Source: Okamejei kenojei (taxonomy: Eukaryota). Taken from it: a stretch of DNA of 64,000 nucleotides. Below the pieces are notes generated by a model. The model was not told where the DNA came from, did no database searches, and saw only the letters and a list, made by a program, of their open reading frames with translations. The stretch lies in assembly GCA_035221665.1 (NCBI GenBank), contig CM069159.1, positions 18,352,001-18,416,000 on the forward strand, given 5' to 3'. Both the position numbers and the translations under genes were made by a program. Of the stretch, positions 1-64,000 are shown one piece after another. Each line of letters begins with the position of its first letter. Within the stretch, counting starts at the first letter, position 1.

Positions 1-687
1 TTTAATTACAATTTAAAATAGCTTCCTATAGCAAACACCATCTTTAATTTCCCTCTCATAGATCAGGTGACCTGTTACGTTACATAACAGCTGAATATCT
101 TACCAATATCAACTCTTCCTGTGTTAACCAATCTCAGCAAGCTTTTATATATTTGTTCCATTGAGTGTATCAAAGTGAGAACATTTCACCTGGCCATATA
201 AATGTTGAAGTTGAAGCGAAGAGATTGATATTATTCTGAATTTTGGAAATGGGTAAGTACTAGGTACTATTTTGCCTAAGTACTAGGCAAAATGCAGTAA
301 AAGATTATTAATGAAAACAAAACCCAAAAGGGGATGGAAATGTTTATTGGATTTGGTTAACTTCTGTGGTCTATTTTATGTTTGTCAGCTTGAAACCTTT
401 TCAGATTCATAGAATGGCTACAGTTTGGAAGGCCATTCAGTCCATCATGCATGTGTCAGTGCTCTACCAGGGACAATCAGACATTACAGCTAGGAAATGT
501 CCCTCACTGTGCATTTATCAAAGTTTGCCCTGTACATCACAATGGAACCCACCAGGACAGGACACACTTGCATGAAGTTCATTTCAGAACTCACCTCCCG
601 CTGTGTTTAAATATAGAAGTTTTTCAAAACAAGGGCTGGAAAGGACGTTACAGCTTGCATACTCATCCTTTGCTATGAGCTCCACTT

Positions 688-762
688 CTGAAGAAGGGTC
701 ACCCATTCCTTCTCTCCAGAGATGCTGCCTGTCCCGCTGAGTCACTCCAGCTTCTTGTGTCT
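688..762 (+). mobile_element. PLE-terminus-derived short repeat, single arm with internal deletion in the hammerhead region
   Basis: ctgaagaagggtcacccattccttctctccagagatgctgcctgtcccgctgag..., same arm as more than 25 other copies in the window. Confidence 0.75.
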
Positions 763-1534
763 CACTACTCTTCTAACATCTATGGACATGGACCACCAAG
801 GTTTGTCACATGTTGAGAAACTCGTTATGTTTTTCATTGTATTATCAGCACAAAATGTCACATAACTTTAAATATCATTTGCATGTCCATGTTTTCCCTT
901 TGATTTGTATGGTTGAATATCAGTCAATAGTTGGATCTCAATCAAGAGATAATTAATGTTAGCATTAGTTGCGAACAAATTACTTGCTTAAATATTTAAT
1001 CTTTTGTGTGTTTAATGGGCAATTGATGCACAATTACGAACATCACAAATTTCACAACCAGGCTAAGGATGGATCAGCACAAATCCCCCAGAGGTTTATT
1101 GAATGTTGAAGACTAGGGGTTTGTGCATTTAGAATTGGTGAACACTGTCCAGTTTCTGTCATTTTGCATTCTGATATAACAATAATTTAGACTTCAAATA
1201 GATGATTTGCCAGCGAACAGAAGTTGTTTATCCAAGGCTGAAAGACTGTATGGATAGTGGAATGAAAGTCCAATGTTTCACTCCTTGGAAACTTATTTTG
1301 TTCCTTTTGTGGCAAATCGATGAAGTCCCCATTGCTATCTAAAATCTAGATTGGCCTTAAAATACCTTACAACCATTAAGTTTAGCCTCAAGAATGTTGT
1401 CTTTTGCAATACCATGCATTATTTACGTCCCATCCACATCTTGACAGGGTTTATTTTGTTTTGTTTTTCTCCTCTAGACCTTTAGCAGCTTCTCTTCCTT
1501 CATTAAATACCATTGAAGAAAGAAGGAAAAACTT

Positions 1535-1837
1535 GTTTAGCTTAGAGATACAGCGCGGCAACAGGCCCTTTGGCCCAAAGAGGCCGCACCGACCAGCGAT
1601 CCCCGCACACTACCACTGTGCTACACACACAAGGGATAATTTACAATTCATACCTGAGCCAATTAACCTACAAACCTGTACCTCTTTGGAATGTGGGAGA
1701 AAACTGGAGCACCCGGAGAAAACCCATGCAGGTCACGGGGAGAACGTACAAACTCCGTACAGACAGCACCTGTAGTTAGGATTGAACCTGGAATTCTGGC
1801 ACTGTAAGGCAGCAACTCTACTGCTGCACCACCATGC
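1535..1837 (-). mobile_element. HE1-like tRNA-derived V-SINE, near full length
   Basis: Reverse strand shows A-box-like ggtggtgcagcagtagag, central ggagtttgtacgttctccccgtgacc...gggttttctccggg domain and CR1-like tail gggcctgttgccgcgctgtatctctaa. Confidence 0.9.
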
Positions 1838-1910
1838 TCCCCTGTTATTTTGCCTCTTACTATTTGGGCATGTGATTCTCATTGGGAATTATTTTGGGCA
1901 ATATTGGGGA

Positions 1911-2227
1911 TGGCACAGTGTTGCAGCTGGTAGAACCCACTGCCTCGCAGAGACCCTGGCTCAATCCTGACCTCGGGTGCAGTCTGTATGGAGTTTGCAC
2001 ATTCTCCCTGGGACCGCGTGCGTTTCCTCCAGGCTCTCCAGTTTCCTCCCGCATGCCAATGATGTGCAGGTTCTTAGGTTACTTGGCCTTTGTAAAAAAA
2101 AAAAAAGATCGCCCCTTATGTGTGGGCAGTGGTATGACAGAACCACTGTTAATGGGTGATCGAAGGTCGGCTTGGACTTGGTGCCCAAGGGCCGGTTTCC
2201 ATGCTGTATCTCTGAGCTAAACTAAAC
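1911..2227 (+). mobile_element. HE1-like V-SINE
   Basis: tggcacagtgttgcagctggtag head, ggagtttgcacattctccc central domain, tail tttccatgctgtatctctgagctaaactaaac. Confidence 0.85.
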
Positions 2228-2289
2228 AAAATGATATGAGTTTTTCAAAAGCTTTAAAACTATCTAGTAATAGATGACATGATAACTGA

Positions 2290-2635
2290 GCAGCCTAGTG
2301 GCACTGCTGGTAGAGATGCCACCTCACAACTCTCATGCCCTGGGCTGGATGCTTCCCTCCACTGTTGTCTACGTTGAGTGTACATGGTCGCCTGGTGATT
2401 CATATCTCTACTCCAAAATATCTTGTTTCCTCACACAACTGGGTTGGTGGGTTACTTGGCCACTGTGAATTGTCCCAGGTTGTAGGTGAATGGTAAAACG
2501 CAGAAGGAAGTTCAGGCGAATGTGGGGATAATAAAATGAGATAAGTATAAATGAGGAGTGGGGGGGGGGGGTGTTAGTGGTCAGTGTGGTATCATTAGGC
2601 CAAAGGGTTGCATTCTCCCCTGCATCTCACTATGC
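2290..2635 (+). mobile_element. Degenerate older HE1-like SINE
   Basis: Diverged head (gtggcactgctggtagagatgcc), ggttacttggccactgtgaattgtccc core and gggccaaaggg-like tail. Confidence 0.6.
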
Positions 2636-2789
2636 TCTGATACATCTAAGATGTACTAAGAAAATAGTTTCTCTGCTCCATTAATTACTCTATGACATCA
2701 GGTGATGTCAGGAACAGATAGAATGATTTACAATTCTCTTTCTTCAAAAGGTCATTGTTTCCCCATTGTTTTGTTTTTTCACAGGGTGG

Positions 2790-4120
2790 GGTTGGTACTG
2801 AGCATCAGAAGTAAAACCATTATTTATCACCTTCCCCTAAATGTCCTTGGGTAATTGGTAGAGAGCCATCTTCTTGATCGACTGGAGTCTTTCGAGCAAA
2901 GGTACTGCCGCAGCCTTTGGGAAGTAGGTTGTGGATATAGTTTCAGCAACAATCGAGATACAACTGTTGATCCAATTGAGCGTAAGATTGGAAGAGACAG
3001 TGGAGGCAGCGGGGTTCCCAGCCATTTCCTGTCCTATATTGTGGAGGTTGTAGATTTGGCAGGATCTGTCAGAGTAGCCGAGAGGAGTCACTGCATTTTC
3101 TTTTGTAAATCATCTATAGTAGAATTACTGTGCGCAGGTGAGAGAGGGAGTGGGCGTTTTTGGTGCTGGATAGTGTACCGAGCTACCCTGGGTAGTGTCA
3201 AGCTTGTTGAGGGTTAGACCTGTACTCATCCAGATAAACAGAGATTATTCTATCACCTCCTGACTTGAACCATCTGAATGGTGGAAAAAATATTTGGTGT
3301 GTCAGGAGGTGAATCTTGTGCTGCGGGATTCTCAATCTCTGGTCTGCTCCTGTAGTCGGGAGCTGGGAACAGGTATATCGCTTATCCAATTATAATTGTC
3401 GTCAATGTTGACTTCCAGGATATTGATGGTGGAAAACATGATTATGGCGATGCCACTAAATACCAAGGACAGGGGTTAGATTATCTCTTGGAGACTGCCA
3501 TTGTCTAGAAGCATTGTAGGATCAATTTAATTTACCACTTATCAGACCATGCTTGTACCCGTGTGTTGGTTTTGCTACATGCAAGCCAAAATTTAAAAAA
3601 AAAACATTTATTGAGGAGTGCAAATAGAATTAAACATTGCACAATTCATACATCTGACCTCAGATGGAAGGATAACAATCACGGAAATAACTGAAGATGG
3701 TTCAACCTTCGACACAGACATAAGGCATACCTGCAGCAGTCTCTTGGTGTGAGGAGCATTGATATCCAATGACCAGATTATGTGAATTTGGGAAATATGG
3801 TTTTGGCCATTGGGGAATCTTCCCTTTGATGCCTTTTGACTTCAGCATTTAAGTGGTGCCTTGGTATCAAGTCAGTGGCATCTTGTCTTCAGAATGTGGA
3901 TGATTGGTGAAAGCCAATTGAGGCATTGGTGAGCAGGTTTTTATAGAGTAAATGCTGTCTGATAACACTCCTGTCATCACCTTCCAGTTTCCAATGGCTG
4001 ATAATTGAGATCAGATTGCTAAGGTGATAATGAGTTGAATTTATCCGGCTTTTTCTGAATAAAATATACTTGAGTAATTTTTCTCATTGTTGGGTCGGTG
4101 CTATTGTTACTGCACTGGTT
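2790..4120 (-). mobile_element. Old LINE 3' portion (CR1/L2-superfamily), decayed RT C-terminus and 3' UTR
   Basis: Minus ORF 2837-3091 ends ...AVPLLERLQSIKKMALYQLPKDI, resembling the C-terminus of chondrichthyan LINE ORF2 (…PTPHGLQRFKKAAHHHLLKG-like); many stops and frameshifts. Confidence 0.55.
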
Positions 4121-4273
4121 CAGGTCAACAAGAGAGAAAATTATGAGTGGTGCAAATTAAATGACTTCAGCTTTTATGCACAGCCTCATAAAATTTGCTG
4201 AATGAATTCTGTGAACTTTAACAGATATCTGGATGATATGTGTGATCATTAATTCTTTCTTCTTGATACTATT

Positions 4274-4745
4274 TTGAGAGTGGTACATCATCTTCAGAAG
4301 AGCACATTGGCTGATTGCATCACAGCCCCGTTCAGTAACTGGAATGCCCAGGAAGGGAGGAAATTACCAAAAGTGGTGAACACTGCCCGGTCCATCACGG
4401 GTACTGACCATCAAAAGGCCCTGTCTCACAAAGATAGCCAATGTCATCCAGGACCAAAACCACCCTGGTAACGTTCTCATTTTACACCTGCCATCAGGCA
4501 GGTAATATAGGAGCAGGAATACTGTAACATCGAGGTGCAGGAACAACTTCTTTCCAACAAACATTGTTTGACTATTGAACACCATAAACCCCAACTACGA
4601 TCTGCCTTGATTGCACAAGAGACTTTTGTTTTTTTCTTTATTGAACATTTTTTTGTTTCTTTATTATATTATCTATTGAGTACTGTTGTACTGCTGCTGG
4701 TAAGAATTTAATTTTCCATTTCCGTACATATAATAAAATACTCTT
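4274..4745 (+). mobile_element. Rex1/Babar (L2-related) LINE 3' fragment
   Basis: Translation STLADCITAPFSNWNAQEGRKLPKVVNTARSITGTD matches the ESILTGCITAW.GN...RK.LQRVV.TA..I.G C-terminal motif; followed by T-rich 3' UTR ending taataaaatactctt. Confidence 0.75.
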
Positions 4746-5590
4746 AGAAAAAAAAAATATGTAGAGGAGTAGACCATTTGGCCCTTTGAGCCAACACTCT
4801 TGACTTGACTCTGGCGTGCACAGCCTAAAGTTGCTGGACTACTTGTTCTGTTTGATCTTCCGTTTGTGCACGTCGAGTTGATTGCATTAGTCGAAACACG
4901 TGAAGGTTACAATCTCCCACCCCCACTCATGACTGGTGGCCATTGGCACAAACCGTGGTGGTGAAGTGCTTTGAGAGGTTACTAACTTCCCTGAGCAATA
5001 ATAGGTTGATGTAGTTATTTTGTAGTTGATTTCCGAGCTTGATCTCCATGAGGTAGTTGGGTTTTTTAAAGACTTGTAATTTTGAACAATGTTCATCAAA
5101 TTAATCGTGGTCATCTGACAATTACCAGAATACAGCATGAAGATTGGGGTTGTCTGCTGAAAAAAACAAAGCTTCACTTAGAAATCAGAAAGCTGTGATA
5201 AAGGAGCACTTACTTAAAAATCCCTGTTGGAATTCAGGAGGCCTACGACATGGTGACTGTAGACTTTATTAATTGCATTTGAATTCCTCCTTGATTCTGA
5301 TGTACGCGATTGTAAAGATCTTTAATTGCGTCTTGCTTCAACTGCAAACTATTCAGAAACTTACTTAATCCCAAGAGGCGCATTAACATAAAGGAATGTA
5401 CGAGGAATGATTTGTTGCAACATCAATTATTCACCTTGTGGAATCAATGTAGCAATAAAGTGAAGGTGCTAAAAGATTTATTGTGTGACTTCGAAACATG
5501 CAAGAGGAGTCTGTTTTTTCTCTGTGTCCATTTTCGGTTTGGGTTCTAATGCACGTGTTGGTGCAGTGGCGTGCACAGTGTCCCTTCATA

Positions 5591-5720
5591 TGTGTAGGGG
5601 GGGGGGGGGGGGCTACAGGTTCTGGTTTAAACTGAAGATAGATACAAAAAGCTGTGGAAGCTCAGCAGGACAGGCAGCACCTCTGGAGAGAAGGAATGGG
5701 TGACGTTTCAGGTCGAGACG
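5591..5720 (-). mobile_element. PLE-terminus-derived short repeat, single arm
   Basis: ctggtttaaactgaagatagatacaaaaagctg...ggcagcacctctggagagaaggaatgggtgacgtttcaggtcgagac. Confidence 0.8.
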
Positions 5721-6146
5721 CCTGTGGACAGCAAAATCAAAGAGCTTTGGGCTTTTGCCTGTCTAACAATGATTCTCAAGTGCATGAAAGCAGGATAGCA
5801 TGAGTGGAAATTGGGGGTAGAATCAAAATTTGATGTGTAAACACAGCAGGGATACACTTTCACTTGTGCATGGTCCATATGAATACAGCAGTATCAAGAT
5901 GCCTTTTTTTTTAATAGCATGACAATTCTTACTGCTAACTTGCTTTATGAGCAGTTGTGCAATTTTAAACAGTAGTGCGTGTGATCGCACACGATGAATA
6001 CTTAAAACTGTGTGGCACCATAGTTCTCTCGGATGCTTAACCAATAATGTTTTCCACATAAGGGAATGTCAAATGGTGGGAATATTTCAGAATGGGCATT
6101 CCTTAAGCACCTGATCGGGTGCAGCACATTTTCAAGAGTCTGATCT

Positions 6147-6556
6147 ACATTAAAGTGTGTCTATTCTGAAGATAGTTGGCGGGCTGTCGCAATTCATCAT
6201 CGTTGAAAACATTAGCGATGCAGTGGTGCTGGTTTCCGACGGGAACGGTGACGGACACACCACACATCTCTGTCCGCAAGTTCCTGCGGACGTCCGCCGC
6301 TGGAAGTATAGGATTTTGGTGTGTGTGCTTTATCATCATTCCTTACAATGCTATGTACGACAGTGATCGCAACTTCTACTGAAGTGTGGATGGCTGTTGG
6401 CTTACTAGGAGGTGGTCCGCCCTTTGACGGGTCTTGTTTTTGGTCCTGCTGGGGGTCCACAGCCCTCTCCTCACCAGGAAAACCATGGGCGACTATCCGA
6501 CCATGGAGCACGTGGCACAGGATTACATGGTACCCATGGGGGGGGGGGAACTCCCC
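6147..6556. mobile_element. Unclassified CpG-rich ~410 bp insertion, probably a non-autonomous retroelement
   Basis: Sharp rise in GC/CpG versus flanks, G-run terminus, imperfect flanking repeat ctgatct/ctgacct; no recognisable ORF. Confidence 0.35.
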
Positions 6557-7265
6557 CTGACCTGACCTTTTAACTTTTAACCTAGCCTCTCAGTGGAGGG
6601 CCTCAATTGGCAAAATGTGGCACATGTTTGTTCATTTACAAAAGGTCTTGTGCTTATTTTGGGCATGGGTGCAGATTAAAAGTTTATCTGTTTCCCAGGT
6701 GACTGCTACGGTTAGCAATGTTCCAAATACACCCAGCAAGGCACAGTGGAGGCTCGTTGGCCATTTTACATCAGAAATTCGACATATTACAGAAGAAATT
6801 GCAAGCATATTATTCATGGATCCTATCTAGTTTTCCTTGAGTTACCACTTTACCATTTATAGACTGGTGTAAAATGGTGATCTCAGATGGCATTAGCAGG
6901 AGGAATGTAAAAAGCTGCTTTGTTAGATAATATGGGAAGAGCATGAATTGTAAAAGCTTTTGCTCTTCTATAGCTGCACTATTGACTCCAAGCATTATAA
7001 CTCTGATGGAGTATGTCTTTGCCATATGTAAACGCACTAACATTTAGATGTAATCTCAGCATCATACTGGTCCACACTATTCCTGCTCATCTCCCAAGTA
7101 TAATGAATATTTAAACATTTTATCTCTGTTAAAAATCCATCATATGTGATATTTTCCTCAAACTAAATAAATATGTTGTTAAGTGATCTGCTCTTCCATC
7201 ATACACAATTTCACATTTGAACATAATCAATATAAATGGCTGCAGTAAATACAACTTTATGACAG

Positions 7266-7480
7266 ACTAAAGATAGACATAAAGTGCTGGAGCAACTCAG
7301 CGGGTGAGGCAGCATCTCTAGAGAAAATGGATAGGTGCCGTTATGGGTCGGGACCTTTTTTCAGATCTGGATCCAAAATGTCACCTACACATATTGTACA
7401 GAGATTGTGCCTGACCCACTGAGTTACTCCAGCACTCTGTGTCTATCTTCTAAACCAGCGTCTGCAGTTCATTTTTATTG
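7266..7480. mobile_element. Palindromic (head-to-head) PLE-terminus element
   Basis: Arm aagatagacataaagtgctggagcaactcagcggg... mirrored by ...ctgagttactccagcactctgtgtctatctt. Confidence 0.85.
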
Positions 7481-8719
7481 CATTTTATCTAAGACCAGTA
7501 ATGTCTGAAAACCATTACTCCTTTCTTTGACATTAATGTATGTTTTAATCTTGTCATATTAAATGCTGTGTACTTCCACACTTTTAGTACCCAAACCTGT
7601 TTAATCCGATTCCCCATGTAATTATTTATTCACAATACAGCTGAATTGAAAAGTTATTGAGGAAATTGTAACTACTTATTTGACTGATTATTATGCAAGT
7701 CATTCGATGAATAACTATGCCTGAGATTTTTGGTTTTGGCTGGTTTAATGCATCATGAGGTTAATTACTATGAACCACAAAGATGTAATTTTGCAACCTT
7801 TGAATCATGAATGAATATGTATCTTTATTGGGTGTAATACATGCAGCCGTTTTTCATGTCTGAGCGTTGACATATGAAGGATTTGTCAATCTGAGATGGG
7901 TCAGAAGTCACAAATAGAGAGAGAAGGGAGAAAATAAACTCAACTATATTCTTGCTCCAAAGTTCGTATCTTTTCAATTCTGGGTGAGCAGAGCTTTGAA
8001 CTTTGTTAAGGTAAATTTTGACTTGGTTCTGATGGTATGTGCATCTAATTAGGTACGCTCTTCCAGGTTTAAACAACTCTCTACCTGATATCTATAGCTC
8101 TCACAATTTTATACAGCTCTATTAGGTATCCCCATAACCTACAGCATTCTGGAGAAAACAATCCAAGCCTGGCTCAATTAATTACTCCAGCCGTTTGTGT
8201 CTATATTTGGTATAAACCAGCATCTGCAGTTCTTTGTTTCTACATCACATCCATGTAAACAGTTTTTGTTTCTTCGCTCCATAGTTATTGTCACTTTAAA
8301 CAAAAAAAATGTTTTGTTTCTCATTCCTTTTGACAGTTTTGTGTGTGATTTAAGTCTAATTTAACAATTTTCTGGCCTATATTTGGTTTGTTGCAATATG
8401 TGTTTTTCGGTATATTTGATGGGACTTTTGGCCTGCTCAGTGATCCTTTACAGAGGATGTAAAACAGGATCAGACATAACTTCAGTGGAAATTTACACTG
8501 AGAAATGTGTTTGACATATGGTCGAATTCTTTAACATGAACAGCAAGTCCAGACATTTTTCATTATTTCTTCTTCAAACTGCTTTGGTCTGATAATAAGA
8601 GATTTTGTGAGTGTCTGCGTATGTTTGCATGAATGTGTGTATCTGTACATATGCCTCGGGAGTGACTGAATCACTGGTAATTTTGATTCTCTCAAGATTT
8701 GATTTGATGAACCATTAAT

Positions 8720-9275
8720 ATCCATTCACTCCTATTTCTCTCCTCCCCTTCCCCTTCCAACTACATTCCCTCCTCCAAAATTTGCTACTCTTCAATCCTT
8801 TTGTCTTACATATTTTGCCTTTTAATCTCATTCCTCCTTTGACTCTCAAAACACTGACCTCACCTGTATCAACCAAACATCTGCACAGGCAACATCTCTG
8901 GGGAGAAGGAATGGGTGACATTTCGGGTCAAGACCCTTGTTCAGACTGAGAGTCAGGATAGATGGAGATGAGAAATTCCTTCTCTCCAGTGATGCTGCCT
9001 GTCCCGCTGAGTCCAGCATTTTGTGACTATCTTCGGTGTAAACCAGTGTCTGCAGTTCCTTCATATACATCACCTGCCAGGCGTTGTCCTGCCCCTCCTC
9101 TCTTCCTGCTTTCTTTCCCCCACTTACAATCAGACTGAAGAAGGGTCTCGACACTAAATGTCACCCATACCTTCTCTCCAGAGATGCTGTCTGCCCCACT
9201 GAGTTAATCTAGCATTATGTGTCTACCCCTGAGATGCTGCCTGATGCCAGCACTTTATGCGTGTTTTCCCCCATT
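8720..9275 (+). mobile_element. Longer PLE pLTR remnant with nested palindromic PLE element (about 8886-9068)
   Basis: Pyrimidine-rich pLTR-like tract, then cagactgaagaagggtctcgacactaaatgtcacc and the family 3' arm; inner inverted copy interrupts it. Confidence 0.65.
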
Positions 9276-10199
9276 AATATCCAGCTGACCAATCTGAATT
9301 GTGATGCAACGTGTTCCACTATCTTGGAAAGAATATTTTCTTTTTGTGATGATTTAACATTTCCAGGCTGAGAATAGAAAGATCTATTAATCGCTGAACC
9401 ATTTCTGAGTGAGATGGATTGTTTCGATAGGTCATGCATGCAGGAGGGAATCATTATACTCTGGAGATAGAAGTTTTCTTTCATCTTGGTGAAATTTAAG
9501 TTCTAACTGAGATCATGCAGGTAAACTCACAGCTGTCAACTCACTGCATCATCCTATCTCAGCAGCATGCTTTCAAAAACTCTCGTCGGGCTTTCAAAAA
9601 CCCTTTTTAATTATAATAACCCTTCACGTAACTCTTATCTCCCTTTGTATGTTAAAACCTTTCCAGCTATTCTATAACTCAATTTAAAGAAATTATTTCC
9701 ACATGAACTCATCCGATTTTGAGGGCACATTTTCATCCTGTGAAGGAAATCAGTTCACAAATCAAGAGGATTTCTTTGTTCTTTCCACACTCATTGGGTT
9801 CAATCTGGATACAGTCCATCAAAGCAATTATTTCAACAGTAAGTCAAGGCAAGTAAGCCGAGATATTCATCCCAGTCAGCAGAGTTAAATACACTGTATA
9901 GAAGTGACACTGTTTTGTAATCAGCTTCCCAAATTTCAGACGGCTCTGGGACTGAATTTTAAAAGTGCACAGGAGGATGTGCTGATGCTACTCTATTGGT
10001 GTGTTTAATGCTGGCAACCTGTGGTGAACTTTTAACAGGTAACATTTCAATGGAAATGACGTGTCTACTCTGAATCAGTGGAGGTCAGCTTGACATTGGG
10101 GGAATAACTTGTGTATCTCGGAAATCAGGGGGCACACATACCAGGAAAACACAATTTACCAGTTTCAAAACTCAAGAAAGGCAAAAGCTGGAAGATTAC

Positions 10200-10335
10200 T
10201 ACTTTAGACTTTAGAAATACAGCGCGTTCACTTGTCCAAAGGCCCACCGAGTCCACACCGACCAGTGTTCAACCCATACACTCGCACTATCCTGCACACT
10301 AGGGACAGTTTATTTATCAAAAGCAATTAACCTGC
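10200..10335 (-). mobile_element. HE1-like SINE 3' fragment
   Basis: actttagactttagaaatacagcgcg...ggcccaccgagtccacaccgacc...cacactagggacag. Confidence 0.75.
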
Positions 10336-10468
10336 AAAATGTTGCATCAAATATTCATTGATCATTTGTACTTGCCTATAAGTTTATGTAAGATGCAATT
10401 GATACCTCAAGTTTCACAGGAACTTAAAAAGCTTACAAATAAATCGCCATTGCTGAATTTATTCCTTA

Positions 10469-10747
10469 TGCCCCTGTCCCACTTAGGAAACCTGAACGGA
10501 AAGCTCTGGAGACTTTGAGCCCTACCCAAGGTTTCCGTGCGGTTCCCGGAGGGTTTTGTTCTCCGGCAACCACCTTCAACTAGCGTCGTAACCTGCTTCT
10601 ACTAAAAAATTACAGATTTTTAAAACGGAAACCACTTTCGACCATTAGGGAGACTGGCAAAAACCTCCGGGAACCGCACAGAAACCTTGGGTGGGTCGCA
10701 AAGTCTCCAGAGGTTTCCGTTCAGGTTTCCTAAGTGGGACAGGGTCA
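10469..10747. mobile_element. MITE with ~85 bp terminal inverted repeats, Harbinger/PIF-like termini
   Basis: tgcccctgtcccacttaggaaacctgaacggaaa...cccggagg mirrored by cctccgggaaccgc...tttccgttcaggtttcctaagtgggacagggtca; left flank TTA; no ORF. Confidence 0.85.
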
Positions 10748-11682
10748 ATGACAACAGCAACTTATAGTCATAACAATTTCAACACAGTGAAAGCTCTTTT
10801 GCAATATTTGACACACATCACACACCTTAATCTCACGTCATTTAATGTGCCATTCCATAAGAAGCCGTAAAATGCACATGTTAGTGCATCAATGGACATA
10901 TATTAACATATAGACATTGTTAACCCAATTGAAGTACATTATTGTAAGTCCATTACACAAATTGTTTTCATTCAATATTAGCAACAAGGTCAGCAACTAA
11001 AACAATGTTCATAAAAGACATAAAGGATAAAGATTGGGAGGTTTATTTTTCAACGGCTCACTTTCGTTCTACTTTAATATTATTAATAATAATACAAAAT
11101 AAATGCTCTTTCCAATAGCAAGGTTAGGGACGTGCTGGTGATCTTTGGGAATTTTCTAACTTGCATCTTGATGTTTCCAAGTAAAACATGGTTAATATTT
11201 TATGAGCCTATTGCAAAGAATTTCATCAGTGTGTGAAGAGAGACTCCTCAGTCAGTTGGCCGGCGACATTGGGCAAGCACTTTGGAAATTGAAGAATGAG
11301 ATCATTTTTTTTATTCACCTCCTGTACCAAGATATTCCTCAAGGCCACAAATTAGGTTTGAAGGTTAGAGAATTTGGAATGGTGGAAGAATTAGGACAAT
11401 GGTTGGCTGTCAGTCTGGCTTACGGAGTGGGGGTCGAGTATGATTGTTGCTCAAAAGATGGGCGTTGGGACCTGATGGTGGTAATTGGGGAAGGAATGGA
11501 ATGTACATATGGAGCTCATATGTGTAGGACGGGAGTGTCTGGACTTTGGTGATGTCTATCTTGTTGTGGTCTGTAGGAGCAAGGAAGTAACTTAAGGGGA
11601 GACCTGTCGGAGTCAGGTTCCCGGGGCTACGGTGAGACCAGCCGGGGAAGGTCCTTTCACTCATGCAGTTACAGAGCAGAGC

Positions 11683-11985
11683 TGGTGGCACAGCAGTAGA
11701 GTTGCTGGCTTACAGCACCAGAGACACTGGTTTGATCCTGACTATGGGTGGTGTCTGCATGGAGATTGTACGTTCTCCCTGTGACTACGTGGGTTTTCTC
11801 CAGAAGTTCTGCTTTCCTCCCACATTCCAAAGATGTACAGGTTTGTAGGTTAATTGGCTTCGGTAAAAATTGTAAATTGTCCCTGGTGTGTAGGATAGTG
11901 CTATTGTATGGGGATCACTGGTCGGCACTGACTCAGTGGGCCGAAGGTTCTGTTTCCACGCTGTATCACTAAACTAAACTGAACA
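11683..11985 (+). mobile_element. HE1-like V-SINE, full length
   Basis: ggtggcacagcagtagagttgctg, B-box-like ggtttgatcc, V-domain, tail gggccgaaggttctgtttccacgctgtatcactaaactaaac. Confidence 0.9.
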
Positions 11986-11987
11986 AA

Positions 11988-12086
11988 ACCAAAGATAGAC
12001 ACAAAAAGCCAGAGTAGCTCAGCGGGATAGGCAGCATCTCTGGAGGCGAATGGGTGCCGTTTCGGGTTGAGACTCTTCTTCAGACT
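11988..12086 (-). mobile_element. PLE-terminus-derived arm directly after the SINE tail
   Basis: ccaaagatagacacaaaaagcc...gtttcgggttgagactcttcttcagact. Confidence 0.8.
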
Positions 12087-12512
12087 AGCTGAGGGTTATG
12101 AATGACCAATGAGAAACTTGTTTTAGGTCAATGTGACCTGATTTCTCCCAGCAGCACTCTAAATTAATGGTGCATTGGATATTACATCATTACTTCAGTA
12201 TGCAAGCTCAAAATGGCTCATTTCTGCAAGCATAATTTGTGACAGAAGGTGTCTAGTCGGGTCTTCCAAGTGAAACATTGATGCTTCCAATCCAATGCAT
12301 ACTCCAGAAAACATTGATGCTTCCAATGCAAGTGTTGAAAAAGCTGGTGCTGCAAGGCTGATTTCTAGATTTATTTATTTTTACTTTCCTGAATTTGAAA
12401 CCTGAGTTTTGTTTCTTCAGTTTGGAGGATTAAATATGGATGGATATAAACAGAACCATAAATGGATTAAAAAAAAAAAAAAAAAACATCACAATTTCAA
12501 ACAGTTTCAAAA

Positions 12513-12705
12513 ATAGAAACATAGAAATTAGGTGCAGGAGCATTCAATTCAATATGATCATGGCTGATCATCCAACTCAGTATCCTGTACCTGCCTTTTC
12601 TCCATACCCCCTGATCTCTTCAGCCACAAGGGCCACATCCAACTCCCTCTTAAATATGGCCAACGAACTGGCCTCAACTACCTTCTGTGGCAGAGAATTC
12701 CACAG
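12513..12705 (-). mobile_element. CR1/HER1 LINE 3' end
   Basis: Tail atagaaacatagaaa; minus translation LWNSLPQKVVEASSLAIFKRELDVAL..GY is the CR1 ORF2 C-terminus. Confidence 0.9.
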
Positions 12706-12739
12706 AAGGAGATGAGAACATTTGAACGCTGGGAATGCA

Positions 12740-12963
12740 AGCATTGGGGATTGTTGGAATGCAATCATGGACAACAAAGCAACATGATGGAAGAGATGGA
12801 GCCAAAGTGGTAATCTTGATTCACATACAAACACAAGGGTGCAAGGGGTTGTGGGGAGAAGGCAGAAGCATGGCGTTAAGAGGGAGAGATGGATCAGACA
12901 TGAATGAATGGCAGAGTAGACTTGATAGACCAAATGGTCTCATTCTGCTCTTAGAACTTATGA
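12740..12963 (+). mobile_element. CR1/HER1 LINE 3' end, older copy
   Basis: aaggggttgtggggagaaggcag...gaatggcagagtagacttgatagaccaaatggtctcattctgctc 3' UTR. Confidence 0.75.
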
Positions 12964-13648
12964 ATAAGCAACGAGAGAAGAAATACTATAAAAGAACATT
13001 GCAATTCAGTGGAATTGAACTGAAAAAAAAGAATGGAAACATTCACTATACAAATGATTACGGATAATCAAATGTGCCCTAGGAGTTTTGCATCCTGTTT
13101 CTTTCCCCATATTCATCCAAATTGTTCTACAACTGGAGTATTTACAAATGCATGCTAATTTCCATTTGATGAATATGTCCATTTTACTGCATTGTAAGCT
13201 GTATTTTAGACAATGGCAACATAACCAAACACCAGGGAATCAATAAAACTAAAATAACGCCCCTTATCAGAGAATTCTGCTTTATGTATACCAAATATAT
13301 TACATTTTAATATGAATCATATTGCTTTTCAATTCTGCATGGAAATCATTATGTCATCTACCATCTGTCAGCTGTGAGTGGTATTGTCTTGGCTCCAGGC
13401 TAGCTTGATTAAACAAGCATGAAAATAATTCTGGACCATTTTCCATAATGTGTGCTTGTATCTTATCCTGGAATATACTATTCCAAAATAACGGGTGACA
13501 CTGACATAAACGTTCTTGGAAAAAGATTTGGGCATCAAGTCAAATTCTGGAAATACTTGAATCTTAGTTCATTGTAAGTTGAACATGGTTGTACAGTTCA
13601 CGAGAAAGGAAAAGGAAAATATGGGCAATTTGTACTTTATTATTTTGT

Positions 13649-13741
13649 CTGAAGATGGGTCTCGACCCGAAACGTCACCTATCCTTTCGTTCCATAGATG
13701 CTGCCTCACCCGCTGAGTTTCTCCAGCATACTTGTCTACCT
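13649..13741 (+). mobile_element. PLE-terminus element with intact minimal hammerhead core and 15 bp TSD
   Basis: ctgaagatgggtctcgacccgaaacgtcacc; flanking tttattattttgtct at 13636-13650 and 13742-13756. Confidence 0.85.
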
Positions 13742-13829
13742 TTTATTATTTTGTCTTGTAGGTTTCTAAACCTGTTTGCAATTGTGATATTTTTTTGTTT
13801 ACTTTTTTATCCATTTATTGTTGTTCATA

Positions 13830-16250
13830 TTAATCCATATTTCCTTTGAGAAATATTGGATTCTGTTGTCCCCATTTTTGTGGGTGTTGTACGATTCTTT
13901 GGTCTCAAAATGGTATCCGCAAGGATACTAATGGTTGCGATTGCACTGAGCGCCATATTAGTGAGGACATCGGTCTGCAGAAAAGGCTGGTCGTGATGGA
14001 AGCGAAGAGCACTTTGATAACAATGCTCCATTTTTTAAGCTCTTCACTTGAACCTGACTGTCTCTTAAACTTGGAGATCTGCTTCTTAATTAGCAGGTTC
14101 AGTGTTTGTTTATAAAACAAATACTTCATTCAAAGATCCATGTTTTACTGTACCTTGCTATACCTGCTAGTGCATTTCCCTAGTTTCAGAATTGCTAAGT
14201 AAACATACCCACATTTTGAGATGCATTGTCCTCTCTTCCCATGGATTAACTCTATGCTGAGGAAGATTGGTTTGCTTTATCTGATTTCCAATCCTTGAGC
14301 AATACTTGTTTCCAATAATACCTAATAACCGGTTGCACTTGGCACTTAGTTCAGTGCCTGCTGGAAGGAGTTTATCAGTTGTTGGTGTTTTGTCTCATCC
14401 ATTTATCATTGATGATCAGATCTAAATGTTCTTGTAGCACTTCATTGTTTTGCTACCCAGAAGTTTAATTTGTGCTCAAAGCTATTCACACAATCTCCTT
14501 CAGCACAAAGAATTTATGCATGCAATATATTTTCTATTTCTTGGACATTTGATTATTGTGGTACCGTTCTGAGAGTTTAAAGCCCCCACAGGTATATTTT
14601 GCATCTGTTTGAGTAGATAGTTACAGAACCATCGACTTTCTCACTATTCCATGCCATTCAAATACAGTATTTTAACTTTAATCTTTATTACCATGTATTT
14701 AAATTCATCTAGTTTCACTGTGTTACTCATAGTTTTGTGCTTTGGAATAATGATTTGGTTCCTAACGATCTCAGTAATTGCATTATTCCTTATGTTAGTT
14801 CTCCGTCATGCTTTCCCGCTGGTTTGTATTTACCTTTTATACCTTATGTGCCAGTGTTTTTAGACATTCATTCTTCTTCCTAATATTGTGCCTTCCAGTG
14901 GAGTTCTCTTTGATTGTTTCCCCAGAATCTGTTATTGAGAATTGCAATTGCTATTGACATACTCCCTCAAAGTCTGCCTTATCATCTACGATTGACATCA
15001 AACTCTGCTTTGGTCAAATATTTGCTCTCTGTTAATTAATATTGGTTTTAGCTGCAAGCTTGATTGTGTTTTGTATCCAATTATTCAATGTGATCAATTG
15101 CTTATTATATTGGATAGGATATATATTTTTTTATTCTTCTGTGTCCTCAAGAGATTTTGAAACCTATCAGTGAGAGGTTGACGTCCTTAAAATAATGTTG
15201 GCTTCTTTCATATGCCCTTGGCTTCATTGGTAACCAACCGTTGGTTTTAATAATTAATCTTAGTTGGCCTAATAGTCAATACTAATAACAAGCTATTTTT
15301 TGTTCGCAGTCTGCTTGCCTCTAGAAGATTGTAATTTCAATGTCGATTCTAGAGATGTCAAAGACTATAGGTGAAAGAATGGTACATAGTTAGCGATGCA
15401 GTTAATGATAGATTCTGGTTTCTGATTTCTTGGGACTGGAACTCTTTCAAAGACTAACATAAGGTTTTTGTTGACGTTCTTGGTAGGATTTATCTCTCAA
15501 TCACTTTTGTAGAGAATCCCGGCATTATTTCTATTCTCCTACATGAATTGGCTACCCAGTCTCGAATGACTGGTACCTTGAAAGCATGTCTGGTTATAAG
15601 TGCTTTAAATAGTCCAATGAGAGATAATATAATTTTCCTGCCTTGTAATTCCCTTGATATTCTAAGAAGCTTATTCTTTCTCCTTGAATGTTGATGTAAC
15701 TAATCTACTATTTCACAGTCAGTTTAGTTGGTGGCACCATGAGTGATCTACCAATTTGTTTTTTTGCAGGGATAGATGAAATTAGGAACAAGATAAGATT
15801 GTAAGACTATGTTTCACTCTCTCCACTATTATCGCTGATATAACTTCTGCTCTCTTTTCCTTTCTGAGGTTTTAACATTGATTAGATTCACTCTCTTTCA
15901 CTGGAAGCTTGGAGATGATGCATTTCTTGATTGTTTCAAAGTAAACTATTTATAGTGCATTAAAATGTTCTAAAAATATCTCCAAGCCTTGGTAACATGA
16001 TTTCTGCTTGGAAATAAATTTATTTCATACTTTCCTTAAATGTTGTACTTGATAGACTTTGTCGTCATTCACGTCTCTTGTGGTGAGAACCGAATCATCC
16101 TGATCTGATGCTGACACACTGAAACAAATATACTTTCTCTCCATCACTTAATTTCCTAGCTCCATAATCTTCACCAACAGTTTTCTTGACCTCAGCATCA
16201 TTGCATTTGTGTAACACAAGTAACATTATTTTCTCTCTCATTTGTAATGG
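13830..16250 (-). mobile_element. Highly decayed L1/Tx1-like LINE (APE endonuclease plus RT remnants)
   Basis: One minus frame at about 15661-15380 reads NIKGI...TCFQGTSHSR...NAGILYKSD...CIANYVP (APE motifs N.xG, QETH, G.AIL, NVY.P) with stops; ISILADT near 13930 resembles ISLYADD; A-rich coding strand. Confidence 0.55.
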
Positions 16251-17669
16251 TCTTGTAATTATTTCCCAATAATCTCAATCTAAAATTAATCTTAATTAAA
16301 AATGAATAATTACAATGAATTGCTCATGAAATCTACGCTGGCTCCCAGAATAAACTCTCATTTTCATCTAATCTAATCCTGTTCTCTCGCATACATTAAT
16401 TCTCCAACCGCACACTTACACACGGGATAATGGACTATTGCCCATTATCTCACTAACCAACATTTCTTTCAGATATGGGATGAAATCAGACTCTGGGAGA
16501 AACTCACACAGTCAAACCCAAAACTTAAAAATTCTACCCAGACAGCACCAGAGGTCAGGACCAAAGCTGGATTGCTGGAGCTTTCAGACACCCATTGGGA
16601 ACTAATTATCTTCTCTTTCTGAGAGTCAAGGTCCATGCTGACTTACCTCAATTAACCAAATTATGGATTTAGAATATTTGTTTTATTTATTAAAATCATA
16701 ATCACTGATATGTGATTCTAATTTGACAGTTCACAAAATTTACAATTTACAAATTGTTTTCAACTTTTTCAGTTAATTAATCATTTTATGTCTTCTGAAA
16801 AGAAGGACCCTCATTGATAAACAGAATGCAAAAGTGGTTTCTCCCCAGTAAATTCTGTTGCTTTTCATGATAAAGATTTTTTCATGCAGTTTGCTCGGTG
16901 CTCCGATAGTGTGATGTTTGAAGCAAGCATGTTTTGTATTTTTTCTTGTATTTGTATTCTTCCTCACATTGAACTTATCACATTCATGATGTGCACAGTA
17001 GACTTAGAATTAATGCCGACACTGATATAGGTTGGTGAAAATCTTGCTAATTTTTTTCATTGCACTACTCCAATGAAAGGGTGAGTTGCTGCAAGTAATT
17101 AATTCAAGGAGGAATTAAAACAAGACTTCCATTAAAATTTAAAGCAGAATGTTAACAGAAGATGATTTCTAATTCACTACCAGCTAAAGTGATTTTGCAT
17201 CCCACTGTATTCAATGCACACAGATTAAAATTAGGTTATTTTACTCCTGCAGCAAAGGCACAGTTTCAGCCCTAAATATCTAATGCACTGTTATATTTAA
17301 TACATGATTAGATGGCTAGGATATTTACTTTGGAATTCAGGTAGTGAAGAGTTTGGCAGTGACAGATACAAGAAAGTGCCAGAGCAGAGTGTTGGAAAGA
17401 GTTCTTGTTAATATGGGACTGATAAGAGCAAGAAATGGGGCAGATTGGGAAGCAATTTCCTGCGGGTAATCACAGTGAGATGGGGTTATTATTGGAACTG
17501 CCTCCAGTGCAAAAGCATCTGCTCACAAGACTTTTCCAACTGACTACATGCAGCAGTTCTCAACACTTGCACAGTCAAAGTGAAGCATGTTTGGGAAAAA
17601 AATGCAAAACTAACTAAAATATTTCCCTGAAAATATATAATTGCAGAATAACCATTAAATTCTTTGAGC

Positions 17670-17860
17670 TTGATCTTACTTTATTTCTGTTCATTGTCAC
17701 GTGTGCCAAGGTGCAGTGAATAGCTTTTTTTGTTGCACACTATCTAGTCACCGGTAAAGACGAGACGTGATTACAATCAAGCCCTCCACAGTGTACTGAT
17801 ACAGGATTAAGGGAATAACGTTTAGTACAAGATAAAGTCCAGTAAATTCTGATTAAAGAT
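17670..17860 (-). mobile_element. Rex1/L2-type LINE 3' UTR fragment
   Basis: tttat...ttgtcacgtgtgccaaggtgcagtgaatagc, reverse of the L2/Rex-type terminal motif also at about 46545. Confidence 0.55.
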
Positions 17861-18032
17861 AGTAGTGGGGTTGTTGTAAACCTATCTTTGGAGATAAATT
17901 TGCTACATTCTGTAAATATTTAAAAAAAAAGAATTAATGAAAAATGAATAGTAAACCTTTTTGAAATTAATATTTAAAAACATTTTTTGCTTAATATTGG
18001 GACAACAATCATCGTCATCTGTATTGTCTCCT

Positions 18033-18266
18033 TTAGTTTAGTTTAGAGATATAGCTTGGAAGCAGGCCCTTCGGTCCACCAAGTCCGCACTGACTGGTGA
18101 TCCCCGCACATTAACACTATCCTACACACACACTCGGGGCAATTTACACTTATACCAAGCCAATTAGCCTACAAACCTGTATGTCTTTGGGCTGTGGGAG
18201 CAAACCGAAGATCTCGGAGAAAACCCACGCAGGTCACGGGGATCCGTGCGGACTGAACTCCGTACA
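18033..18266 (-). mobile_element. HE1-like V-SINE, 5'-truncated
   Basis: ttagtttagtttagagatatagc...ggcccttcggtccacc...gagaaaacccacgcaggtcacggg. Confidence 0.85.
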
Positions 18267-18809
18267 AACTGAATCTCTACTGAATAACCGCCCAACATAT
18301 TTCCAACTGCATATTCAGTGATTTTCTTTTAATGAAGATTTGAAGAAATATTCTGCAATCAATTATTCTTAAAAATGTCTGCTATTTCCTTTTTCATATT
18401 GTGGCTTCGACATGAATAGGTTGAGAATTTCTGAGATATGCTATATATTCACATTACAGTCCTGGAATTTCATTGGAAAGCAATCACCCAGCATGACTGA
18501 ATGCTTGCTGCATAGATGCTGATGGGTGGACCTGTTCTCATCGCTCAGCCTAAAGCTTGGAGACTCATGAGCCTCCAAAGACCACATGACCTTGCCACTG
18601 TGCTCCTGTGAAGCAGGTTTGGCCAGGAACTGGGACTAGACCTGATAGAGTGCAACTGAGGGCCTGCCTGTTGGCAGGTCTTTATGATCTGCTGGAAGCT
18701 CATGCTGTAAGAAACCCTTTTCACTCTGATCATTAAAGACATTTAGAAATGGAAGGAAAATATTTCAATTATTGAATTGGCAGCATTGCAAAAGATAAGA
18801 GTCTGAGAA

Positions 18810-19160
18810 TCATGGAGCCATACAACATGGATACAGACCTTTTAGCCCAAATTGTCCACGTTGTTTAACGGAGCTAATGCCACTTGCTTGTACTTGGCTC
18901 ATATCCCTCCAAACATTTCCCTTCCGTCTTTCTGTTTAAGTGCCTTTTAACTGCTGTAATTTTACCCGCTGCGATCACATCCTCTGTCAGTGTGTTCGAT
19001 GCATGCAACACCATCTGGGTGAAAAAGGAGACAAAGTGCTGGAGCAACCGAGCGGGTCAGGCAGCATCTCTGGAGAACATGAAGATCGGGTCCTTTCTGC
19101 AGAGTACACTCTGGGTGATAAAGTTGTACCTCGGGTCCCTTTTAAAATGTTCCTCTTTGA
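18810..19160 (-). mobile_element. CR1 3' end with a nested PLE arm (about 19025-19085)
   Basis: catacaacatggatacagaccttttagcccaa tail and tgccttttaactgctgtaattttacccgc; insert aaagtgctggagcaaccgagcgggtcaggcagcatctctggag. Confidence 0.65.
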
Positions 19161-21349
19161 CTCGCCCATGTTCTTTACAATGCCCGTCAACGTGATCTGG
19201 TCCTCTGCAATGAGATCTGGACTTCTGCTAATTCCATTCAGCGCACTTGTGCAAGCCAATGTCTGACATGGGCCACATGAGGAGATACATAAGGAATATA
19301 TTGCCTCCTTGCAGGAGATGTAAAGGACACCTGCATCCGCAAATTTCAATCCATCGAGTCTCATGGATTGAGACGATATAGGCTGCATACTGTAGATGAT
19401 ACCGATTAGCCTCTCGCTCTCCCTCAGACCTACCAGAACTCCTAACCCTGCAATGACTGATTTGATACTGCCTCTCCTTCAATTTCATTATGATGGACTA
19501 AGTGGAGGAAACGTCTTTGAAGGGATTAAATGTACAAAGTGAGCGCTCTTGAATAGATGACCTTGGGGCTCATTCTCTAGAATTTAATTGTGAATGCACA
19601 CTGCCTGTTTCATACACGTTTCCCAATGTGGAATCATTGCTAAGCTTTGTTCTTTACCAATCCACATGGGATTGACATGATCATATTCTTTCCAAACTTC
19701 GAGCTATTTATGAATGAAATTTAACAGCAGTTGATGGTGCAGATTTGTTAGATGAGCATAGGTAAATTATGTCAAAAGACTAGTGGCAATATCCCAAATT
19801 TGAACATCTACAGTAAGGTGGCTGCAGGAACTTTGGAAGTTGAACTTCCTTGTGAGAGGGAGTTAAATTAAAGGAAAGAAATACTGGAAATAACCAGCAT
19901 TAATGAAGAGAGAAAAACAATTAATATTTTCACTTTGAGAACCTTTTAATCTCTCAAAGCTACTGCGTGACGTGCTGAGCATTTCCATTGCTTGTTTGAG
20001 ATTTTCAGCATCTGCAGTTGATTTTGTTTGTTTTTTGATGAAAGGAAATGACTTGTCATTTAACGTATGTGAACTATTGATCCTCTTTGACTTGCACTTA
20101 GAGGTGAATTGGTGCCTGCAAGATGGGGGATGCTGCCTACTCTAAATCATCATAGTACTATATGCTAACTATAACCATTTAATTTCCACCTCACAGTACT
20201 TTCATTGTGACTCTATGTTCTGGTGGAGTTGTGAATCTCTCACTCACAACCCTGCTGATCAATTATGCAAATATAATTTACATCAATCCAGATTTTCTCT
20301 ATCATTTCTTGATTTTGTGATTTTAATTTTATATTATATAAACTGGGCACTCTCTTTAATGATTCCCTTGTTGAGTTGTAATGATCCGTTTTGCTGAGTT
20401 TGAATTATTTTAGACATTAATTGCTTGGGTTGTCATTTTAACTACTCATTTAAGAATGACTCAACTACTTTCCTTTTACATGGTGGCATGGCATGGAATT
20501 AGAGAACCCCGTAACATTAGACCTTGGTTTGGTTTAGCTGCATGTCAGGGGTTGCATTTACCCTTCATTTGATCACAGGATAGCAGTTCAATTCTACTTT
20601 TGCTCCTTGCCAGATTTCTCAATGAATCATTTGGTATCAATGGTAAGATGCACTCTATTGCTTTTAATAACACCTTCTTCATCCACATTCAGCTATCGTG
20701 ACGCATATCACAGCCTCTGTTACCACATGGAGAAATGTGATGTTACTTCAGGATCTTGCATGATGGCTTTACACTATCACTTTATTCGAGAGTCTGGAAA
20801 ATTGTGTTCAGTTGTTCTGGCAGATTCTCGACATTTTGGAAGAGGCAGATGGATATTTTTTAAAACATAGCCAAAACATTCCGAACATTGGCCCGTTTTG
20901 AGATTATGAAATTATTGGCTTAAATTTGTACTGAGAAAATTATACGATTTATTACATTGAACTATTTATGCAGTTTTGCCAAAGGCAAAACTTAAAACAA
21001 TCAGTGTGAGTGCTTCAGGGAAGGTTAACTAAATATTTGAAGCAATGCACTGATGGGACAGTGTAGGATTTGATTTTTTTGCTTCACTTAAAAATTGCCA
21101 TGTGCACAATTTTCTCGTGTTGATTTTTTTAATTCAGGATATTTATGGGATTTACATTTAATTTTTTTTTACAAGAAAAGAAAATCTTGCTTTCGGCAAG
21201 ATTATTAAAAATGTCGTGAGAGAGGTATTTTAAGGAACAATTAACATTCATTCTTGAAGTCTTTCTCGTGATCATTGAAACAGTTCTCAGATTTCAAATA
21301 GCTCTGCTCTTAGTGATTCTGATCATTAAACCAGTCTTTGCAGGTATTT

Positions 21350-21720
21350 GCTTGACTGTAAAGGGATTCGTAAAGACAATGATATAAGGTCCCAGTGGGA
21401 ACATGGGAGCAGTGTGATTATGGTGAAATTGTATACAACACTTGTTAAGCCACAAATTGTGTATTATGTACAGTTCAGGTCAACACATCGCTGGAAGGAT
21501 GTGTCGTGGCAGAATTGATTTAGGTATAAATTGTTTCATTGGAGAAAGGGTGTTGATGAGATTTATGAGCACATTGCCATTACTGAGAATGTGTAGCTAT
21601 GAGGATATATTTGATAGGTTAGGGAACAGAGGAGGCTGAGAGGAAACTTAATTAGGGTATATAAAATGATTAGGAGTCTCAGAGAGTAGATCTGAAGGAG
21701 CTATTTACCTATCGGCGTGA
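21350..21720 (+). mobile_element. Decayed CR1 RT C-terminal fragment
   Basis: ttgtatacaacacttgttaagccacaa...tatgtacagttc reads LYTTLVKPQ..YYVQF (CR1 LY..LVRP.LEY.VQFW motif); ggaggctgagaggaaacttaatt reads RLRGNLI. Confidence 0.65.
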
Positions 21721-21813
21721 TATAATAGTCTCTTTGTACCTGAATGTGAGCAGCAGCAACTACAACTGCTTGAGCTCAACACCATTCAAGAGACAGCAGT
21801 ACAGTAGTTACTT

Positions 21814-22113
21814 TACTGTAGAGATACAGTATGGAAACAGGCCTTACAGCCCGCCAACTATGCAACGACCAGCAATCATCCCTACACTAACACAATCCTA
21901 CACACTAGGGACAATTTCACAATTTTTACCTAAGCAAATTAACCTGCACACCTGTGTTTTGGAGTGTGGGAGGAAACGGGAGCACCTGGCGAAAACCCAC
22001 ACAGTCAAAGAGAGAACATAAAAAAACTCCATGCAGACAGCACCTGTAGTCAGGATCGAGCCCGGGTATCTAGCTCTGTAAGGCAGCAACTCTATCACTG
22101 CACCACTGTGTCA
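21814..22113 (-). mobile_element. HE1-like V-SINE
   Basis: agagatacagtatggaaacaggcc...caggatcgagcccgggtatc...aggcagcaactctatcactgcaccactgtg. Confidence 0.88.
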
Positions 22114-22217
22114 CCCAACTATTGCATTTACTCACTCTGAAAAATCAAGCAGCTCCTCCTAGATCTATAAGCACCATCAGCAAGAAGAGCAATGGCATAG
22201 GGAGCATTATCTACTGC

Positions 22218-22366
22218 AGATAGACACAAAAAGCTGGAGTAACTCAGTGGGATAGGGAGCATCTCTGGACAGAATGAATGGGTGGCATTTTGGGTCTCGA
22301 GACCTGGGACATCACCCATCTCAGCAGAGATGCTGCTTGTCCTGCTGAGTTACTCCAGCTTTTTGT
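22218..22366. mobile_element. Palindromic PLE-terminus element, internally deleted
   Basis: agatagacacaaaaagctggagtaactcag mirrored by ctgagttactccagctttttgtg. Confidence 0.8.
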
Positions 22367-22622
22367 GAAAGGAGATGAGGAGAAATTTCCTTAGCCAAAG
22401 GGTAGTGAATCAATGGAATTCATTGCCATACAAAATAGTGGAGGCCAAATCTTTGGGTATTTTTAAAGCAGAGATTGATAGGTTCTTGATTAGTAATGGC
22501 GTCAAAGTTACAGGGAGAAGGCAGAAGAATGGGGTTCAGAAGGAAAGATAGATCAGCTATGTCTGAATGTCAGAGCAGATGCAATGTCACAAGCCTTAAT
22601 TCTGCTCCTTATGAACTTATGA
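22367..22622 (+). mobile_element. CR1/HER1 LINE 3' end
   Basis: gatgaggagaaatttccttagccaaagggtagtgaatcaatggaattcattgcc (RRNF.SQRVVN.WNSLP) and 3' UTR. Confidence 0.85.
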
Positions 22623-22879
22623 GCCATTCAGGTTTGGAAATACATTGCTAGTTCTTCATGTCACTGGATCTAAATCCTGAATGTACCTGTCCAACAGAAC
22701 TGCACCTTTATCAGAATCACCTCAAGGGGAAAACATTGAGGGATGGACAACAAATGCTGGTCTTAATGGCAATGTTCAAATCCAGAAAATGAATATACAA
22801 AAGTTTGTTCATAATAAAGTGTTTGATTAACTTATTTCTCGCTCAATAACTTAAGCAAGTTTTGAACTTGGTTCTGGGA

Positions 22880-23640
22880 ATTGACTCAGATTAGGCAGAG
22901 CAAGTATCAGTGGGAAAACAATGGAGACACACACAATAGAAAGATCATAAGGTTCAGAATGGAGAATAGTATAAACAACTCCATGGTAAATGTAGTCAGT
23001 TGGAGAAGAGCCAGTGTCTCTGAGATTAGAATAGATCTGGCCTGGGTGGAATGGAATCAAAGATTGACAGCAAAATTGCAGTTGAATCGTAAGTGGCCTT
23101 TTAGATGAAGAAGGGTCTCGGCCCGAAACGTTGCCTATTTCCTTCGCTCCATAGATGCTGCCTCACCCGCTGAGTTTCTCCAGCTATTTTTGACTACCTT
23201 CGATTTTACAGCATCTGAAGTTGCTACTTGAGCCTTTTAGATGACGATGTTTCAGCTGATGTCTTGGTACATTTTCACAAGGAGGAAGATCAGGGAGAAC
23301 TAATCCTCCCAAGATGGTGTAAAGGTTGAGAGTAAAATGGAGCATTTAAGAAAAATAGGCAAGGTAGTACAAGTAAGAAGCAGAATTATAATAGAAATCT
23401 CTGAAGATAATTGTGCAAGGTGAAAACTTAAGTGGTTGGCAGCAAACATAAAAATAGTCTGTTAATCTGTAGATATGTGAAAATAAATAATATTTAAATA
23501 ATTTAAGATATTTAATTTAACATTTTAATTAATTTAAGACGTGTGGCTTATCAGTGAACATAAAGGAAATTCACTCATGGAAGCAGAGGATATGACACTG
23601 GTATGAAGTGCATTGCTTTAGTCTTCATTGCTATCAGAGA
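22880..23640 (+). mobile_element. Old CR1 ORF2 interior fragments, interrupted by a PLE element
   Basis: ORF 22881-23108 ..KIIRFRME...SWRRASVSEIRIDLAWVEWNQRL resembles the CR1 post-endonuclease linker. Confidence 0.5.
23105..23231 (+). mobile_element. PLE-terminus element with 13 bp TSD
   Basis: tgaagaagggtctcggcccgaaacgttgcc...gatgctgcctcacccgctgag; gccttttagatga at 23096-23108 and 23232-23244. Confidence 0.85.
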
Positions 23641-23653
23641 CGCAGCAGAAGAA

Positions 23654-23876
23654 ATGTGTAAGAAGGAACTGCAGATGCTGGTTTAGACCAAAGATAGACA
23701 CAAAAAGCTGGAGGAACTCAGCGGGACAGGCAGCATCTCTGGAGAGAACGAGTGAGTGATGTTTCGATTCGAGACCCTTCTTCAGACCCATACATCTCGA
23801 CCCGAAACATCACCCATTCCTTCTCTCCAGAGATGCTGCCTGTCCCGCTGAGTTACTCTACCTTTGTGTGTCCACC
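23654..23876. mobile_element. Palindromic PLE-terminus element with 11 bp TSD
   Basis: Inverted arms meeting at cttcttcagac/tctcgacccgaaac; cagcagaagaa at 23643-23653 and 23877-23887. Confidence 0.9.
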
Positions 23877-24159
23877 CAGCAGAAGAAGATGGTGACAGAG
23901 TCAAGAACCAGGGGGGAGACTTGAGCATGACTGGCAAAAGAACCAAAAGGCAAAACACAGCAAAGCTTCTTAAATCAGCAAATACTGGCAGTGTACTAGG
24001 ACTATCAGGAATGGTCGTGGAAGCTACTTAATTGTAGCAATCTGGAGTGGGATTGGTACTGTATCTTAAAGTGAGGGATTGCAGGAGTCTAGTGAGAAAG
24101 GGGGGAGTACAGATCATCTCATAATTGAGATGCATTATACCAGGATGCATATGTTTGGG

Positions 24160-24572
24160 CAGTGGGCATGTGTTATAGACCTGCATGGGAAGGTAGACGC
24201 TCCCGCCCCCACGAGTCTCGGCAGACAGTGCTTGTCAGCCTGGGAAGGCAGTCCATCTCGGAGAGGGAAAACTCTGATTTAACACCTCCACTGCACTTGT
24301 GGCCATATCCAGTCATGGAAAAGGCTCCTGGACTAAACCTCAAGAAAATCTGGAGTTGGGGGCCCCTAAGGCAGTTTGTCGTTGTCTACAACCTCGCTCT
24401 GGCAGCTCCTGTGACGGCGCTGGTGCCAAACTGTAATGGCCCTGCTGTTCCTTTGGATCGATCAGCGACGTGGAGAGGGGGGACGTGCTGCATGGGCAAC
24501 AGCCTGTCCTCCATATGACACCTGCAAACTAGAATGCATCACCCATGGTCAGTCTTGTCCGAGGGAGGCACA
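24160..24572 (+). mobile_element. Non-autonomous RTE/Vingi-type short retroelement (tentative)
   Basis: GC-rich ~410 bp block (gggaaggcagtccatctcggagagggaaaactctgatt...cagcgacgtggagagggggg) inserted in CR1 remnants; resembles UTR-derived bipartite LINE derivatives as recalled, not searched. Confidence 0.45.
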
Positions 24573-24869
24573 CTATCTGTTTATTTTGAGGAGAAATGGT
24601 TAGCAAGAATCTGAGTGATTTGCTTGCATCTGAAGGATGGTTGCAGTTAGAATAGACAGATTGAGGTGGTGGTGGAGGCAGGTATTGTCATAATACTTAA
24701 GAACTATCTGAATTAGCATTGGATTCACTAGGGCATGGAAAGCGAGGTCCAATGCTGGCAAATAGGATTAGGATGGTTGACCACTTACAGGTGGGCTGAA
24801 AGGCCTGTTTCTGTGCTGTATGAGAACATTATACTTTAACAATATACACAAGCATTCTGTAACAATTTC

Positions 24870-24975
24870 TTTTCGAGACCTTTCATCAGTCTGAAGAAGG
24901 GTCTCAACCCGAAACATCACCAGCATTTTGTGTGATCTTCGAGCTAAGCCAGCATCTGCAGTTCCTTCCCACACA
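24870..24975 (+). mobile_element. PLE-terminus element with hammerhead core
   Basis: cagtctgaagaagggtctcaacccgaaacatcacc...ccagcatctgcagttccttcccacaca. Confidence 0.8.
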
Positions 24976-25929
24976 AAATTGAAAAACAGTTTGGCTGACT
25001 GTCTTATGGCTGAATAATTTTCTGAGTTGTCAACCAGTTGCAGGGAGTTCGACTTTGTGTGATACAAGGACACTGCGAGAAATGAATATTTAGTCAACAA
25101 ATTGGGAAGGAAAGATGAATATCTTGAAAACTAATCGGTTGAATCCAAACCAAGCTGAAATGTAAATTGCAGCCAGATGCAACACTGACACCAGATTCTG
25201 TGTTGAATTGATATGAATAAGCTTTGTAGGATGGAAGTGACATCTGTTTACGAGATCAACATTTTTGGCATGTTGTGAATGCATAAGAGTTCAATTAAAA
25301 ATTGTTTATCCCTATTCCCAAATATCTGTTGGCCCTTGAATCATGACCTCATGCCTTCATTTATGAGCATTCTGAGCCCAGAGGATCTAAGTACTTATCA
25401 AAAAAACATAATGGATCATTTAAAGTGGTTATTGCAAAACATTTACGGCAAGAATAAAGCCACTGCAAATATCAAAATCTCGTAAATACAGTATATATTG
25501 GGTGAAATCAATGATGATTTGATGTATCATTTTCATTTGCATGGTTGATCAATAGAAGGTGAAAATTTGGCATATTTAATTGTTTTGTTTAATTTTCTTG
25601 TCCACAGTTTTCTTTTGGAGCATTCCTGAAGATGCATCTTTTACTTCATAGTTTTAGTGCAGATATTCATTTTTTATCATTGTTAATAATCTAAAACCAT
25701 CACATGGCTCTCTAAAAAAACATGAACTCACTTGTGAGATCCTGCTGATATCACACATGAAAACATTTCACAACTTGGCTGAGATATTTTCTCCTTGCTT
25801 CCAGGACATGGATATTTGTCTTTGCATTGTTAAACGGAACGATTGAATTTCCTCAATCTGATCTTTGGCAGATGTAACACAATGTATACAGAATGGTGCA
25901 AGAACTAGTGCTAGGACTAGTGGAGTGCT

Positions 25930-26020
25930 GGATACAAAGTGGCGAGTAACTCAGCAGGTCAGGCGGCAAGTCTGGAGGACGTGGATAGGTGATGTTTCGG
26001 GTCGGGACCCTTCTTCAGAT
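25930..26020 (-). mobile_element. PLE-terminus arm with hammerhead core
   Basis: Reverse complement reads ctgaagaagggtcccgacccgaaacatcacc. Confidence 0.8.
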
Positions 26021-26365
26021 GTTTAAATTTTGTAACATAAGGTATGTTGGTTTTTATGCTGATCTGGATCCCAGCAGAGAGAGGAACATGAGAAAAAAAC
26101 AAGATAATCACATATAAACATTGAGCACTGGACAAAAAATGGAAAATATCTATCCCCTCTTAGACATCTATTAATTATATTATGAGCACAATGGGCAGCT
26201 GAACCTGGAACCTTTGGCATGAACATGATCCTCTGGTCAGAACTTGGCCTCTGGTGTAGACTGAGGCCTCTGCTCTGAGTCCCCCAGTAACTGAATACAA
26301 ATAAGAGGTTGCCCATTTCAGATAGACTCGAGGGGCATTTGATCTGGAGGTAGTGAGTCTATAGA

Positions 26366-27125
26366 ATCATAATCATATTTTATTAGCCTAGTATGTTTTG
26401 CAACACATGAACAATTTCATTTACCATACAGTCATACCAATAAAAAGCAACAGAACACACAAAATACATTTTAATATGAACATCCACCACAGTGACTCCT
26501 CCGCATTCCTCACTGTGATGGAAGGCGCAAAAAAGTTCAATCTCTCCCTTCTTTGACCTCCAGCAGTCGGGGCCTCTAACTTTCCGTTGACAGGATGATC
26601 TTTCTCTCGTACTTGGTGGCGGGCCTTCATCGCAGGGCGATCAAGTTCCTGCATTGGGGGGGGAGGGGGAGGGGGGAGAAATCACAGCAGGGTGATCTAC
26701 CCCAGGTCGGGGTTAGTCGAACGTCGTGCGGCCTTTGGAGCTTCCTGACGTCAGTCTCAACCCGAAACTGCGAGCTCTCGATGGTGAAATCCGCAGGCCG
26801 CCGTTGGAGCGTTGATCCCTGGCAAGGGATCGGCTCCGATGGTAAGTCCACGTCCCCGCGGTGGGGCTCAGAGTCGGTCCCGAGCGAGGCCTCCAGCTCC
26901 ACTATGTTTGGCCGCAGAGCGATCGGAGATACGATCCAGAAAACAATAGCATCTCTGGCGAGGTAAGAGATTGACAAAATGTTTTCCCTGGACTCCCCAC
27001 CCACCCCCCACATAAAACAAACCAGAGAACATTAACCCAAACTTGTATAACATACTAAAAATAACAAAAAATAAAGACGAACAGGACAGACATACTGTAG
27101 GCAAGGCTGCCATCGAAGCGCCACC
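26366..27125 (-). mobile_element. Young non-autonomous LINE derivative (CpG-rich body, Rex1/L2-like 3' tail) inserted into a CR1 3' end
   Basis: CpG-rich core 26620-26960; minus-strand 3' end ...ggctaataaaatatgattatga; CR1 3'-end sequence on both sides (26300-26365 and 27130-27325). Confidence 0.55.
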
Positions 27126-28704
27126 CGGTGGAATAAAAGGCCAATAGAAGTAAAGTCTTTGAATATTTCTGAGCAGTGATTTGCTAGATATTTCTTAAGC
27201 AAGGGATTAAAAGTCACGACAAGGAGTTGGGAACTCAGAACTGAGAATACAATCAGACAAGTTGTCATCTTATCAAATGTTGCAGCACACTTGAGGGACT
27301 GAGCAGCCTACTCTTGCTCCTAATTTGTATGTTTGCATGGCCTGTGTTTTTTAGGCAGAGGACAATAGCTAGTCATCCCAGATTTAAACTAATTACAAAT
27401 AATTTTACTGTTGAGTTGAGGAATTGGTCTGAAAGGGAGGCAGAAACCTTATTCACATTTGTGCTAAATATCTGCTATGCACTTGAACAATCAGATCAGA
27501 TGTGCTGTCAACCGAGAGCTGGAAACTGGAACCATTTGTGTTAACATTGGTAGGATGGGCCTAATGGACCAAATGGTCCCCTATGATTGAAATGGGTCCA
27601 GGAACACAGGACTTGCCTCATTGACAGAGGCCAACTTGTTGAGGTGTTTAAGACAGCGAGGGGCCCAAACAAAATTTTTGACCATGGTGAGATGTTAAAA
27701 AGCAGGGGTCACAGAGTTATGGTTATCACCTTTAAAATCAAAGATGCCATGAGGCAATTATTTCTTCATGCAACAAGCATGTTGACATTTGGATTGCATT
27801 GCCTGACCTGGTGATGGTTGCGGATTCAATGGTGGCTTTCAGCAGGGGATTTAGATTTGCTTTTGAGCGAGAGGGAGTGAGAGAGAGAATTGCAGAGCTC
27901 CAGTGGAGCAGAGTGAAACTAGTTACAGTGTTCTTGCAGTTTGACTGCCTCTTATGCACTTAGCACCATATGCTTCCTTGTGCGATTGAGCGTAAGGAGC
28001 TGGTTCTGAAAAATAACAATATTCCTAATAGGACTGTGAGTTCGTAATGGAGGGCCTGCGAGAAATTGGCAGTGCGGCTTTTAAAACTCTAAAAGGGTTG
28101 TTGCTAAAGACCATACAAGCAATGAAATAAACCCGGGAGAGGCCTTTCACTGATTAACAACACAGAGAGAGTCTCTGAATGAGTTCTCAACTAATACCTT
28201 CTTAGGTTATTGCTGCTGAAGTGGTGCAAAAATCACCTGCCACTTATCTGACAGATTCAAAATTATTAAATTAATCAGAATGTGTGCTAATCTATATATA
28301 TTTTTTTTAAAACCTCTCAGAGCAGTGAAAAATAATGCATAAAAGCTTAATATGTGGAATAAGCTAATTACTTGATTGAAGAATGTCTTGAAGCAAACTC
28401 GCTGAACTGCCATTTATTAATTGTCTTTTAATTGCCCTGTGTGATATAATCAAAGACATTTCCAATACAGGAGCTACTTTTTTTTTTTGCAATGCCCAGC
28501 CTTCTCAGATCCTATTTTCCTTTTCCTTCAGTCTTCAGTACTCATAATGTTATAATTTTTATTTGCAAACAGTTTTCAACTCATTATGGCAAAAGATAAT
28601 ATATTCTGAACCTTTTTTTGCACTGTTTGCCATGTTTGCATTTTACAAATGCAGGTAATGAGGATGGGGCTATCAAAATAACACAGTCAATTAATAGGGA
28701 CAAA

Positions 28705-29045
28705 AGGAAATGCAGGTGCTGGAATCTTGAGCAAAACATAAAAGTGCTGGAGTAACTTGGTGGGTCAGGCAGGATCTGCAGAGAACGTGGACAGGTGATG
28801 TTTTGGGTCGAGACCCTCCGTCAGATGTTATAGTTGGGGGAGAGTGGGGAAAAAAGGCGGGGGACAGGCCAAAACCTAGTGAGTGATGGGTGGATACAGG
28901 GAAGGTTAGATTGGCCGATGTGTTGATGAAAAGGAGACAAAAGGGTGTCTGATAATGAGAGAAGAGGACTGACATGTGCTCAGTGGGAAGGATATAGATG
29001 GAAGAAGATGATGTTGGGGGTGGGTGGGTGCAGTGGGTAGGGGTG
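28705..29045 (-). mobile_element. PLE pLTR remnant
   Basis: ggaaatgcaggtgctgg...ggtgatgttttgggtcgagaccctccgtcaga followed by purine-rich pLTR body. Confidence 0.7.
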
Positions 29046-29049
29046 ACTT

Positions 29050-29370
29050 AATGGCAGTGCTTGATACAATGGCGCCAACGACCTGGGTTTGATCCTGATC
29101 GTGGATGTTATCTATGTGGAGTTTACACGTACTCCCTGTGACTGCCTGTGGGTTTTCGATGTGTGCTCCGGCCTCCTCTTATATCTGAAAGACGAGTGGG
29201 CTTGTAGATTAATTTGCCTCTCTAAAAAAAAAAATGCCTATAGTGTATAGGGAGTGGATGAGAAAGTGGGACAACACACAATAGTGTAATGGGTGATCGA
29301 TGGTTGGTATGAACTCTGTTGGCTGAAGGCCTGTTTCCATGCTGTGTCTCTCTAAAATAAAAGTTAAAAC
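29050..29370 (+). mobile_element. HE1-like V-SINE, diverged
   Basis: gacctgggtttgatcctga, ggagtttacacgtactccctgtgac, tail ggctgaaggcctgtttccatgctgtgtctctctaaa. Confidence 0.8.
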
Positions 29371-29839
29371 TAAAACCTTACTTCCCAGATTATCTCTTAC
29401 GTTTGCAATTTTGCCTTGACTGTTTTCATTCTCCCTCGACACTCTTTGGCCGCACTGCAATGAGCTGACATCAGCAAGTCCAGGCCCAGAGTAGTGTGAC
29501 TGATGGGACATTCAGAACTCTTGAATTGCCTCTAAAGTACAAGGCAATTCCTCCCTCAAGACATTCAGCAACACTTGAGCCCATTTAGCCTTCTGTAAAC
29601 AACAAAAGCCCTGCAGACCTCCAACCTTTTCGCCAAGACTCGTGAAGTCTCAATCACCATAATGGCATCGTCAAACTTAAATGATTTATGCCTTCCACCA
29701 GTGTTGAGCTTCTCACCTTCCACCTTTCCAGTGTCCCTAGATCAAGGAACGGTACAGCACTGGAACAGGCTCTGTCGCTCACTTTGTCTGTGCCGTTCAT
29801 GACGCCAAATTAAAATATTCACGTCTACTTGCACGTGAT

Positions 29840-31520
29840 TTATAACCCTCTATCCGCATTCCAGCTGATGCTCCAATTAGCTGATTGTTATGTGATATCC
29901 ATACAAACTGTGAACTTTTCCTATGATCTGTTTCTGGTCAATATAGTGAGTATTCCTGTCCCTTCTAATGTTGGGCCACTTGATATTCTAAATTTAGACT
30001 GCTCAAAATGGGCTGCCCTTCACCTCAGGGCTTTCTGCCAGGGTACATTCTTCGTCTTCACTTGATGTTTGCTCCACACATTTGTTTTCCCACAACATTG
30101 TGGTCTTTGTGGACTCTTGAGGAATGGAGTTCTTCCGATCAAATATCTCACTGCTGTATGAATGCAAGCTTTGCTTTAGTTGCTGCCCTTCACCACTTGT
30201 TGGCACATACCCGAACAGACCGCACTACCAATCCACGACTTTCAAAAAAATTATCTTGTATTCTCCTTCGAATGGAACTAAAGTTCCATTCTTGATTGAT
30301 ATTATCAGTCAGCACTATAATCCCACTCTTGGGAATATCATCTTCCCATACACTGCCATCGAATTGTACCATAAAATTTGACTTTATTCTACTCGGTTCT
30401 TGTTAGCATGTAACCTTTGCATACATTTGCCCTGCATCCAACATGCTTTCTCCCGAGAAGATGGCATGTTTAACTGTTAAGCTCTGCATTTTTTACCCAA
30501 GACTGCACTTTTGTCTTCAGATGGCTGTTGGTAAACACCACCTGCACTGGTGCCCATGCACTGCTCTTAATCACCACACCCATCTCCTCACAGAGAGCTG
30601 TGTCTCTGCTGTACTCTCACCCTATTACATTTCCTACTCCCTGCTCAGGTAGTCATCAACTTCTAATTTGAATCTGAAGCCATCTGAAGACAAATGTGAA
30701 AACTTGAGTAAAAAGCTGAGCTTAACGGTTAAACATGCCTACTTCCCTGGAGAAAGCAAGTTGGACGCTGGGCAAATGTGTGCAAAGGTTACATGATTGA
30801 ACCTATGTTCAGGATGGAAACCCCTGAACATAAATTGTTCAGGGGCTTCCACCCATTGTGAAACATGCTCCACCCAATGGCATTTATGGTAATGGATCAT
30901 CTTAAATAAACATACTGAGGCGAGATACGAGGTACCAACTGTGTGCATCTACATAATTAGCAGCCACATTGCCTTTCATCATGTTAGATTTTAGTGGAAC
31001 CCATTTGTAGCTTCTGCTTAACTTGGCAATGAAGAAGATGACCACACTTCTATTGCTATCACCTCCGTGTGTGAATCGTAGTCAGAGTGAAAATTCTTGT
31101 AATCTGTCAGTGCCACCTCCATCTCTGTACTGTTGGCTGCTGTGTACAGTTCACTCAATATATAGTCTAACACATTCGGTGATTTTGCCTGAACTCTCTT
31201 GTTGGCCTATCCATGCCCCAAATGATCTGTAAAATCTCAACATAAAACGACGCTGGAATCCCCAACGCATGGTCAGTGTCTTTAGCTTGACTGCTCAAAT
31301 GCCTGCTGTTCTCCCTGGTCCTGGCTGCATCAAGCATGGGTTAAAATGTACCGCGGGATATGTAAAAGACCTTGTCTGTGATGGGTGTTTATACACTCTT
31401 CAACTTCTCACATGTCTTGGGCCTTGCATTAGCACCATACTCTTTTTGAGTACTGCCACATTGCATTTTCCTGTTCCTTTCCTTGGACCTGAAATAATAT
31501 TGACAGTCCACAAATAATTG
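29840..31520 (-). mobile_element. Possible very old LTR-retroelement pol remnant (RNase H / integrase-like)
   Basis: Minus-strand GEYKIIFLKVVDW*CGLFGYVPT (about 30270-30200) resembles integrase G.KY.LV.VD.FS.W....PT; DSHTEVIAIEVWS near 31050 resembles RNase H TDS..V..G...W; weak similarity only. Confidence 0.3.
30407..30795. repeat. ~120 bp imperfect inverted repeat with ~150 bp spacer
   Basis: 30407-30526 catgtaacctttgcatacatttgccc...tcttcagatggct is the reverse complement of 30678-30795 agccatctgaagacaaa...gggcaaatgtgtgcaaaggttacatg. Confidence 0.85.
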
Positions 31521-31589
31521 TAGTCTATTCTCACTCGTATTTCAGTGAGAGATCTGCTACGCTCCACCCACTCCTAAAATTATCCCCTA

Positions 31590-32290
31590 GTCACCCTGCT
31601 CCTTTCCCCTTCTTCATACACTCATGTTCCATCCCCATATGCCCCATTAAACTTTTATCTCCCCCCCCCCCCCCACATCCCCCATCTCCTTCCACACATA
31701 TCCCTCAGTCTGGCTTTAAATTTCACTCCTCCTCTTATCTCGTTAGTTAGTTTAGAGGGTACAGCACAGAAACAGGCCCTTCAGCCCACCAGGTCCACAG
31801 CGACCAGCGATCCCTGCACACTAACACTATCCTTCACATGCTAGAAACAATTTGCAATTATACCAAGCCAATTAGCCTACAAACCTGTACGTCTTTGGGA
31901 GTGTGGGAGGAAACCAAATTTCTCGGAGAAAACCCATGCAGGTCACAGGGAGAATGTACGATCTCTGTACAGACAGCACCCGTAGTCAGGGTCGAACCCC
32001 GGTCTCTGGCGCTGTAAGGCAGCAATTCTACCGCTACGCCACCGTACCATTATCTAACATCCATTTGTCTCTTTACATCGCCAGCATTTGTCATTGTTCC
32101 ACCCATCTGTTAATCAAACCCCCCTCAACAGTTTGCACATCACTTGCCAGACTTTGTCCCACACCCTCCTCTCTTTTCCTGCCCTCTCCCTCCACTCCAA
32201 TCAGTCTGTCCCAACCCGAAACGTTGTCTGTCCATTCCCTCCACAGAAGCTACCTCAACCACAGAGTATATTCAGCACTTTATTTTCTGC
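31590..32290 (+). mobile_element. PLE pLTR remnant split by a SINE insertion
   Basis: Pyrimidine-rich pLTR body, caatcagtctgtcccaacccgaaacgttgtc hammerhead remnant and family 3' arm. Confidence 0.65.
31743..32047 (-). mobile_element. HE1-like V-SINE, full length, 6 bp TSD ttatct
   Basis: B-box gggtcgaacccc on reverse strand, V-domain and tail; ttatct at 31735-31740 and 32050-32055. Confidence 0.92.
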
Positions 32291-32547
32291 ATGAGACCAT
32301 AAATTACACATAAATTATACTTAAATATCACAAGACTGTGAAAAGGAAAATAATAAATATACAATGCATTTTTAAGTGATAGTCTCACGCAGGAAATAAC
32401 AGCATGTTGATAATGTAGATTCAGTAACATTTGACTTTCACTCCCCTGTGAAAATAATCCCTAATCTGCACAAAACTTCTTTTATAACTGTATTTCCTCA
32501 ATCCAATGAATATTTTGTGATAAACACACAGGAGTTTGCAGAGAAAA

Positions 32548-32730
32548 TGTGTAGGAAGCAACTGCAATGCTAGTTTAAACCGAAGATAGACACAAAATGC
32601 TGGAGTAACTTAGCGGGACACGCATCATTTCTGGAGAGATGAATGGGTGCCATTTCGGGTCAAGGCCTGAACTTCTGAAGAAGGGCTTTCTTCCTCTCCC
32701 GCTGAGTTACTCCAGCATTTTATGTCTATC
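32548..32730. mobile_element. Palindromic PLE-terminus element
   Basis: tgtgtaggaagcaactgc...gatagacacaaaatgctggagtaact mirrored by gagttactccagcattttatgtctatc. Confidence 0.85.
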
Positions 32731-34261
32731 AAGACTTTGCAACGCATTTGAATCCTTCCTTTTTAGTGGTCGCCAAAACTCTGAAACAGTGATACAGCTG
32801 CAGAAAAAAGGGCATGTACAAAATCCATTTCCTATTCATGTTTTTGATTTCAACGTCTATTGAATAAAGGATTTGTAGTTCCTTTTTGATGGCTGCTTTT
32901 ACTTGCTCTTGCATTTTTTTTTTACCTGTGAATGGCAAGATCTCTCTGATTTATTCCACGTAAAATGTTCTGTCGATGGCAGAATACACTATAATCTATG
33001 GCCATGGCACATCATAAATTTCGACAATAAGCCAATGACACAATAAGAGAATGATGTCCATTGAGTGATTAAATATTAGTGAGCAGAGAACTCCCCTGAT
33101 AGTTCCCTGCATCAGCATCATGGAATCTTTGATATCCACTTCAGAAGACTTTAGTTTATTATCTCACTTGAAGGATAATACATAATCCTTCCGACTATTC
33201 CTTTTTATTATGTTGCGGCAGCGATCTGGATTCTGTGATGAAAGCTTTGAAATGGGACTTGAATTTGCAGGTGTGTTAATTTGGTTATGTATTTGCCTCA
33301 TCATGTCCTTTTTCACAATAACATACAAGGCCTGTTTCAAGTCCATTTAAAGATATCATGCTAAAATAATTAAGCCAGTGTGTTTGGACCCATGCCAATT
33401 GTTGTTACATTTTTTAGGTCCAAAAAGTTTGTTCCAGAATTTATTGTATTTAGTGTGCTGGCCAGATATTAAACACTTCAATTAATTGATTTTTCAAAGG
33501 GCATTTGGAGCGGTGAATTGGAACGTATCTGATTTTTGTATTCCACGATGCCTATTGTAAATTAATTTCACCTCTTGACTGAACACAACCGAAAGCAGGC
33601 TGAATGAATTAAAAAGGACGACATTATGTCTTTTCTTTTAAAGGTTCATTTGAACTAGCTAAACTTTAATGTGATGCAAATGTCTGTCTGACAGTGAAGA
33701 ATGTTGATGAGGGTGACATTAAGATAAAGAGCATAAGAAAATGACAGTTCAGAAGCCTTGTCACGCCATGTTGAGAATGATGTAACTGTGAATAGCAATA
33801 AGCTTCAGCAGTGACAATGAGTGTAAGGGGAAAGAATGTGACCATTCATCTTTCAAGAGTCTTCGTAATTCCCTTTTAATGCTAAGAAGTTCAAACGTAT
33901 CATCCAGAGAACATTAAACGCTATTGAATTGCTTTTACTTGGCCTTGCATAGTCATTGCATAAAAAAAGTAATTGTTCCAGATCTGGAATGGAGAAATGT
34001 CAAATCTGTTTTTTAAATTAGACTCTGGAATTTTTTACTGCTTCAAAGGTTATTATTAAGTAACTTCAAGCATTTTTAAATGCAAATAAGAGAGATTTTT
34101 GTTCATTTATGACGAAGTAGCAATTATTGGAATGTCCATACATTTTGAAAAGCCAACTATAATTCGTTGCAATAGACGACTATTTGCTGGTGATGGGGTT
34201 ATGTATTTCTAGAGGCTGGAAAAATTACCAGTTCAGCGTCCTTGGCAAATTAGATATATTT

Positions 34262-34488
34262 GTTTAGGAAGAAACTGCAGATGCTGGATTACATTGAAGA
34301 TAGACACAAAATGCTAGAGTAACTCAGCGGGACAGGCAGAATCTCTGGATATAAGAAGTGGGTGACGTTCTTCAGACTGAAGCTTCCTCAGTTAGAAGAA
34401 GGGTCTTGACCCGAAACGTCTCCCATTCCTTGTATATTGAGATGCTGCCTGTCCCGCTGAATTAAATCAGCATTTTGTGTATATCTTG
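34262..34488. mobile_element. Palindromic PLE-terminus element
   Basis: Inverted arms; gaagaagggtcttgacccgaaacgtc in the + arm; imperfect flanking repeat tatatttgtt/tacatttgtt. Confidence 0.85.
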
Positions 34489-35277
34489 GGTACATTTGTT
34501 GTTTTCTACATGTTGCATTTCTTTTTGAGCAATTTCAAAAGGAATCATAAGCACTTCATTTCAGCATCTGATTTTGAATGGAGCACAGAAACTCTTAACA
34601 AATTATTTTTGATTACCAAACTGACGTCCCGAGCCATATTATATTTAAAAATAATTAAGGAGTTCAGAAAGTTCCAATTTGGTGGGGAATTATTAGCAGA
34701 TGGCCACACAACTGCCAATATTTTCCTGGGCAACTGGCAACAACTTATGGTCTCCACTGTGACTTCCGGCGTCCTCATCTGTACATGGTATTTTTTGCAA
34801 GATTATTTGCAGGTTTTGTTATCTTCACGGACTGAGAACTTGTTCAATTTGTACGCTGCTTTGGAGAATGCACTTATGCAACCTATATCGGATTAAACTT
34901 GACACAAAAAACTGTGTGTCCTTCATTCAAATGGTTGAAAAAGGTCAAATGAAGTTTAGTTACATATCATAAAGTTACATTTTAAAATTACTTCAGATTA
35001 CTTAAATGTCAGCTTTGGCCATTTAAGTGCTTTAAGGCTTTTTTTTTTTTAAATTTGCTCTTCTAAATGTTTTGAATATTTATAGCCTGTGGTTGTTGTT
35101 TTAGACCAGGGATGCAGAATACAGATTAGCCAAAATATTATTTGTACTGATGCATGGGGAGTCACTATTCTTGCCTCCTGTGTTCCAGTGGTGAACAGAA
35201 CATAGATCAAGACAGGAGTATCTCAAATGGAGAGAGAAGCACCAAACTGACTCCCTTGTGAAAAGTCGACATGTTAG

Positions 35278-35411
35278 AAGTCGGAAGAAGGTTCTTGACC
35301 TGAAATGTTGCCCATTCCTTCTCTCCAGAGATGCTGCCTGTTCCGCTGAGTTACTCCAGCTTTTTGTGTCTATCTTCAGTTTAAACCAGCATCTGCAGTT
35401 CCTTCCTACAC
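35278..35411 (+). mobile_element. PLE-terminus arm
   Basis: agtcggaagaaggttcttgacctgaaatg...ccagcatctgcagttccttcctacac. Confidence 0.85.
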
Positions 35412-36379
35412 TTAGATCAATGCAACACAAGAACAGGCTCTTCGACCCACAATGTCTATTCCGAAAATGATGCAAGAACAACACTTATCTGCCTGTACAC
35501 AATCCATATCCCTCCACTCCCTGCAACTCCATATGCTTAACAAAATTACACAAAAACACAGAATATGGTTAATTTTGTTGGAAATCTGGTGGAAAATTCT
35601 GGAGCATTTTTTATTATTAAAATGTTGTTTGGATGCTATTTCTCAAACATTTAAACATTCCAATGCTGATCCAATAATTTGTCCGTGCTGATTCCTGGAC
35701 TTACCCAAGGCATCTGCCAAAAAGATTGGATAGTAGATACTAGATAGTTGAATATTTTCGACTTTGGAATTATCCTGCTTGGATCTTGGGAAATTAAATG
35801 GGGTGCGACAGCAGGAATAAATCTGAATTGGCAAAGCTCTCAGATTGTTTTTTTAATGATGATGTCCAAACAAGAAAAACAAATTCATTTGTTTAAAATA
35901 ATCCTTTTTTTACTTGTACATATGACACCAAGTCTGCTGCAGGAATTAAATTAATCATAGCTCTGGCATTAAATTGCAGCCAGTCCAAATATTTAATGTG
36001 AGTATTGGCATACTCAATAACATCATTGTCCTCTCTCACACAGTGAGAACATAGCATTTCAAAATTCATCCAAGGAATCTCTTGTTTAAATGGGTTCCAA
36101 AAATTGTGTTACTCCTAGACAAGTGCAAGGGCTAAGGCTTATCTACACACTTTACATTCCCATGCTCAACTCACTTGTCATCAAAGCCTCCTGTCCTTGA
36201 ATGACAGGTCTTGCAGTGTTGAAACAAACAGATGGATCTGACTCATGTAACAAAGTGTTCTGCTGTCTTCAAGGGATGGATTTTTATAAGGTTTTGACAA
36301 GAAAGCAAAAAGTAATTGAAAGTACTTCAGTGTGGCTTGGTTTATGTTGGAGGTGCACAAGAGTGGATGACAAGAGGTT

Positions 36380-36646
36380 GACCGACTGCCTTCATGCCAG
36401 AGACCCAGGTTTGAGCCTGATCACAGATGCTGTCTGTACGGAGTTTGTACATTCTGTGACCACGTGGGTTTTCTCTAGGTGCTTCGGTTTCCTCCCACAC
36501 TCCATAGATGTGCAGCTTTGTAGGTTACTTAGCTTCTGTAAATTGTCTCCGGTATGTAGGAAGGTGTTAGTGTATGGGGTGGTCGCTGGTTGGCATGGCA
36601 TTGTTGGGCTGAAGGGCCTGTTTCCATGCTGTATCTTTAAAGTCTA
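36380..36646 (+). mobile_element. HE1-like V-SINE
   Basis: gccagagacccaggtttgagcc, ctgtacggagtttgtacatt, tail gggctgaagggcctgtttccatgctgtatcttt. Confidence 0.85.
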
Positions 36647-37454
36647 AAGAACCAAAGAGAGAAAAGCAGGAACAAAACGAAAGGTACTTCAAGCAACAAG
36701 GTTAACACGATAATTATAGAAAATGATAAAGTAATGCCGAGGTGATCTAAATTAGCAGCAGTGTTGTGGAGGTTAAACTCATTGAGTGCATAAGAGATGG
36801 TTTTTTCAGAGAATTTAGATCTGGTGGTGCAATGAGCAAAGGTTAATAGGCTCTTTGGGGCAGTTAGGGAGTCTTTAGGGAAAATTAAATATGGTACTGA
36901 TTTAGTTCAATCTGAAACCAGAATCTTAAATCTAAGCTGAGAAACCTACAAAGTTATGTGACGTGATTTAGTTATGGTAGTTGAGGAAATAATGTTAAAA
37001 AATATAACAGTATATAGATTATGCTGAACGTTGTTTACAACAATTTATTTTAGATATATCTTCTTAAGGTAGTTCAAAGTTGGTCTAGCTCTGGCCGGCT
37101 GGAAGAATTAAAGACAGTATTTCATCATAGGATAAGGATGATGAATGTCAAAAGGAGCGCTGAAGTCTTAACATTTAAACCTTGAGATTTCAACAAAGAA
37201 GACTAAAAGAGTAAAATAAAAAAAACCCTGAGATGAATGAGAAAATACATGGAAATAAAAGAGAAACATAAAAAGGAAAGGTGGAGCAATGATTAACATG
37301 GGGCCCTTCTTACCAAAATTTGAGAAAATATGTATTGATTGGGTAAGTTTAGTCTGGCTTTAGCTTTAATCCTTACAGAGAGAGAGACTGAGGGATGATC
37401 TCAGGCGGTGTATAAAATGATTTAACCTTTCTATGCCCCTCATGATTTTATGCA

Positions 37455-38062
37455 TCAATAGACAGTAGGTGCAGGAGTAGGTCATTCAGCCCTTTGAGCC
37501 AGTACTCCGTTCCTGCCTTCTCGCCATATCCTTTGACTCCGCTATCTTTATCTAACTCTCAAAAGCATTCAAAGAATTGGCTTTGAGGCGCAGAATTCCA
37601 CAGATTCACAGCTCTCTGGGTGAAAAAGTTTTTCCTCATCCCTGTTCTAAATGGCCTACCCCTTATTGTTAAACTGTGGCCCCGGTTCCGGACACCCCCA
37701 GCATCAGGAACATGATTCCTGCTTCTAGCGTGTCCAATCCCTTAATAATCTTATATGTTTTAATAAGATCCCCTGCCATCCTTCTAAATTCCAGTGTAAA
37801 CAAGCCCAGTCGCTCCATTCTTTCAACATATGACAGACCCGCCATCCCGGGAATTTACCTCATGAACCTACGCTGCACTCCCTCAATAGCAAAAATGTCC
37901 TTCCTCAAATTTGGAGTCCAAAACTGCACACAATACTCCAGGTATGGTCTCATACCAGGGCCCTATACAACTGCAGATGGACCTCTTTGCTCCGATACTC
38001 AACTACTCTTGTTATGAAGGCCAACATGCCATTAGTTTTCTTCACTGCCTGCTGTACCTGCC
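37455..38062 (-). mobile_element. CR1/HER1 LINE 3' ~600 bp
   Basis: Tail caatagacagtaggtgcagg; minus translation [33 protein letters not shown] (CR1 RT C-terminus). Confidence 0.92.
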
Positions 38063-38069
38063 CCCTCAC

Positions 38070-39190
38070 TATGAAATCATCCATCAGTTTGTTTCCAAGA
38101 GTTAGAGAATCATAAACGATTGAGCATAACTTTAAGATAAGAGAGAAAATATTTAATAGGAGCCTTAGGGGCAACCTTTTCACAGAGAGGGTGGCAGATA
38201 GATGGAATGAGCTGCCAGAGCAAGTGGTTGAGACAGCTACAATAACAATATTAAAAATACATTTGAACAGATACCTGGATAGGAAATGTAGAGAAAGATA
38301 TGGGTCAGATGCAGGCAAAATGGATTAGCTTAAAGTGCGTATCGTGATCAGCATGGATGAGTTTGGCCAAAGGGCTTGTTTCTGTGCTGCATGGCTCTTT
38401 GATTATTTTGCGGAATGAGAAATTGCCAAAGAAATTTGACAAGTATTTCGAAGCTAGAAGTTACAGAAAAGCTGACAATTCTCGAGGATCAATGGACCAA
38501 AATCGCAAAGACTTGAAAGATTGTCAATAACGGTACTGAATGCATTGGTTGTCATCTTCCAAGATACCATTTCACCAAGAATAGTTCCCATAGATCCGCA
38601 GAGAGCAAATATAATCCTTCCATTAGAAAAGGGTGAGAGATATTTAGAGAGACCTGGGTGTTACTTTGAACCAATAGCGTAGATAAAAATTGGGTCACAA
38701 TGAGCAATTACACAGGCAAACAATATGTTGGCCCTTTGCAGGAGCATTTTAGTACAAGAGCAAAGATTATTTTGCAGACTGATTTTCTCAGCTCCCTGTT
38801 TTCAACTATGTTGGACGTATTATGCACAGGCCTGCACAGTCTCTCCACCCAAAGGAAGGATGTACATTTGAGAGAAGCAGTGTAACCAAGGTCCACCAGA
38901 TTGATTGTTGAGGAGAGACTCACAAGGAGAGACTCACTAAATTGTCTGTATAATCTGGGCATATAGATTCAAAAGAATGTGAAACATAATTTTTACGGTG
39001 CTTCACAAGATCGTTACATGGATGGTGTTTCTGCTGGTTGATGCACCCAGAAACAAGGGTCACAGATGTTGTGAAGAGATGAGATGGTGACTCTTTGGAT
39101 TTCATTCCTTTTCGAGGTCTGAGGAGACTCAATTCCTGAGTACATTCAAGACCCAAATCAACAGAGAGGTACAATATCGCAGATTTGGTC
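38070..39190 (+). mobile_element. Cluster of CR1 fragments (3' end 38070-38400 plus older RT pieces)
   Basis: ggcaaccttttcacagagagggtggcagatagatggaatgagctgccagag (GNLFTERV..RWNELPE); gagagacctgggtg and ggcaaacaatatgttggcc motifs. Confidence 0.7.
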
Positions 39191-39712
39191 TCACCAGGGC
39201 CCGATATTTGAACAATGAGACAACTTTGCTGGTTTACTCAAACCCTCTTGCCCAAGTGATTCACACAATGCTTGCTTTACAGATTGCTTTAATACCCTGT
39301 GGTAGCTTGCATTAATCTGTGAGCAAGCACACCAGTACTTCACAGTCATTTCAACCTTGCAACATTTAAAGTTTACTTTTTCTTCTACCCCCAAGTGGAT
39401 GGCTTCATGTTTTCTGATATTATATTCCATTTGTCGTCCTCACCTATCCACTGAGCCTCTATATATACTTTGAGGAAGAGCATATTTCCTGCTGTTATCA
39501 GGCTATTGGGTACTTTCAGAAGCCAGGGTACTGCCAATTCATCTCTACCTCATTGAGGACATTGGATTTTGTCTACAGAACTGATGCACTGCATTGCTGA
39601 GAATTGTATTCTGCACTCCCTCTTTGCTCCATCTGTTGTAATAGAGGTTAACGATTGGAAATCAAGGTTTTCTCTGTACCACGGTCCATGTAATAATAAT
39701 AAAACGATATCT

Positions 39713-40031
39713 TAGTTCAGTTTCATTTAGAGATACAGTGTGGAAACAGGCCCTTCGACCCACCAAGTCCACAAGGAACCAGCGATCCCCGCACATTAAC
39801 ACAAGGCTACTCACACTGGGGACAATTTACACTTATACCAAGTACACACATCCAAGCCAATTAACCTACAACCGTGTATGTCTTTGGAGTGTGAGAGGAA
39901 ACCAAAGAATCTGGAGAAAACACACGTGGTAACGGGGAGAATGTACAAATTCCGTACACCCATGGTGGGGATCGAACTCGGGTCTCCGGCGCTGCAAACA
40001 CTGTTAGGCAGCAACTCTGCCGCTGTGCCAT
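39713..40031 (-). mobile_element. HE1-like V-SINE with 8 bp TSD cgatatct
   Basis: Full head to tail; cgatatct at 39705-39712 and 40032-40039; inserted among older CR1/L2 remnants. Confidence 0.9.
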
Positions 40032-41179
40032 CGATATCTGTGCTCAACCTATATCTTAACCTATATAATTTCTTCACTTTCCTCACAGTACACATTGGCT
40101 CCCATCTTATTACCATCAGCAAATGTGGATATGTTGCACTTGGTCCCCTTAGTCAAACCATTGATATAGACGGTGAACAGCTGGGGGGGCCAGAGCACCA
40201 AACCCTACACAGCCAACACATCACAGCATTCCAACATGACAATGAACCATATACATTCTTGTTCGGTTTCCTGTCCATTAACTAATTCACAACTTGTGAT
40301 TAGCCCCGATCTTATGTAATTCATGTTTGTTTAAGCCTCTTGTGTGGCAGCTTATCAAACATTGCTGCAACTTAAAAGATTTTACATGGCACATAATTTT
40401 TAAATTGTAATTTTCAAGTGATCAATTTGAAAATGCAATTTAAGCAGCTGATTAGGCTAGGCAGCAATAGTGTGAGGCGTGTGTATGCAGCTTATTATTC
40501 CGATGTTGTCAAAGTTCAGACCTTGCAATGTCACTGCTGAATAGGGAAGAAAAAAAACTTCCCAACGGCGAGCTCTTGGTAAACATCTAGACTTCAATGC
40601 TGATTTTCTGGGTTTGAAACTGCATTCGTGTTTTTTTGCCAAATAAGCAGGCAATCTCTCAGCAGCTGTGATCTTGATCAAATGCTGGCTCATTGTTCAC
40701 TGACTCCTGTTTCCATCTCCCTCGTGTTGAATTTTCTGCCGCCCAGGAATTACAGCTTTCAGAGCTGAAGAATTAACTGTGAACAGGCAAGCAGCAAAAC
40801 AGAATCAAAAGGTGCTGCGCGTTGTTTAAGTCATTATCGGTACCTTTCACCTACATTAGCTTCTCATTAGAGGGGAAACTGAATTGAATTGTCACTGCAG
40901 AAATCCTCAAAACTGACTCAGAGGTATTTTGTTAGAAGTTGCTTTCTAGGATTGTCTGTCACCATTTTGGTTTTCTTTACCTAGTAGTAAATAAAACTTC
41001 TGATACATCCTGAGAGTTTAAGAGGTTTGCCACTGGAGGTGTCACTAGAGCTGAAGAAACTGGAACTATTCAATGTCCTGTTTTGAATTGGAATTGGGTA
41101 TCTGTAAAACACAACTGGTGCAAGGTTTTAGTGAAGAGGATTTTCTGCAGGATCCAAGACAACCCATTAAAAATATTGA

Positions 41180-41440
41180 AGAAACAAGGAACTGTCGATG
41201 CTGGAATCTTGAGCGAAACACAAAGTACTGAGTAAATCAGTGAGTCAGGCAGCATCTCAGGAGGACATGAATAGGTGACGTTTCTGGTCTGGACCCTTCA
41301 TCTGATTGATTATATTGAGGGAGAAAAAAAAACTATGACCATCATTCTGATGAGGGGTCCCAACCCGAAACATCACCTGTCCATGTCTTCCAGTGATGCT
41401 GCCTGATCCGTTGAGTTACTCCAGCAATTTGTGTTTTGCT
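41180..41440. mobile_element. Palindromic PLE-terminus element; + arm has CTGATGA variant core
   Basis: ctgatgaggggtcccaacccgaaacatcacc at about 41347; mirrored arms. Confidence 0.85.
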
Positions 41441-41748
41441 GCATAAAATATTATAGAATAGCCATCAGTTCAAGACCTCCTTTCACCACAATTGCTATCC
41501 TTGATTCTGATCTCAACAAAGCTTTCTGCTTCCTGCTTCCAACTAACCTCACAATAAAGGTCTGAAGTCTCATTCTACAAATTCATGTTCAGGAGGTCCT
41601 CTTGGAAAATATAATTTTCAATGATTCCTCAGCAACTAATTTTCCAGAAGCACTATTCAATGGACTGGAGTGAAAATGGATAAAGGCATAGCCATGAAGA
41701 GCAAGTATGTGTTTATCAAACCAAACTCAACAACTACTCACTCAGCAA

Positions 41749-42062
41749 CGGCACGGTGGCGCAGTGGTGGAGTTGCTGCCTTACAGCGCTTGCAGCGTCG
41801 GAGACCCAGGTTCCATCCCGACTAGGGATGATGCCTGTACGGAGTTTGTACGTTCTCCCCGTGACCCCGTAGGTTTTCTCCGAGCTCTTCAGTTTCCCGC
41901 CACGCTCCAAAGACTTACAGGTTTGTAGGTTACTTGGCTTGGTAAATGTAAAAATTATCCCTAGTGTGTGTAGGATAGTGTTAATACGCGGGGATCGCTG
42001 GTCGGCGTTGACCCGGTGGGCCAAAGGGCCTGTTTCCGCGCTGCATCTCTAAACTCGAAACT
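41749..42062 (+). mobile_element. HE1-like V-SINE, young (CpG retained)
   Basis: ggcacggtggcgcagtggtggagttgctgcc A-box, ggttccatccc B-box-like, V-domain, tail gggccaaagggcctgtttccgcgctgcatctctaaac. Confidence 0.93.
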
Positions 42063-45000
42063 AGCTGGCTTGCAGTTCCACAATGTTGCACTCTCTGAAA
42101 ACAGTGAAATGCTCAACCTAAGCCTGCCCTGATGTCCTCTTCAACAGATGCTATCCACTGTCGGCATCCACAGATTTCTCTTCTCAATTGTCTTCTCAAT
42201 GTTTTTGTTGTTATAATTCTTGCTGCTGATAACATGATGGATTCACTCTGGCTTGTTAATTAGCAAATAGGAATAAATTAAATACGACTCTCCATGTAGA
42301 TTTGCTTATGTCACTTACTGATGTTTTGCCTGAACAAGTACTTTGTTCTTTGCAGACTTTAATTTAATTTAAATTATTTTGGAGAAAGGCTTCTGAAAAA
42401 CATATTTGAGGAATGCAGGAAACTTATTTCATAAATCTCTTTTTAAGTTATTTTTGGATGGGGAGCTAATTTGTCTTATGATGTGGGTGTTTTTGTAATA
42501 TACAATTTTCTTACAATTAATATTTTGGAATATTTGCGAATATTAAATGGATTTGATGCACTGAAAAAAAAAGTAGTTAATGCTGAAATTTGAGAATGCT
42601 CCTAGTCCATTTACAAATCCTTTCATTTTTAATTTTAAAGATGATGCAGCATACATTTAAAAATAACCTTGACTAAATAATGCAGCATATCCTGGACCAA
42701 AATAAACAAGAACTCAAATATGTAGCTTAACTCTGGAATAGAAACAACTTTGATTTAGTGTAGGAAGGAACTGCAGATACAGGTTTAAACGCTGGGGTAA
42801 CTGAGCGGGACAGGCAGCATTTCGTGGAGTTACTTGAAGATCAATAATCTTTGATTGTGAGAATTTAATTTTTGACTTACATTTTTTTAATATTAGCTTG
42901 TCCACCATAAGTTTATAAATGTTAGGAGTGAAAGGAGAATGAGGTGCAAGAGAAATGCACTTAATGACAGTTGATTTAAAGATTGGAAATTCTTTTGGCT
43001 GCAAATTTCAGAAATTCATGCTGAATGATCAAGTCATTCGCTTCCTTTTCATAAAAGTGTCAGACGATAGCATTTGAAGACGCAGAATATTTGATTGTCA
43101 TCTGATTTTAATTGAAGTAACATAATTATTTTTACCTTCCAGAAAATTTTGAGAGGTGGTAAATACTGAGAGGAATTTAGTGCTTACTTTATAGCATTTA
43201 TATATTTTTTACATTTTAAGAATTGATTTAATGATGCTTTATTTCCTCCGCATCTCTCTGTATGTGTTACTGAGGTGCCAGGCGTGCTGTTCTGGTTTCA
43301 GCACCAACATTGCCCCTGGCGGTTCACCAGGAGCTGCATACACACAGCTTGTGGAGATTTCCTATTCTTCGTTTAGTTTCAATCCCTTCCACATCTGTGT
43401 CCCCTTCGGGGCCAAATCCACAACTCAGCTTATCACCTCCACACAGCCGAGGAATTGCAACCTGGTTGGAATAGAAGATTGAATCTCGGGGACATGACTT
43501 GGAATATAGATTTGATGGGGCACATTCAGCACAAACACATTATCCACATAAACACGTACGTTTTAGTCCTTAACACACTTTTAAGGTCTTAACACACAAC
43601 GATTGTTTGAGGCACTCCACCCAGGACACATCTCTGGCTGAGTCGAGCTGAAACAACTTTATGGTCCTGGCCTATTAACAATTTGAAGATAAATGGCATG
43701 GAAGTCAATATTTTGATTTCTGATTTTTGTAATCTTAAGTAGCACTAATTGTGTTTACACAGAGGTTTATGATAGTGGATATGATGTGATATTGCAAGAT
43801 GTATTGAAAAGAATGTAAACGTAAGATAATATTGCCGTGTTTTTTTTAATTTCTGTTGGGAATTTCAATTGGTGTGCTGAATAAACAAGGTGAACATCAA
43901 TGAACATGTATAGACCACTGCAATGAATATAATTGAGGCCCAAGTAGAACTACCTGCAATCCAGAGGGAATACCCTGTTTCCAACCTTTCAGCATTCTGA
44001 ATGACTATTAATGGCAAATGGCATTCATTGGAAGCTTGAAATTGAAATGAAAGCTAAAACTTTAACAACGTCTATTTAAACTGCTATTGATTTGTCCATT
44101 TCCCCCCAAATTTTAGATATATGTTTTCTAGCATTTAAGTATACCCTTACTGCCACTAAGCATATAAATATGATGCTGCATCTTGTAGTCTGAAATTCTC
44201 TGAAGCAAGGAGTAACCTTTGCTTCATATTATATCCAGAAACTTGCAGCTTATTTTCTAAGAATCTAGCGATTATTTTATTGTATTTATTCTACCACCAA
44301 AATTTCGATGTGAAACTGTTTTGCTTTGAATTGATTATATTGCAAAAATCCTCTTTTCCGAAATGTCTGACTCTGCTTCTAAAGGTAGGTCAAGTCTGGT
44401 TTTTAGCAAGTCAAACTCACTTCATTCTTCCTCATCAAATTTTGTTTTTTTGTGTCGGATTTTGCGTTCCACAGACACAGCGGGAAAGCAGAAATTGTGG
44501 AGTATCCCAGAAACAAGTGAATTATCCAGACACCAAATATTAACATGTCTTACTCCATTGCACCAGTACCTGACCTGTGACACTGTGCTCTCAGACATCG
44601 TTTACTCCATGAAAGCTCATAACCTTTCAAGGATTTGTACCGGCTTCCATTATATGTTCAGCCAAAGTAAACAAGCGTGATGTATTTCTTTCTCTCTTTA
44701 CAGAAGACCACTAGACTGGAAGATTAAAACATGTTTTTTTATCATTTTAAATAGATAAACTACTTATTCGGTTACTTTGGTTAAACTGGAACTAATACTC
44801 TAAAAAACAGAGTTCAAATCCTGCTCTGTGATGTGAATAATTCACTTTTTACTCAGTGTTCTCGTGAAATCCTCAAGTTATTTTAACTTGAGTAGTAGCC
44901 TATTCAATTTTTATATGACTTAATTTTCTCATGAATCTCTTTGTTATCAAATATTTTGTCATTCGCAATTTCAGAGTGATTACTATTTGTGGAAAAGCCA

Positions 45001-45559
45001 CTTAAAATTCAATGGATTATTTCCGCACAAGATATCGTGATCATTGATACAAAAATGTAGGTTGCATTTTAAGAAAAGTGACGTAACGAACATGAGAAAG
45101 CAGAAAGGTCCATGGATAGCTTTCCACTCGGCAGCCTTTATTTCTCATCCCTATTAGATTCACAGATGGCAAAACTGTACAGTTTAGTAGACTATTTCAA
45201 ATGCAACCATTTTATGTGGACTTGTATGTGGATTTAGTTGAAACTTTTTTTGGTCTGGAAAACCAATTTTCTGTAGTGTTGCTTAATTGGGGCGATCACC
45301 AAAACAAAATACAAAATGGTGGTATATTTGCTCAACGACCATGAAATTATGGTTTCCTCTCACATAGAAGTGGTAAAGCACAATTATCTCGCTATACCCC
45401 TTGCACTTATTTTTCATCTCCACCTCTGTAGCTGTAAAAGCTGTATATTCTGCACTCTAGTTATTTTCTCTATTTGCTCTACCTGGTGTACTCATTAATT
45501 GTATGATTTGACTGGACAGTGCACAAAACAGGGGATTTCACCTCATCTCAGCACACCCC

Positions 45560-45960
45560 AACGATCTTCTTATCGAGTCCACAGACGATTATAACTTGTT
45601 CAGCCAGAGCCGAACACACTTCTCGGCATTTGAATACAGTGATGACTGTCTTGCGCTTCTTGTGTGTGGTGGTGGGTAGATTGGTGAAATAGCCGCGATG
45701 TGAACGCTCTTTCCTTGACCCCACACCAACGATAATAAACTACTACTGCTGATGGGTACTGGGAGGACGGTCAGATGCAAGCATGCACCCTCCTTCACAA
45801 CTACATTAGCAGCCAGGAAAATGGGGGATATTTTGGTGGTTGGGGGAGAGTGGATATGATGGTCTGCCCTTCCCTATGGAATGGTCAAATCCTCTGCCCC
45901 AGTGATCCTTAGTCATTATAAGGAATCCTTGGGGTCATTGATCGGAGCCTCTTAGAGGCA
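45560..45960 (-). mobile_element. Unclassified RTE-like short retroelement remnant
   Basis: Begins tcttctt (AAG-type tail on minus strand), GC-richer than flanks, ggggtcattga at the far end resembling RTE 5' UTRs. Confidence 0.3.
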
Positions 45961-46295
45961 GTTTTTGTCAAATGAAGAAACAATTACTCAAGTTGATGAA
46001 ATCATTTTATCTTTGACAGTGGGGGAGTGAAGCCTGCATCTCACCCAGTCGTGCATCAGTCTAATTCCCCAAAATACGGGTTTCAATTGGAAATCGGTAC
46101 ATATACTCCAATATTATTTTATGCATCATTTATACATATAAATGTTACAAATCAGCACATATTGGGAAATAATGGCAAACTTCAATGACTGAATGATTAT
46201 GACAATCCATTAGGTCTTTTACAAAACTCCCACAGCTCATTGTCACTGTTTAATTATTAACATTTTCTTTACTGTTTTATGCTTTGCTCTAATTT

Positions 46296-46960
46296 GGGTG
46301 CTACAGTGGTGATTCTGTTAGAGCTGCTGCCTCATAATGCCAAGGACCCAAGTTCCATCTTCACCTCAGATGCTGACCGTGTGGAGTTTGCAGTTCTCCC
46401 TGTGATCATGTGGGTTTCCTCCAGATGCTCCGGTTTCTTCTCGCATCACAAAGACGACGGGTTTTGTAGGTTAGTTGGGCTCTGTAGATTTACTGTAATG
46501 TGTAGGGAGTGGATGAGAAAATGCGAATATATGGAATCAGTGTTGAGTCTTCTAAAATGTACCGAGGCACAGTGAAATCTTTGCGTGCTATCCACACAAA
46601 GACTATACATGAACACAAGGATAGTGATAGAGGGTACAACATTCACTGCAAACAAATAACAAGGAAGTCTGATAATGTCCAATTATAGAAAGTTCATAGG
46701 TCTCCAATGAGATCGATGGGAGTTCAGAACCACACTCTAGCTGATGAGAGCACCGTTCAGTTGCCTGATAATAACTGGGAAGAAACTGTTCCAGAATCTG
46801 GTGGAATGTGTTTACAAACTTATTTTATTCTTGTCTGAGGGGAAAGCGGAGATAAAGGAGTGACTGGGGTGAGAATGTAGATGGGTGACCAATGTACAAT
46901 GTGGACCCAGTGGTCAAAGAGCCTGTTTCCATGTTGTATCTCGAAACTAAACTAAACTGA
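46296..46960 (+). mobile_element. HE1-like SINE interrupted by a minus-strand Rex1/L2 3' fragment (about 46545-46875)
   Basis: SINE head and core 46296-46525, SINE tail resumes gatgggtgacc...gcctgtttccatgttgtatctcgaaactaaactaaac; insert has ccgttcagttgcctgataataactgggaagaaactgttcc. Confidence 0.75.
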
Positions 46961-48004
46961 AATGAAATTTTGATAGAAAGATACCTTCTTGCAACTGGAA
47001 CAGAGGCTACAGGCAAGGGAATCTTCTTTATTGCAGCATTAAATTGGATACAAGGATGCCTTGTACGTGAAATGGAATAACAGTTCACGAGGGAGTTGTG
47101 AGTGGGCCTGAGGCACCTTGTTGAGGAAGATAACAAGAGCTTTATTCTACATCCGATCCACATTATCACCTGACCTTGATTTTGACAGAAGATCTGAAGT
47201 GGGAGAATATTACTCACCTTGAGTACAAGAATTCATTCCGGAACTAATACTTTGGAGTACTTCTGTTCAAGTAGCCACAGGGGAGAAGGGAGGCGAGAAG
47301 AAAGATTTGAAAGTAATGGCTTGATTGTTTTCAGAAGTGACCTTTTCATAAAATGCTCATTGAGACGATGGGTTTAAAATAGGTTTGTCTTTCACTCAAT
47401 TCAGACTCATCTGTATGGAAAGAGAACGTGTTTAAATATCAGAATGCAATTTTCAGAAATTTGAACCATAGAACTGTCTTCGAGACAGAAAATATGATAT
47501 TTGCTAGTAATAGCAAGGTGCCTGTATCTGAACTGTTCAGCAGCAATTATGAAGATGCTGTTTTGTAATGTTGTTAGCTGCTATAAGCTGATATGATTTG
47601 CCTGGGGCTTGCAGTTCATAATAGGCACCAGTGCAAGTTACATGTTTGGGGAAAAAGAGACTTAGGTTTTATTAGAATTCTGCTAATGCTGTATCTTTAA
47701 AGGCTTGCACCTCCACTGAAATAATATTCTGCCCTGATAATATTTTGCTGATATTAATTCACACTGTGTACAAAACCTCTGGGAAGGAACACAAATATAA
47801 CAGCATTGCAGCTTGCAAAATTTTGCTGTATTCATTTAAGTACAAAACATAATACGTTATTATTTGCTACAGCCATTAAAGATTAGTACAACTTCATATG
47901 CATACTTCCTGGAGCCCAATATTTCCATTCCTTGGTGAGTATTCAAATCATTTTCAGTTTTTGTTTTTCACATTGTAGATATTCTTCTGAAAGCTTTGTT
48001 GCTG

Positions 48005-48135
48005 TTCAGACTGAAGAAGGGTCTCAACCCAAAATATCACGTGTTACTTTTCTCCAGAGATGCTGTCTAACCCGTTGATACTCCAGCTTTTTGTGTCTAT
48101 CTTTGGTTTAAACCAGCATCTGTAGTTCCTTCCGA
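48005..48135 (+). mobile_element. PLE-terminus arm
   Basis: cagactgaagaagggtctcaacccaaaatatcac...aaccagcatctgtagttccttcc. Confidence 0.8.
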
Positions 48136-48844
48136 CACTTCTCCCGATGACCATATGGGATTATCTTAGCGGCTTCGGATCCCTCCCACATTGCAAAGAT
48201 TTCCTGTAAATCACCTGGGTTTTGGGGGAGTCCTCGGCAAATTGGCATGGATGTGGAATAGCTAACGGGGAAGTTGATGAGGGGATAGGATTGCTCTGAT
48301 GTCCCGCATAGACTCAATGTACAGAATGCCCTCCCTTTTTGTAAGTAAAGACAACTGAAAAAGGGAAAAGAGGATGGATATAGGAAAGCAATTCTGAGTT
48401 GCCATTTAAGTTTGTGGAGCTCATGCTTCAATTGGTCAGAATCATGAATAATTTTTGAAAATGAAAGAAGTGATATGAAGTGACTTGCATGCATATAATT
48501 GGAAGACGGTGCTATCTTGTCAGCATCATCAGTGATCAAGTATTGGAGTCAAGTATGAATTGGATGAGCGATTGGAGTCAAGTATGAATTGTCCTCCTGG
48601 TGGGTCCTTTCTGCGTGTCGAGTTTTCTGAAGAGGCTGATCCAGAAGCCGGAGACTATATAGTCTTCCCTCCAAGGTGATGCCTGCGCATGACGTATTTT
48701 AATGTGGAGAGACTGCTGCATGGACAGTCACCAAACGATAATAACCAGGAACTACAGATGCTGGTTTACCAAGGAAGGACACTTAGTTACTTGCTGGAAT
48801 AACTCAGCAAGTCAGGGCAGCATATCTGGAGATAAAACTGTTAC

Positions 48845-49127
48845 TACGTGCTCCTTAACAGAGTCAGCCGCAGGTCCATCAACATGGACTCCACCACAGT
48901 TGGGAATCTCTCCTGGCCTCTGAGCCCATGTGGTACGCCACTGGCCGACTAGTCACCATCGCTTACACGCTTCACCATTGGGGTTTTCTTCGTGGGCCGC
49001 ACTTTGTGAGGAACCTCTTCTTTGACCAGCCTGCCAAGGGCGATCCTGCCAGAAGCATATTGCCAAGAGCATACCTTCTATGGAGACGCATGCTTCACCT
49101 CGGCAAGGTAGTAACCTTGGGAGAGGC
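48845..49127 (-). mobile_element. RTE-clade LINE 5' UTR fragment
   Basis: Reverse strand begins gcctctcccaaggttactaccttgccgaggtg...atgcttctggcaggatcgcccttggcaggctggtcaaagaagaggttcc, resembling RTE/BovB-type 5' termini. Confidence 0.5.
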
Positions 49128-49514
49128 TGCAGTGTATTAGTATTTAAGATGTGGTTTAAATGATTAAAAATATAGTAATTGCTGGAAACACTCAGCAAGT
49201 CAGACAGAATTTATGGAGATAGAAAGTGTTCATTTTTTGAATCAATGGCCTTCCTTGGATGGTTATCAATCTATTACATTGACTTAATTTCACTCCGGTC
49301 GTTATCTTAATATTTTCTATCACTTCCTCATGATAATTAAAAGCTACAGTTGTTTGCACTCAATGGGATATTTATGCACATGGCGAATTCCATAACACAG
49401 AGGGTGTTTTTGAGGAAAATATTTTGAATATAATGCTACCTTCTGGCGGTGGTTCCAATCAGAACTGGTAGTCTTTGGGCATTGAAACTGTACCAAATCC
49501 TTGACTTTTCTTCC

Positions 49515-49820
49515 TGAGCCGGAATCTGTGGAATTCATTGCCGAGACGGCCGTGGAGGCCAGGTCTTTGGGTATAAAGCGGAGATTGACAGGTTCTTGAT
49601 TAGTAAGGGTATCAAGAGCTTGCATCCTTTTCAGGACGGACGATGACAGCGAGGTCAACATTTGTAACAAGATGGACACAAAAAGAAGAAGAAGGGTATC
49701 AAAGGTTACGGGGAGAAGGCAGGAGAATGGGGTTAGGAAGGAAAGATAGAGCAGACATGTTCAATGGTGGAGTAGACTCAATAGATCGAATGGTGTAATT
49801 TTGCTCCTATGACTTAAGAA
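49515..49820 (+). mobile_element. CR1/HER1 3' end carrying a 76 bp insertion with 11 bp TSD
   Basis: gaatctgtggaattcattgcc (NLWNSLP) and 3' UTR; aagggtatcaa at 49605-49615 and 49692-49702. Confidence 0.85.
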
Positions 49821-50239
49821 CAGGCTTGTACTGTGTGAATGTGTGAAGTCCAGGATGTTTAGAATTAGAAGATCAGAAAACTGCCTTCAGAATGTACACT
49901 GAGTTGCTTCTTGTTCAAGAAAATGGAAGGAAACAATTTTGGAATCTGTGGAGAGGGAATCCAAGTTAGTGTTTTAGATGGATGATCCGTTGCTAGATCA
50001 GGGGAAGACAGAGAATAGAGTCCAAACCTGTTCCCCTCCACCAACACACCCATTCTGCTTGACTTCATTAATTCTCACACAGAACAACTAATCCGTCAAC
50101 ACCCCTCATTCTCTCCAGATCAAAAGTGTGGTGGTGAAAACCAACATGGACCAAGCTTTGCCTGACTTTTTGTGGGATGCATGAAATAGTTATTTTTTTA
50201 CTGTACGATACAGGCCCTTTTCCACAGTTCCTTTCTCAA

Positions 50240-50455
50240 TACATCAGCAGCGACATTAGTGCTGTTCTGCATGCATATAGAATTCAAGTGTTATTACTTT
50301 TCCCTGCAATTTCCACCCTGCATGTACCTTCACATGGCTCATCCCTGATTCTTCCCTTTCTTGCTGGATTTCATCTCCATCTTAAAAGACACGATAATGA
50401 CTATCTCTCTGAAAAACCACGGACTCGCACAGCTATCATGACTGTAAGAATTCCA
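50240..50455 (+). mobile_element. Penelope-like element RT thumb fragment, decayed
   Basis: Frameshifted translation CNFHPACTFTW...TDSHSYHD matches the PLE NFHP..KFT...KPTDSHSYLD motif. Confidence 0.7.
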
Positions 50456-51527
50456 ATCGATTAGTCCAATACCTCTGTCTCTGATGAATTCCCATCAAGC
50501 AATTTGAATCCAGCTAATCCAGCTAATAGATGCAAATACAACTAATAAAGAGGTGGCATCAGGAAAACCATTGCCAGAGCTCATTTATTTTATTAAACAT
50601 TGAAATACACAAACAGTGATAATTATTCCGATGGATGCACACAATGCTCCTTCTGTGCCCATTATGGTCTCCATGTCAACATCCTTGCAAACAAATACAA
50701 ATTGGCATGGTTATTTCTATATTTTCAGCTTTAATTACAGAGCTAAAGCACAATCTTGCACTTTCTTGATAAAAAGGCATATAATTCAAACTTGATTTTG
50801 GAAAAGTAAATGTGGATAAACTGCAGTATAATTCTTGGCTGCTTATCTTGCTTGAAAAGAACCAGGAGAAGAACAATTACTGATCCAGAGAGACTTCGAA
50901 AAGTAATTAACCTTTAGGGAGTACCTGAGCCATGGCTTTGAATAGGCAATGTACATTAGTAACTGTGCATTGCAACAACACTATGGATGTCAGAATGATT
51001 CATAGTCAATTGCCTGTAGTTGTAGGTTTAGCACTTCTGATGCGTGGACTTGCTTGCTTTTAACCTTAAGTGACTGACATATCATGACTTATCATTAAGA
51101 AAAATTGCTGCTCTCCAGAGACTTCATTAAAAACATTAGTTGGAGTCTTTATTTAATGTTGTCAGTCCTGTCTATAAAATAACTTGCAACTGCAATTTGC
51201 AAATTTATTGCACATAAATAATTTCATTTTGGAGAACCAAAATTCTGTAAACTCAATATTGAGTAGATGGCATTGATGGAATAAATGGATTTATAAATTA
51301 GGCCAATTCAAATAATTCTAAATGATAATGTAATGAGTTAGGAAGCAGAAATAACTCTGCTGTATAATCTTGTTTGCCTGGCAGCAGGAAGAGGGAAACT
51401 TGTCAATCTGACTGCCATGCCTGGAGTCAGTGAAATATGTGGAAAGTTCTAACATCTTGACACTTTAAGACTTGCAATCAATGGTCGCGCTCGTGAATAG
51501 ATTTAGATTTTTTTTTAAACTGTATTG

Positions 51528-51935
51528 CGGAGTGGAGGTCCTCATCTTGAGAACAGATGCAATGGAGGCAGAGGAACTGAGAGGAAGGGGTGGCATCCTT
51601 ACAATAGATAAAGAGGATGGGAGTAGGTGCAGTCTCGGTAGCTGTGGGAGTCAGTGGGTTTGAAGTTCATGTCAGTCGATAGTTTGTCTCCTGAGATGGT
51701 GACGGAAAGATCGGGAGAGTGGAGGGTGGTGTCAGAATTAGTGCAAGTGGATTTGAAGGCTGGATGCAGGTTGATGGCGAAGTCGATGAGATTGGGGAGT
51801 TCTGCTCGGGTGCACAAGCAGCATCGATGGAGTAGTGACAAAGTAGGTTTGGAGCAGAGAGTGCGCCACATAGTCAATGAAGAGGCACGCATGCACATGG
51901 TTAGGTCTCTAATTTGCTGAGAGTGTGAGGAGTCG
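51528..51935 (-). mobile_element. Penelope-like element reverse transcriptase C-terminal fragment
   Basis: FAINLHPAFKSTCTNSDTTLHSPDLSVTISGDKLSTDMNFKPTDSHSYRDCTYSHP, then after a frameshift CKDATPSSQFLCLHCICSQDE; typical PLE RT thumb. Confidence 0.88.
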
Positions 51936-52249
51936 AAAGAAGTTATTAAACCCAAGTTCAACAATGAGAATATTAGTAGAGTGGAACTGGTTGGATCACA
52001 AGCCTCGGCTCGTTTCATAAAAGGACTGCATTGCAATGACTTCCCAACAAACCCATTCATCTTGGACTAAATAATAAAACAATAAATGTTGCAAAGCTAC
52101 ACCTTGAAACATACCTTTTCTTTCCATCATAACCTGCTTGAGATCTTGGATGCCTCTCATATTAAGTTGTTGCATCTGACATTTCTCCAGGATTTTTCAT
52201 ACCAGAAATACTAAAATCCTGGCAATCATGCGATTTGTACAGTACAACA

Positions 52250-52456
52250 TAAGGAAATGCAGAGGTTGATTTATACCAAAGATCGACACAAATGCTGGAG
52301 TAACTCAGCAGGTTCGGCAGCATCTCTGGGGAAAATGGGTTGGTGACAGTCGGGACTCTTCTTACTGAAAGTGAGTACCAACCTGAAACGTCACCTATCC
52401 ACTTTCTCCACAGATGTTGCCTAACCTGCTGTGCTACTCCAGCATTTTGTGTCTGC
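52250..52456. mobile_element. Palindromic PLE-terminus element (a further arm lies at 52572-52642)
   Basis: gacacaaatgctggagtaactcagcagg mirrored by cctgctgtgctactccagcattttgtgtc; gaaacgtcacc remnant. Confidence 0.8.
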
Positions 52457-53687
52457 GTGAGTTGTACTTTTTGATTGGTTTCATCTTTTGGACCGTCTCA
52501 GGATGATTTGCATCCATTATAGTTCTCTGGGTTCTCAAATGGTTAATAAGGTCTAAGCTGGACTCAAAGAAATTCAGCGGGTCAGGCAGCATCTCTGGAG
52601 AAAAAAATGGGGCCGTTTTGGGGCGGGACCTTTCTTCAGACTTCAGTGCCACAAGAGGTACAGGGGTGCTTGATGAGCTGTTTTGTAGGTTGTTGGGGAG
52701 GCTGTGCATTCCTTTTGCTACTTTTACTAGGTCCGTGTGCATCTTGTCAACGCGATGCAGCATCTTCCTGGATGCTCCATCTCGATTGTGAGTGATCCCT
52801 GCCAGGAGTTGTCACAAGCCAAGGGTGATGTTTTATTTATTCAAACGGACTTGAGCTTCAAGCAGTTTTATGATTATCTAAAATGTCTCCATTGCCTTCC
52901 AGTGGATAATTCGACATCTTAATTTTTGTTTGTGCTTTGTGGAACGTCCCCTCAGAAATTGGCTTCCTGCTGCACCTGATTCTCATGGCTCAGATTCTCA
53001 CTGTCTTGCTGTTCTTTTGTTTCCTTTCAAGTTCATTGACTTTGCACAAATCTCCATTCGTCATGTGGTGCACACATTGAAACCCACGCGACAGAAAATA
53101 GGCCTGTTGGCCAACAGAGTAACACCTGGATGCCTGTGCATTATTATCTGGCACAGTGGTGATTTGAATAGACTTGCAATGCAGATACTGTAAATCAGTG
53201 GAGTCTGCATTAACTGGTGAATGTTGTTAAATGCAGCTCCACCCACTCATCATTGAGGCTTCACACAATATTCTCCAAACGTTAAGTTATTTAACGATAA
53301 CAAACACAAGGGAGGCAAATTGCAGTTTCATTTTATTTTATAGACCTTCCCAATTACATTAAAAAGACCACTTAATTTTCTAAATGGAAGTCTCCTGGTA
53401 GCTCCAATCATATTCAATGCAAGTATAATATGCAAACGATTATCATAGTTTATACGAAGAATGTTTAAAGAAAAGCGACAATTGGTTCATCTCATTTTAT
53501 GATCTCTAGACATCCCAAAGACAGTGAATAACTTAAGTAATCTAGTCAGAGTGCAGATTTTTTTCTTTCTCCCTGTGCAAATCCCCAGAAACAATTGTGA
53601 GATAGCAGGTAGTTTGCTTCAGATAAGGGATATATGTCAACCAGGAGGTTCTCTTGCATTCAGCTGAAACTGGATAGGTTTCCGTTT

Positions 53688-53839
53688 GTGTAGGAAGGAA
53701 CTGCAGATGCTGGTTTACACTGAAGATAGACACAAGATGCTGGAGTAACTCAGCGTGACAAGCAGGAGAGAAGGAATGGGTGACGTTTCGGTCGAAGCCC
53801 TTCTTCAGACCAGCTCGACCCAGCATTTTGTGTCAATCC
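53688..53839 (-). mobile_element. PLE-terminus element with near-perfect 13 bp TSD
   Basis: taggtttccgttt 53675-53687 versus taggtttcagttt 53840-53852; short inverted second arm. Confidence 0.82.
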
Positions 53840-54334
53840 TAGGTTTCAGTTTATTGTCTGATAGTTGCAGCATCTATTCTTCACTAAAAAAATAAGGCGT
53901 TGGTCCATTTTCTGACTGCATTTCCTCACCGAGACATAAAGTCACAATGTTCAGCCTGGAAATGTAACACCAAAGTAAGATGTATGGGAGGATTTTGCAT
54001 TCTTCTTTTCCATTAATACGACAACAATTAACAAGGCACTACTAAACCACTTCATGGCTAAGTTGAAACCAAGTTAACATCTCAGGCACTACACTTACAA
54101 AGCCTTCTCCAACAAGTGTGATTCAAGTATGATGCATCTGTACTGCAGTTACATTATCTCTTGAGTCAAGGTAAAAATCTTCTGTAGGATTTAATTATCT
54201 TTTACATTATCACTGAGCAGATTTTGTAAAGTCGCCCATGGCACTTCCAGTTAAAAGTGAACTAGAATGTAGGATATCTCATTCGACACATCCATATAGC
54301 TGACTTGACAAATGATTGGACACAAAACACACAA

Positions 54335-54600
54335 CAAAACAGTACAGAACAGGAACCAGGGCTTCAGCCCACAATGACCATGCCAAACATGATGGCAAAT
54401 TAAATTGATCTCCTCTGCCTACATGTGGTCCAATTCCTCCACACCCTGCATATCCATGTGCCCATTGGAAAGCCTCTTAAATGCCACTATCATATCTACC
54501 TCTGCCACCATCCTTGGCAGTGAGTTCCAGGCATCCACCACACTCTGTAAAGAATATATATTCCCCGCACATCTTCAAACTTTTCCCTCTCACCTCGAAA
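54335..54600 (-). mobile_element. CR1 3' end
   Basis: gtacagaacaggaaccagggcttcagcccacaatg tail; ccttggcagtgagttccaggcatccaccac (minus strand VVDAWNSLP). Confidence 0.75.
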
Positions 54601-55619
54601 CTATTGGGAGAGGATATCAGCAGTTCAATAAATCGATCAGCCTATAAATGGGGTCTTTTGGTTTCATCAATGTCATTTGGTTCAGACTTCAATACAGAGG
54701 GAGCCACGGGCCTGGAAATTCTCTCACAGAGCACAATACTTGCAGAAGCAACTTGAAAGAATTTTACAGGCAATTGTTTTCTCACTGTATGATTTTCACG
54801 GTTCATGAAATTGCTTCAAGCCCCTCCATGCAGCCATTGAAACATGCATTTAGAAGGCATTTGGCAAAATCCACTCATGCAGAAGCAAATCTTCACAACG
54901 AGTGCGGGTCTGCTTCGGTAAAACATACAGGGGAGTAGCCTGATTGGTTTTCAACCTGTGAAGTTGAGGACTTTGAAAGCGTCTGCAAATACATCTCAAG
55001 ACAGTGCTCGAGTAATTCAGCATGTAAGGCTTCCCTGTCCCCCAGAGATGCTGCCTGACCCGCTGAGTTATTCCAGCACTTTGTATTTTTGTTTCTAAAC
55101 AGCATCTGCAGTTCTTTGTAACTACATAACTGCAATTGCATCTCCTTTGTTAAGTACTTGTCCTGCTCTGCTGGTCTCTTTCAGGCCCACAAATGCGCAT
55201 ACAGTTCTAATATTTCTGTGGCAAGTAGCCATCTTCACTCAATTCTCCTGCTAAACAATATACTCCTATCAAATGAAACAAACAGTTGACGCAAACTCTG
55301 TGCTTCCAAAAAAAAAAGACACACAGTGCTGGAGGAACTCAGCAGGTCAGGCAGCATATAATACTTAGAGTATGGAACAATTATATAATATTTCTATGAC
55401 CAGGCTAGGGAATACAAAGTGTGGAGTTTGCAAAAATAAGGGCAGAACTGACTGCTGCACAAAAACCTTGACAAGAATGCTTGAAATAGAAATTTAAAGA
55501 TAGCACAACAAAAGCAAAACATTCCAAAAATATCATGTTTCAGTAGGTGAAAAGAGGACACCTTCCTTCTCTTCCCCCAGCTTTTAAAATAATCTCTCAT
55601 ATTTCCCTGAATCATCCTA

Positions 55620-56050
55620 AGTGTGGGGGATTGGGTGGACGCTGCCTGGCCCATCACTGGTACTGACCTCCCCACCATCTATAGCAGGCACTGCTTCAAA
55701 AAGGCAGCCAGCATCATCAAGGACACACATCACCACCCGAGCCACTCTCTCATTTCACCGTTGCCATTGGGAAACATCTGAAAGCTGTGATCACCAGATT
55801 CAAGAATAACTTCTTCCTAACAACCATCAGGCACTTGAACTCTACACACATTAACAAAATGATCTATGAGTTGTCATGATTGCACTAAGGACCTTGTGCT
55901 GTCTGTAATAAGGGTTGAGGTTTTCATTTATTGGATTTTTTTGTTTTTCTATTATCTATGAGCACTGTATTTACAGGCTTGTTATGCTTTAGCAAATAAA
56001 ATTGTCATAGTTCCATTTTTGGTACATATGACATTTAAACATTCCCGACT
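55620..56050 (+). mobile_element. Rex1/Babar LINE 3' fragment
   Basis: gcccatcactggtactgacctccccaccatc...aaggcagccagcatcatcaaggac (ITGTDLPTI...KAASIIKD..HP.H.L..PLP); same family as 4274-4745. Confidence 0.8.
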
Positions 56051-56496
56051 CTGGTCTAATCAATCTTCATCTATGGTTATTACAACCTCACACAATCAGT
56101 TTTTGATTTCACTTATTACAGTGTCTTCAATGTTACTCTTGCCATTGTATTAGGCTATTAGCCATAAGATTATAACTCTTCCTTCTTCACCCTCTTTATG
56201 TAGAATAATTCAGATAACTCGACCGCTGCGCCTCTGTGCTGCACCTATCTTTTTTTGAAGAAGGTTTACTTTTGGGACTTTTGGAGTTCATTGAACAAAA
56301 AGAATGGAATGATATCCTCTCCAGCGTCAAAATCTTTTAACTTGTGCATTAAACTCACAAGCTTTTATATCGGTATTAACTGTAAATATGAACATAAATA
56401 GGGAATGGATAGAAAATAGACAGCTAAATTGGAATGGAAGCTTGTAATTTTCATTTTTTATCTCATGAGTACTAAATATTAGGAATATCCTGTGGT

Positions 56497-57628
56497 AGAG
56501 TCATAGAGTGATACAGTGTGGAAACAGGCCCTTCGGCCCAACTCGCCCACACCGGCCAACAATGTCACAGCTACACTAGTCCCGCTTGTCTACGCTTGGT
56601 CTATATCCCTCCAAACCTGTTCTATCCTTGTACCTGTCCAACTGTTTCGTAAACCATGGGATAGTCCCAGCCTTAACTACCTCTTCTGGCAGCTTGTTTC
56701 ATACATCCACCATTTTTGTGTGAATATGTTACCCCTCGGATTCCTATTAAATCTTTTCCCCTTCACCTTGAACCTATGCCCTCTGGTCCTTGATGCCCCT
56801 ACTCTGGGCAAGAGATCCTGTGCATCTATTCCTCTCATGATTTTGTACACCTCTATAAGATCCCCCCTCATCCTCCTGCGCTCCATGGAATAGAGACCCA
56901 GCCTACTCAACCTCTCCCTACAGCTCACACCCTTTAGTCCTTGCAACATGCTCGTGAATATTTTCTGAACCCTTTCAAGCTTGACAATATCTTTCCTATA
57001 ACATGGTGCCCAGAACTGACCACAATATTCTAAATGAGGTCTCACCAACATCTTATATAATTGCAACATGACCTCCCAACTTCTATACTCAATACTCTGA
57101 CTGATGAAGGCCAAAGTGCCAAAAGTCTTTTTGACCACCTTATCTACCTGTGACTCGACCTTCAAAGAACCATGCACCTGTACTCCTAGATCCCTCTACT
57201 CTACAACACTACCCAGAGGCCTACCATTTGATGTGTTGGTCCTGTCCCAAAATGCAACATTTCACACTTCTCTGTATTAAATTCCATCAACCATTCCTCT
57301 GCCCACCTGGTCAATCGATCCAGATCCTGCTACAATTGTCCACAACCATCTTCACTATCTGCAAAACCACTCACTTTTGTATCATCAGCAAACTTGCTTA
57401 TCTTGTCCTTTATGTTCTCATCCAATTCATTGATGTAGATGACAAACAGTAATGGGCCCAGCACCGAACCCTGAGGCACACCACTAGTCACAGGCATCCC
57501 TGTCTGAGAAGCAACCTTCCACCATTACCCTGTGCTTCCTTCCATGGAGTCAATTTGCAATCCATTCAGCTTTCACTCCTTGGATCCCATGCGATCTAAC
57601 CTTCCAGAGCAGCCTACCATGTGGAACC
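56497..57628 (-). mobile_element. CR1/HER1 LINE 3' ~1.1 kb, RT C-terminal half
   Basis: Minus ORF 56677-57177 ...LQLYKMLVRPHLEYCGQFWAPCYRKDIVKLERVQK...ERRRMRGDLIEVYKIM...TRGHRFK; upstream gtgcctcagggttcggtgctgggccca (VPQGSVLGP) and tttgctgatgat (FADD). Confidence 0.96.
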
Positions 57629-57687
57629 TTGTCATTGTTCATTGATTATTTGTTAGTTCTCATAAAATGTACATTCAATAGCGGGAG

Positions 57688-57885
57688 GCAAGGTGGGACA
57701 GTGGTCGAGTTGCTTCCTTACAGCGCCAGAGACCTGAGTTCGATCCTGACTATGGGTTCTGTCTGTACGGAGTTTGTATGTTCTCCCCGTGACCTGTGTG
57801 GGTTTTCTCCAGGAGCTCTGGTTTCCTCCCACATTCCAAAGATGTACAGGTGGGTAGGTTAATTGGCTTCACTAAAGATTACAAA
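57688..57885 (+). mobile_element. HE1-like V-SINE, 3'-truncated
   Basis: ggtgggacagtggtcgagttgc, B-box gagttcgatcc, V-domain. Confidence 0.88.
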
Positions 57886-58338
57886 TTTATAAGAAAGCTA
57901 AATATCAAAACTATTCTAAATTGTTGACTAAGTTTCCAGCTTAGTTGCTTAATAGCAGTTGCCTGAGTCCAATTGTGTCTGAGAAATTTCCTAACTAGAG
58001 TTTCCATTTCAAACCGAGGTTCATTTCTGATTAAACAATAAGAAGCCTTGGATTAATCTGAGTTCAACTGACTGTTTAATTTTCCTTTTCCTTTCTTGCT
58101 GGATCTTTGCAATTTTGAGCACAATTTACAAATATTGAGAAAGCTGCTGAAGGATGATTGAGGTTTTAATATCACCAGGTCAAGAGATACAATCCAACAG
58201 GAAATTAGGAAAAATATACAAGCTCTGAACAGCTTAAAGTATAAACTTGGCTGCAAATGCTGACATTGCGTTTCCATCTTGGGTACAATTTATCGATCAA
58301 TACTTCTTTAAAGCATAGTCCATAATGAATAGACTTAA

Positions 58339-58415
58339 TGTGCAGGAAGGAACTGCAGATGTTGATTAAAACCAAAGATAGACACAAAAAGCTGTCGTAA
58401 CTCAGTGGGTCAGAC
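58339..58415 (-). mobile_element. Short PLE arm with perfect 15 bp TSD
   Basis: aatgaatagacttaa at 58324-58338 and 58416-58430 flanking tgtgcaggaaggaactgcagatg...ctcagtgggtcagac. Confidence 0.88.
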
Positions 58416-58449
58416 AATGAATAGACTTAAAGCAAGATTTCATTTGAGA

Positions 58450-58636
58450 AAAAACACACAAAGTGCTGGAGTAACTCGTTAGTCAGGCTGCATCTCTGGA
58501 TGCTAATTAATCTGAAGAAGGCTACCATTCCAAAACTTCACCTATCCATGTTCTCTAGAGATGCTGCCTGACCCGCTGGGTTGCACATGCACGCCGTGCC
58601 TTTGTTTGGTAAACTAGCATCTGCAGTTCCTTGTGT
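58450..58636. mobile_element. Palindromic PLE-terminus element
   Basis: aaagtgctggagtaactcg...tctgaagaagg...gatgctgcctgacccgctg...agcatctgcagttcc. Confidence 0.75.
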
Positions 58637-59307
58637 AAATTGGAATATGTTCATGTTTGCAAGATGCAAAGCCTTTGCTGGAAATCTAACGGAGTCACTA
58701 CACCAACTTTATGTCAATTCATCAAAATAGTCCTGTAACATAACAAATCCGGTAAAATAAGAAACAACTGAATTTCTGTAAATTGACGCCTATAAATCTT
58801 TTCTTCAACTGCAATTTCATAACTACGTTAAGTAATGAGCTATGGAGATACTTGTTTTAATTGCTTGTTGTTTGTTGGTCCAACAGTTGGAGTCAAGGGC
58901 AAAACCAATGCCTACAACCTTATATTTTGCAAAAATAAGTCATCTTAAATATCTGTATTTTTGAAATAGCACAGTGAAATGGAGTTCAGTAAGTGGAGCA
59001 AACCCACTTAGTTTTTGCCCTATGGAAGGTTCTATTCCATTTGAATGGTATGTCAGACATCTTGTTCTCAAAGTATATATTCCATCTTTATTCTATGGAT
59101 TGATGTAAAACAACCGTTTAAAATCTGTAGAGCATAGAACTTGCATCATATTCATTTTGTCTTTCACATGTTTTTTTGATTAATTTCCTCTCTGCTCCAT
59201 GCACATATGAGTTGAAGCAAGATAAATCAGCATTAGTTATATTTAGAACTTTTCCTCATGGTGAAATGCCAATATTTCAACATTTCCAATATTACTCTGA
59301 TAGAGTA

Positions 59308-59438
59308 GTGTAGGAAAGAACTGCAGATGCTGGTTTAAATTAAAGGTAGACAAAATGCTGGAGTAACTCAGCGGGACAGGCAGCATCCCTGGAGTAAAGG
59401 AATGGGTGACGTGTCAGGTCGAGACCCTTCTTCAGACT
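59308..59438 (-). mobile_element. PLE-terminus arm
   Basis: gtgtaggaaagaactgcagatgctgg...gggtgacgtgtcaggtcgagacccttcttcagact. Confidence 0.85.
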
Positions 59439-59639
59439 CAAGTGGTGTGTTGTGGATCTGCAGCTTTCTAACGTGTACATTTGCCTGTCATTACAGAGTG
59501 TCTTATACATTGAACAGGGTCTGCTTGAGCACAAATACCGTGAAATACCAGGAGTTGGAGTCGGCTACTCTGCTCTTCAAGCTTGCTCTGTGATTTATAA
59601 AGATCATGACTGATTTGATTGTAACGTCAACATTTACAT

Positions 59640-60045
59640 TGGATGGCCAAGCTAGGACTTTATTCCTTGAAGTGCAGAATGTTGAGGGGTGATCTTGTAA
59701 AGGGCTATAAGATAATGAGAGGAATAGGTCGGGTAAATGCACTGAGTCTGTTACCCAGAGCAGAGGAATCAAGACCAGAGGGCTTCAGTTAATGGTGAGG
59801 GAGGAAAAATGTAATAGGAACCTTAGGAGCCACTTTGTTGCACGAAGGGTGGTGGGTTTTTGGAATGAGCTGCCAGAGGAGGTAGTTGAGCATAAGGTTT
59901 AGAAAACATTTGGCAGCGTACATAGATAGGCCAGATTTAGAAGGATATGTGCCAAATTCAGGCAGGAGGGACAAGTGTAGATGGGGCCTGTTGGTTGACA
60001 AGAGCAAGTTGGGTCGAAGAGTCTGTTTCCATGCTGTATGGCTTG
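59640..60045 (+). mobile_element. CR1/HER1 LINE 3' end
   Basis: ctaggactttattccttga...ttgaggggtgatctt (LGLYSL...LRGDL), ttttggaatgagctgccagag (WNELPE), tail ctgtttccatgctgtatg. Confidence 0.85.
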
Positions 60046-60255
60046 ATGATCCGTATGACTTGTTAACTTTGCAATTGCGTGCTTATTGTTATTTCCAATT
60101 TGGAAAAACTTTGCATCCCTTTGCTCTTGATCTTTCCACACTAATTGAAAATATATTAACTGAAGATATATCAAGGGTCTCTTCCACCACCTCTTTTAGG
60201 AAGGGACTTCCAAAGACTCATGATATTCATGAGGTTAAAACGGTTTGCAGGTTGG

Positions 60256-60339
60256 TTACCTATATTTGAAGAATACAATGTTCATACAATTAGGTTGGAC
60301 ACTATGCAAACGGAATATGAGATGTTCTTCCTCCATTTT
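60256..60339 (-). mobile_element. Penelope-like element ORF C-terminal end (after the GIY-YIG core)
   Basis: Minus translation KMEEEHLIFRLHSVQPNCMNIVFFKYR* matches the PLE ending KLEEQHLIFRLGSLQP.GMNI.F..F. Confidence 0.75.
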
Positions 60340-61257
60340 GTATATAGCAGTGACAGGGACAGTGTTGATGTTCTTTGCAGTTGGGAGCATGAGTCCCAAA
60401 GGCTGTCATGTTTTCCCAGCCCAAGGATTATGAAAGCTCTGCAGGAGAAACTTAAACTGGGGCAATAAAGACTCATTGTGATCCTCATGGGAAATTGGTA
60501 AGGCTTGCGAGAAAACCTATTAATTCCGTGTAAGAAATAATCTTTTGTTCATCACTGCAGGGACAATGTGGTTTTGACCACTACTTTGTCACATCTCCTG
60601 ATTTTCCAATGATCTAGAATGTTGAAATTAAGATATAGCTGTCAGCTGTGAATATACAGCCTGTGTCTCCCAAAATCAAAGTCCTTAAAGTACTAAAAAA
60701 TGCTTATAATTCTTGGAACCAGCTCCTCAGATTCATCAAGAGGAAAACATTCCAGTTGAGATATTAAATATATGCAATTATTCATCAAGCCACAGATTAA
60801 AAACTAGAAAATTATTGCTGTCAGCCGGGCAGCATTTCACTTCGAAATAATGAGCATGTTATGAGCATGTTAATAAACATGAAAGTGGTTTACAATGCAT
60901 CGCACCATTGCTATGTTCTGATGCAACCTGAAAATAAAATATTAATCCTCTTTGTTTGGGTGCTTTTACATTATGCATTATGGAAATAAATCTCAAAACA
61001 ATTTTTGTTTTTTTTTTAATTAGTTTACAATGAAGTCAGTGATTCTGTGATTTCTGGTGGCCTTATTTGCCCAAGAAGAAGCACCAGTTGGTTTACTGTC
61101 TTGTCCCTTGACATCAGAGCCAATTGCAAAATAACAGAACAAATAAAAAACTTGAGCCCCTAGGTCAAAGTGAAGCATTCTAGTGCTTTCAAAGAAATAT
61201 CGGACAAGATAATCATTTCAAGCGATACTGTATGAAGCAGTGGAATCATGCAGTATA

Positions 61258-61482
61258 AGACAAAAGGACGCAAACTGCTGGAGCAATTCAGCGGGTCAGG
61301 CAGAATCTCAGGAGAACATGGATAGGTGAAGTTTCGGGTCGAGACCCTACTTCAGACTGAAGTCTCGACCCAAAACGATACCTATTCATGTTCTCCAGAG
61401 ATGCTGCCTGACCTGGTGAGTTACTCCAGCACTATATGCCTTTTTGTGTATTAACCATGATCTGTACTCATTTGTTTCTACA
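61258..61482. mobile_element. Palindromic PLE-terminus element
   Basis: Arms meet at gtttcgggtcgagaccctacttcagactgaagtctcgacccaaaac. Confidence 0.85.
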
Positions 61483-62139
61483 TAATGTGAGAACAATTCT
61501 GATGTGAAAACTTAAATGAGATCAAAGCTTTTATGCCAAATCTTTCACTTTTAATTTCGTGTATTAGTTATCGGTGTTGTCTGAATTTCAGGGTCAGTTG
61601 TGTGCCTTATTAGGACAAAAAAAGCACTAGCACAATTGCATTTTTTTAATGGAATACCGAATTAGGATACTTTTTAAAACCAATGCAAAATCATTGAACA
61701 ATATTTTTTAGATTGGATTTCATGGACGGACAATTATGCTTGGCAGTTTTATGCCTTGAGGTATTAATTTAATCTTCTGAAAAGGGACTAATTCTGGTTT
61801 CCATAATTTCTAGCCTAGATTTGTCTTGTATTCCCACTGATATTGGCAAGATTGATAATGAATAGACGCTGTTGTTGATTTGTTAATTAAAAAATGTCAG
61901 CATAAAACTTTGCTATAATATTGTTATAATATTGCAAACAATGGTACCATACGGCATTAACAGGTCTTCAGATAGGCACACGGATGTGCAGAGAATGGAG
62001 GAATATGCATCATGTTCATGTGGATAGCATTAGTTTATCTTGGCATCATGTTTGGTAGATAAATTGTGGGCTGAAGGGCCTGTTCCCGTGCTGTACTCTG
62101 CAATTTTCTATGTCCACATCAGTGGTCTGTGTTATTGTA

Positions 62140-62308
62140 CATAGAAACATAGAAAATAGGTGCAGGTGTAGTCCATTCGGCCCTTCGAGCCAGCACTACC
62201 ATTCAATATGATGATGGCTGATCATCCAAACTCAGTACCCCGTTCCGGCTTTTTCGCAATATTCCTTGATTCCCTTCGCCCTAAGATCTAAATCTAACTC
62301 TCTTGAAA
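62140..62308 (-). mobile_element. CR1/HER1 LINE 3' end
   Basis: catagaaacatagaaaataggtgcagg tail repeat plus 3' UTR, same family as 12513-12705. Confidence 0.85.
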
Positions 62309-64000
62309 GAGATTATTACAACTATTTATGAAGAACTTCAGTTAGTCAGCCTGCAGAGAGTATTCTAAGATTTCGTACTGTGGGCTTGCTGGAGGAAAAT
62401 GTTTGGATCATTTGAGGGACTCCTTCACTCAAATATCTGAGTTACCCCTTTATTTCTAATTTTTGTTGCAAATGGGTTTTTTTTATTAATAGCTGCATTT
62501 TCATCCACCTCAGTGTGTATTAATTAAAATTAATTTTATATTTTTGAATGCTCAATTAATTTTTCAAGCATGTTTAAATTGACATAAACTTAGTTTCAAT
62601 CTAAATGAACCATATCCAGTATCCCAACATCGCATTTATTTATTTTGTAATTTACCCTTCATGTAGGTGAGCTGACTAAAATGTGTAGTAAGCTTTTATA
62701 TTCAAGGGCAGAAAATGCTGAATAGGAAAAACAATACGAGTGGATTTTTAAAGTGGGTCAGACATGAACAACTGTGGATTATCATTAAAAATTAATCTTA
62801 ATGTGGACTGCGGGGAGCGTAATGTAAGTCGTAATTTATAATAATTCTGATGAGCTTTTAGGTTTTTTTAAATTTAACCAAATCTCACTAACCAGTATTG
62901 CGATGCTTTGAATCATATTCAGAATTACTTTCCCAAATTGAATACAGATCCTGCTTAGACCTGTGACCTCATCCTTGATATGAAATAGTCTGTCGTTTAA
63001 CTCGTACTACTTTAGCAAGCAATATGTAAATGAATCCTTGTGTTTGGTGAACATAAGATAGCACTCTAATTTATATAATAAAGCTGTTCATATGAACCTA
63101 ATTATAGTGTAATTGGTACTTTTAAAATTATTTTTTCTCAAACCAGTTCATCAGCTAATTTCCTCTACATTAATGGCACCTTGTGTTTCACCAGTATATC
63201 TTAAATTGATTATAAAAATCAATACTTCAGGCCCATTAGAAAGATAATTTTCTTTCTTTTTTTGAGAACAAATCCAAATGAAAAAGCACTTCCATTTTAT
63301 TTCCAAAGTCTTTTCAAATCGAATGGCTAGGTATTGCCGAAACTGGATGTTGCTTAAATAAGGTTTCAACTGACACAATGGAAAGAGCAAATGTCAATCA
63401 TTTCATGTTGTTTTAAGACTAGAAAGCAGAACCACCATTGTTCTAAGAGGAACAAAATTGGGTGATCAAGCTCGTCGCGCACGTCCTGGGCTTTGGTGAC
63501 AGAGAGGGTTCCCAGGGCATGAGTTGGCTCTAATCGTCTGCCGGCTAGTGTGCACTCTTCCCCTCCAAGCTACCTGCTCACTGCCTCTCCCTTCCTTGTG
63601 ATGGAACACGAACTCACCAAACTGATTGGTTGCCCGCTCTGTACCCTTGGAGATGAATTTCTGACAACCACCCCACTGTCACACCAGCCCACCCCCCACA
63701 CTACACTAAAAGCAGAGATTGTGGAGAAACAGAAATCTCTTCAAGACTCTGAAGAGTGAAGCTGGAAAACGTTAGAGCAGGTTATGGGAGGGCAAACTGG
63801 ATCTTCCTGCAACACAGAGAAGCTACGTTCCTGTGGCTTTGCCTGTAATCCAAATGAATCCTGAGCCAAACAAGATATTAAATATTAATGTGGAAATATT
63901 GAGGAACTAAATTTAATTCAAGGTTGGCTACATTTCTTGACACAACAACAACAAAACGATCATGAATTCTAATTTACCGACAAGAGGCGTGATAGTGGCG

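Follow-up and report, generated by a model that had tools for sequence, protein, structure and literature searches.

The stretch of Okamejei kenojei DNA analysed here (64,000 nucleotides, hereafter the window) carries at positions 13636–13756 a copy of a short, abundant repeat with a hammerhead ribozyme motif, and raises the question of whether such repeats form a self-standing ribozyme family or are made by another element. An earlier note had read them as a non-autonomous, retrozyme-like family of Penelope origin. Such a family would have its own masters and spread via self-cleaved linear or circular RNA.

The interval 13636–13756, as first delimited, equals exactly one element plus its 15-bp target-site duplication. 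The 5′ copy of the duplication occupies 13636–13650 and its last 4 nt (GTCT) double as the first bases of the element, forming a microhomology at the 5′ junction; the 3′ copy occupies 13742–13756. The 5′ strand of helix I (2 bp, G2.2 and U2.1) lies at 13647–13648 and is a remnant of the YCAGT boundary motif described below. It is followed at 13649–13676 by a minimal type I hammerhead, recognized by pattern match and by the published consensus (PMC4209133), whose 28-nt core is intact, as had been claimed. The core consists, in order, of CUGAAGA with an extra U (13649–13656), helix II with 4 bp and a 4-nt loop (13657–13668), GAAA, and a palindromic helix III (ACGU), and the cut site is predicted after C13676. 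Positions 13677–13741 hold the 3′ strand of helix I and the leader of a Penelope-like element (PLE) up to the short 3′ end at +93 (positions within the element are given relative to C3 of the hammerhead; all of these features are on the plus strand). The subfamily of this copy has a pLTR of ~100 bp, and its consensus, judged by eye, is the same as that of cluster 4.

Minimal hammerheads (min-HHRs) were described in the pLTRs of metazoan PLEs by Cervera and de la Pena in 2014 (PMC4209133), and the reading as a minimal type I hammerhead fits the consensus given in the supplement of that paper. The CUGANGAH ... GAAAN palindrome UH core is present at 13649–13676, and the likeness extends to the extra base, the G10.1–C11.1 pair, the palindromic 15.2–16.2 positions, and the absence of loop 3, as well as to the position in the pLTR, the occurrence mostly as single motifs of truncated PLEs, and some close pairs on opposite strands. 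Helix II, with G10.1–C11.1, has 4 bp in all subfamily consensuses, its sole change being a one-sided U-A to U-G; helix I has 2 bp, and an A1.1 to G change retains a U-G pair. These lengths are at the short end of the min-HHR range, as helix I measures 2–6 bp in the published set and also 2 bp in D. virilis (PMC4209133). Among 42 strict motifs found in 1.2 Mb of the genome, helix I had 2 bp in 25, 3 bp in two, and 0–1 bp in 15. The consensus CTGA(A/T)GA of the earlier note stands for the core, with the T variant of N7 being rare and helix I having been left undescribed. A scan against Rfam gave no hammerhead match at E ≤ 1, and three chance miRNA matches fell on inverted pairs. The MFE folds of monomer and dimer were not hammerheads and were no better than those of shuffled sequences (z –1.3 to +0.5), a result that is no verdict on activity; for published min-HHRs, cleavage was absent in monomers and weak in dimers (PMC4209133).

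A profile HMM built from 143 copies lying outside our random genome sample recovered 44 repeat pieces from the window and zero from the reversed sequence, which upholds the previous count of more than 25 copies. Only one of the 44, the copy at 13649, matched the strict minimal-hammerhead descriptor. With the previously proposed pattern and up to three mismatches there were 14 matches, against 0 expected in 100 shuffles, and the near-intact cores reported at 23105, 24891, 25991–26018 (minus), and 41347 were among them. The copy at 23106–23231 (plus) is a solo with tail and a 16-bp duplication, its core damaged at C3, and that at 59307–59439 (minus) is a full 133-nt solo with the long 3′ end, which served as genome query. 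Head-to-head inverted pairs lie at 23655–23879 (long arm minus, short arm plus), 41183–41445 (including the 41347 copy), and 61263–61473.

The relationship to PLEs became apparent in longer copies. At 9058–9229 (plus) the window has a copy in which ~90 nt of the C/T-rich pLTR still precede the hammerhead, and in many longer copies, read upstream, the hammerhead and tail are preceded by a C/T-rich pLTR (~95–330 bp) and this by the end of an ORF. The hammerhead is therefore in the pLTR of a PLE, as in the definition of the PLE min-HHR. At a partial-tandem junction (locus L220), the end of the endonuclease domain (EN) is followed by the pLTR, the hammerhead, and the tail, and then directly by the N terminus of the ORF. 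Because of this junction and of the copies linked to pLTR and ORF, the repeat serves both as the insertion's 3′ end and as the ORF's 5′ leader, and the Penelope origin put forward in the earlier note was borne out. At L220 (oriented 700–1560), a short upstream ORF begins within the tail, and the main frame continues open upstream across the hammerhead, with its first ATG ~165 nt past C3 in a splice-donor-like context.

A young PLE subfamily has an open frame of 776 aa that combines in one ORF an RT (YLRYIDD), a C-x4-C-x2-C linker, and a GIY-YIG domain. The Pfam matches of this frame (RVT_1, E = 1.4e-5; GIY-YIG, E = 0.0015) are both below the curated cut-offs, with the motifs visible, and a search of the PDB gave no match. 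Neptune and Nematis are characterized by a Cx2-5CxxC linker that separates RT from EN (PMC8557442), a definition that the linker of the 776-aa frame fits, the putative clade being read from this linker. Judged by sequence, the repeat is thus the hammerhead-plus-tail terminus of autonomous RT/GIY-YIG PLEs with a Neptune/Nematis-type linker. Copies of this young subfamily (L181:2761–5088 on the minus strand, L182–L186, L189, L190, L192, L195, and L198) are up to 97% identical, and it was possibly active recently. A first look at the genome returned 114,767 candidates for the GIY-YIG query and 14,907 for the RT query (150 scored for each). Among the window ORFs of at least 120 aa there was no intact PLE, only a broken fragment of a PLE reverse transcriptase at 51529–51893 (minus), ~350 bp away from two stubs that form an inverted pair (52250–52462).

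How common the repeat is was estimated from a random sample made up of 120 segments, each 10 kb long and placed at a round coordinate on contigs C1–C42 (1.2 Mb). The sample holds 455 pieces, i.e., 3.79 per 10 kb (bootstrap 3.24–4.33), which extrapolates from 1.2 Mb to ~1.05 million pieces in the 2.76-Gb genome; coverage was 3.8% in 800 kb, or roughly 4% of the genome. Head-to-head pairs account for 133 of the 455 pieces, and against these 455 the sample contains at most 32 matches to the EN end and 2–5 to the RT and the N terminus. Strict hammerheads numbered 42, with 0 in the reversed control, all of a single sequence family, from which ~96,000 were estimated for the genome, compared with ~4,000 in coelacanth and ~9,000 in Xenopus (PMC4209133). 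No shark or skate names were present in the supplement file of that paper that was searched.

Such a very high copy number, with strict motifs at ~35 per Mb (42 in the 1.2-Mb sample), speaks for a retrozyme-like family, as do a small number of tandems of two units that each carry a hammerhead (for example L274, L245, and L247) and the derivation of vertebrate retrozymes from PLE pLTRs (bioRxiv 2026.07.22.740005). The repeat shares with animal non-LTR retrozymes the type I hammerhead, the PLE-pLTR origin, the non-coding nature, and the high copy number (PMC7229834; bioRxiv 2026.07.22.740005). Retrozymes, however, are tandem units of 150–450 bp, mostly with canonical hammerheads, that give circular RNAs (PMC7229834; bioRxiv 2026.07.22.740005), whereas the copies described here are dispersed solos or inverted pairs, have a minimal hammerhead, and end away from the cut site. 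There were only 13 same-strand abutting pairs among the 455 pieces, few of them carrying two hammerheads, and TRF found no tandem array of the element in the window. Helix I had at most 2 bp in 40 of the 42 strict motifs, which is not canonical. Neither a tandem array with a hammerhead per unit nor a lineage apart from the autonomous element, two of the marks of a retrozyme, was found.

The last point comes from the comparison of 167 short and 134 long copies. All seven clusters contain both kinds with matching consensus, and no column was diagnostic of short versus long copies after correction in any of them, with low power in the clusters that have 5–9 long copies. The shared consensus, the rarity of tandems, and a neutral decay of the copies argue against a separate retrozyme family, which we regard as very unlikely; retrozymes are by definition tandem and have canonical hammerheads (PMC7229834). 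The decay was seen in several ways. Core and helix II were both intact in 24 of 171 near-complete copies, and G12 was changed in 47 of 163 (29%). Six subfamily consensuses retain the core, save one CpG position in the oldest, and vary in loop 2, position 1.1, and the tail; where helix I or II differs, the change is a wobble on one side only, and no two-sided covariation was found among the 18 pairs of an alignment fold of 16 copies. It had been proposed that core positions no more conserved than their flanks would speak against a ribozyme. With subfamilies pooled, the core was slightly better kept (non-CpG divergence 6.1% vs. 8.3% in the tail, p = 0.003), which we attribute to having chosen copies with an alignable 5′ end and to heterogeneity among subfamilies; within subfamilies it was not (youngest, 3.8 vs. 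3.2%; largest, 6.7 vs. 6.7%), and CpG decay was 25% in the core vs. 20% in the tail. The absence of a core excess within the youngest and the largest subfamily points to selection on masters, not on copies, and since inserted copies decay neutrally, this comparison cannot serve as a test of ribozyme function.

What stands out is the position of the insertion ends. The 5′ ends were mapped with 119 pLTR-bearing references, keeping the 251 unpaired copies at least 85% identical and dropping weaker ones. Relative to C3, 76 of these solos start at –6 to 0, 20 at –54 to –7, and 28 at –55 or beyond; the remaining half, approximately, have starts scattered inside the element (+1 to +59), which are in part truncation and in part alignment trimming. 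The density of ends drops from ~11 per position at –6 to 0 to 0.4 per position at –54 to –7. A unit defined by cleavage needs its ends at the hammerhead cut site, where we found none of the 251 solos and one of 117 paired arms, so that cleavage-defined ends were rejected. A single one of the 30 5′ ends of long copies (L211) is at about +29.

The boundary has a sequence of its own. Of 76 copies starting at –7 to 0, six were dropped as having probable unrecognized pLTR; in the 70 kept, A, G, and T occupy –3, –2, and –1 in 51, 50, and 57 copies, respectively, and C occupies –4 in 30, with the composition upstream of –6 equal to background. In 32 pLTR-bearing copies, C, A, G, and T are found at –4 to –1 in 81–91%, and the motif YCAGT is common to all pLTR types. 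An extra G at –4, as a cap signature, was seen in 7 of 33, the background level.

Because YCAGT also reads as a 3′ splice site, stubs copied from spliced RNA had to be considered. Every pLTR has a polypyrimidine tract and YAG, some subfamilies have a GT donor overlapping the ORF stop, and in D. virilis an intron ends at helix I (PMC4209133). The donor is, however, missing from other subfamilies, and there is no common upstream exon: beyond –6 the bases occur at background frequencies and duplications abut the boundary. Among the joints listed for contigs of sequencing runs none was GT-AG, and one contig passes through the pLTR unspliced. The spliced-template model was rejected for want of a shared exon, and we give it hardly any credence. 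The sequencing-run contigs do contain the repeat; four of the runs are probably DNA and three are recorded as RNA with possible DNA, and since contigs reveal neither starts and ends nor strand or level, they are not taken as support.

The pile-up at –6 to 0 could also come from a local obstacle rather than an RNA end, the stubs then being ordinary 5′-truncated insertions of the 3′ pLTR. The RT might stall on entering the C-rich pLTR, or microhomology or fold-back at the CAG-T-CTG palindrome might intervene, YCAGT being readable as a palindrome with a 1-nt spacer too. In keeping with this, the number of long copies falls off gradually from EN towards RT, microhomology is common at the 5′ ends of insertions, and the palindrome and stem II offer sites for template switching, inverted pLTRs being typical of PLEs (PMC3846280, PMC8557442). 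The drop in density is nevertheless a cliff shared by subfamilies with unrelated pLTRs, a structural block should halt the RT 3′ of the hammerhead and not just beyond it, and a near-full-length copy (L205) starts at the same 5′ boundary as the stubs. We therefore consider such an obstacle unlikely.

Target-site duplications were detected in 34 of 264 insertions, against 0 and 0 in shuffled pairings, and 28 of the 34 are 12–16 bp long; the share of solos with a detectable duplication was 13%. Three of the 34 stand for a single insertion carried within another repeat: L164, L251, and L270 have an identical stub and the same 14–15 bp duplication, an insertion into a repeat that later amplified. 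In the duplication-bearing copies the 5′ junction is at –6 to +8 in 24 of 34, and the 3′ ends are at +90 to +96 in 27 and at +126 to +130 in four, ~35 nt apart. In 48 of 68 inverted pairs a long arm is combined with a short one. The longer arm has its start at –6 to 0 in 37 pairs and further upstream in two, and 15 pairs have a 13–18 bp duplication (counted without a control). Two independent young stubs (L079 and L175) carry the same six additional bases between the duplication and the start of the element, probably the remnant of a very short inverted arm.

A one-ended tail and inverted arms are standard features of PLEs (PMC3846280, PMC8557442), and the features of EN+ PLEs are present here: the pLTR, an optional tail of 30–40 nt, an inverted 5′ copy, and a target-site duplication. 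With Neptune and Nematis the elements share a single ORF with RT before GIY-YIG, the Cys linker, the pLTR, an optional ~35-nt tail at one end, head-to-head arms, and target duplications; unlike in those PLEs, most insertions here are only the terminal 96–133 nt, with a fixed 5′ edge (PMC8557442, PMC3846280).

These stubs of ~96 and ~133 nt are, in our judgment, likely to be direct by-products of target-primed reverse transcription by autonomous PLEs, copied from uncut RNA, and not a self-standing ribozyme family. The proposal builds on what was observed directly, namely the linkage to pLTR and ORF, the target duplications, the two 3′ ends, the 5′ pile-up before C3, the lack of short-specific variants, and the neutral decay, and the fixed ends shared by the stubs likely mark where the RNA and its copying start. 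The PLE protein would initiate cDNA synthesis within the RNA, at about +93 or +130, in the way observed in vitro for the Anolis element. Duplication of the pLTR would place the same RT start sites near the 5′ end of every transcript as well; cDNA from this 5′ copy of the start sites would run off the RNA end after ~100–135 nt, giving a stub, and cDNA from the 3′ copy would give an ordinary 5′-truncated long insert. A second arm made likewise would account for head-to-head pairs. The RNA itself may start at the A of YCAGT, initiator-like and 3 nt before C3, which would also account for a helix I as short as 2 bp. We take YCAGT to fit the initiator consensus; its other readings, as splice site and as palindrome, count against this one. 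In master lineages the hammerhead is probably kept by selection, as the core is the same in the subfamily consensuses. Any cutting, should it occur, would require dimer formation or assistance by a protein, and the stubs carry the hammerhead as a decaying passenger.

The closest precedent is PAc (Poseidon of Anolis carolinensis; Frangieh et al. 2024, PMC11167929), in which RT begins internally at two sites that set the tail, mainly uncut RNA is copied, and the hammerhead is protein-assisted; the Anolis RNA-seq described there showed no ends at the cut site. PAc and the present element both have the hammerhead at the pLTR–ORF junction and two insertion 3′ ends ~100–130 nt downstream that define the tail, without a pile-up at the cut site. 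They differ in that PAc is of another clade and that the element described here, known from its sequence alone, has the first ATG of the main frame ~165 nt past C3 and a short upstream ORF in the tail. An Inr-like TCACT occurs in a rotifer pLTR (PMC3846280), and an internal Inr/DPE promoter is documented for the Penelope of D. virilis, although its transcription start is 46 nt upstream of the intron and not at the hammerhead, which runs counter to the run-off proposed here (PMC2377424).

A bolder version, which we hold only tentatively and would not bet on, makes the hammerhead both the first 31 nt of the transcript and an internal core promoter, with YCAGT as initiator. Each transcript would present a 5′ RT start that yields a stub of 96–133 nt; the million stubs would then be the default output of Penelope transposition, and cleavage triggered by dimers or protein would be an off-switch that removes the cap rather than a maker of templates. 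What we take to be a 4-of-5 match to the DPE consensus is found at +28 to +32, within helix III.

The kind of ribozyme is already known, and the stubs, mostly decayed, are ordinary in kind; no description of them in skates or sharks, and no model of run-off from start sites, was found in the open papers searched. Their value is that about a million insertions with fixed ends form a natural record of PLE transposition. The fixed ends lend in vivo support to internal RT starts, until now seen in vitro for one element, the stub ends argue for uncut RNA as the template, and the stub geometry predicts the transcription start. Run-off would explain roughly 4% of the genome as by-products of a single step.

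Some further structures were noted. Tandem 66-nt repeats of the tail, from the GAAA box and without the CUGA half, occur at L263:9134–9327, L256:6579–6721, L261:4398–4551, and L089:~1900–2100, probably as template jumps at the +93 start or as a subfamily with amplified tail. An 8-bp stem in the tail (alignment A1, columns 52–59 with 110–117) can form only when the long (+130) end is present, with the +93 end lying inside it; it is a candidate RT-binding structure, nearly invariant and thus without covariation. The window also contains a second repeat family of ~250–320 bp, probably a SINE, with up to nine overlapping matches (1535–1841, 18032–18273, 21805–22131, 31743–32051, 36386–36656, 39712–40033, and 41747–42063). 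The frames at 37950–38324 and 56677–57195 (minus) are presumably 3′ fragments of CR1-type LINEs, which they resemble.
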